Below, one piece after another: positions 1 to 41,275 of a stretch of DNA of 41,275 nt; position 1 is the stretch's first letter, and the number at the start of each line of letters is the position of its first letter. The stretch comes from Chiloscyllium plagiosum (lineage: Eukaryota). Position numbers and translations under genes: made by a program. The stretch is from assembly GCF_004010195.1 (NCBI RefSeq), contig NC_057719.1:8412442-8453716 (forward strand). Reading direction: 5' to 3'. The notes beneath the pieces are model-generated. The model was not told the DNA's origin. It ran no database searches and saw nothing but the letters and a program-made list of their open reading frames with translations.

Positions 1-735
1 TACTATCTACCACCACTCTCTGACTTCGATCGGTTAGCCAGTTTTCTATCCAATTGGCCAAATTTCCCTCTATCCCATGCCTCCTGACTTTCCGCATAAG
101 ACTACCATGGGGAACTTTGTCAAATGCCTTACTAAAATCCATGTACACTACATTCACTGCTCTACCCTCATCCACATGCTTGGTCACCTCCTCGAAGAAT
201 TCAATAAGACTTGTAAGGCAAGACCTACCCCTCACAAATCCGTGCTGGCTGTCCCTAATCAAGCAGTGTCTTTCCAGATACTCATAAATCCTATCCCTCA
301 GTACCCTTTCCATTACTTTGCCTACCACCGAAGTAAGACTAACTGGCCTGTAATTCCCGGGGTTATCCCTATTCCTTTTTTTGAACAGAGGCATAACATT
401 CGCCACTCTCCAGTCCCCTGGTACCACCCCCGTTGACAGTGAAGACGAAAAGATCATTGCCAACGGTTCTGCAATTTCCTCTCTTGCTTCCCACATAATC
501 CTAGGATACATCCCATCAGGCGTGGGGGACTTGTCTATCCTCAAGTTTTTCAAAATGCCCAACACATCTTCCTTCCTAACAAGTATCTCTTCTAGCTTAC
601 CAGTCCGTTTCACACTCTCCTCTTCAACAATACAGTCTCTCTCATTTGTAAATACTGAAGAAAAGTACTCATTCAAGACCTCTTCTATCTCTTCTGACTC
701 AATACCACAGTCTCCCACTACTGTCCTTGTTTGGA
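1..735 (-). mobile_element. CR1 (HER1-like) LINE ORF2 fragment, reverse transcriptase region; runs off window start
   Basis: Minus strand translates to VDEGRAVNVVYMDFSKAFDKVPHGSLMRKVRRHGIEGNLANWIENWLTDRSQRVVV, a canonical CR1 RT motif. Confidence 0.95.
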
Positions 736-1169
736 CCTACCTACATTTCTATGTTTTCCTGAAATGTCTGATAAATATTGAGAACACCTTCATTTTCCAC
801 AAGATTTTCCTTTTTTCCACTCTAATTAACCCTAATCTTCCTTTAAATACTCTTCCCTTATGTCATACCATCTTCATACTCCCTCTTATATTTTATCATC
901 TTTGATTGACTGATGAGACAGGCTGAGCTCTCAGGTTTAAAAGGAATACCAGCCATAGTTGATCTGGAGACAGTCTCTCACTAGTATAGAGCTGTAATTG
1001 CTGTAATTCTATGAAACTTAGTACCTCTTGTATATATCCTGATGAATGCAGGATGAAACATTTCAACCACACACCAGACTAGGCAATAGCCATTTCCAAC
1101 AAGGGAGAATCTAACTACTGCCTCTTGATGTACCATTGACCAGAAATTGAACTGCACTAGCCTTATATA

Positions 1170-1618
1170 AAGAACAAAGAATAATACATCACAGGAACAG
1201 GCCCTTCGACCCTCCAAGTCTGTGCTGCCACATTTTGCCCTTCCATGCTAAAACTATCTTCACTTACAGGATCTGTATCTCTCTGTTCCCCTCCTATTCA
1301 TGTATTCATCCAGGTGTTTCTTGAACACTGCTATTGTGTCTGCTTCCACCATCTCCTCTGGCAGCACGTTTCAGGCACTCACCATCCTTTGTGTGAAAAA
1401 CATGCCTCGCACATCTCTTTTAAATTACTCCATCCCCCCCTCTCCCCACACCTTGAGCCTGTGTCCCCCAGTATTTGACTCCTTCACTCTGGGAAAAACC
1501 TCATATTTTCCACTCTATCTATGCCATTCACAATCTTGTAAACTTCTATCAGGTCACACCTCAACTTCCTGCAGTCCAGTGAAAAGAAACCCAGTCTATC
1601 CAACCTTTCTTCATAGCT
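1170..1618 (-). mobile_element. CR1 LINE 3' end (5'-truncated)
   Basis: AAGAACAAAGAA tail, ACAGGCCCTTCGACCC 3' stem motif, decayed ORF2 C-terminus (GGCAGC..TTCAGGCACTCACCATCCTTTGTGTGAAAAA). Confidence 0.85.
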
Positions 1619-2183
1619 AATGTTATCTGTACCTTTAAGAGAGAGAGTATACTGTTCTAAACTGAGAGTTTACAAGTGCCTGTGTATATGACTAGATGGA
1701 AGTCCCAGAGTGCACTGGAAAATTGAAAATTAGTAATATTTGGCTGTGAAATGGATACCTGAGTTTTGGTTGCTGTTTTGACAATTCAAATTTAACAAAT
1801 CAATTTAAATTGTTTCCCAGGATACTAAAACCCAATTGAGTTTGAACTTATCGATTTGCCAACATCGAACCGATGAGATGATCTGATGTTGGGGTGGGGT
1901 GGTGTGGTGTATAAGATAGCGGACATTTTGAAAATTGGTTAGAGAAAAGTGCCATGGAGAGAGAAACTGGAGAATTAATTGCCCATCTAACAGCTTGTGC
2001 TCAAAGAAATTAGGAAACACTCTCGATCAAAGGTACCTTTTCACGTGAAAGATACTCTCAGTAAAAAGAAAGAAGACGACCTAGGGAGATCGTCAGCCGG
2101 AAGAGTGAAGACACAGAGAAAGACTGCGACTGTGTAGTTTTGAAATTAAGTTGATGTAATTTTAATAGATGTCTTAGTGGAAC

Positions 2184-2404
2184 GGGGGAAAATGAGTACT
2201 GCAGATGTTGGAGATTAGAGTCAAGAGTGTGGTGCTGGAAAAGCAGAGCCAGTCAGGCAGCATCCGAGGAGCAGGAAAATGGATGTTTAGGGCAAAAGTC
2301 CTTCATCAGGAAGCCCTGATGAAGGGCTTTTGCCTGAAACATCCATTTTTCTGCTCCTCGGATACTGCCTGACCTGCTGTGCTTTTCCAGCACCACACTC
2401 TCGA
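2184..2404. mobile_element. Palindromic Penelope-like (PLE family 1) head-to-head terminal-repeat element
   Basis: Arms inverted about CTTCATCAGG-AAGC-CCTGATGAAG; flanked by GTCTTAGTGGAAC / GTGTTATTGGAAC (11/13 degenerate TSD). Confidence 0.85.
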
Positions 2405-2423
2405 GTGTTATTGGAACAACAAT

Positions 2424-2758
2424 AACAAGATGATTAGGGGGTTAGATAGGGTTGACAGTGTGAACCTTTTCCCGCGTATGGAGTCGGGTATTACAAGGGG
2501 GCATAGCTTTAAATTAAGGGGGGGTAGATATAGGACTGAAGTTAGGGGTAGGTTCTTCACTCAGCGAGTTGTAAGTTCATGGAATGCCCTGCCAGTAGCA
2601 GTGGTGGACTCTCCCTCTTTATGGGCATTTAAGCGGGCATTGGATAGGTATATGGAGGATAGTGGGTTAGTATAGGTTAGGTGGGCTTGGATCGGCGCAA
2701 CATCGAGGGCCAAAGGGCCTGTACTGCGCTGTATTGTTCTATGTTCTATGTTCTATGT
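2424..2758 (+). mobile_element. Young CR1 3' end
   Basis: Encodes MIRGLDRVDSVNLFPRMESGITRGHSFKLRGGRYRTEVRGRFFTQRVVSSWNALP; GGGCCAAAGGGCCTGT motif; (TTCTATG)n tail. Confidence 0.95.
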
Positions 2759-3129
2759 TAACATATTGTTATAGAGTTAGAGTAGATAGTAAGTAGTTAA
2801 GAGAAAAGAGGGATTAGAGTTGTGAATAGTTGTTGTTTAACGTTCACTTTTAGAGTTTAAAAAATAAATTGATGTTATTTTCTTTAAATAGTGGAATTTG
2901 TGAGTTCTCTGTCACTCATATTTTAACAGATTACAAGGCGAGGTGAGCTTTTCTGAGTGTTTGGTTTAATTAACAGATAGGTTCACCGCCGTGACATAGC
3001 ATCAAAAATGCTTTGTATAAATGCTGTGGCTGCAAGAGCACTTCAAAGCCTGGGAACTCTTCAGAGAGTAGCTCACCTCCTGATTCTTGAATGTGTTTGT
3101 TCATTTTCTCAGAGAATTATATTGGAGTG

Positions 3130-3578
3130 TGATGGAATAGGCTCCACTGTCAGAATGGATGCAGCTCCAACAGATGGGTTACCATCTGGGACGAAGAGGT
3201 TCTCTTCAGTGATTCACAAAAAAATCACCGTGTTCAACATACATATGCTTCAGTAGTGACACACAGTAGCAGCTCTATGTACCATCTCCAAGATGCACTG
3301 TGTAACTCACCCAGACTTCTCTGACAGCACCTTCCTAACTCACTGTCTCAACTATTGAGAAGAAGGAGGCAGCAAACACGTGGGAGTTTTGGCAATGGGT
3401 TCCCCTCCAAGCCACTCACCATCCTGACTTGGAAATATGTCAGCCATTCCTTTACCGTCACTGGGTCCAAGTCATGGAAATCCTTCCCTCGCGGTATTGT
3501 GGATGTGCCCACACCCTAATGAATGTACCAGTTTACAAGTCAGCTCACAACCACCTACTCAGGAGCAATTAGGAAGGA
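3130..3578 (+). mobile_element. Old LINE 3' region (second CR1/L2-group lineage, 'family B')
   Basis: TTCCCCTCCAAGCCACTCACCATCCTGACTTGGAAATAT...CAGCTCACAACCACCT..GCAATTAGG; homologous segments at 9243-10530(-), 19835-20190(-), 28980-29113(+). Confidence 0.75.
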
Positions 3579-3712
3579 TGGACTTATGCCCGAAGGGCTT
3601 ATGCTCAAAACGCTGATTCTCCTGCTCCTTGGATGCTGCCTGACCTGCTGCGCTTTTCCAGCAACACATTTTTCAGCTCTGATCTCCAGCATCTGCAGTC
3701 CTCACTTTCTCC
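3579..3712 (+). mobile_element. PLE family 1 terminal repeat
   Basis: GAAGGGCTTATGC..AAACGCTGATTCTCCTGCTCCTTGGATGCTGCCTGACCTGCTG...CCAGCATCTGCAGTCCTCACTTTCTCC. Confidence 0.85.
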
Positions 3713-3804
3713 CTATATTACACCAATGTGTAGACTTCAGATATAGCTCATCAGCTGCCAGGCACTTTAGGATACTTGGAGATTGTAAAAGGTATTATAT
3801 AATT

Positions 3805-4140
3805 GGGTTGGCACGGCGGCTCTGTGGTTAGCACTGCTGCCTCACAGCGCCAGGGACTCAGATTTGATTCCAGCCTCGGGCGACTGTCTGTGAGGAGTTT
3901 GCACATTCTCCCTGCGTCTGTGAAGGTTTCCTCTGGGTGCTCTTGTTTCCTCCCACAATCCAAAGACATGCAGGTTAGGTGGACTGGCCATGCTAGTTTG
4001 CCCATAGTCTCCAGCAATGCGCAGGCTAGGTGGGTTGGCCATGGCAAATATGGGGTTACACTGGGGATGAGTCTAGTGGGATGCTCTTCACAGTGTCTGT
4101 GGGCTGAATGATCTGTTTTCATACTGTAGTGATTCTATGA
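3805..4140 (+). mobile_element. HE1-type V-SINE
   Basis: tRNA-like head GGCACGGCGGCTCTGTGGTTAGCACTGCTGCCTCACAGCGCCAGGGAC, V-domain GGAGTTTGCACATTCTCCC, CR1-like tail. Confidence 0.9.
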
Positions 4141-4616
4141 TAAGTGCAAAATCTTTGTTTTTTTTTGGGGGGGGGGGGGGGGGGGTTGTCCACCACATTG
4201 TTTGCAGTTGTATTGATTTTCTTGCATTATCACCCCTGAAGTTGTCAATTAAGAGGATTTTGTTTCGCACATAATTTGTTATGATCTAGACTGCACTGAC
4301 TAGGAAAGATTTAGATTCAGAAGGGAATTGGATAAATACCTGGTGAGGGGAAGATTGCTTGGAAGAGCTGGGGGGAAAGAGAAGGGTGAACTGGACATGT
4401 CTAAGCTTTCTGGCAGAGTGTGAGATGGGCCAAATGGTCTCCTCTAACAGTTCACCATTTAACAATACTACGACATCCCTCTTTGACAAAAGATTGCAAA
4501 TGTGTGAGAATAAATTGTAGATTCCTTACAACAGAGGAGATTATAGTGAGATTGAGCAAATTGATCAGATAACATCTTCTATCCTTACCTGTGACTTTTG
4601 ACCTACTAATGCAATT

Positions 4617-4843
4617 AGGCAAAAGTGGGGACTGCAGATGATGGAAACCAGAGTTTAGATTAGAGTGGTGCTGGAAAAGCACAGCAGGTCAGGCAGCATA
4701 CGAGGAGCAGGAAAATCAATGTTTTGGGCAAAAGCCCTTCATCAGGAATTCCTGATGAAGGGCTCCAGCCCGAAACATCGATTTTCCTGCTCCTCGGATG
4801 CTGCCTGACCTGCTGTGCTTTTCCAGCACCACTCTAATCTAAA
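4617..4843. mobile_element. Palindromic PLE family 1 element with perfect 14-bp TSD
   Basis: Inverted arms around GCCCTTCATCAGG-AATT-CCTGATGAAGGGC; CTACTAATGCAATT at 4603-4616 and 4844-4857. Confidence 0.92.
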
Positions 4844-4957
4844 CTACTAATGCAATTGCCTCTTCACCGCCCTCTGGGTAATTAGGGATTGGCAATAACT
4901 ACTGGCCTAGGAAAAGACACCCATTAATGAGAAATCACAAAAATCATCTAATCATCT

Positions 4958-5043
4958 GTTTTGTCTCCATACATAAAGAAGGATATACTTGGCTTTGAAT
5001 GGGTGGACCAACTAGTTATTAGATAGATTCCTGGAATGAGAAG
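4958..5043 (+). mobile_element. Decayed CR1 ORF2 C-terminal fragment running into assembly gap
   Basis: TCTCCATACATAAAGAAGGATATACTTGGCTTTG...ATTCCTGGAATGAGA resembles SPYLRKDILALE..RLIPGMR. Confidence 0.65.
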
Positions 5044-5543
5044 NNNNNNNNNNNNNNNNNNNNNNNNNNNNNNNNNNNNNNNNNNNNNNNNNNNNNNNNN
5101 NNNNNNNNNNNNNNNNNNNNNNNNNNNNNNNNNNNNNNNNNNNNNNNNNNNNNNNNNNNNNNNNNNNNNNNNNNNNNNNNNNNNNNNNNNNNNNNNNNNN
5201 NNNNNNNNNNNNNNNNNNNNNNNNNNNNNNNNNNNNNNNNNNNNNNNNNNNNNNNNNNNNNNNNNNNNNNNNNNNNNNNNNNNNNNNNNNNNNNNNNNNN
5301 NNNNNNNNNNNNNNNNNNNNNNNNNNNNNNNNNNNNNNNNNNNNNNNNNNNNNNNNNNNNNNNNNNNNNNNNNNNNNNNNNNNNNNNNNNNNNNNNNNNN
5401 NNNNNNNNNNNNNNNNNNNNNNNNNNNNNNNNNNNNNNNNNNNNNNNNNNNNNNNNNNNNNNNNNNNNNNNNNNNNNNNNNNNNNNNNNNNNNNNNNNNN
5501 NNNNNNNNNNNNNNNNNNNNNNNNNNNNNNNNNNNNNNNNNNN
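5044..5543. other. Assembly gap (500 N)
   Basis: Run of N. Confidence 1.
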
Positions 5544-5777
5544 ACGGACTCAGTGGGCCCAGTACGGACTAAGTTGGCCCACCACGAACTCAGTGGGCCC
5601 AGCACGGACTAAGTGGGCCCAGCACGGACTCAGTGGGCCCAATCTAGACTAAGTGGGCCCAGCACGGACTCAGTGGGCCCAGCACAGACTCCGTTGGCCA
5701 GCACGGACTCAGTGGGCCCAGCACGGACTAACCTGGCCCAGCACGGACTCAGTGGGCCCAGCATGGACTAGGTTGGC

Positions 5778-5905
5778 CCTGAAGAAGGGCTTATGCCCGA
5801 AATGTCGATTCTCCTGTTCCCTGGATGCTGCCTGACCTGCTGCGCTTTTCCAGCAACACATTTCCAGCTCTGATCTCCAGCATCTGCAGACCACACTTTC
5901 TCCTC
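5778..5905 (+). mobile_element. PLE family 1 terminal repeat inserted in minisatellite
   Basis: CCTGAAGAAGGGCTTATGCCCGAAATGTCGATTCTCCTG...CCAGCATCTGCAGACCACACTTTCTCC. Confidence 0.9.
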
Positions 5906-6335
5906 CAGCATGGACTAAGTTGGCCCAGCACGGACTCAGTGAACCCAGCACGGACTAAATGGGCCCAGCACGGACTACGTGGGACCAGCACGGACTAGGT
6001 TGGCCCAGCACGGACTAGGTTGGCCCAGCACGGCTAGGTTGGCCCAGCACGGACTCAGTGGGCCCAGCACGGACTCAGTGGGTCCAGCACGGACTAAGTT
6101 GGCCAGCACTGACTCAGTGGGCTCAGCACGGACTAAGTTGGCCAGCATGGACTCAGTGAGCCCAGCACGGACTAAGTGGGCCCAGCACGGACTAAGTTTG
6201 TCCAGCACGGACTCAGTGGGCCCAGCACGGACGAAGTGGGCCCAGCACGGACTCAGTGGGCCCAGCACGGACTCAGTGGGCCCAGCACGGACTAAGCTGG
6301 CCCAGCACGGACTCAGTGGGCCCAGCATGGACTAA

Positions 6336-7239
6336 TAGGTAAAAACGAGGTAAAAACAATGACTGCAGATGCTGGAAACCAGATTCTGGATCAGTGGTGC
6401 TGGAAGAGCACAGTAATTCAGGCAGCATCCGAGGACAGGCAAAATCGACGTTTCGGGCAAAAGCCCCTCATCAGGAATAAAGGCAGAGAGCCTGAAGCGT
6501 GGAGAGATAANNNNNNNNNNNNNNNNNNNNNNNNNNNNNNNNNNNNNNNNNNNNNNNNNNNNNNNNNNNNNNNNNNNNNNNNNNNNNNNNNNNNNNNNNN
6601 NNNNNNNNNNNNNNNNNNNNNNNCGGCGGTGGAGGAGGCCCAGCATCTCCATATCCTCGGCAGAGTGGGAGGGGGGAGTTGAAATGTTGAGCCACTGGGC
6701 GATGTGGTTGGTTGGTGCGGGTGTCTCGGAGGTGTTCCCTAAAGCGCTCTGCTAGGAGGTGTCCAGTCTCCCCAATGTAGAGGAGACCGCATCGGGAGCA
6801 ACGGATGCAATAGATGATATTAGTGGATGTGCAGGTAAAACTTTGATGGATGTGGAAAGCTCCTTTGGGGCCTTGGATAGAGGTGAGGGAGGAGGTGTGG
6901 GCGCAGGTTTTACAGTTCCTGCGGTGGCAGGGGAATGTGCCAGGATGGGAGGGTGGGTCGTAGGGGGGGCGTGGACCTGACCAGGTAGTCACGGAGGGAA
7001 CGGTCTTTGCGGAAGGCGGAGAGGGGTGGGGAGGGAAATATATCCCTGGTGGTGGGGTCTGTTTGGAGGTGGCGGAAATGTCGGCGGATGATTTGGTTTA
7101 TGCGGAGGTTGGTAGGGTGGAAGGTGAGGAGCAGGGGGGTTCTGTCCTTGTTGCGGTTGGAGGGGTTGGGTCTGAGGGCGGAGGTGCGGGATGTGGATGA
7201 GATGCGTTGGAGGGCATCTTTAACCACGTGGGAAGGGAA
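6336..7239 (-). mobile_element. Neptune-type Penelope-like element, 5'-truncated: RT C-terminal linker, Cys-rich motif, GIY-YIG endonuclease, terminal repeat (gap 6511-6623)
   Basis: RTPLLLTFHPTNLRINQIIRRHFRHLQTDP...PCHRRNCKTC...FTCTSTNIIYCIRCSRCGLLYIGETGHLLAERFREH, frameshifted; possible TSD ATGGACTAA. Confidence 0.95.
6441..6478 (-). ncRNA. Minimal type-I hammerhead ribozyme motif in PLE terminal repeat
   Basis: Minus strand CUGAUGA-G-GGGC-UUUU-GCCC-GAAA-C-GUC: intact core, helix II, palindromic ACGU helix III; PLEs are known to carry such motifs; activity not demonstrable from sequence. Confidence 0.75.
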
Positions 7240-9242
7240 ATGGACTAAGTTGGCCCAGCACGGACTCAGTGAACCCAGCACGGGCTAAATGGGCCCAGCA
7301 CGGACTAAGTGGGACCAGCACGGACTAGGTTGGCCCAGCACGGACTAGGTTGGCCCAGCACGGCTAGGTTGGCCCAGCACGGACTCAGTGGGCCCAGCAC
7401 GGACTCAGTGGGTCCAGCACGGACTAAGTTGGCCAGCACTGACTCAGTGGGCCCAGCACGGACTAAGTTGGCCAGCATGGACTCAGTGAGCCCAGCACGG
7501 ACTCAGTGGGCCCAGCACGGACTAAGTGGGCCCAGCACAGACTAAGTGGGCCCAGCACGGACTAAGTGGGCCCAGCACGGACTCCGTTGGCCAGCACGGA
7601 CTCATGGGGCCCAGCATGGACTCAGTGGGCCCAGCACGGACTAAGCTGGCCCAGCACTGACTCAGTGAGCCCAGCATGGACTAAGTAGGCCCAGCACGGA
7701 CTCATTGGGCCCAGCATGGACTAAGTTGGCCCAGCATGGACTCAGTGGGCCCAGCATGGACTAAGTTGGCCCAGCACGGACTCAGTGGGCCCAGCACAGA
7801 CTCAATGGGCCCAGCACGGACTAAGTTGGCCAGCATGGACTCAGTGGGCCCAGCATGGACTAAGTTGGCCAGCACGGACTCAGTGGGCCCAGCACGGACT
7901 AAGCTGGCCCAGCATGGACTCAATGGGCCCAGCATGGACTAAGTTGGCCCAGCACGGACTCAGTGGGCCCAGCATGGACTAAGTGGGCCCAGCACAGACT
8001 AAGTGGGCCCAGCACGGACTCAGTGGGCCCAGCACGGACTCAGTGGGCCCAGCACGGACTCACTGGGCCCAGCACGGACTAAGGTTGGCCAGCACGGACT
8101 CAGTGAACCCAGCACGGACTAAATGGGCCCAGCACGGACTAAGTGGGACCAGCATGGATTGGTTGGCCCAGCACGGACTAGGTTGGCCTAGCACGGCTAG
8201 GTTGGCCCAGCACGGACTCAGTGGTCCCAGCACGGACTCAGTGGGTCCAGCAGGGACTAAGTTGGCCAGCATGGACTCAGTGAGCCCAGCACGGACTAAG
8301 TGGGCCCAGCACGGACTAAGTTGACCCAGCACGGACTCAGTGGGCCCAGCACGGACTCAGTGGGCCCAGCACGGACTCAGTGGGCCCAGCACAGACTCAG
8401 TGGGCCCAGCACAGATTCAACGGGCCCAGTGCAGACTTGAGTGGGCTCATCATGGACTCATTTGGCCCAGCACGGACTCGGTGGGCCCAGCATGGACTCG
8501 GTGGGCCCAGCGTGGATGCATGTGGGTCTAATAGCTTGCCAGTGCGCATGCCTGAAGATTGGTCAGCTGCTTGAGGCACTAAACTGTTGTTACCTTCTGA
8601 GAAACAGTGCTGTCAATATCTCCAGGATGCATGAGTGAATTAAAGTAAACCATCTTTTAAGTTTAAAGTTAAGTTTATATTTAAACCAGCCCAATCCTTG
8701 GATGGTTAAGTTTGCTTTGGACGAGTATCAACCACCTTACACTGCAAAGAACTGATGGATCAGTCACCCTGCCTCCTATAATGTCTTGCTTCATCACCTT
8801 CACCACTCCCGCATGCATGAGCAAGCTTACTCATGCAGTTCCCATTACAATCTACTCACCGTGGGTCTGGCTCTATCTAACTTCCAAGAAAATTATTATT
8901 CAGTTCATCATGTGTGGGAAATCATATAAATAGCACTACAAAATAAAATTAAGCGGCATAAATCATTTTAGTTAAGTTATTCATGCAATACCTCCTGCAT
9001 TTTGCCTTACCTTGCTGATGGAATCATTTGTTTTTCACCTGCATACATTTTCTCCCTTTTACACAAATTGCAGTTTGTTAAGAATGGATTGTGTTAGATA
9101 TTTTTGCATAAACATAAATATGAAAGGGTCAGAGACTGAGGAATGGCAATCACAGTTGATTGCTGCTCTGCTCCTATTTTTTATTGCAATAAAGGAGCTC
9201 CACACTTTTGACTGGGACTTATATACCCGCCTCTTTAGAAAT

Positions 9243-10530
9243 TTATTCACTTGCGAGATATAAGTGTCACTGGTTGGACCAGCATCCATTGCCTGGCCCT
9301 AGTTTCCTGTGAGCAGGAGGGGGTAAGCTGCCTTCATCAACCACTGCAGTCCGTGTGCTGTATGTAGACATACATTTCAAATCCGCCTCTCACTCTGCGA
9401 GGACATGCAGATCCCGGGCCTCCTCTGTTGCCACTCCCTCACCACCCAACACCTGGAGGAAGAATGTCTCATTTTCTGCCTTGGGACCCTTCAACCCCAG
9501 GGCATCAATGTGAACTTCACCAGTTTCCTCATTTCCCCTTCCCCCCCGACCTTACCTCAGTTCCAACCTTGCAGCTCAGCAACGTCCTCATGACCTGTCC
9601 CACCTGTCAATCTTCCTTCCCACCTATCCACTCCACCCTCCTCTCCGACCCATCATCTTTACCCCTTCCTCCATCCACCTATTGCGCTCTCAGCTACCTT
9701 CTCCCCAGTCCCACCTCCTCCCATTTATCTCTCCACCCCGGAGACTCCCAGCCTCATTCCCGATGAAGGGCTCTGGCCTGAAACATTGATTCTCCTGTTC
9801 CCCAGATGCTGCCTGATCTGCTGTGCTTTTCCAGTAACACACTCTTGACTCTGATCTCCAGCATCTGCAGACCTCACTTTCTCCTGATGGACATACAATG
9901 CCCTGCGGGAGGGAATTCCAGGATTTTGACCCAGTGACGGTGAAGGAACAGTGACATATTTCCTATTTGAATGGTTAGAGACTTGGAGGGGAACATGCAA
10001 GTGATGAAGCTCCCATGTATCTGCTGCCCCTGCCCTTCTAGATGGAAGTGGTCATGTGTTTCAAAGGTGCTGTCTTGAGATGTTTGGTGAATTTCTGCAG
10101 TGCATCTGGTAGATAGTAGCAGCAGTGTGTACTGAGCATCAATGGAGGGAGTGGATGTTTGTCAATGTGGTGCCACTCAAACAAGTTACTTTGTCCAGGA
10201 TGATGTCAAGCTTCTTGAGTGTTCTTGGAACTGCACCCATCCCGGCAAGTGAAGAGTATTTTATCACACTCTTGACTTGTGACTTGTAGACTTGGATCGC
10301 TTTTGGGGAGTCATGAGGTGAGTTGCTTGCTGCAAGATTCCTAGCCTCTGATTTGCTCTCGTAACCTCGGCATTTGTATCACTACTCTATTCTGGTCAAT
10401 GATAATCCTCAGGATGCTGATGGTGAAAGGTGCAGTGATGGTAGTACTGTTTAATATCGAGGGGCAATGGTTAGATTCTTTCTTGTTGGAGATGGTCATG
10501 GCCTGGTACTGTGTGGCATAAATGTCACTG
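9243..10530 (-). mobile_element. LINE family B 3' portion, split by a PLE insertion
   Basis: CCACTGCAGTCCGTGTGCTGTA|GGGAATTCCAGGATTTTGACCCAGTGAC...GGTTAGATTCTTTCTTGTTGGAGATGGTCATGGCCTGG. Confidence 0.8.
9374..9886 (+). mobile_element. PLE family 1 fragment: GIY-YIG C-terminus plus terminal repeat
   Basis: DMQIPGLLCCHSLTTQHLEEECLIFCLGTLQPQGINVNFTSF; terminal repeat from ~9757; GACATACA on both flanks. Confidence 0.92.
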
Positions 10531-10848
10531 TGAGTCATAGTCATAGAGTCATGAGGTCTACAACACTGAACCAGGCCCTTTGGCTCAACTTGTCCATGCT
10601 GCCATATTTTCACAATTACAACATTCCCATTTGTTTGTGTTTGATCCAAATCTCTCCAATCTCATCCCAACTATGCACCTATCCAAACGTTTCTTAAATG
10701 ATGAAGTTGTCCTCACTTCAACCACTACCAGCATCTGCAGTCATTGTTTTTACCCACTACCTCTGACAGCCTGCTCCAGACACCCAGCATCCTCTGTGTG
10801 AATAAGTTGTCCCTCTGGCCCCTTTTGTACCTCTCCCCTCTCACTTGC
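10531..10848 (-). mobile_element. CR1 3' end
   Basis: (GTCATAGA)-like tail, CAGGCCCTTTGGCTCAACTTGTCCATGC, CCACTACCTCTGACAGC. Confidence 0.8.
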
Positions 10849-10879
10849 CAGTTCTCAGACAAAATCTAGACATTGTCCA

Positions 10880-11382
10880 AGTAGAATTAATGTTTCAAAT
10901 CCAGTGACTCTTCATCAGAACTGTTCTGATGAAGAATTACTGGACTTGGAATGTTCATAGAATCCCGAGAGTGTGGAAGTAGGCCATTCAGCCCATTGAG
11001 TCCACACCAACCCTCTGAAGAGCATCCAACCCAGACCCACCCTGTCCCTGAAATCCTACATTTCCTATGGCTAACCCATCTAGTTTACACATCCCTAGAC
11101 ACAATGAGCAATTTAGCATGGCCAATCCACCTAATCTGTGCATCTTTGGACTGCAGGAGAAAACCCACGCAGACAAGGGCAGAACATGCAAACTCCACAC
11201 AGCCAGTCGCCCGAGTGTGGAATTGAACTCGTGACACGGGTGCTGTGAGGCATTCATGCTAATCGTTGAGCCACCGTGCCTCCCCATTATATCTGCTTTC
11301 TTCCCATTGATGCTACCTGACCTGCTGAGTTTCGCGAGCAATTTCCATTTCAGATCTCCAGCATCTGCAGTTCTTTGTTTCC
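10880..11382. mobile_element. Palindromic PLE family 2 element, interrupted by HE1
   Basis: TCCAGTGACTCTTCATCAGAAC-T-GTTCTGATGAAGAATTACTGGA; right arm resumes at ~11290 (GATGCTACCTGACCTGCTGAGTTT...CCAGCATCTGCAGTTCTTTG). Confidence 0.75.
10956..11285 (-). mobile_element. HE1-type V-SINE
   Basis: TGCAAACTCCACACAG..GTCGCCCGAG and GAGCCACCGTGCC head on minus strand. Confidence 0.9.
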
Positions 11383-12257
11383 TTGTTGTCCGGGTAGCAT
11401 TGGTCTTGTTCATTGAAGTTTGTACCAAAGACAGAATACAGTGACTGGAGGTATTTGGGCTTAGCTGGCTAGGACAGCATTTATTGCCCATTGTGACTTG
11501 CTCTGGAGAAGGTAGTGGCGATCTTTCTTCTTGCAGCGATGAGGTCCCTATAGTTTATGGCTGGCCATAGTGCTGCTGGGGAGGGGGGATGTGGGGGGTC
11601 CCGTTTGGGTTTTGCAATGATGATTCCAATGTAGGCTGGTGCATGGAGTGAGCTTGTAATTTTCACATGGCAGAGGTGGTGGGCTGGTGGGATGTCAGTG
11701 TGAGTGGGGCAGGATGATACAAAGAAAGAAAATCCAAAATAACCAATTGAAACAAAACAAAAAAGCTGAAGCCTTATGAATGGAAGGCCCTCATCTGTTT
11801 AGATTCATTGTTAAAATATTGTCTCCTTCTGCTTCACAGCAAATGCCGAGAGAGAATCACAGACAGCAACTGGAAATCAATTGAAGAGTCTTATTAAAAA
11901 TTTACCACAAAAATTCACATATCCTTAGTCTAATGGGAATATCAAGCTCCACACTGTTTACTTACCTGACATTCGGCAGCTCAGGATCTATGTGAGAGCT
12001 CAGCATCTGAGTGCCAGAGAGAGTTCCCCAGTGGGTACATCGTCACAATAATTGCCCAGCTTTGCTTTCATGTCTTGTCTCGATGTGTTTGAGTGGTGCT
12101 CTTTGTATTTTGCTTCACTGTAATAGGAAAGTTTGGGACAGCTCCTCAGCTGCCAGTACAACACATTGCCTTGTCTTGTTCTTGAGTGCTCAAGGAATAA
12201 TGTGGTGGCAGGGCCTGAACTGATTGGCAGAGCACTGGGCTGAGAGTCATTCAGAAC

Positions 12258-12575
12258 AGGGGGAGGCAATGCCCTAGTGGTATTATCATTAGACTATTAA
12301 TCCAGAGACCCAGGTAATGTTCTGGGGACCTGGGTTCAAATCCTCCCATGCAGATGGTGAATTTGAATCGAATAATAATTTGGAATTAAGAGTTTAATGA
12401 TAACCATTGTTGGAAAAACCCATCTGGTTCACTTTAGAGAGGGAAATTGCTGTTCTCTATGTGATCTGGCCTTCATGTGACTCCAGACCCACAGCAATGA
12501 CTCTTAACAGCCCTCTGGGCAATTGGGGATGGGCAATAAATGCTGGCCTAGCCAGTGACAGCCACATCCGTAGAT
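12258..12575 (+). mobile_element. tRNA-derived SINE sharing its 3' tail with LINE family B
   Basis: A box-like GCCCTAGTGG, B box GGTTCAAATCC, tail GGGCAATTGGGGATGGGCAATAAATGCTGGCCTAGCCAG. Confidence 0.85.
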
Positions 12576-12984
12576 GAATAATAAGGTAAAAGACAGGGGG
12601 AGTGGAGCGTTGCGGGTGGCATGTGGGGAGTAGCATGATGTGGGGCTGGGTGTTATGTAGGGGCCCCTGGACGTGATCTCTCCACTGATTTTTCAGATGA
12701 AACAGTGGACAGGGTGGAAAAGAGGGGAGAAATTTTGTATTCATCTCGGAGAAGAGGAGGGTTAGTGGGAGATTTGGGCAAATGGTCTCAAAGGCTCTCA
12801 ATGGGTTGGGCAGATGGGCTAATGGTCAACCAGTAGTTTGTGAAGAGTGAGCAGATACGGGGTGGAATGATAACTGGTTACAAAGTGATTGGCTGTACGT
12901 TGATGAAAAATGGAGGAAGGAGAATGGCTTGAAGGGCAGGCATTGAGGATGTCTATCTTGAGTCTGGAATTACAACCTAGTCTC

Positions 12985-13165
12985 AGAGATGGTGATTATG
13001 AAATTATCGTTGATTGTCATAAAATCCCATCTCTTAGGGAGGGAAACTGTCATCCTTACCTGGTCTGGCTGACTTGTGACTCCAGACCCACATCAATGTG
13101 GTTGACTCTTAATTGGCCTCAGGGCAATTGGGAATGGGCAATAAATACTGATCTAGCCAACATCT
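12985..13165 (+). mobile_element. 3' half of the same tRNA-SINE family
   Basis: GGGAAACTGTCATCCTTACCTGGTCTGGC..GTGACTCCAGACCCACA..GGGCAATAAATACTG. Confidence 0.8.
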
Positions 13166-13174
13166 CAAATTCTA

Positions 13175-13346
13175 AATTTGATGTTGATCTCGCTCTCTGT
13201 GCACCTTCTCTGCAGCTGTAACATTGTTTTCCTCACTGTTCTATTACCCTGATGCATTTTGTACAGTCTGATCTGCCTGTACTGCATGCAAAACTAAACT
13301 TTTCACTGTAGTTAGGCACACCTGACAATAATAAATCAAATCAAAA
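13175..13346 (+). mobile_element. Rex1/Babar-like 3' UTR remnant
   Basis: CTTTTCACTGTA..GACAATAATAAATCAAATCAAA tail. Confidence 0.55.
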
Positions 13347-13814
13347 AGTCACCAAACCAGGAAGCCATTATGACAAGAAGGAGGCCATTCAGCCCATTAA
13401 TACTGGTCTAGGCAGAGATGCCCACATTTGATGAATGACCAAGGCAATGGGAGGTGGCCAGTTCCAGAAACCATCTCAAGTCAGCTTGCTGACTACCTCA
13501 CTTTCTGTGAGAGTCTGAGGAAGGGGAGGAAGCCATTCAGCCCCTCTGCCCTGTTCCATCATTCAGTTATCACATCATCCCAGCTCTCTGTGGAGCAATC
13601 CAATCAGCCCCATGGCCCACTCCATTCTTGCAGCTGTGAAAGTTTATTTCTTTCACATGCCTGTCCCAAATCTGTTTCAAATCATTGACCCTCTTCTCTT
13701 CCAACACCCTCACTGACAGGTGGATACAGACCATTATAAGCCGCTACTGATGAGAAAAGTTCTTCCTCTTAATACCCTGCCTCCCTCCACCACTGTCCCC
13801 TGCTCCTCTCACTC

Positions 13815-14150
13815 AACACCATGAACCCTAACCTTACATGGGCTCCTACTGACCTGGATGATGCAATGGCTTGAGTCCATAGTTGGATTTCCTTTCTCTG
13901 ATGGAAGGAAGCCCTCGTGTAACTTCACGGTTTTAGAGAGAAAAAGGTGGAGAAGAGAGTGAGAACCAAAGAAGAAAGGATGAAGAAAATGAGAATGCTG
14001 TCCAAACAAGGGGATACAGGATGTCCCTTCTGTCCCATGTACAGTACTTCTCTGTGCAAAGACCTGCTCTGAGCCACAGTACCTCGGTCTGTCCCAACAG
14101 GAACGAGCATCAAACCCCCTGTATGTTGGAACCAACATGATCCACACCAT
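13815..14150 (+). mobile_element. Possible highly decayed RTE-clade LINE 3' end
   Basis: Purine-rich segment (REKVEKRVRTKEERMKK) followed by TGTGCAAAGACCTGC..CTCGGTCTG (CAKTC..LGL), like the RTE C-terminal CxxC..IGL.SH motif. Confidence 0.3.
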
Positions 14151-14244
14151 CAGCTGACCAGACAAACAAGTCAACCAGTACACACAGTTGCCATGCCAAC
14201 AATATGTTCATTATGCTTTGTCAGATATTGTTGGGGGAATCTAG

Positions 14245-14470
14245 CACAAGGGGAGATAAGCTTGAAATCAGAGCTGGATTATTTAAAAGTGAGGGTAATG
14301 GAAATATTAGCTTTCTTCACAAAATCCTGTATATATTGGGACTGATTTACAATGAGAAAGGATTTCAAGCGGCCTAAGTCTCAGGCAGGCAAATGAAGCT
14401 GAGACCAGCTATGACCAAATTGAATGACAGAACTGGTTCAGGGGCTGAATGGCCACCTCCCATTCCTTAC
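14245..14470 (+). mobile_element. Old CR1 3' end
   Basis: CTTTCTTCACA.., AGGGGCTGAATGGCCACCTCC tail. Confidence 0.6.
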
Positions 14471-14629
14471 AGGGAGATACTCATGCTTTTAGACATTTGT
14501 TGACTTCTGGCAAGAGCTGGAACTGAAGGTCTCTCAACCTGAGAGACAAATGATCTAGTCTAATGATGTAACCTTTAATTGAGGAACTTCATGCTGCAGT
14601 GTGCCTGGTGTAATCAGGTTTGGAGATGA

Positions 14630-14790
14630 ACCTCAGAAGATTCAGGGTCAATAACGTCAAAGCACTGAAGAAATAGTTAATGGACATCCTATATGGCTGT
14701 GACAAAGGAAAATGCCCTCCTCCTTCCTTCTTGCCCTGTCTTTTGTTACCTTTGTTGATAATCCTTGTCACCCAGCGATCCGAACAGATG
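14630..14790 (+). mobile_element. Decayed L2-like RT fragment
   Basis: Frameshifted STE..VN.DILYGCDKGK...LLALS matches the HSTETAL.KV.NDIL..CDKGK..LLDLSAAF motif. Confidence 0.5.
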
Positions 14791-15126
14791 CAAATATCAT
14801 CCCCATATCTGGGAGCAAGTGGCTGGTGAAGAAGCCTTTGATTCAGGATCCAATCTTTCAGCATATGCCACTTCATTCCCTGCAAAATGGAAGGGCTTAC
14901 ATAACTTTACAGATCACTAAACATTTTTACAATTACAGCAAGGACCAATTGTAACCAATCAGAAAAGATCAAAACTCCTTCATGGTCCATTTAAATGGTG
15001 CTGATGGGGGTGGACTAGGTCTATCTTGCTGAGCATGTGTAAGAGATCATGCCTTTGGCTCTCCAAAGCACCACATCATACATTAATTAACTTCCACCCT
15101 GCAAATGTCAGGTAGATACTCTCTGC

Positions 15127-15252
15127 ATGAAGGGCCTTTGCCCGAAACGTTGATTTTCCTGCTCCTCAGATGCTGCCTGACCTGCTGTGCTTTTCTAGCA
15201 CCACTCTGATCTAATCTCTGGTTTCCATCATCTGCAGTCCTCACTTTTGCCT
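15127..15252 (+). mobile_element. PLE family 1 terminal repeat
   Basis: ATGAAGGGCCTTTGCCCGAAACGTTGATTTTCCTGCTCC...CTGCAGTCCTCACTTTTGCCT; TCTCTGCA on both flanks. Confidence 0.88.
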
Positions 15253-15596
15253 ATTCTCTGCACCTACACCAGTGTGCCTACAAAATGGTATCCAGTGAGG
15301 CTAGCAGCAGTAGCATGTATATGGCCCTCAGACTCCAAAAGAAAACATACACATGATGCCAAAACCTGGACACGATGAAGCTGAGTGGTGTGGGCATCTA
15401 TCTGGGCGTACTTGCCCTGTTGGTTACCAGAGCTGGTGCTGTGCTAATTTGGCCACCAGCTTTCCTGCATACCAGAAGTTCTGACTTCATTGGCTGAGAA
15501 GTGTTTCAGAATCAGTTGAAAGGTGCCCTCTGTAACTGCCACAATTTTCCATTTGCAAGTTAGCTTACCCCTTGCCCAATGCTGCTCATTTAACAA

Positions 15597-16237
15597 AGTT
15601 ATGTTGTCCTTTTTTTTCCCAAAGAAGGGTTGTAAAAGGCAGTGGCTCCGGTTTGTCTGGGAGTAGGGACCTTGCTCATGGCTAACGGATACTGCCTAAG
15701 GCAACAATCAGGGAAAAGGGCTTTTAGGGTTTTTTTTAAAAAACACTTGCACAATGAAAGGGGAGTGGCCATTTCTCCCAATTCAGGGTTTTATTTTCTG
15801 ATTTGGTTTGGGTTTTAGCAAGCAGTCTGTTCAAAGCTCCTGGACAAAGAAAGCTGCTGGAAGAAAAGGTTCCCTGACTCAGTAGATGTTTCTGACTGAC
15901 ACTCTCTCTCTCCAAAATCTTTCCTGTATTTTAATTTACCTTTTTTCACCAAGGGGTGTGTTTATAGGGACGTTGCAGGAAACTGGAACAGCTCCTTTGT
16001 TAAGTTGCAGGGGATATAGTGTCAGTTGGGTTTCAAATGTTGCTATTTGAAATTCTGTTTTCTTTTGCTTGTGTTTTATTAGTGTAAATAAATTTTGTTT
16101 TACTTGAAACCAAGTGGTTTGACCAGCTGCATCACTCCTGGAATATCCACCTTATATCTGCCTGAAGCAACCAGAAATGTTATGCTCTGAGCTACCTTCT
16201 TAAAAGGATTTGAAGGGGTTTGGCTTGGTCAATAATG
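15597..16237 (+). mobile_element. Probable decayed solo LTR
   Basis: GTTATG start, AATAAA ~16087, end GGTTTGGCTTGGTCAATAA resembles the end of the LTR at 20430-21299. Confidence 0.5.
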
Positions 16238-16687
16238 TCAACTCACCAGATGTAATTAAGGATCTGAACTCTGACTGGACGCATTATTGAAGGTTTCAAT
16301 ACATACCCACCCACCCCCAACAGTCTCATGCACTCATATGAACCCCAGCACCCGCTCCACATCTCCAATATTGATATGAAAGTGAACTGCTATTCGAGGT
16401 AATCATTCTGAAAACGTGAAAGTTGAAGCTGCCCATTAAATTCCAACCAATCTGAAGACGTATCACAGTCTTTGGGAGGAGAATTGAGGAATTGAGCTTA
16501 AGATTCCAGTGGAGACAGACACATCAGCTCTGCCTCTTGGTTCTCATGGTAAGAAGGCTAGTGCACTTTATACCTATTGATATCAGGGGATAGATGAGAC
16601 TTTGTTATGTTAGATATGTGCCTTTTCTCAATAAAACTCAATAGTGCTTTATCCTCTACCACTGCTAAATAGAAAGAGCCTCAAAAT

Positions 16688-16922
16688 CAGCACAGTTGTA
16701 GTGCCCATAACTTTGTACCAGGATGCCCAGGTCAAGTCCCACCTGTGCCAGAGGTGTGCCATTACACATCTGAAACTAGTTCATTAGAAAATATTTAGAA
16801 ATCAGGTTTGGGCTGGCTTAGGTGAAGTGGTAGTGTATCCCTGGACCAGGAGGCCTAGGTTCAAGTCCCATGCACTCAGAGGTGTGTAATAACATCCCTG
16901 AACACGTTGATAGGAAAATTAG
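16688..16922 (+). mobile_element. Two tandem ~110-bp tRNA-like short SINEs
   Basis: Both units contain GG(T)TCAAGTCCCA..CAGAGGTGTG..ACATC.CTGAA..AGAAAAT; third copy at 26695-26797. Confidence 0.65.
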
Positions 16923-17299
16923 CTTAAGAAAGGGGTTTCTGTAGAGGGAGGGGTGGGCAGGTCAGAGGGCCTCCTCATGGGATTGGCCAATATTGGTGTC
17001 AGGAGGTCCAGGCAGTGGCATTGGACAAGGCCATAACATGTGACTGTCTGTCCCTCTTTTACAGTTACAGAAACCCTTCAGGCCTGGCTGTCTATTGAGA
17101 GAACCTGAGAGACTGATGGGTACAACAGTATCACCACCCTGGAGCATGGTTGGTTTTGATAAGCTTTGATTCTATTTCTATGAGTTTCTGTTAACAGTTT
17201 GATTTTGTTACTACTGCAGTGCCCACCTGGGGCTACCTAATCTATTGAAGTTTATCTTCAGAAAAACAGAATTCTCACCCTCTTCTAACATTTTTAAAA

Positions 17300-17631
17300 T
17301 TCATTTATGCCTATGGGCATTGCTGGCTAGGCTAGTATTTATTGCCCAGAGGGCAGTTAATAGTCAACCACATCGTGGGTCTGGAGTCACATGGAAGCCA
17401 GATCAGCTAAGGATGGCGGTTTGCTTCCCTGAAGGAAGTTAGTGAAACAGATGGGTTTTTAAACAACAACAATTACATGGTTTCTATCAGATTCTTAATT
17501 CCCGGATTGTTTTGGTTGAATTCAATTTCCACCAAGTGCCACAGCAGGATTTTAATCCATGTCCCCAGAACATTACCTACATCTCTGAGTTAGTAGTCCA
17601 ATGACAATACCACTAGGTCATCACTTCCCCC
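17300..17631 (-). mobile_element. tRNA-derived SINE (same family as 12258-12575)
   Basis: Reverse-complement match: GTCCCCAGAACATTACC..AATACCACTAGG. Confidence 0.85.
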
Positions 17632-17904
17632 AATAGTAAACACGAGTCTCTCTCTTATGGCTATGACTGCACCTGGGTCTCCATAAAGAGGGAGCATCCG
17701 AAGGTGCAGTTTAGGTCTTTCATGATCTGTTTCTACCACTAGAGCTAAGAGAACATGATCAATCCTGATTTCAGTATTTTAATTTCATTTCCATATGCCT
17801 CCTTTTAGATTTTCACTTTTGTTACAAAACCCCTGACGGATTGTCAACCTTGAATCTGGTTGTGTGGCTTTACCATTGGGAAAGGAGGATTGGTGGGATG
17901 ATGG

Positions 17905-18395
17905 ACGATGTCATGTGGGGAGAGGTTGATTAGATCGGGCCTGTACTTTCGTTTCTTTCTCTGTTTTCATCTGTAACCTGTTGGATCTCAACCATGCACA
18001 CCTCCAACACCAGAAACACTCGCACCAATGCTGGATTAATCTGATCTGAAGCGTAGAAGATTCTTAGGGGACTAGACAGGGTATTTATGGAGAGGTTGTT
18101 CCAACTTATGGGAGAGTCTAGGACCAGCATGCATAATCTCAGAATAATCTCACAATTTAAGACAGGGATGAGGAGGAATTTCTTCTCTGGGAGGGGAGCG
18201 AGTCTGTGCAATTCTTTACTGCAGAGGGCTATAGAGATTATGTCATTCAATACAGACAGAACTTTAATTAGTAAGAAAATCAAGGGTGAAAGGGGAAGCC
18301 AGGAAAGTGGAGATGATGATTGTCAGGTCAGCCAACTCATTGAATGGTGGAGCTGACTCAATGGGCTGAATGGCCTATTTCTGCTTCTGGTCTTA
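17905..18395 (+). mobile_element. CR1 3' end with a 96-bp foreign insert at 17951-18046
   Basis: ERLFQLMGESRTSMHNLRI..MRRNFFSGRGASLCNSLLQRA; tail GGGCTGAATGGCCTATTTCTGCT. Confidence 0.85.
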
Positions 18396-18416
18396 TTCAA
18401 ATATATTCAACAAAAG

Positions 18417-18460
18417 GTGGAGTCACCATGGTCCTATTAGGCCAATGGATGCTCTCTGCT

Positions 18461-18499
<39 letters not shown>

Positions 18500-18653
18500 G
18501 ACTGGTGGTGGCTTAACCTAAGGGTCATCACACCTCAGGTGAGGGGAGAGGTTGAAAAGGTGGACCTTTGATGGTAGCCTCAGCTGGTTTGGGAACTGAG
18601 CCCACACTATTGGAATCACTGTATCACAAACCAGCCATCCATGCTAGCCAACC
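18417..18653 (-). mobile_element. tRNA-derived SINE (third family) with an expanded (GA)n microsatellite at 18466-18497
   Basis: CACCTCAGG.GAGGGGAGAGGTTGA..CCTCAGCTGG..CCAGCCA; homolog at 28095-28300. Confidence 0.7.
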
Positions 18654-19834
18654 CCTTTTCCAACAAAATCAAGGGGAATAAACACACTTCTTACGTAGCT
18701 TCCAGCTGGTGTCTTTAATTACAGGACACTCCAAGCAACCCCTGCATCTCCCTAGGGATCAGATGAATCCAACGTTGGTGCGGGTGTTTCTGGTGGTGGA
18801 GTTGTGTGTGGTAGAGATCCAACAGGTTACTGGTGGAAAGAGTGAAAGAAACAAAACTAAGCACTTGACATCTCTGATATTTTGTGGATAAAGACTCCAG
18901 ATGCAAAAGAACATTTTTTTATCTCAAATTTTCCACATGGCTGCCATAATATCTGTTTATTGAGCTCATCTGTACAGTATTTACCTTGGAGAACTCTGTG
19001 CTGCTAACATCAGATTATCCCCATTGAGCTGACACCACCTACTGCTCACACTTACTGTGCTCACTTTGTGTGGCTTCCTGATGTTTTGTATTGACATGCT
19101 TTATTTTCTGTTATAGATTCTTTGTTCTTCTAGAAGGTATTTCATGCCAAGCAAGATTTACTTTGACAAAGGCTTATGGCAGAGATGAGTTTCTTCTGAC
19201 TTTATTTTTCCCATGCAGTTTTCTTTCCAATGACAAGCCCCCTCTATCACTGTACCCTTGCAGCTCAGAGTATGCCAAGTATATTTATCTGAACAAAGCC
19301 CCTTGACAGGCAAATCTAGTGTTGCAACAAACAGTGATCATGAAATTGAAGAGTTTTGAAATTGGTGCATTTATTAAGGCTGCATTGGTCGGACAATTCT
19401 GATGTGTGTTATGTGGACTCTCACACAGTGTTAAACCATTCGCTCAGCGCGGGCAGTAGGAGTTGAGGCAAGGATAACTAGAAAGAAATATATCAATTAG
19501 GAGTAGGTAAATCTGACCTTTGAACCTGCTCCACCACTCAATATGGTTTATCATCCAACTCAGCACCCTGTACCAACGCTCCCTCCCCTGCTTACCCAGA
19601 GTAAGCATTGAGCTTTCATACTTGTGACTGAGAATTCAGCGCATCATGTCCTACCTGTTCATTGGAAGATGTTTGCAATGTCTCCCAAGCCTAATATCTC
19701 TATGTACGTTTTTCGGGGAATGTAACTTAGATATTTTTAGCAAATCTCCACCTCCCCCCCTCACCCCGTCCACGCCCCAGTTACCTAAGAAAGGTCTTAT
19801 TTGAGCTTGCTCTACCATTCAATGGTTGATTTTA

Positions 19835-20190
19835 AGCCAGCGACAGTGAAGGAACAGCAATACATTTCCTCATCAGGACGGCAAGTGGGTTGGAGGGGAA
19901 CTTGCATATGGTGGTCTTCCCATGTATCTCCTGCTCTTGTTCTGCTAGGTGGAAGTGGTTGTGGGTTTGGAAAGTGCTGTCTAAGGAGCCTTGGTAAATT
20001 ACTGCTGTGTTATATGTGTTACACATTGCATCAGTGGTGGAGGGAGTGAATGTTAAAAGTGATAGATTGATGTCAATGGGAAGGTTTGCCCTCAGTTATA
20101 TCAAGTTTCCTGAGTGTTGTTGGAACTAAACCAATTCAGGCAAGTGGGGGCTATTCATCTCACTTGGAGATAGCAGACAAGCTCTAGGAT
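19835..20190 (-). mobile_element. LINE family B fragment
   Basis: CCAGCGACAGTGAAGGAAC..TTGGAGGGGAACTTGC..GGAAAGTGCTGTCTAAGGAGCCTTGG. Confidence 0.75.
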
Positions 20191-20429
20191 TTCCTTCTGT
20201 AATTTAAATCAACGCAGTCCAGTTATTGACTTCACTGCTGATGGAAATAGGTTTTGCTGATACACTCTACCTGACCCCCATCTTAGCCAATCTTTCTTCA
20301 AGGCCAAAACGCCCCACTCCTCGCTACCACTCCACAACACTGGAGAATGATGGAGATTGATTCAGCTACACTGCAGCCTATGTGGAGTATTGGCAAGAGC
20401 AGAGTGGGGAGTGGTTTAGGAGGAGGTGT

Positions 20430-21299
20430 AGCTATGACTGGGTTAAAACTTTAAACTGCAGTGTCACCAAACTAGTTTCTTTTTTTTCTAAAACCTGCTC
20501 CTTTGCTCAAGGATACTCTGTCCTTGATTTTTTCAGAGGGGTAATAAACTAGGCCGGGCTCCGATCAGTCTGGTTTGGTACAGAGATGAAAGGGATTTTG
20601 AGAGGCCTTTTGTTTATATACAAACAAACAGATGAGACTTCAGGCCAAAGTGGTCATGTTTTAGAAGTGATCTGTATAAAGAAAATTGAGTGGTCAGCTT
20701 TCTAGCTGAGCTGAACAGTTTAGTTCAGTCCTGAACTGGTTGGAAGTTCAACAGGGAGCTGTGTGGAAACTCTCTCTTTTCTGTCCTTCAACTTCAACCT
20801 GTAAGCATGTGTTCCATTTATACTGGTTTTTAAAGGGAGTTTGCTTATTGGGACTTTTGTATATATTCGGAACAGCATAATTAACTTTAGTTTGGACAGA
20901 CTGAGTTCTGTAGGGGTTCTTTATTCTGTTCTTTGTGTTTCATTGTGTAATTTTGTGAATACATATCTGTCTGTTCTAAAATCTAGTAAGGCAAAAGTGA
21001 GGACTGCAGATGCAGAAAATCAGAGTCGAGATTAGAGTGGTGCTGGAAAAGCACAGCATCCAAGGAGCAGGAAATGATGAAGGGCTTTTGCCCGAAACGT
21101 CGATTTTCCTGCTCTTCGGATGCTGCCTGACCTGCTGTGCTTTTCCAGCACCACTCTAATCTAGACTAAAATCTAGTAGTCAACCTAGCTAACTTACTCC
21201 GGGTCATTTTCACTGTACACTTACCAAAACAAATTGCAAAGTTATGGTTTGGGGCTGCCAGCTTTAGAACGTTTTGAGTGGTCTGGCCTGTCCATAACA
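20430..21299 (+). mobile_element. Probable solo LTR with nested PLE palindrome
   Basis: Ends GTCTGGCCTGTCCATAACA; degenerate (GC)TATGAC start; LTR-like composition. Confidence 0.6.
20989..21165. mobile_element. Palindromic PLE family 1 element (centre deleted) with perfect 13-bp TSD
   Basis: CTAAAATCTAGTA at 20976-20988 and 21166-21178; same start (AGGCAAAAGTG) and end (CACTCTAATCTAGA) as the 4617 copy. Confidence 0.92.
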
Positions 21300-21647
21300 T
21301 CATCATCATTAAATCAAAGAGAAGCAGATCTTGTCTTATGTCACAAGAAGCTTGAGAGGGTTGCAGTATTATGCTGTACACAATGACTTTGGCCGTGCCC
21401 TGGGCTTCTCCACTTTAGGCCAGTACGCCATAGCCTCTCATATACACAGTGAGAGAAGTGAGACTACTGTGTTCAGTGACTATGAAGGATGGTCAGCTTT
21501 CCATAGCATTTCCCCCTCTCCGACTTTGCAACCATTGACCTGTGCTTCCTGCACCTCAGTGGTATTGAGTTATCTCTAAATGTCACCTTGATGGATGTTA
21601 TGGAGAGTCCCAAGTCGAACACCTTGGGAAATTAAGAGTTAACAAGG

Positions 21648-21845
21648 ACAAGTTGTTCTGTCATAACGTGCGTTTCATCTGCGCGAAATCGCTGTGATGC
21701 TATTGATGAATTGTTTCTAAAGTGTGAACTTATAAAACGTGTGCTGGCTGTAACGCGATTACATCGCCAACAGTTTAAGCGTTGTTTCTTAAGTGCGATT
21801 TTTCTATAACGCGGATTTGCGCAAGAACACACAATAACTGACTGA
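21648..21845. mobile_element. Tc1/mariner (Tigger/MER6-like) MITE
   Basis: CpG-rich island with repeated TAACGCG/TAACGTG motifs (ATAACGTGCGTTTC, GTAACGCGATT, TATAACGCGG). Confidence 0.6.
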
Positions 21846-21914
21846 AACTTGTGCCTCGGTGTACTGATTCAGATCATTCCCAACTCTGTGCTGTCAGTGC
21901 GCAGCCTGCTGCAT

Positions 21915-22105
21915 AGACTTGAGCTGAGAATCTAGCTTGACTCTCCGATGCAGTATTGAGGAAGTGCTGCATTGTCTGATGTGCCATCTTTCAAATAGGA
22001 AGCTGTTCGAAGGCTCCATATGCCCTCTCTATCCATACTTTAAAAGGCTCATTGCAGCATTTCGAAGAAAATCTTGGAGTTGAACCTTACAGGGGCCTGA
22101 CAATG
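21915..22105 (+). mobile_element. DeuSINE (SacSINE1/AmnSINE-like) Deu-domain
   Basis: TGCAGTATTGAGGAAGTGCTGCATTGTCTGATGTGCCATCTTTC..GCATTTCGAAGAA. Confidence 0.7.
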
Positions 22106-22211
22106 TGATAAATGCTACAGGATTACACAGTGTTGCAGTGATGCTGATCCTGACTTTGGGCGGAATTCGCTTGTATCTTTTAATTCTGCTCATGGTGTGA
22201 TTCCTAGTAAA

Positions 22212-22327
22212 AACCAAAAGGACTGCGGATGCTGGAAGTCAGAAACAAAAACAGAAATTGCTGGAAAAGCTCAGCAGGTCTGGCAGCACCTGTGGAGAGA
22301 AATCAGAGTTAACTTTCAGGTCCGGTG
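22212..22327 (-). mobile_element. PLE family 2 terminal repeat
   Basis: CTGCGGATGCTGGAA..TTGCTGGAAAAGCTCAGCAGGTCTGGCAGC..CAGAGTTAAC. Confidence 0.8.
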
Positions 22328-22331
22328 GAGG

Positions 22332-22752
22332 TCAGTACAATTATAACACTTAAAAGGCATCTGGATGGGTATGTGAATAGGAAGGGTTTAGAGGGATATG
22401 GGCTGGGTGCTGGCAAATGGGACCGAGCTTGGATTGGGATATCTGACAAATGGGACTAGATTGGATTGGGATATCTAGCAAATGGGACTAGATTGGATTG
22501 GGATATCTGGCAATGGGACTAGATTGGATTGGGATATCTGACAAATGGGACTAGATTGGATTGGGATATCTGGCAATGGGACTAGATTGGATTGGGATAT
22601 CTAGCAAATGGGACTAGATTGGATTGGGATATCTGGCAATGGGACTAGATTGGATTGGGATATCTGACAATGGGACTAGATTGGATTGGGATATCTGGTT
22701 GGTTCGGATGGGTTGGACCAAAGGGCCCACTTCCATGCAGTATGAGGCTATG
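22332..22752 (+). mobile_element. CR1 3' end with internal tandem expansion
   Basis: TTAAAAGGCATCTGGATGGGTATGTGAATAGGAAGGGTTTAGAGGGATATGGGC..GGGTTGGACCAAAGGGCC. Confidence 0.9.
22414..22698 (+). repeat. 9 x 31-32 bp tandem repeat CAA(A)TGGGACTAGATTGGATTGGGATATCTRR
   Basis: Units counted directly. Confidence 0.97.
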
Positions 22753-22754
22753 GC

Positions 22755-23935
22755 TCTCCCCCTGGGCACACTCCATTACCCGCACACACTCCACATCCAT
22801 GGACATTAGCATCTGACACATGCCATCCTCTGAGAACATTCTCTGATCCACCTACAGTTTGCTTCAGCCCTTCATTGCTGATCCTCTGGGCACATCAGCA
22901 AATCTCACTGTCACACTGCAGCAAGGACACGCATATGCTCAGGGAGACACTCCCAGCTCAGGGACTGCACCAGGCAGATATGCTCACTCGTACCGAGCCA
23001 GTCTGGTTGCCCAATTTCCAGCTTTGCCCTTCCTTGCTTTTCCTTCTCTGCCGCTTGGTCAGAGCGACAAGGATGCTGGCACTGCTGTTTAACACACATA
23101 CAAAGCCAGGAGACTGGGTAGCAGAGACTGCACTTACCCCAGGTGGCAACCTCTGGCCAGACTGGCATGGTCTGGTATTGTGGCCTCCACTATCAGACTG
23201 GGGAGCGAGGATGTCTCCTGTCTGCACTAGCCCATTCAGTAGGACCGTCAAGTTCCTGTCTGCATGGTGAGTGAAGGACAGTCAGAGGCAGTATCCCTTC
23301 TCATTCGGGCTGAGGAGCTGAATGCCGGGCAGCTCACCTCCTGTCTTGATTCCTCCTGTCAATTTGCGGGCTGTTTTCCTCCTGGAATGAGAGACAGGGA
23401 GATATTAAAGAAGATGAAATGGAGTGACACAGCTGTTACTGTTGGTGCAGGTGGGGAGTGGTCTTGAGTGAGTGACTAAGTAAGCAGACAGCTTTAGTGA
23501 TGCCAGGGGTTGGGGTGGGTGAGAGAGAATGAAGGATGATGCTGCAGGCAATAAAGAGAGAGAAAAAGTGGCTGCATGTGACACTGTAGGCATTGTCACA
23601 GAGACAGGGTGAGTGGGAAGTATCAGAAGGAAGATGGTGGAGAAGGTCACTGACCTTCTTCCTAATCGCAGAGCATTCCTCCAGATGGCTGAGACTGCAC
23701 TTAATGAGGTGGCAACCTCTGGCCAGGCTGACATGGTCTGGTATTATGGCTTCCACTATCTGTCTGGGGAATGAGGGTGTCTCCTGTCTGCACTCCCCCA
23801 TTCAGGAGGACCACCAGGTTCCTGTCTGCACAGCGGAACACCAACTGAGTCTGTTATATTGGGGGCAAGTGTCAGAAACAGTGCAGAGCATTGCCAGAGT
23901 AAGGGAGCATGTTCAGGTGCGTAGCGGCCTCTTAT
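22755..23935 (-). pseudogene. Decayed Harbinger/PIF-transposon-type Myb/SANT-like gene with duplicated first coding segment
   Basis: Frameshifted ADRNLVVLLNG..AWPEVATSLSAVSA..RKKVSDLL (23835-23640); acceptor TCTCCCTGTCTCTCATTCCAG then K(T)A..IKTGGELPGIQLLSPNE (23381-23300); second ADRNLTVLLNG..WPEVAT.VSAVSA copy (23265-23110). Confidence 0.7.
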
Positions 23936-24652
23936 AAGAACTAGGAGAAGGAGTAGGCCATCTGGCCCTTTGAGCCTGCTCCACCATTCCATAAGATCAA
24001 GGCTGATCTTCTCGTGGCCTCAGCTTCACTTACCCGCCCTCTCACCACTACCCTTAATTCCTTTACTGTTCAAAACATTATCTATCTTAGCTTTAAAACA
24101 TGCAATGAGGAAGCCTCAACTCCTTCACTGGGCAGTGACTTCTACAGATTCACAACCCTCTGGGTGAAGAAGTTCCTTCTCAATTCAGTCCTAAATCTGC
24201 TCCCCCTAATTTTAAGGCTATGTCCTCTTGTCCTAGTTTCACCCGCCAGTCAAAACATTCTCTCTATTTCTATCTTACCTTTTCCTTTCATAATTTTATA
24301 TGTTTCTACAAGATTCCCCCTCATTCTTCTAAATTCCAATGAATATAATCCCAGTCTACTCAGTCTCTGCTCATAAGCCAACCCCCTCAACTCCAGAATC
24401 AACCTAGTGAACCTCCCCTGTACCCCCTCCAATGCCAGTACATCCTTTCTCAAGTATGGAGTCCAAAACTGCATGTAATACTCTAGGTGTGGCCTCACCA
24501 GCACCCAACACAGCTGCAACATAAACTCAATCCCTTTAGCAATGATGGACAAAATTCCATTTGCCTTCTTAAATACCTGTTCCACCTGCAGATCAATCTT
24601 CTGTGATTCATATACAAGGACACCCAGATCCCTCTGCACAGCAGCGTGATGC
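23935..24652 (-). mobile_element. CR1 3' portion
   Basis: QRDLGVLV..LVRPHLEYYMQFWTPYLRKDVLALEGVQGRFTRLILELRGLAYEQRLSRLGLYSLEFRRMRGNL. Confidence 0.95.
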
Positions 24653-24859
24653 AATTATTTTTACTGTTCAAATAAAAAATGTCAGCCCACACCAGGATAT
24701 CCCAGTGGCGGTGAGTCATTCCGGCTATGGTGAATGGTATGATGGGGTGGAATTGGGAAAGATACAGGTGAGCTCGGTAATTAATGAGGCAAGTCTGACA
24801 AGTTTGGTGAGAAACCTCATTAGACCTCAAAGCGAGTAACTGTCCTGGAAACTGAACAA

Positions 24860-25090
24860 AACTGGCACTTTGCCAAAAGAAGATTCAGCTCAGGGTGTTG
24901 TCCCAGAAAACCCACACAATTTCAATCCCTCAATTAACATCACAAAAATAGGTAATGTTACCATTGTCAGACCACTGTATGGGAAAGCTTGCTGCATGCA
25001 AATTTCATTGTGATTCTTTCATTACAACACTGAGAACATTTGTTTCATTGGCTACAGTTGTGAAAGATGCTACAGGCATAGAGTCTTTGC
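24860..25090 (+). mobile_element. DeuSINE 3' part
   Basis: ATCCCTCAATTAACATCAC..GCTTGCTGCATGCAAATT..TTCATTGGCT..GTTGTGAAAGATGCTA. Confidence 0.55.
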
Positions 25091-25309
25091 GTGGTACAGC
25101 ATGGAAACAGATCTTTTGGACAACTGCAATCTAAAGCAAAAAGACTCAGTAATATAAACTGGACACGAAAGGAAGATACCGTGTTTTCTACTCTAGCTGT
25201 ACGCTATCAACAAGAATCACTTTATTGAAGCAAAAGTAATTAGAACAACTTCAAGGGATAAAAATTTATTTTAGTGGCCAGTACATTGGATAAAGGCATG
25301 AACTCCATT

Positions 25310-25896
25310 TCCTGAGAACAACCTAGCTCTCAACGCCAGCAAAACCAAGGAACTCATTATTGCCTTTCGGCGGGATGTTACTCATGCCCCCCTACACATT
25401 AACAGCATGAGTGGAGAGTGTCAAGCTCCTGGGAGTGGTCATCCACAACAAGCTTTCTTGGACTCTTCATGTGGATGCACTGGTTACAAAGGCCCAACAA
25501 CGTCTCTTCTTCCTCAGGGAGCTGTGTAAATTTGGCATGACGGTGAATACACTTGCCAACTTTTATAAGTGCTCCATCGAGAACATTCTGTCTGGATGTA
25601 TCACCACCTGGTATAGCAACTGTACTATTCGAAATCAGAGACGGTTACAGAGAGTGGTGAACTCGGCCCAGACAATCACAAAGGCCAACCTCCCATCTAT
25701 AGAATCCATCTACCAGGCTCGCTGTCAAGGAAAGGCCGCCAGAATTCTCAAAGATCCATTCCACCCTGGCAATGTTTTTCTCCAACCTCTACCATCAGGG
25801 AGAAGGTACAGAAGCCTGTACACACGCACCAGCCAGTTTCGCAACAGTTTCTACCCTACTGTTGTTAGAATACTGAATGAACTCACAAACTCTTAA
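25310..25896 (+). mobile_element. Rex1/Babar LINE, RT C-terminus and downstream domain (one frameshift near 25410)
   Basis: ENNLALNASKTKELII.FRR..VESVKLLGV.IHNKLSWTLHVDALVTKAQQRLFFLR..IENILSGCITTWY..LPSGRRYRSL.TRT..FRNSFYP. Confidence 0.92.
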
Positions 25897-25989
25897 CAGA
25901 TTAAAGTAGGGACTATAAAAATCAAGAAATAATGAGACCAAGCTTTTGAAAGGCTGGAGGCCATTGGGGTGTGGGGGTGCATGTAAGTA

Positions 25990-26472
25990 ACATAGAAACT
26001 TAGAAAATAGGAGCAGGACTATGCCATTCGAGCCATTTGTGTCTGCCTCACCATTCCACATGATCACTGCTGATCATCTAACTCTGTATCCTGTTCCCAC
26101 CCCCCCCCCCTTATCTCTTTAAACCTGAGAATTACATCTAAACTCCTTCTTGAAAACATTCAATGTTTTGGCCTCAGTCACTTTCTGTGGCAAAGAATTC
26201 CACAGGCTCCCCACTCTCTGGGGGATAACATTTCTCTTCATCTCAGTCCAAAATGACCTCCTTTGTATCCTTAGACTGTGAACCCTGTTTCTGGACTCCC
26301 CTGATATCAGGAACATTCTTCCTACATTTCTCCCATCTAGTCCTGTTAGAATTTTATAGATTTCTATGACATCCCTTCCCAACTCCATCTTTCTTCTAAA
26401 CCTCAGTGAGTATGCGCCTAACCAATCCAGTCTCTCTTCATACATCAGTCCAGTCATCCCAGGAATCAGTTT
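25990..26472 (-). mobile_element. CR1 3' end
   Basis: LIPGMTGLMYEERLDWLGAYSL..YKILTGLD..PQRVGSLWNSLPQK; CATAGAAACTTAGAAAATAGGAGCAGGA tail. Confidence 0.92.
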
Positions 26473-26949
26473 GGTTGGGTAACTGAATTGTTTGAGAATC
26501 TGGGAAAGATTGGGCTTCTTATAGCATAAACTCAGTGGGCTGAATGGCCTTCCTGTGTGCCCTAATACTGAACAGTACAAAGTTGGGTTGGGAAGCAAGC
26601 AGCGAAGAGGACACCAAGAGGTTACGGAGAAGCTGGAGTTATGATGTGCCCATTGACAAGACCATGGCAAATTGAATACAGTGGAGTGGAATTGGGGGGT
26701 AGCCCTGGTTATATCCATACCTCTGAACCAGGAGGGTTGGGTTCAAGTCCCACCTGGTGTGCCATAACATCTCTGAGCAGGTTGATACAAAATATTTACA
26801 ATGTGGCAGAGTCACTTGGCATTCTAAAATTGATTCTCCCTTCCAAGTTGCTGATTTGAATGCAAATCATTCTTGACCTAACCATTGGAAGTTCTGATCC
26901 CGAAGATAGGTTAGTGCATGACCCCAGGCTACGGGACAGTAAAGTTAAA

Positions 26950-27140
26950 CAAAGAACTGTAACGAAAACAGGACTTCCAGGACAAACTCAGAAATTACCA
27001 AAGAAACACAGCAAGTCTGGCAGTATCTGGGGGGGAGAAAGCAGAGTTAACGTTTTGGGGTCCAGTGACCCTTCTTCAGGACTCTGGTTGGTGACCCGAA
27101 ATGTTAACACTTCCTTCTTTCCACAGACGCTCCCAGACAG
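26950..27140. mobile_element. Palindromic PLE family 2 element (decayed)
   Basis: GTTAACGTTTTGGGGTCCAGTGACCCTTCTTCAG ... GACCCGAAATGTTAAC..CCACAGAC. Confidence 0.7.
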
Positions 27141-27616
27141 GATCTTGCCGATGCCCGTTGAAATGGGGGGGGGAGAGGTAAATGGAGGGGGACATGAGTG
27201 CTGTAAAATCGAAGAGGTACAGCTAACATTATGGCAGCCCCCCAACTGTGAGCTAAAGCCTCCACTTACCTTCCCGAGAGGCAAGGCATCACTCAATATT
27301 ACCATCCAGCCCACACCCCACCTAGAAGTAACATTCCTTTTATCATCTCTTCCTAGCTCCTCCCTCCCCTCACCCACTCATCTTCCCCAGTATTTCAAAT
27401 GACCTTAAACAGAAACAGGGACTGAGATAGCTGATGTTTCCGCAAAGCAAATTTGAAGTAATTTAAGCATTAATAAAATGGTCAATAAAACACATCGAAT
27501 CTCATGCACTCTTCTCCATAAAAAAGGATTTAGAAGCAAATTGAAATGGATGAAGTGGCAGTGACAGTCAATCACATCAAATAATTTCATTGACACTACT
27601 GTAGGATCCGTAAAGT

Positions 27617-27937
27617 GGGTGGCACGGTGGCACAGTGGTTAGCACTGCTGCCTCGCAGCGCCAGAGACCCGGGTTCAATTCCCGCCTCAGGCGACTGGCT
27701 GTGTGGAGTTTGCACATTCTCCCCGTGTCTGCGTGGGTTTCCTCCGGGTGCTCCGGTTTCCTCCCACAGTCACAAAGATGTGCAGGTCAGGTGAATTGGC
27801 CATGCTAAATTGCCCGTAGTGGTAGGTAAGGGGTAGATGTGTAGGGGTATGGGTGGGTTGCGCTTCGGCGGGTCGGTGTGGACTTGTTGGGCCGAAGGGC
27901 CTGTTTCCACACTGTAAAGTAATCTATAAAAAAAAAA
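27617..27937 (+). mobile_element. Full-length, young HE1-type V-SINE
   Basis: A box TGGCACAGTGG, B box GGTTCAATTCC, V-domain, CR1-derived tail GGGCCGAAGGGCCTGTTTCCACACTGTA; CpGs retained. Confidence 0.95.
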
Positions 27938-28094
27938 GGTTCCCTCAAGGGATGGGACATCTGGGGGCAGCTTGTGTTTCTGATGTGGGCTTTGAAGTCT
28001 CTAAGAAATCCACTCAAAAATTCAAAGAAAGCTGCTGTAGCCAACGAACAGAGAGTGTGTGGAACAGGCTGCAATGGGGAAATGGATCAAGGTA

Positions 28095-28300
28095 CAGTCA
28101 CCCTAGTCCCATTCCCTCATTAGGGAGAGAACGAGTGACAATTTTAACTTAAGGGTCACTACACCTCAGGCAAGGGGCAAGGGGCCAGGGGCAAAGTTGA
28201 GAATGAAGGACCCGCATGGTAACCTCAGCTGGTAAAGGCATTGAATTTACCGCGTTAGTGGCATGCTGCATCACTGGCCAGTCAGCCGAGCAAACCAATC
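28095..28300 (-). mobile_element. tRNA-derived SINE (family of 18417-18653)
   Basis: AGGGTCACTACACCTCAGGCAAGGGG..GGTAACCTCAGCTGG. Confidence 0.65.
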
Positions 28301-28549
28301 CCCATTGAAGTGTCGATATATTTAATGAGGACCTTGACGGGGACAAGACAGAGAAAGGATGAGAGGGTGGAAAAGGTGGATTTGAAGAGAGAGGCTGGGA
28401 GGAGGCTCAAGTGGGACATAAACTATAGCATCTATTGATTGGGCCAAATGGCTTGGTTCTGTGCCACATATCCAATCCAATTCTATCTAAAAAGGTTCTC
28501 GAAAACTATTTGTTGGACAAGAATCGCACCTATAGTATTGCACATTTTA

Positions 28550-28940
28550 AGGTGCTGCATGACTCAGAGCAGCAGTTTTACATTTGAGTTGGAAGGCCAT
28601 AGATTTTAAGGGGTTCAGAGAGCTGAAGGTGTAATCCAGGCTCATGTTCCAGTGGTGGACCTGGGGCAGCTGTGGATGTTTTGGATAAACTGAAGTCTCC
28701 CACCTGCCCTCATGGTTAAGGGATCCCATGGCCGCTATTTCAAAGTGAAGCAAGCAGAATTCTCCAGGTTTGCTGGCTAATATCTTTTGCTGAAGCAATT
28801 CACCATTGCAGAGATTCTCGTTGTTTCTTGTGGGATCTTGCTGAGTGCAGATCTGCCACTGTGTCTCTCACATTGTAACAAAGAGCTTGTGGGAGTCTGG
28901 GGGTTGTGAAAGGTGATATATATAAATGTGAATATTTACT
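28550..28940 (+). mobile_element. DeuSINE (SacSINE1-like), decayed
   Basis: GATCCCATGGCCGCTATTTCAAAG..TGTGGGATCTTGCTGAGTGCA..GGTTGTGAAAGGTGATATATATAAATG. Confidence 0.7.
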
Positions 28941-29114
28941 CACATTGCATTTGATTTAAAGCAGCATCAAAAGGCAAAGGCAGCAGATACATGGGGACTC
29001 CAATGCCAAAGTGATCCCGCCCATGTGCCCACACACCATCTTGACTTGGAAATTATTGGCACTCTTTTGGTGTCACAAGGTCAAGATCCTGGAAGTCCCT
29101 CGCTAACAGCATTC

Positions 29115-29321
29115 ACAGAATTATAGAATCCCAACAGTGTGGAAGGAGGCCATTCGGCCCTCTGAACAGCAGCCCACCCATACGCACACCCCTACTCTAT
29201 CTGTGCATTTCCCACAGCCAATCCACTCTAACTTGCACATCTTTGGACTGTGGGAGTAAATTGGAGCACCCAGTGGAAACCCACACAGACACACAGGGAG
29301 GATGTGCAAACCCCACACAGT
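29115..29321 (-). mobile_element. HE1-type SINE lacking its tRNA head (abuts PLE)
   Basis: TGCACATCTTTGGACTGTGGGAG..GGAGCACCC..TGTGCAAAC.CCACACAG. Confidence 0.85.
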
Positions 29322-29982
29322 TACTTCCCTCCAAGGCCCCAAGGGACACTTCCATATCCACCACAAATTCACCTGCACCTCCACACACATCATCTATTGC
29401 ATCCACTGCACCCGATGTGGCCTCCTCTATATTGGGGAGACAAGCCGCCTACTTGCGGAACGTTTCAGAGAACACCTCTGGGACACCCGGACCAACCAAC
29501 CCAACCACCCCATAGCCCAACACTTTAACTCCCCCTCCCACTCCACCAAGGACATGCAGGTCCTTGGCCTCCTCCATCGCCAGACCATGGCAACACGACG
29601 GTTGGAGGAAGAACGCCTCATCTTCTGCTTGGGAACCCTCCAACCACAAGGGATGAACTCAGACTTCTCAGTTTCCTCATTTCCCCTCCCCTCACCTTGT
29701 CTCAGTCAAATCCCTCGAACTCAGCACCGCCTTCCTAACCTGCAATCATCTTCCTGAACTCTCTGCCACGACCCCACTCCGGCCTATCAACCTCACCTTG
29801 ACCTCCCTCCACCTATCGCATTTCCAAAGCCCCTCCCCCAGGTCCCTCCTCCCTACCTTTATCTTAGCCTGCTGGACACACTTTCCTCATTCCTGAAGAA
29901 GAGCTTATGCCCGAAACGTTGATTCTCCTGTTCCTTGGATGCTGCCTGACCTGCTGCGCTTTTCCAGCAACACATTTTCAGC
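29322..29982 (+). mobile_element. PLE family 1 fragment with open GIY-YIG endonuclease domain plus terminal repeat
   Basis: FTCTSTHIIYCIHCTRCGLLYIGETSRLLAERFREHL..PIAQHFNSPSHS..RRLEEERLIFCLGTLQPQGMN; CTGAAGAAGAGCTTATGCCCGAAACGTT at ~29893. Confidence 0.95.
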
Positions 29983-30310
29983 CCCAATAACCTTTGACTC
30001 TCTTGCCAATCTATAATCTTTCTACCTCAATCTTAAAAATATTTCAGGATCCTATCTCCAATGCTGTCTGGAGATGGTTCACAATCTCTTGAAGAGAACA
30101 CAAATTCCTCATCTCCATTTTCAATGGAGCACTGCTTATTTTTAAACTGTGTTCCCCTTGTTCCACTCTCTCTCGTCATAAGAAGTATCCTTTTTTGCAT
30201 CCAGTCTATCAATTCCCCCTTAGGATTTTAGATGTTTTTATTAAGATCACATCTCTTTATTCAGAGCTCCACTACTCACAGACTTAACCTTCACAGAATG
30301 TCTATCCATC
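29983..30310 (-). mobile_element. Old CR1 3' fragment
   Basis: AAATTCCTCATCTCC..TTATTTTTAAACTGTGTTCCCCTTGTTC..AAGATCAC. Confidence 0.65.
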
Positions 30311-30491
30311 AAGCATTCCACCCCCCTACATAACACTGTTTTCATATTGTTAGATTTTTGTAAATAAGATTGTAAAGGCATCAGGTGGTAGTGGCATATG
30401 GAATTAGGTCACAGCTCACCCACAAAAAAAAATACACCTTCAAGGATGAAATGGCATTCTCTCATTCCAAATCTGGGTGTTAACTCAAGTG

Positions 30492-30828
30492 ATTATGGAA
30501 TCCTGACAGGGCAGGAAGAGACCACTTGGCCCATCAAGTTTTCACCAACCTCTCCAAGACCATCCTACCCAGACCCAGGCAAAGGTCCCCACCCTATCCC
30601 TGTAACCCTGCATTTCCCATGAATAATCCACCTAACCTGCACATCCCTAGACACTATGGGTGATATAGGGTGGCTAATCCACCTAACCTGGACTGTGGAT
30701 GGAAACTGGGCAACCTGGCAGAAACCCACGCAGGCAACAGGGAAAATGCGCAAAGTCCACACAGACATTCGTCTGAGGGTGGATTCGAACCCAGATCCAT
30801 GGCTAATCACTGAGTCACCGTGCCACCC
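30492..30828 (-). mobile_element. HE1-type V-SINE
   Basis: ATCCACCTAACCTGCACATC..GAAACCCACGCAG..CACTGAGTCACCGTGCCACCC. Confidence 0.88.
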
Positions 30829-31384
30829 AAATCACTGTCATGCTCTTGAGCTGCCTTTCTGACAACCTGCTCCCTGTTAATTCCTCACCCTTCAATTCCC
30901 TCACTCTCACTGCCTTGAGGACCATTAAGTTGATTCTTGGAACTGTTCTTGGCTTTAAGAACAACTTGATGCATTTGTCATCCCCTTCGTAATCCTTCAT
31001 TGTAGCATTTGGATCGACATTTGCAAACATATCCTGAAGGTGGTGCTGTTTTAGCTCTGTTGCTGAAACCAGCGTCACCTTCAAAGATACAGTTTCCTTG
31101 GTCAGGAACGACAACTGAATTACAGAACCCTCAGCAATCAGAGATATACACACACAGAACAGAAAACAGGCCCTTCGGCCCATCAGCTCTGTACTGCAAA
31201 ACATATGCCACTACCGACACCAGGCCCACTTTCCCTGCACTGGGCCCATAGCCTTGAATGTTATGACACTTGAAGTGCTTATCCAAGTACTTGAGTCTTC
31301 CCATCTCAACAATCCTCCCTGGCAGTGCTGCATTCCTGGAACATAAAACCGAGAACAGTACAGTACAGAAGACCTATCACCAAG

Positions 31385-32015
31385 GCCAAGAATGTTTAGA
31401 ACAGCCATTGTTGGAATCTCTTCCCCGTGGTAGGTGTGTCTGAGACCAAAGGACAGTAAGTTTAAGGTGAGCAGTAAGTAATTTACAGGAATTCCAAGCG
31501 TTTTCCTTTTTAGATTAGATTACTTACAGTGTGGAAACAGGCCCTTCGGACTAACAAGTCCACACTGACCCGTCGAAGCGCAACACACCCAGACCCATTC
31601 CCCTACATTTACCCCTTCACCTAACACTACGGGCAATTTAGCATGGCCAATGCACCTTACCTGCTCATTTTTTGGATTGTGGGAGGAAACCGGAGCACCC
31701 AGAGGAAACCCACGCAGACAATGTGCAAACTCCACACAGAGAGTCACATGAGGCAGGAATTGAACCCGGGTCTCTGGCGCTGTGAGGCAGCAGTGCTAAC
31801 CACTGGATGGTAGAAATATGGACCGTGCTGCCTGAGAGGGTGCTGGAGGCAGGTACACTTGTTATATTCAAGAAGCTCCTGAATGAGCACTTAAAATGCC
31901 AGGACACCGCAGGCTATGGACAAAGTCCAGGTCAGTGGGATTAGCATACATTGGTGTTTGTTGGTTGGCATAGACATGGTGGGCCGAAGGGCCTGATGCT
32001 ATGCTGTGTGACTCG
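31385..32015 (+). mobile_element. CR1 3' end interrupted by HE1
   Basis: CTGAGACCAAAGGACAGTAAGTTTAAGGTGAG|GCTGCCTGAGAGGGTGCTGGAGGCAGGTAC..GGGCCGAAGGGCCTG. Confidence 0.8.
31511..31806 (-). mobile_element. HE1-type V-SINE (young)
   Basis: TAGATTAGATTACTTACAGTGTGGAAACAGGCCCTTCGG tail; GGCGCTGTGAGGCAGCAGTGCTAACCACTG head. Confidence 0.93.
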
Positions 32016-32099
32016 AGTTTGGATATAAATGATAAACGTGGTTGCAATCGGGAATGAAAAAGTCAGAAAATCCTGCAATGTTGTGCTTTCAAGTCTGTT

Positions 32100-32207
32100 G
32101 GTGCCCAGGCTGGCCCCCACCCCTCCTATTTATCTCTCCACTCTGCAGGCACCCTGCCTCTATTCCTGATGAAGGGTTTTGCCCGAAATATCGATTTTCC
32201 TGCTCCT
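32100..32207 (+). mobile_element. PLE family 1 terminal-repeat fragment
   Basis: TTCCTGATGAAGGGTTTTGCCCGAAATATCGATTTTCCTGCTCCT. Confidence 0.8.
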
Positions 32208-32724
32208 ATCAGCATTCTATCTCCCTTCTTTATTGAATAGAGGAGTTATATTTGCTATTTGCCAATCTAATGAAACCTTACCTTAATGTAGAGAGTATTG
32301 AAAAATTAAAACCAACCCATCAATTATCTCACTAATTGCTTCCTTTAAGATCTTATAATGAAATCATCGCAACTCGGGCACTCGTTGGCTCCAGCTCCAA
32401 CAATTTACCCAGTACCTCTCTCCTAATTATTGTAATCACTTCCTCCTCCTCCTCCTCCTCCCCACTTGTTGATCAACTCCATTTCCTTATATATCATTTG
32501 ATTTCCGTTCTATTGAAAAATCATCGGAGTTTTTAAATGGCTGTGGATGGGTCTGCTCTGTTTGTATATGCTGATATTTGCTGAGTCTCATGATCCAAGA
32601 CCTCTCTCAGAAAGTACAAACACACAATTTAACTCATAACGATTCTTTGTCAGTCCTTAGCATCCAAGTAAACTCTCATGTTCAGAATTAGATCCCAACT
32701 CTGATAAATTCAATGTGAGATCTG

Positions 32725-32960
32725 TGGGCTCGGTGGTTAGCACTGTAACCTCACTGTGTCAGGGAACTGGGTTTGATCCCAGCCTCGGGCGACTCTCTGT
32801 ATGGAGTTTGCACATTCTCCCTGTGTCTGTGTGGGTTTCCCCCCACAGTCCAAAGTTGTGCAGGTGAGGTGGATTAGCCATGGCAAAATATGGGTATAGA
32901 GTTGGTCTAGGTGGGATGCTCTTTGGAGGGTTCCTGTTGGCTGAATGGTCTCTTTCATAT
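32725..32960 (+). mobile_element. HE1-type V-SINE with internal deletions
   Basis: GGCTCGGTGGTTAGCACTG..GGAGTTTGCACATTCTCCCTG. Confidence 0.88.
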
Positions 32961-32967
32961 TTTTTCT

Positions 32968-33915
32968 ATAGGGATCAACAGCACAGAAACAGACCCTTTG
33001 GTCCAACTTGTCCATACCAACCAGATATCCTCAATAAATCTAGTCTCATTTGCCAGCATTTGGCCCACATCCCTCTATTCATATTCCTATTGATATACCC
33101 ATCCAGATGCCTTTTAAATGTTGTAATTGTACCAACATCCACCACTTCCTCTGGCAGCTCATTCCATGCACACACCACCCTCTACATGAAAATGTTGCCC
33201 CTTAGGTCCCTTTTAAATCTTTTCTCTCTCACCCTAAACTTATGCGTTCTAGTTTTGGATTCTCCCACCCCAGGGAAAAGACTTTGTCTATTTACCTTGC
33301 CCATGCCCCTCATGATTTTGTAAACTTCTATAAGGTCACCCCTCAGCCTCCAACGCTCCAGGGAAAACAGCCCCACCCTATTCAGCCTCTCCCTATAGCT
33401 CAGATCCTCCAACCCTGGCAACATCCTTGTAAATGTTTTCTGAACCTTTTCAAGTTTCACAACATCCTTCCTATAGCAGGGAGACCAGAATTGCATGCAA
33501 TATTCCAAAAGTGGCCTCACCAATGTCCTGTACAGCCGCAACATGTCCTCCCAACTCCTGTACCAATAAAGAAAAGCACACCAAATGCCTTCTTCACTAA
33601 CCTATCTACCTGCGACTCCACTTTCAAGGAGCTGTGAACCTGCACTCCAAGGTCTCTTCGTTCAGCAACACTCCCTAGGACCTTACAATTAAATGTATAA
33701 GTCATGCTCTGATTTGCTTTTCCAAAATGCAGCATCTCGCATTTATCTAAATTTAACCCCATCTGTCACTCCTCGGCCCATTGGCCCATCTGGTCCAGAT
33801 CCTGTTGTAATCTGAGGTGACCTTCTTTGCTGTCCATGCCACCTCCAATTTTGGTGTCATCTGCTAACTTACTCATCATGCCTCCTATGTTCACATCCAA
33901 ATCCTTTATATTAGT
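32968..33915 (-). mobile_element. CR1 (HER1-like) 3' portion including RT catalytic region
   Basis: MSKLADDTKIGG..LQQDLDQM..W; LYRTLVRPLLEYCMQFWSPCYRKDVVKLEKVQ..SLERWRLRGDLIEVYKIM. Confidence 0.96.
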
Positions 33916-34004
33916 GACTGTGCTGAGATTTTCACGCTGGTCCTGAGGGAGAGCTGCAATGGCTGAAGTGCGTTCATCAGAAGAGGCTTTAAACCAAGAT
34001 CCTA

Positions 34005-34600
34005 GAAAGATGGAAAATAGGATCAGAAGTAGGCCATTTGGCCCTTTGAGTCTGCTCCACCATTCAATATGGCCACGGCTGAACATCTAACTCAGTCCCC
34101 TGCTCCTGCTTTTGTCCCTATACCCTTTAGCCATCTATCTCCTTCTTGAAAACGTTCAATATTTTGGCCTCAACTGCTTTCAGAGGCAGAGAATTCCACA
34201 GGCTCCCCACTCTCTGGGTGAAGGCATTTCTCCTTGTCTCACTCCTAAGTGGCCCACCCCGTACAAGAGAATCATAGAATCCCTACAGTATGGAAACAGG
34301 CCATTCAGCCCAACAAGTCCACACCAACCCCCCAAAGAATAACCCATCCAGATCCATTCCTCCTGACTAATGTACCTAAGCTACACATCACTGAACACTA
34401 TGAAGAATTTAGCTTGGTCAGTTCACCTAACCTGCACATCCTTGGACAGTTACCCAAGACTGGGATTGAACCCAGGTCGCTGGCACTGTGAGGCAGCAGT
34501 GCTAACCATTGAGCCACCATGCCATCATCCTTAGACTGTGGCTCCTGGTTCTGGAATCCCTGGTCATCAGGAACATCCTTCTGTCTTTACCCTGTCTGAT
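34005..34600 (-). mobile_element. CR1 3' end with a nested HE1 SINE (34270-34523, minus strand)
   Basis: GTAGGCCATTTGGCCCTTTGAGTCTGCTCC..GAATTCCACAGGCTCCCCACTCTCTGGGTG; HE1 head GCACTGTGAGGCAGCAGTGCTAACC. Confidence 0.85.
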
Positions 34601-35016
34601 AATGAAGTCAAGTGCTATGGATGCTGCAATTCTGAAACAAAAAAAAAGCAGTGAAAACGCTTCAGATTTATGGCTGCATCTGTGGAGAGAGAAACAGAAT
34701 TAATGCTTTGAGTCACATAAAACACTTGCTCATAAGCAAGGCATGTTTCCTTTGCAAAACGACATTAATAAATCAGATGGGTTCCCGCAATGTTTGACCT
34801 TGGTTACAGGGCTGGCAGTGGACAAACTGATTCTATTAAAACCTGAATTCATCAGGCATGGTGGGACTCGAACCCTCAGAGTCCTGTCTTCAGTACAGGG
34901 GCTGCTGCAGTTCAAGCAGGCAGCTCACCCCCACCTTCTCAAGGGCAATTAGGGACAGGCATTAAATGCTGACCCAATCAAGTCCCACAAGTGAGAGCAT
35001 ATAACCCGCCTATCAA

Positions 35017-35128
35017 TTCTGAGGAAGGGTCACTGGACTTGAAACATTACCACTGCTTTCTCTCTCTCCAGATGCTGCCAGACCTGCTGAGTTCCAGATT
35101 TCCAGCATCTGCACAGTTCTTTGTCTGA
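35017..35128 (+). mobile_element. PLE family 2 terminal repeat (further minus-strand copies at ~34615-34715 and 35220-35308)
   Basis: TTCTGAGGAAGGGTCACTGGACTTGAAACATT..GATGCTGCCAGACCTGCTGAG. Confidence 0.8.
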
Positions 35129-36129
35129 TTTTATATCAGTGGAGGGTACTGGATCAATAATGTCACCACCGCACCAACAGCTCTTCTGTTCAAGCTCGGT
35201 GAGTTGTGGTGACACAATTCAAAATTGCTGGAAAAGCTCAACAGGTCTGCAAACATCTGTGGAGAGAAATCAGAATTAACGTTCCAGGTCGAGTCACCCT
35301 TCCTCAGTTAGGAACGATATCAGGAAACATTTCTTCACTCACAGCGTAGTGGATATCTGAAATTCTGAAAAAGCTTTTGTGCCCACTGTGAAATCATATC
35401 AATTAGAATGTTCAAAACTGAGACTGGTTTATTACCAGCAAGGGTTACAGAACCCAAGCAGGTAAACGGAGTCAAGTTAGAGATCAACTAGATTTTAAAT
35501 AAACAGTGAAACCATCTCAAGGGAGTGAATGATGTTCCCCTCACCAATTGGCTGCTGACAACAGATCATATCCATTTACCATAGGCAGCCCCACACAATG
35601 CAGAGACTCCCATCACAGCCAGGCATTAAAATGAAGTGTGCGTCTTGGGAAATCATTTACACAGACTCAAGCCAAATATTTGCCTTGGGATTAAAATCTA
35701 TTATCCCATTGTAAGTCTGTCTAATGTAACACGCTCACCTTTCTGTAAATCCAGAGATAACAGTCTTTCACTGCAAAGATGTACTAAAAGCAAGACAAAT
35801 TATGCCAAGCTCAAGCTAAACACGTTTTTTTTTAAATGGAGGCTCTGCTCTATTTAAAGTGGGATTCTTCTGAATTAGGTGACCTTAACGCTTCTGCAGG
35901 CAGTGCATGAGAATTTTACCACGACTGGATTTTTAAATTGCAAAAATGGATTTTCTTTTATTGTTGTCTGCATTCTCAGGATCCCAAGGAAGTAATCAAA
36001 TCTGACTTAAGCTTTCCGGCCACATGTGTCAATATTATTACCATGATAATTTTCCCATTCCATACTATAATATTCATTTATAAAACTCAAAGCCACACAT
36101 GAGCAGGCAAATGCTAGTAGCTTCCTATA

Positions 36130-37217
36130 TCTCTCTCTCACACACACACACACACGCTCACGCACACATACATACTCACACTCCCACACACACACTCTCG
36201 CACACACACACGCGCATTCTCTCTCACACACACACATTCTCTCACACACATGCACACACACACACTCACCTACACACATTCTCACACACACACTCATTCT
36301 CATACTCACACNNNNNNNNNNNNNNNNNNNNNNNNNNNNNNNNNNNNNNNNNNNNNNNNNNNNNNNNNNNNNNNNNNNNNNNNNNNNNNNNNNNNNNNNN
36401 NNNNNNNNNNNNNNNNNNNNNNNNNNNNNNNNNNNNNNNNNNNNNNNNNNNNNNNNNNNNNNNNNNNNNNNNNNNNNNNNNNNNNNNNNNNNNNNNNNNN
36501 NNNNNNNNNNNNNNNNNNNNNNNNNNNNNNNNNNNNNNNNNNNNNNNNNNNNNNNNNNNNNNNNNNNNNNNNNNNNNNNNNNNNNNNNNNNNNNNNNNNN
36601 NNNNNNNNNNNNNNNNNNNNNNNNNNNNNNNNNNNNNNNNNNNNNNNNNNNNNNNNNNNNNNNNNNNNNNNNNNNNNNNNNNNNNNNNNNNNNNNNNNNN
36701 NNNNNNNNNNNNNNNNNNNNNNNNNNNNNNNNNNNNNNNNNNNNNNNNNNNNNNNNNNNNNNNNNNNNNNNNNNNNNNNNNNNNNNNNNNNNNNNNNNNN
36801 NNNNNNNNNNNNNNNNNNNNNNNNNNNNNNNNNNNNNATAATCTCACACACTCTCTCACACTATCTCTCGCATACACATGCTCACACACACACAGACACA
36901 GAGAGACAAAGACACTCTCTCTCACACACACACACAGACACACACACACATGCACACGCATGCATGCACAAACACCTTCTCATACTCACACACTCTCATT
37001 CACTCAGTGCCTCAAACACACTGATCGGCATAATTTCACACACTCATACACACACACACTCATTCTCATATACAGACACAACATACTCTCACGCACATTT
37101 TCTCAAACATATAAGCACACGTACAGACATACTCTCACACATATACAAACACACGTGCACACATACACATTCACACACACATTCTTTCACACATACACTG
37201 TCTCACACTCACTCTCT
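36130..37217. repeat. Long degenerate (CA)n/(CT)n low-complexity tract spanning an assembly gap (36312-36837)
   Basis: Directly visible. Confidence 0.97.
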
Positions 37218-37231
37218 GAATATATGTTGGA

Positions 37232-37490
37232 ACTGTGGCTGACAAATGCCTAGGTTCTGATGGATTTCCTTGTAGGTTATTAAAAGAAGTGACAAATGAG
37301 ATAATTGGTGTGTTGGTTTTAATTTTCCAAACCTCCCCTTGTTCTCGTAAGGTTCCATGAGATTGGAAAATAGTGAATATAAATCCTTTATTCAACAAGA
37401 TAGGGATTGAGAAATCAGGAAAGACCAGGCCAAGTCGCTTAACACCTGCCAGAGGAAATGTGTTATTAGCTATTATTAATGACATTACAA
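37232..37490 (+). mobile_element. Old CR1 ORF2 internal fragment (RT N-terminus)
   Basis: DKCLGSDGFPCRLLKEVTNEIIGVLVLIFQTS..VP*DWKIVNINPLFNK.G.EKSGKTRP.RLT. Confidence 0.85.
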
Positions 37491-37690
37491 CAGTGTCAGA
37501 GGTCACACGACACCAGGTTACAGTCCAACAGGTTTACTTAAAATCACAAGCTTTCAGAGCTTTTAAACTTCACCTGATAAAGTGGCAATGCTCTGAAAGC
37601 TTGTGATTTCATATAAACCTGTTGGACTTTAACCTGGTGTCATGTGACTTCTGACACTGTCCACCTAAGGCCAACACTGGCACCTCCATA
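37490..37690. mobile_element. Palindromic PLE family 3 element
   Basis: GTGTCAGAGGTCACACGACACCAGGTT..AAGCTTTCAGAGC mirrored by GCTCTGAAAGCTT..AACCTGGTGTCATGTGACTTCTGACAC. Confidence 0.85.
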
Positions 37691-37767
37691 TGATCATAAC
37701 AGTGCACATCAGGAAACCATCACTTTCTCACACTCATTATCTCTCTCTTTCTCACAAACACCACCTA

Positions 37768-38073
37768 TTAGATTAGATTCCCTACAGGATGGAAACAGGC
37801 CCTTCAGCCCAACAAGTCCACACTGACCCCCCAAAGAGTAACCCACCTCCGTCTGACTAATGCACCTAACACTACGGGCAATTTAGCATGACAAATTCAT
37901 CTGACCTGCACATCTTTGTACTGTGGGAAGAAACCAGAGCACCCGGAGGAAACCCACACAGACACGGGGAGAATGTGCAAACTCCTCATAGACAGTTACC
38001 TGAGGCTGGAATCGAACCCAGGTCCCTGGGGCTGTGAGGCAGCAGTGCTAACCACTGAGCCACGAAGCCACCC
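37768..38073 (-). mobile_element. HE1-type V-SINE
   Basis: TTAGATTAGATTCCCTACAG tail; GCTGTGAGGCAGCAGTGCTAACCACTGAGCCAC head. Confidence 0.92.
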
Positions 38074-38124
38074 TAGTTTGTACAGTTTTGGATTACATAT
38101 TACTTTGGTTACTTTTGGCAGGTG

Positions 38125-38412
38125 ACTCTTATACCTATCATGTTATTCCAGTCATTTGGTTTGTTTCCAGCACCACCTTATTTTTAATTTTTTGTAATTA
38201 TCTCTCTACCTCAACTAATCGGATCATTGGTCATCTCTTCACTTGCTATTCAGCCTGCTGACACTCAACTCACACCATTTGTATCATCTTTGACACTCTT
38301 AATTATCTTGCAATGATCTGTCCGCCTATAAATTCTGTGCCTGTGTGCTTCCCTCCATTTCACCCGACAAAGGAGCAGTGCTCTGAAAGCTTGTGATTTT
38401 AAATAAACCAGT
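38125..38412 (+). mobile_element. PLE family 3 3' region; terminal repeat resumes at 39202-39270
   Basis: CACCCGACAAAGGAGCAGTGCTCTGAAAGCTTGTGATTTTAAATAAACCAGTT | GGACTATAGCCTGGTT..CCCAGTCCAACACTGACACCTCCACATC. Confidence 0.75.
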
Positions 38413-39201
38413 TAAAAAATCACACAACACCAGGTTATAGTCCAGCAGGTTTATTTGGAAGCACTAGCTTTCGGAGCGCTGCTCCTTCATCAGGTGGTTG
38501 TGGGGGTTAAGATCATGCTCACAGAATTTATAGCCAAAAGAGTCCATGTTATGGAAACGTGATACAGTAAACAATCTTAGGTTAAAACTTTCATCTTTTA
38601 TAATGGGATATGTTGGTTTCTGTTCTTTGAATTGTAAATCCCAGAACTTCTTTTAAATTACATTCTCAAGATAGCTCAGCTTTTTAAACATTAGGTGTGA
38701 AATCTGTCTGTGTCCCAATGCCATGTCAGACTGACAAACCCTCTGTTTAGTTTTACATGGATTTGTGCAGTTTTTGAGCTAAAAAAAATGTAATTCTGCA
38801 AAAACAAATTCACCCCATAAGCTTATATATGTAGGAGCGACAGATTGTGTGTGAAAGAGAGAGAGGGAGAGAGAGTATTGCGCAATGGGGTCACCTGTAG
38901 TGTGATATGAATCCAATCCCAGTTGAGGCCATTTCCATGGGTATTGAACTTTGCTATCAGCCTGTGTTTGGCCACCATGCATTGTTGCTTGTCCCAAAGT
39001 CCGCTTTAGTGGACAGTCATCCAAAGGCCCGAGGCCGAATGTCCCTCACCGCTGAAGTGTTCCCTGACTGGGAGGGAACACTCCTGCCTGGTGATTATTT
39101 TGCGGAATCCATTCATCCGTTGTCATAGCGTCTGCTCAGTTCCCCCCAATCTCCTAAACCTCAGGGCATCCTTGCCTGCAGCGTAGGAGATAGACCACGC
39201 T
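38413..39201 (-). mobile_element. PLE family 3 fragment: decayed GIY-YIG endonuclease plus terminal repeat
   Basis: Minus strand VVYLLRCRQGCPEV*EIGGTEQTL*QRMNGFR..SLPVREHFSGEGHSAS..RLIAKFNTHGNGLN. Confidence 0.9.
38461..38497 (-). ncRNA. Minimal hammerhead ribozyme motif (PLE family 3)
   Basis: CAC-CUGAUGA-A-GGAGC-AGC-GCUCC-GAAA-GCUA-GUG: core, 5-bp helix II, palindromic AGCU helix III, CAC/GUG helix I. Confidence 0.72.
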
Positions 39202-39834
39202 GGACTATAGCCTGGTTATGTGTGACGTCTGATCTTGTCTAACCCAGTCCAACACTGACACCTCCACATCCTACACAGTATGACCACGGGTCAGAAAAAC
39301 CAAGATGCAATCTTAAAAAGACAAACATCGCAGTGTCTCTCCAAAGGCTGTCTGAGGCAGACCAACATTCAAGTGTTGATCTAAATAATTTAAATCCAGT
39401 CAAATCCTCAAACTGAATTCAATAATCTCACCAGAATAATACTGCAGTGTAGAGGGTTAAATTAAACATATTCCATTAGCTTGATGTGTGTTTTCTTGCA
39501 CTAGAAGATGACCTGTTTGATAAATTTGAAAGGATTCAAGTGGGTAAATACAGAGAAATGATTCCGAGCAAATCCACGCTTTGAGAAAATTTAAATCTTG
39601 CTAAAAAGAGAAGCATGTTGTTAAAGCTTTTTATATTGTGCTCACCTGGACAAATGCAAGAATGCCAATTTTCGTACAGTGACAGCAATGTCATTGTCAG
39701 CTGCCCCTCGATTCGAGGATGATGTGTTCACAGAGTTGTGGTTTTATACATGTTGATGTGGATTTAAGATACTGGCTTTCGTATGACGGAATAAGTAAAT
39801 TTTTGAACTGGGCACGCTGGGCAGTGGAATCTAG

Positions 39835-40550
39835 AGAGCACAATCTGCTTCCTTGGCTTTCCTGAATGCTACCGCTCTGCTTTGTTATTACACTGTTTAG
39901 ACTCAGGCCACAGTACATCTTCAGGGAGAAACTGTTGTTTTTTTGAGTGAGTGGTGACCAACCTGCTCCCACTCACTAACCTCAATGTTCCCCACGAGGG
40001 GAAACATCTTTATCCATCTGATCAAAGCATTTCAAGAGCTCTATGAGGTCATCCCTCAGCCCTGTTTGAAAGGAAGAGCAGGGATTCAGGTTGCCAATTG
40101 TTTCCTGATGTATGTTCTCCCCTTAATTCATTCCAGCTCCTCACAGGAGCTTCAAATCAATTGGGGAAAGAAAGAGTATTGTTCTTGTAAATCTTTGCTG
40201 CAGCCTCTCCAATCCTTCTGTAACTGATCTATAATATGGTCACCAGAGCTAAACATGTTATTCCCAGTGGGGTCAAATCAATCTTGAGCACATTTTGCCT
40301 ACTTTTCAATTCTGTTCCAATAAAAATAAAGCTTACTGCTTTGTTTACTATTTTCTTTGATGGCCTTGCTAACCTAGAGCACAACACGAATGGTATGGTT
40401 GTGCTTCCAGGCCTCATAGTCGCACAGCTTCACCTAGACTTACACCTTATTATCCCTCCGAACAACGCACACAACCTCCTCATTATCTCTGTGGAAACTT
40501 CATTTGCCTATTATTTGCCCGCTCTGTGAATTATTAATCCTCTCCTGTAA
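39835..40550 (-). mobile_element. Very old CR1 3' portion (preceded by a possible RTE tail at ~39695-39790)
   Basis: GGGGAAACATCTT..GAGGTCATCCCTCAGCC..CCTCTCCAATCCTTCT.. Confidence 0.55.
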
Positions 40551-40559
40551 CTTCAGTAG

Positions 40560-40690
40560 TCCTGATCAAATGTTCAGATCTGAAACTTCGACTCCCCTTC
40601 TCCTCTGATGCTCCCTGTTCTGCTGTGCTTTTTCCAGCTCCACTCTCTATCCACTCTGACTCTCCATTGTCTGCAGTTCTCAGTATCACC
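40560..40690 (+). mobile_element. Decayed PLE family 1 terminal repeat
   Basis: CCTGATCAA..CTGAAACTTCGACTC..GATGCT..TGCTGTGCTTTTTCCAGC..CTGCAGTTCTCA. Confidence 0.65.
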
Positions 40691-40694
40691 TAGA

Positions 40695-41275
40695 AGTCAC
40701 ATAGAGTCATAGAGATGTACAGCATGGAAACAGACCTTTCGGTCCAACCCATCCATGTGGAGAGATATCCCAACCCAAGCTAGTCCCACCTGCCAGCACC
40801 CAGCCCATATCCCTCCAAACCCTTCCTATTCATATACCCATCCAAATGCCTCTTAAATGTTGCAATTGTACCAGCCTCCACCACATCCTCTGGCAGCTCA
40901 TTCCATACACATACCACACTCTGTGTGAAAAAGTTGCCCCTTAGGTCTCTTTTATATCTTTCCCCTCTCACCCTAAACCTATGCCCTCTAGTTCTGAACT
41001 CCCCGGCCCCAGGGAAAAGACTTTGCCTATTTACCCTATCCATGTCACTCATAATGTTGTAAACCTCTATAAGGTCACCCCTCAGCCTCCAACGCTCCAG
41101 GAAAAACAGTCCCAGCCTGTTCAGCCTCTCCTTATAGCTCAAATCCTCCAACCCTGGCAACATCCTTGTAAATCTTTTCTGAACCCTTTCAAGTTTCACA
41201 ACATCTTTCCAATAGGAAGAAGACCAGAATTGCATGCAATATTCCAACAGTGGCCTAACCAATGTCCTGTACAGC
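40695..41275 (-). mobile_element. CR1 (HER1-like) 3' end; continues beyond window
   Basis: VRPLLEYCMQFWS..ERVQKRFTRMLPGLEDLSYKERLNRLGLF.LERWRLRGDL..FFTQSVVCVWNELP; CATAGAGTCATAGAG tail. Confidence 0.97.

Follow-up and report, generated by a model that had tools for sequence, protein, structure and literature searches.

Introduction

Penelope-like elements (PLEs) typically leave an inverted truncated copy and a one-sided tail of 30-40 bp at their insertion sites (PMC8557442). In A. vaga, inverted pseudo-LTRs (pLTRs), one of them with a 31-bp tail, are joined head-to-head at palindromic junctions and are enclosed by target-site duplications (TSDs) of 8-10 bp (PMC3846280), and in D. virilis the tail measures 34-37 bp (PMC2377424). 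The PLE tail of 30-40 nt corresponds to the stretch between two start sites of the reverse transcriptase (RT), which in the Poseidon element PAc of Anolis carolinensis lie about 100-130 nt 3' of the hammerhead; the Poseidon protein, a predicted dimer, cuts and extends both target strands, and uncleaved RNA is its main template (PMC11167929). How PLEs make their tandem and inverted insertions is still open (PMC8557442, PMC11167929).

The short palindromes of shark DNA described here resemble the units of EN+ PLEs (PMC3846280, PMC8557442, PMC2377424) in their head-to-head pLTRs, the tail on one arm, the TSD around the unit and the palindromic junction. They differ in being reduced to two pLTR ends with no ORF between them, in TSDs of 12-14 bp as opposed to the 8-10 bp of A. 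vaga (PMC3846280), and in arms that end near the 5' edge of the hammerhead, whereas the inverted repeats of D. virilis are described as variable-sized (PMC2377424). As in PAc, two RT start sites bound the tail, but PAc belongs to Poseidon and not to Neptune, and the available text on it describes neither palindromic stubs nor a preferred 5' stop (PMC11167929). Metazoan PLEs carry the same minimal type I hammerhead motif, including thousands of solo motifs; in Schistosoma, however, opposite-strand pairs lie about 100-700 bp apart, whereas the paired cores found here start about 7 bp apart and, unlike the motifs described, miss the native distal helix I strand (PMC4209133). Non-LTR retrozymes are likewise non-coding and PLE-related, with a type I hammerhead and long TSDs, but they consist of head-to-tail repeats that give circular RNAs, whereas a head-to-head palindrome cannot form a same-strand dimer (PMC7229834; preprint 10.64898/2026.07.22.740005). 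The literature searched, outside of which most subscription papers lie, contained no ORF-less palindromic PLE stubs in sharks and no PLE twin priming.

Results

The palindromes are ends of a Penelope-like element

The window, that is, the whole stretch of 41,275 nucleotides from Chiloscyllium plagiosum that was analysed, consists of shark-like DNA rich in repeats, among them LINE RT fragments, SINE-like repeats, satellites and fragments of PLEs. The proteins closest to one of its PLE endonuclease fragments come from Chiloscyllium punctatum (85% and 77%), Rhincodon and Stegostoma, and one homologue (P0010) combines RT and GIY-YIG in one protein; no PLE RT was recognised within the window itself. 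Two GIY-YIG ORFs, at 6625-7097 (PF01541, E 6e-5, above the cutoff) and at 29260-29757 (PF01541, E 2e-4, just under the cutoff), both contain YxIxCxxC..YIG and both continue into one terminal sequence, the end of family 1, which in sense order consists of a pyrimidine-rich 3' UTR, a minimal hammerhead, about 90 nt, the inner end point P2, a 37-nt tail and the outer end point P1. Upstream of the GIY-YIG domain, the ORF at 6625-7097 has the CX2-5CxxC linker, a mark of Neptune and Nematis (PMC8557442). A profile made from the window's own copies yielded 19 arms, of which 14 belong to family 1 and 5 are related to it, and the minimal hammerhead motif occurs in the pLTRs of three families.

The preliminary description had ascribed the palindromes to PLEs, and this origin is borne out, as the GIY-YIG-coding copies end in the same terminal sequence. 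It follows that the long arm of a palindrome is the true 3' end of the element and that the short arm, located 5' of it, is a copy in inverted orientation and without the tail; a one-sided tail, an inverted truncated copy on the 5' side and a TSD, the traits of an EN+ PLE insertion, are all present. The palindromes derive from an EN+ PLE, which its linker marks as being of Neptune/Nematis type. Coordinates are given in Table 1, in which positions within the element are counted from C3 of the hammerhead core as +1.

Table 1. Palindromes, solo stubs and long PLE copies in the window, with the parts of the palindrome at 4617.
Feature	Position	Strand	Remarks
Left TSD of the 4617 palindrome	4603..4616	+	14 bp, perfect; null 1 of 1290
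Long arm, true 3' end of the PLE pLTR	4617..4748	sense on -	
Tail	4617..4653	-	37 nt between P1 (4617) and P2 (4654)
Minimal hammerhead remnant on long arm	4718..4745	-	G of GAAA lost (CpG decay)
Inversion junction	4745..4752	.	centre 4748/4749; self-complementary AT common to both arms
Short, tail-less arm	4749..4843	sense on +	ends at P2
Minimal type I hammerhead core	4752..4779	+	predicted cut after 4779; topology from PMC4209133
Right TSD of the 4617 palindrome	4844..4857	+	
Second palindrome, other subfamily	2184..2404	.	long arm 2184-2312 (-), short arm 2315-2404 (+)
Third palindrome, lopsided	20989..21165	.	long arm 20989-21074 (-), short arm 21075-21165 (+)
Short family-2 palindrome, about 70 bp	10885..10957	.	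centred at -4; arms reach neither P1 nor P2
Degenerate family-2 palindrome	26944..27140	.	tail-bearing arm on -; short arm ends about 30 nt early
Family-3 palindrome	37496..37690	.	tail-bearing arm on + from -1; tail-less arm on - ending at +5
Long GIY-YIG-coding family-1 copy	6345..7240	-	CX2-5CxxC linker; ends with tail; assembly gap inside
Long GIY-YIG-coding family-1 copy	29321..29982	+	ends at P2, tail-less; no inverted partner found
Long non-palindromic family-1 copy	9375..9885	+	end of EN region, 3' UTR, hammerhead, tail; ends at P1
Solo stub	15127..15252	+	+4 of the hammerhead core to P1; TSD 15117-15127/15252-15262 (10/11)
Solo stub	5778..5904	+	-1 to P1; within 20-bp satellite

The element is very abundant: contigs of three organisms gave 78854, 73547 and 60363 pieces that matched the copy at 9350-9920, so that about 79,000 contig pieces of one run match a single copy. 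In a metagenome scan, a 32-base pattern gave 0 loci, and 48 loci found with a 19-base pattern were dropped as chance matches, with similarity never exceeding 34 bases. A gap-split 20-bp satellite at 5544-8511 (38 and 64 copies) houses the PLE insertions 5778-5904 and 6345-7240, and the TSD of the former is indistinguishable from the satellite period; the TSD core of the copy 9375..9885 is 9367-9374/9890-9897. Further side observations are a solo stub at 3575-3712 with its 5' end at +6, preceded by a duplicate of about 14 bp of hammerhead stem II and with no TSD found; a family-1 piece at 32110-32207 (UTR and hammerhead) that ends at about +42, well short of P2, with an unrelated repeat from about 32222; and a tandem array of 31-32 bp (9 copies) at 22410-22698, adjoining a LINE 3' fragment.

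Three family-1 palindromes with a common asymmetry and different centres

Arm alignment shows that the three head-to-head pairs reported at 2184, 4617 and 20989 are all real. At 4617, the arms 4652-4748 and 4749-4845 match in inverted orientation over 97 nt (94%) with no spacer, and at 2184 the arms 2214-2310 and 2315-2411 match at 88%, with a 2-nt filler (2313-2314) between them. The long arm at 4617 begins 4 nt upstream of the hammerhead core, extends to P1, the outer RT start site, and is 93% identical to the solo copy at 15127-15253. The long arm overhangs the short one by exactly 37 nt, the length of the tail, in all three copies, which upholds the common asymmetry that had been proposed.

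A single common axis just 5' of the hammerhead core was not recovered, as the centres differ: the arms share an AT at 4617, located at -4/-3, 2184 has its filler, and 20989 is lopsided, its long arm ending at about +31 and its short arm beginning at +2. The long arm of the latter is without a hammerhead, carries a 12-bp deletion and stops 1-3 nt from the predicted cut site; a later deletion at the centre explains this ending near the cut equally well. A deletion between two CAGGAA repeats as the source of this junction was rejected, as it does not reproduce the junction.

The TSDs were evaluated against a null of 1290 random position pairs. Those at 4617 (14/14) and 20989 (20976-20988/21166-21178, 13/13) are perfect, as had been claimed, and scores as high as theirs were reached by 1 of the 1290 pairs; that at 2184 (2171-2183/2405-2417) matches at 11/13 as described but is marginal, at the 4% level of the null. 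The TSD sequences of the family-1 palindromes are unrelated to one another. It should be noted that CT, the first two bases of the TSD at 4617, also continues the element, so that this TSD measures 12-14 bp; such an overlap occurs in two of the three family-1 palindromes and leaves the position of their short end uncertain by 2 nt.

Among the six family-1 arms, three characters are diagnostic of a copy (column 29 and the indel block 82-87 in 2184, column 91 in 4617) and none is diagnostic of a side, with three palindromes readable. The private column-91 variant shared by both arms at 4617 would fit one template or arm-to-arm conversion. Three adjacent bases of loop II differ between the same two arms, and the loops of the 4617 short arm and of the copy at 9368 are each one CpG decay away from one tetraloop; as a sequence pattern, this would hint at two templates.

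Families 2 and 3

The same architecture had been assigned to two further families. It is present in family 3, in which the palindrome has a tail of 35-38 nt (37655-37689) and a weak TSD (37484-37495/37693-37704, 10/12); family 2 resembles it at the centre only. The best TSD of the short family-2 palindrome has 6 bp, lies at the 11% level of the null and is not convincing, and for the degenerate one at 26944..27140 a TSD was searched for and not found. The segment 37507-37643 of the family-3 palindrome matches five Rfam microRNA models, all below threshold (best E 4.6e-6, 41.5 bits against a cutoff of 81), and the palindrome is a likely source of false microRNA calls. A long family-3 copy at 38414-39198 (-) ends at P2 and apparently lies inside the terminal repeat of another family-3 copy (38326-38413 plus 39199-39269), with a tail-to-tail look and no TSD seen. 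Its ORF remnant seems to resemble the C-terminus of a PLE endonuclease.

Outer ends

P1 also terminates long copies and solo stubs in the window, and P2 also terminates two long copies without inverted partners (29321-29982 and the family-3 copy 38414-39198); this independent use makes P2 a start site by itself. In all four TSD-bearing palindromes, P2 is also where the short arm ends, and the target end there has 2 nt (4617, 20989), 6 nt (37490) or 0 nt (2184) available for pairing with the RNA.

P1 is a sharp end genome-wide: in the three organisms, 2829 of 14353, 1767 of 12550 and 2349 of 11865 partly fitting contigs have their loose ends at 9884-9886. A second class of 311, 292 and 246 contigs is clipped at 9834, and its consensus is element-like to about P2 and AT-rich thereafter; the assignment to P2 comes from a 30-letter consensus of the clipped ends (agreement 0.46) and not from a base-level count, with 24 of 2400 rows of loose ends listed. 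No strand change was seen among these 24 rows or among the 15 listed of 282 joints in the sequences matched to 9350-9920. The two outer ends correspond to copying start points already known for PLEs and are not new, and the tails of 37 nt in family 1 and 35-38 nt in family 3 agree with the 30-40 nt that separate the two RT start sites (PMC11167929) and with the one-sided tail of inverted pLTRs (PMC3846280).

Hammerhead content and predicted folding

Each strand of the palindromes had been said to read a CUGAUGA..GAAA motif, which is not the case. In a strict motif search, the CUGANGA..GAAA core was found in two of the six arms, at 2316 and 4752 and on the + strand only; the - strand arms at 2184 and 4617 have both lost the G of GAAA, and at 20989 the + arm is without C3 and the - arm without the whole core. 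The Rfam hammerhead families had no match anywhere in the window at E<=1, the six Rfam matches obtained all being microRNA models under their gathering scores. In the short arm at 4617, the predicted cut follows 4779, 31 nt from the axis, and the helix III palindrome has decayed. Distal helix I pairing, with differing sequences, is present in all six UTR-bearing copies (duplex energies from -4.4 to -9.4, given without a null).

RNA of the palindrome is predicted to form one hairpin of about 95 bp (-177 kcal/mol, z -23.8), which cannot form a hammerhead and in which the motif would be buried together with the whole pLTR apart from its tail. A hexamer present twice in the pLTR allows the inverted arm at 4617 to provide a potential 6-bp substitute for the distal helix I strand that has been lost (4743-4748 with 4784-4789), a pairing that the long hairpin would out-compete. 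It was also observed that a pyrimidine tract followed by CAG|G lies 17 nt before the hammerhead core in 32110-32165 (+) and 6475-6511 (-), where it overlaps the distal helix I strand, and is not clear in the copies 9760 and 29893; this recalls the intron end at helix I of D. virilis (PMC4209133).

Clustering of 5' ends at the front edge of the hammerhead

One 5' end per insertion was assigned by hand from the alignments. Ten of the 16 short insertions (5' end within -60..+45) fall in the interval -4..+6 (scan statistic p about 4e-5), the 11-nt width of which was picked after inspection of the data; four long copies were left out of this test, and the overall count is 10 of 20. Several inputs outside the cluster are approximate, and the palindrome at 26950, with its end at +1, was entered as -1, which leaves the count unaffected. 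Where an inverted arm or a TSD fixes the end, seven of eight insertions fall in the same interval (p about 5e-5); where neither does, upstream sequence from an unknown subfamily could pass for truncation.

The predicted cut site is +29 (topology from PMC4209133), about 31 nt 3' of the axis, so that cleavage does not set the axis, and hammerhead cleavage as its cause was rejected. What remains new is that the 5' junctions gather at -4..+6 relative to the hammerhead core, away from its cut site; in the literature searched, with most subscription papers outside it, no 5' hotspot or clustering at the hammerhead is described. Single-cell poly(A) reads on 9350-9920 showed no place where many molecules begin or end as an RNA start site would; read depth falls about 11-fold upstream of the hammerhead (1415 versus <=132), a drop confounded by divergence of the reference copy. 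For D. virilis, a start site more than 100 nt upstream of the hammerhead, beyond an intron, can be deduced from PMC2377424 and PMC4209133.

Discussion

The palindromes are very probably products of integration and not a unit element, and for the making of each of them we lean towards two-ended target-primed reverse transcription by a Neptune-type PLE. The RT/GIY-YIG protein, probably a dimer, would make two nicks, one per target strand and 12-14 nt apart, whose 3' overhangs correspond to the TSD. Of the freed 3' target ends, one would prime at P1 and the second at P2, which lies 37 nt closer to the 5' end of the PLE RNA; at 4617, the top-strand end would yield the antisense copy from P1 and the bottom-strand end that from P2. 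As a rule, each of the two short cDNAs would come to a halt no more than a few bases from the 5' edge of the hammerhead core, and the pair would be joined end to end by a 2-nt overlap, a short filler or a lopsided trim, so that the product would be a head-to-head pair with a one-sided tail and a TSD. Priming at one end only would give a solo stub or a longer 5'-truncated copy.

The two arms would thus have been primed independently. Their common stop could be the 5' end of the RNA, with initiation on the upstream pLTR and run-off, or a block at helix I; most simply, it would be the 5' end, at which an RT that had begun on the upstream pLTR would arrive. Tentatively, a Neptune dimer might hold two different RNAs, and initiation on the upstream pLTR might produce cDNAs of about 130 and 95 nt, comparable to strong-stop products, that run off a fixed RNA 5' end shortly before the hammerhead core and are joined. 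A minority of the long arms, with 20989 as the one case, may stem from hammerhead-cleaved RNA.

The geometry alone cannot separate two-ended priming from fold-back copying, in which a P1-primed cDNA would stop near the 5' edge of the hammerhead, loop back and copy itself, the copying being resolved about 37 nt from the target junction, so that the palindrome would be an integration by-product of one template. PMC3846280 reads palindromic inverted junctions as self-priming, and the self-complementary AT overlap at the centre of 4617, the copy-specific variants common to both arms and the 2-nt CT overlap of the short end with the TSD in two of three copies, which fits a switch onto the target overhang, all agree with such copying. 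However, P2 also terminates long non-palindromic copies and is a measured RT start site in Poseidon (PMC11167929), the 3-base loop block differs between the arms at 4617 and resembles the loop of another copy, and the centres at 2184, 10880, 20989 and 37490, which contain fillers or are lopsided, have the look of end joining. Two-ended priming is favoured because P2 is used alone by long copies, because both strands are extended in vitro (by the Poseidon protein) and because of loop II at 4617, a single case in arms that have a private variant in common elsewhere; fold-back copying appears rather improbable. The suggestion in the preliminary description of a programmed point in PLE integration is essentially right, with the qualification that the outer ends are already explained by two RT initiation sites.

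The same description had also proposed a discrete, unit-length retrozyme- or MITE-like element, for which a palindromic master would be transcribed and re-inserted whole by Neptune RT/GIY-YIG. The outer ends are indeed fixed, the lengths are similar, and the centres of 2184 and 4617 both lie at -3.5, as expected of copies from a common master; pLTR sequences are all that mobilisation in trans requires in cis (PMC3846280), and PLE ends can yield non-autonomous derivatives (preprint 10.64898/2026.07.22.740005). Scattered short-arm ends, which had been named as counter-evidence, were not seen, but the two ends are fixed in all copies of the PLE, long coding copies and solo stubs included, and are therefore no sign of a unit-length element. 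Against a master also stand the differing centres, the sorting of variants by copy (no side-diagnostic versus three copy-diagnostic characters, a small number, and arm-to-arm conversion could erase side-specific variants), the spread of palindromes over at least two subfamilies and three families, and the RNA hairpin of about 95 bp, which would bury the hammerhead and the pLTR except for the tail. The three centres, the copy-specific arm variants, the several subfamilies and the parallel in family 3 together indicate that the palindromes probably formed independently at each landing, and a unit element is quite unlikely.

A still smaller chance is given to origins outside PLE integration. Deletions readily arise at the centre of palindromes and may account for 20989 and 26950, and an inverted duplication of a solo stub by repair or replication after insertion could be imagined; but the palindrome in its entirety sits exactly between the two copies of a single TSD, and in every TSD-bearing case P2 is where the short arm ends, so that this is very improbable. 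The same applies to an ordinary DNA-transposon MITE, which has symmetric terminal inverted repeats and a fixed short TSD, whereas here both arms are PLE ends, the ends differ by 37 nt, and the TSDs vary in length, with 13-14 bp of unrelated sequence. A non-LTR retrozyme spreading via self-cleaved circular RNA can practically be set aside: hammerhead motifs and long TSDs are present and retrozymes derive from pLTRs, but they need head-to-tail repeats with at least two same-strand hammerheads (PMC7229834; preprint 10.64898/2026.07.22.740005), whereas the motifs here are on opposite strands, mostly broken (2/6 intact) and predicted to be buried in the hairpin, the boundaries lie elsewhere than at the cut site (+29), and the window contains no tandem array with hammerheads.

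The palindromes are the smallest form of the standard inverted insertion of PLEs, and the element itself is not new; the title under which they were first noted overstates their discreteness and hammerhead content. In annotation, the appropriate label for them is PLE fragment, in place of MITE, retrozyme or microRNA hairpin. The stubs display both start sites and the junction within 230 bp, and with a family of such abundance, assigning each arm to its subfamily across a shark assembly could decide computationally between two-ended priming and self-priming. If run-off on two RNAs were true, head-to-head inversions would be explained without an antisense template, and shark genomes would hold a very large fossil record of a PLE replication intermediate.
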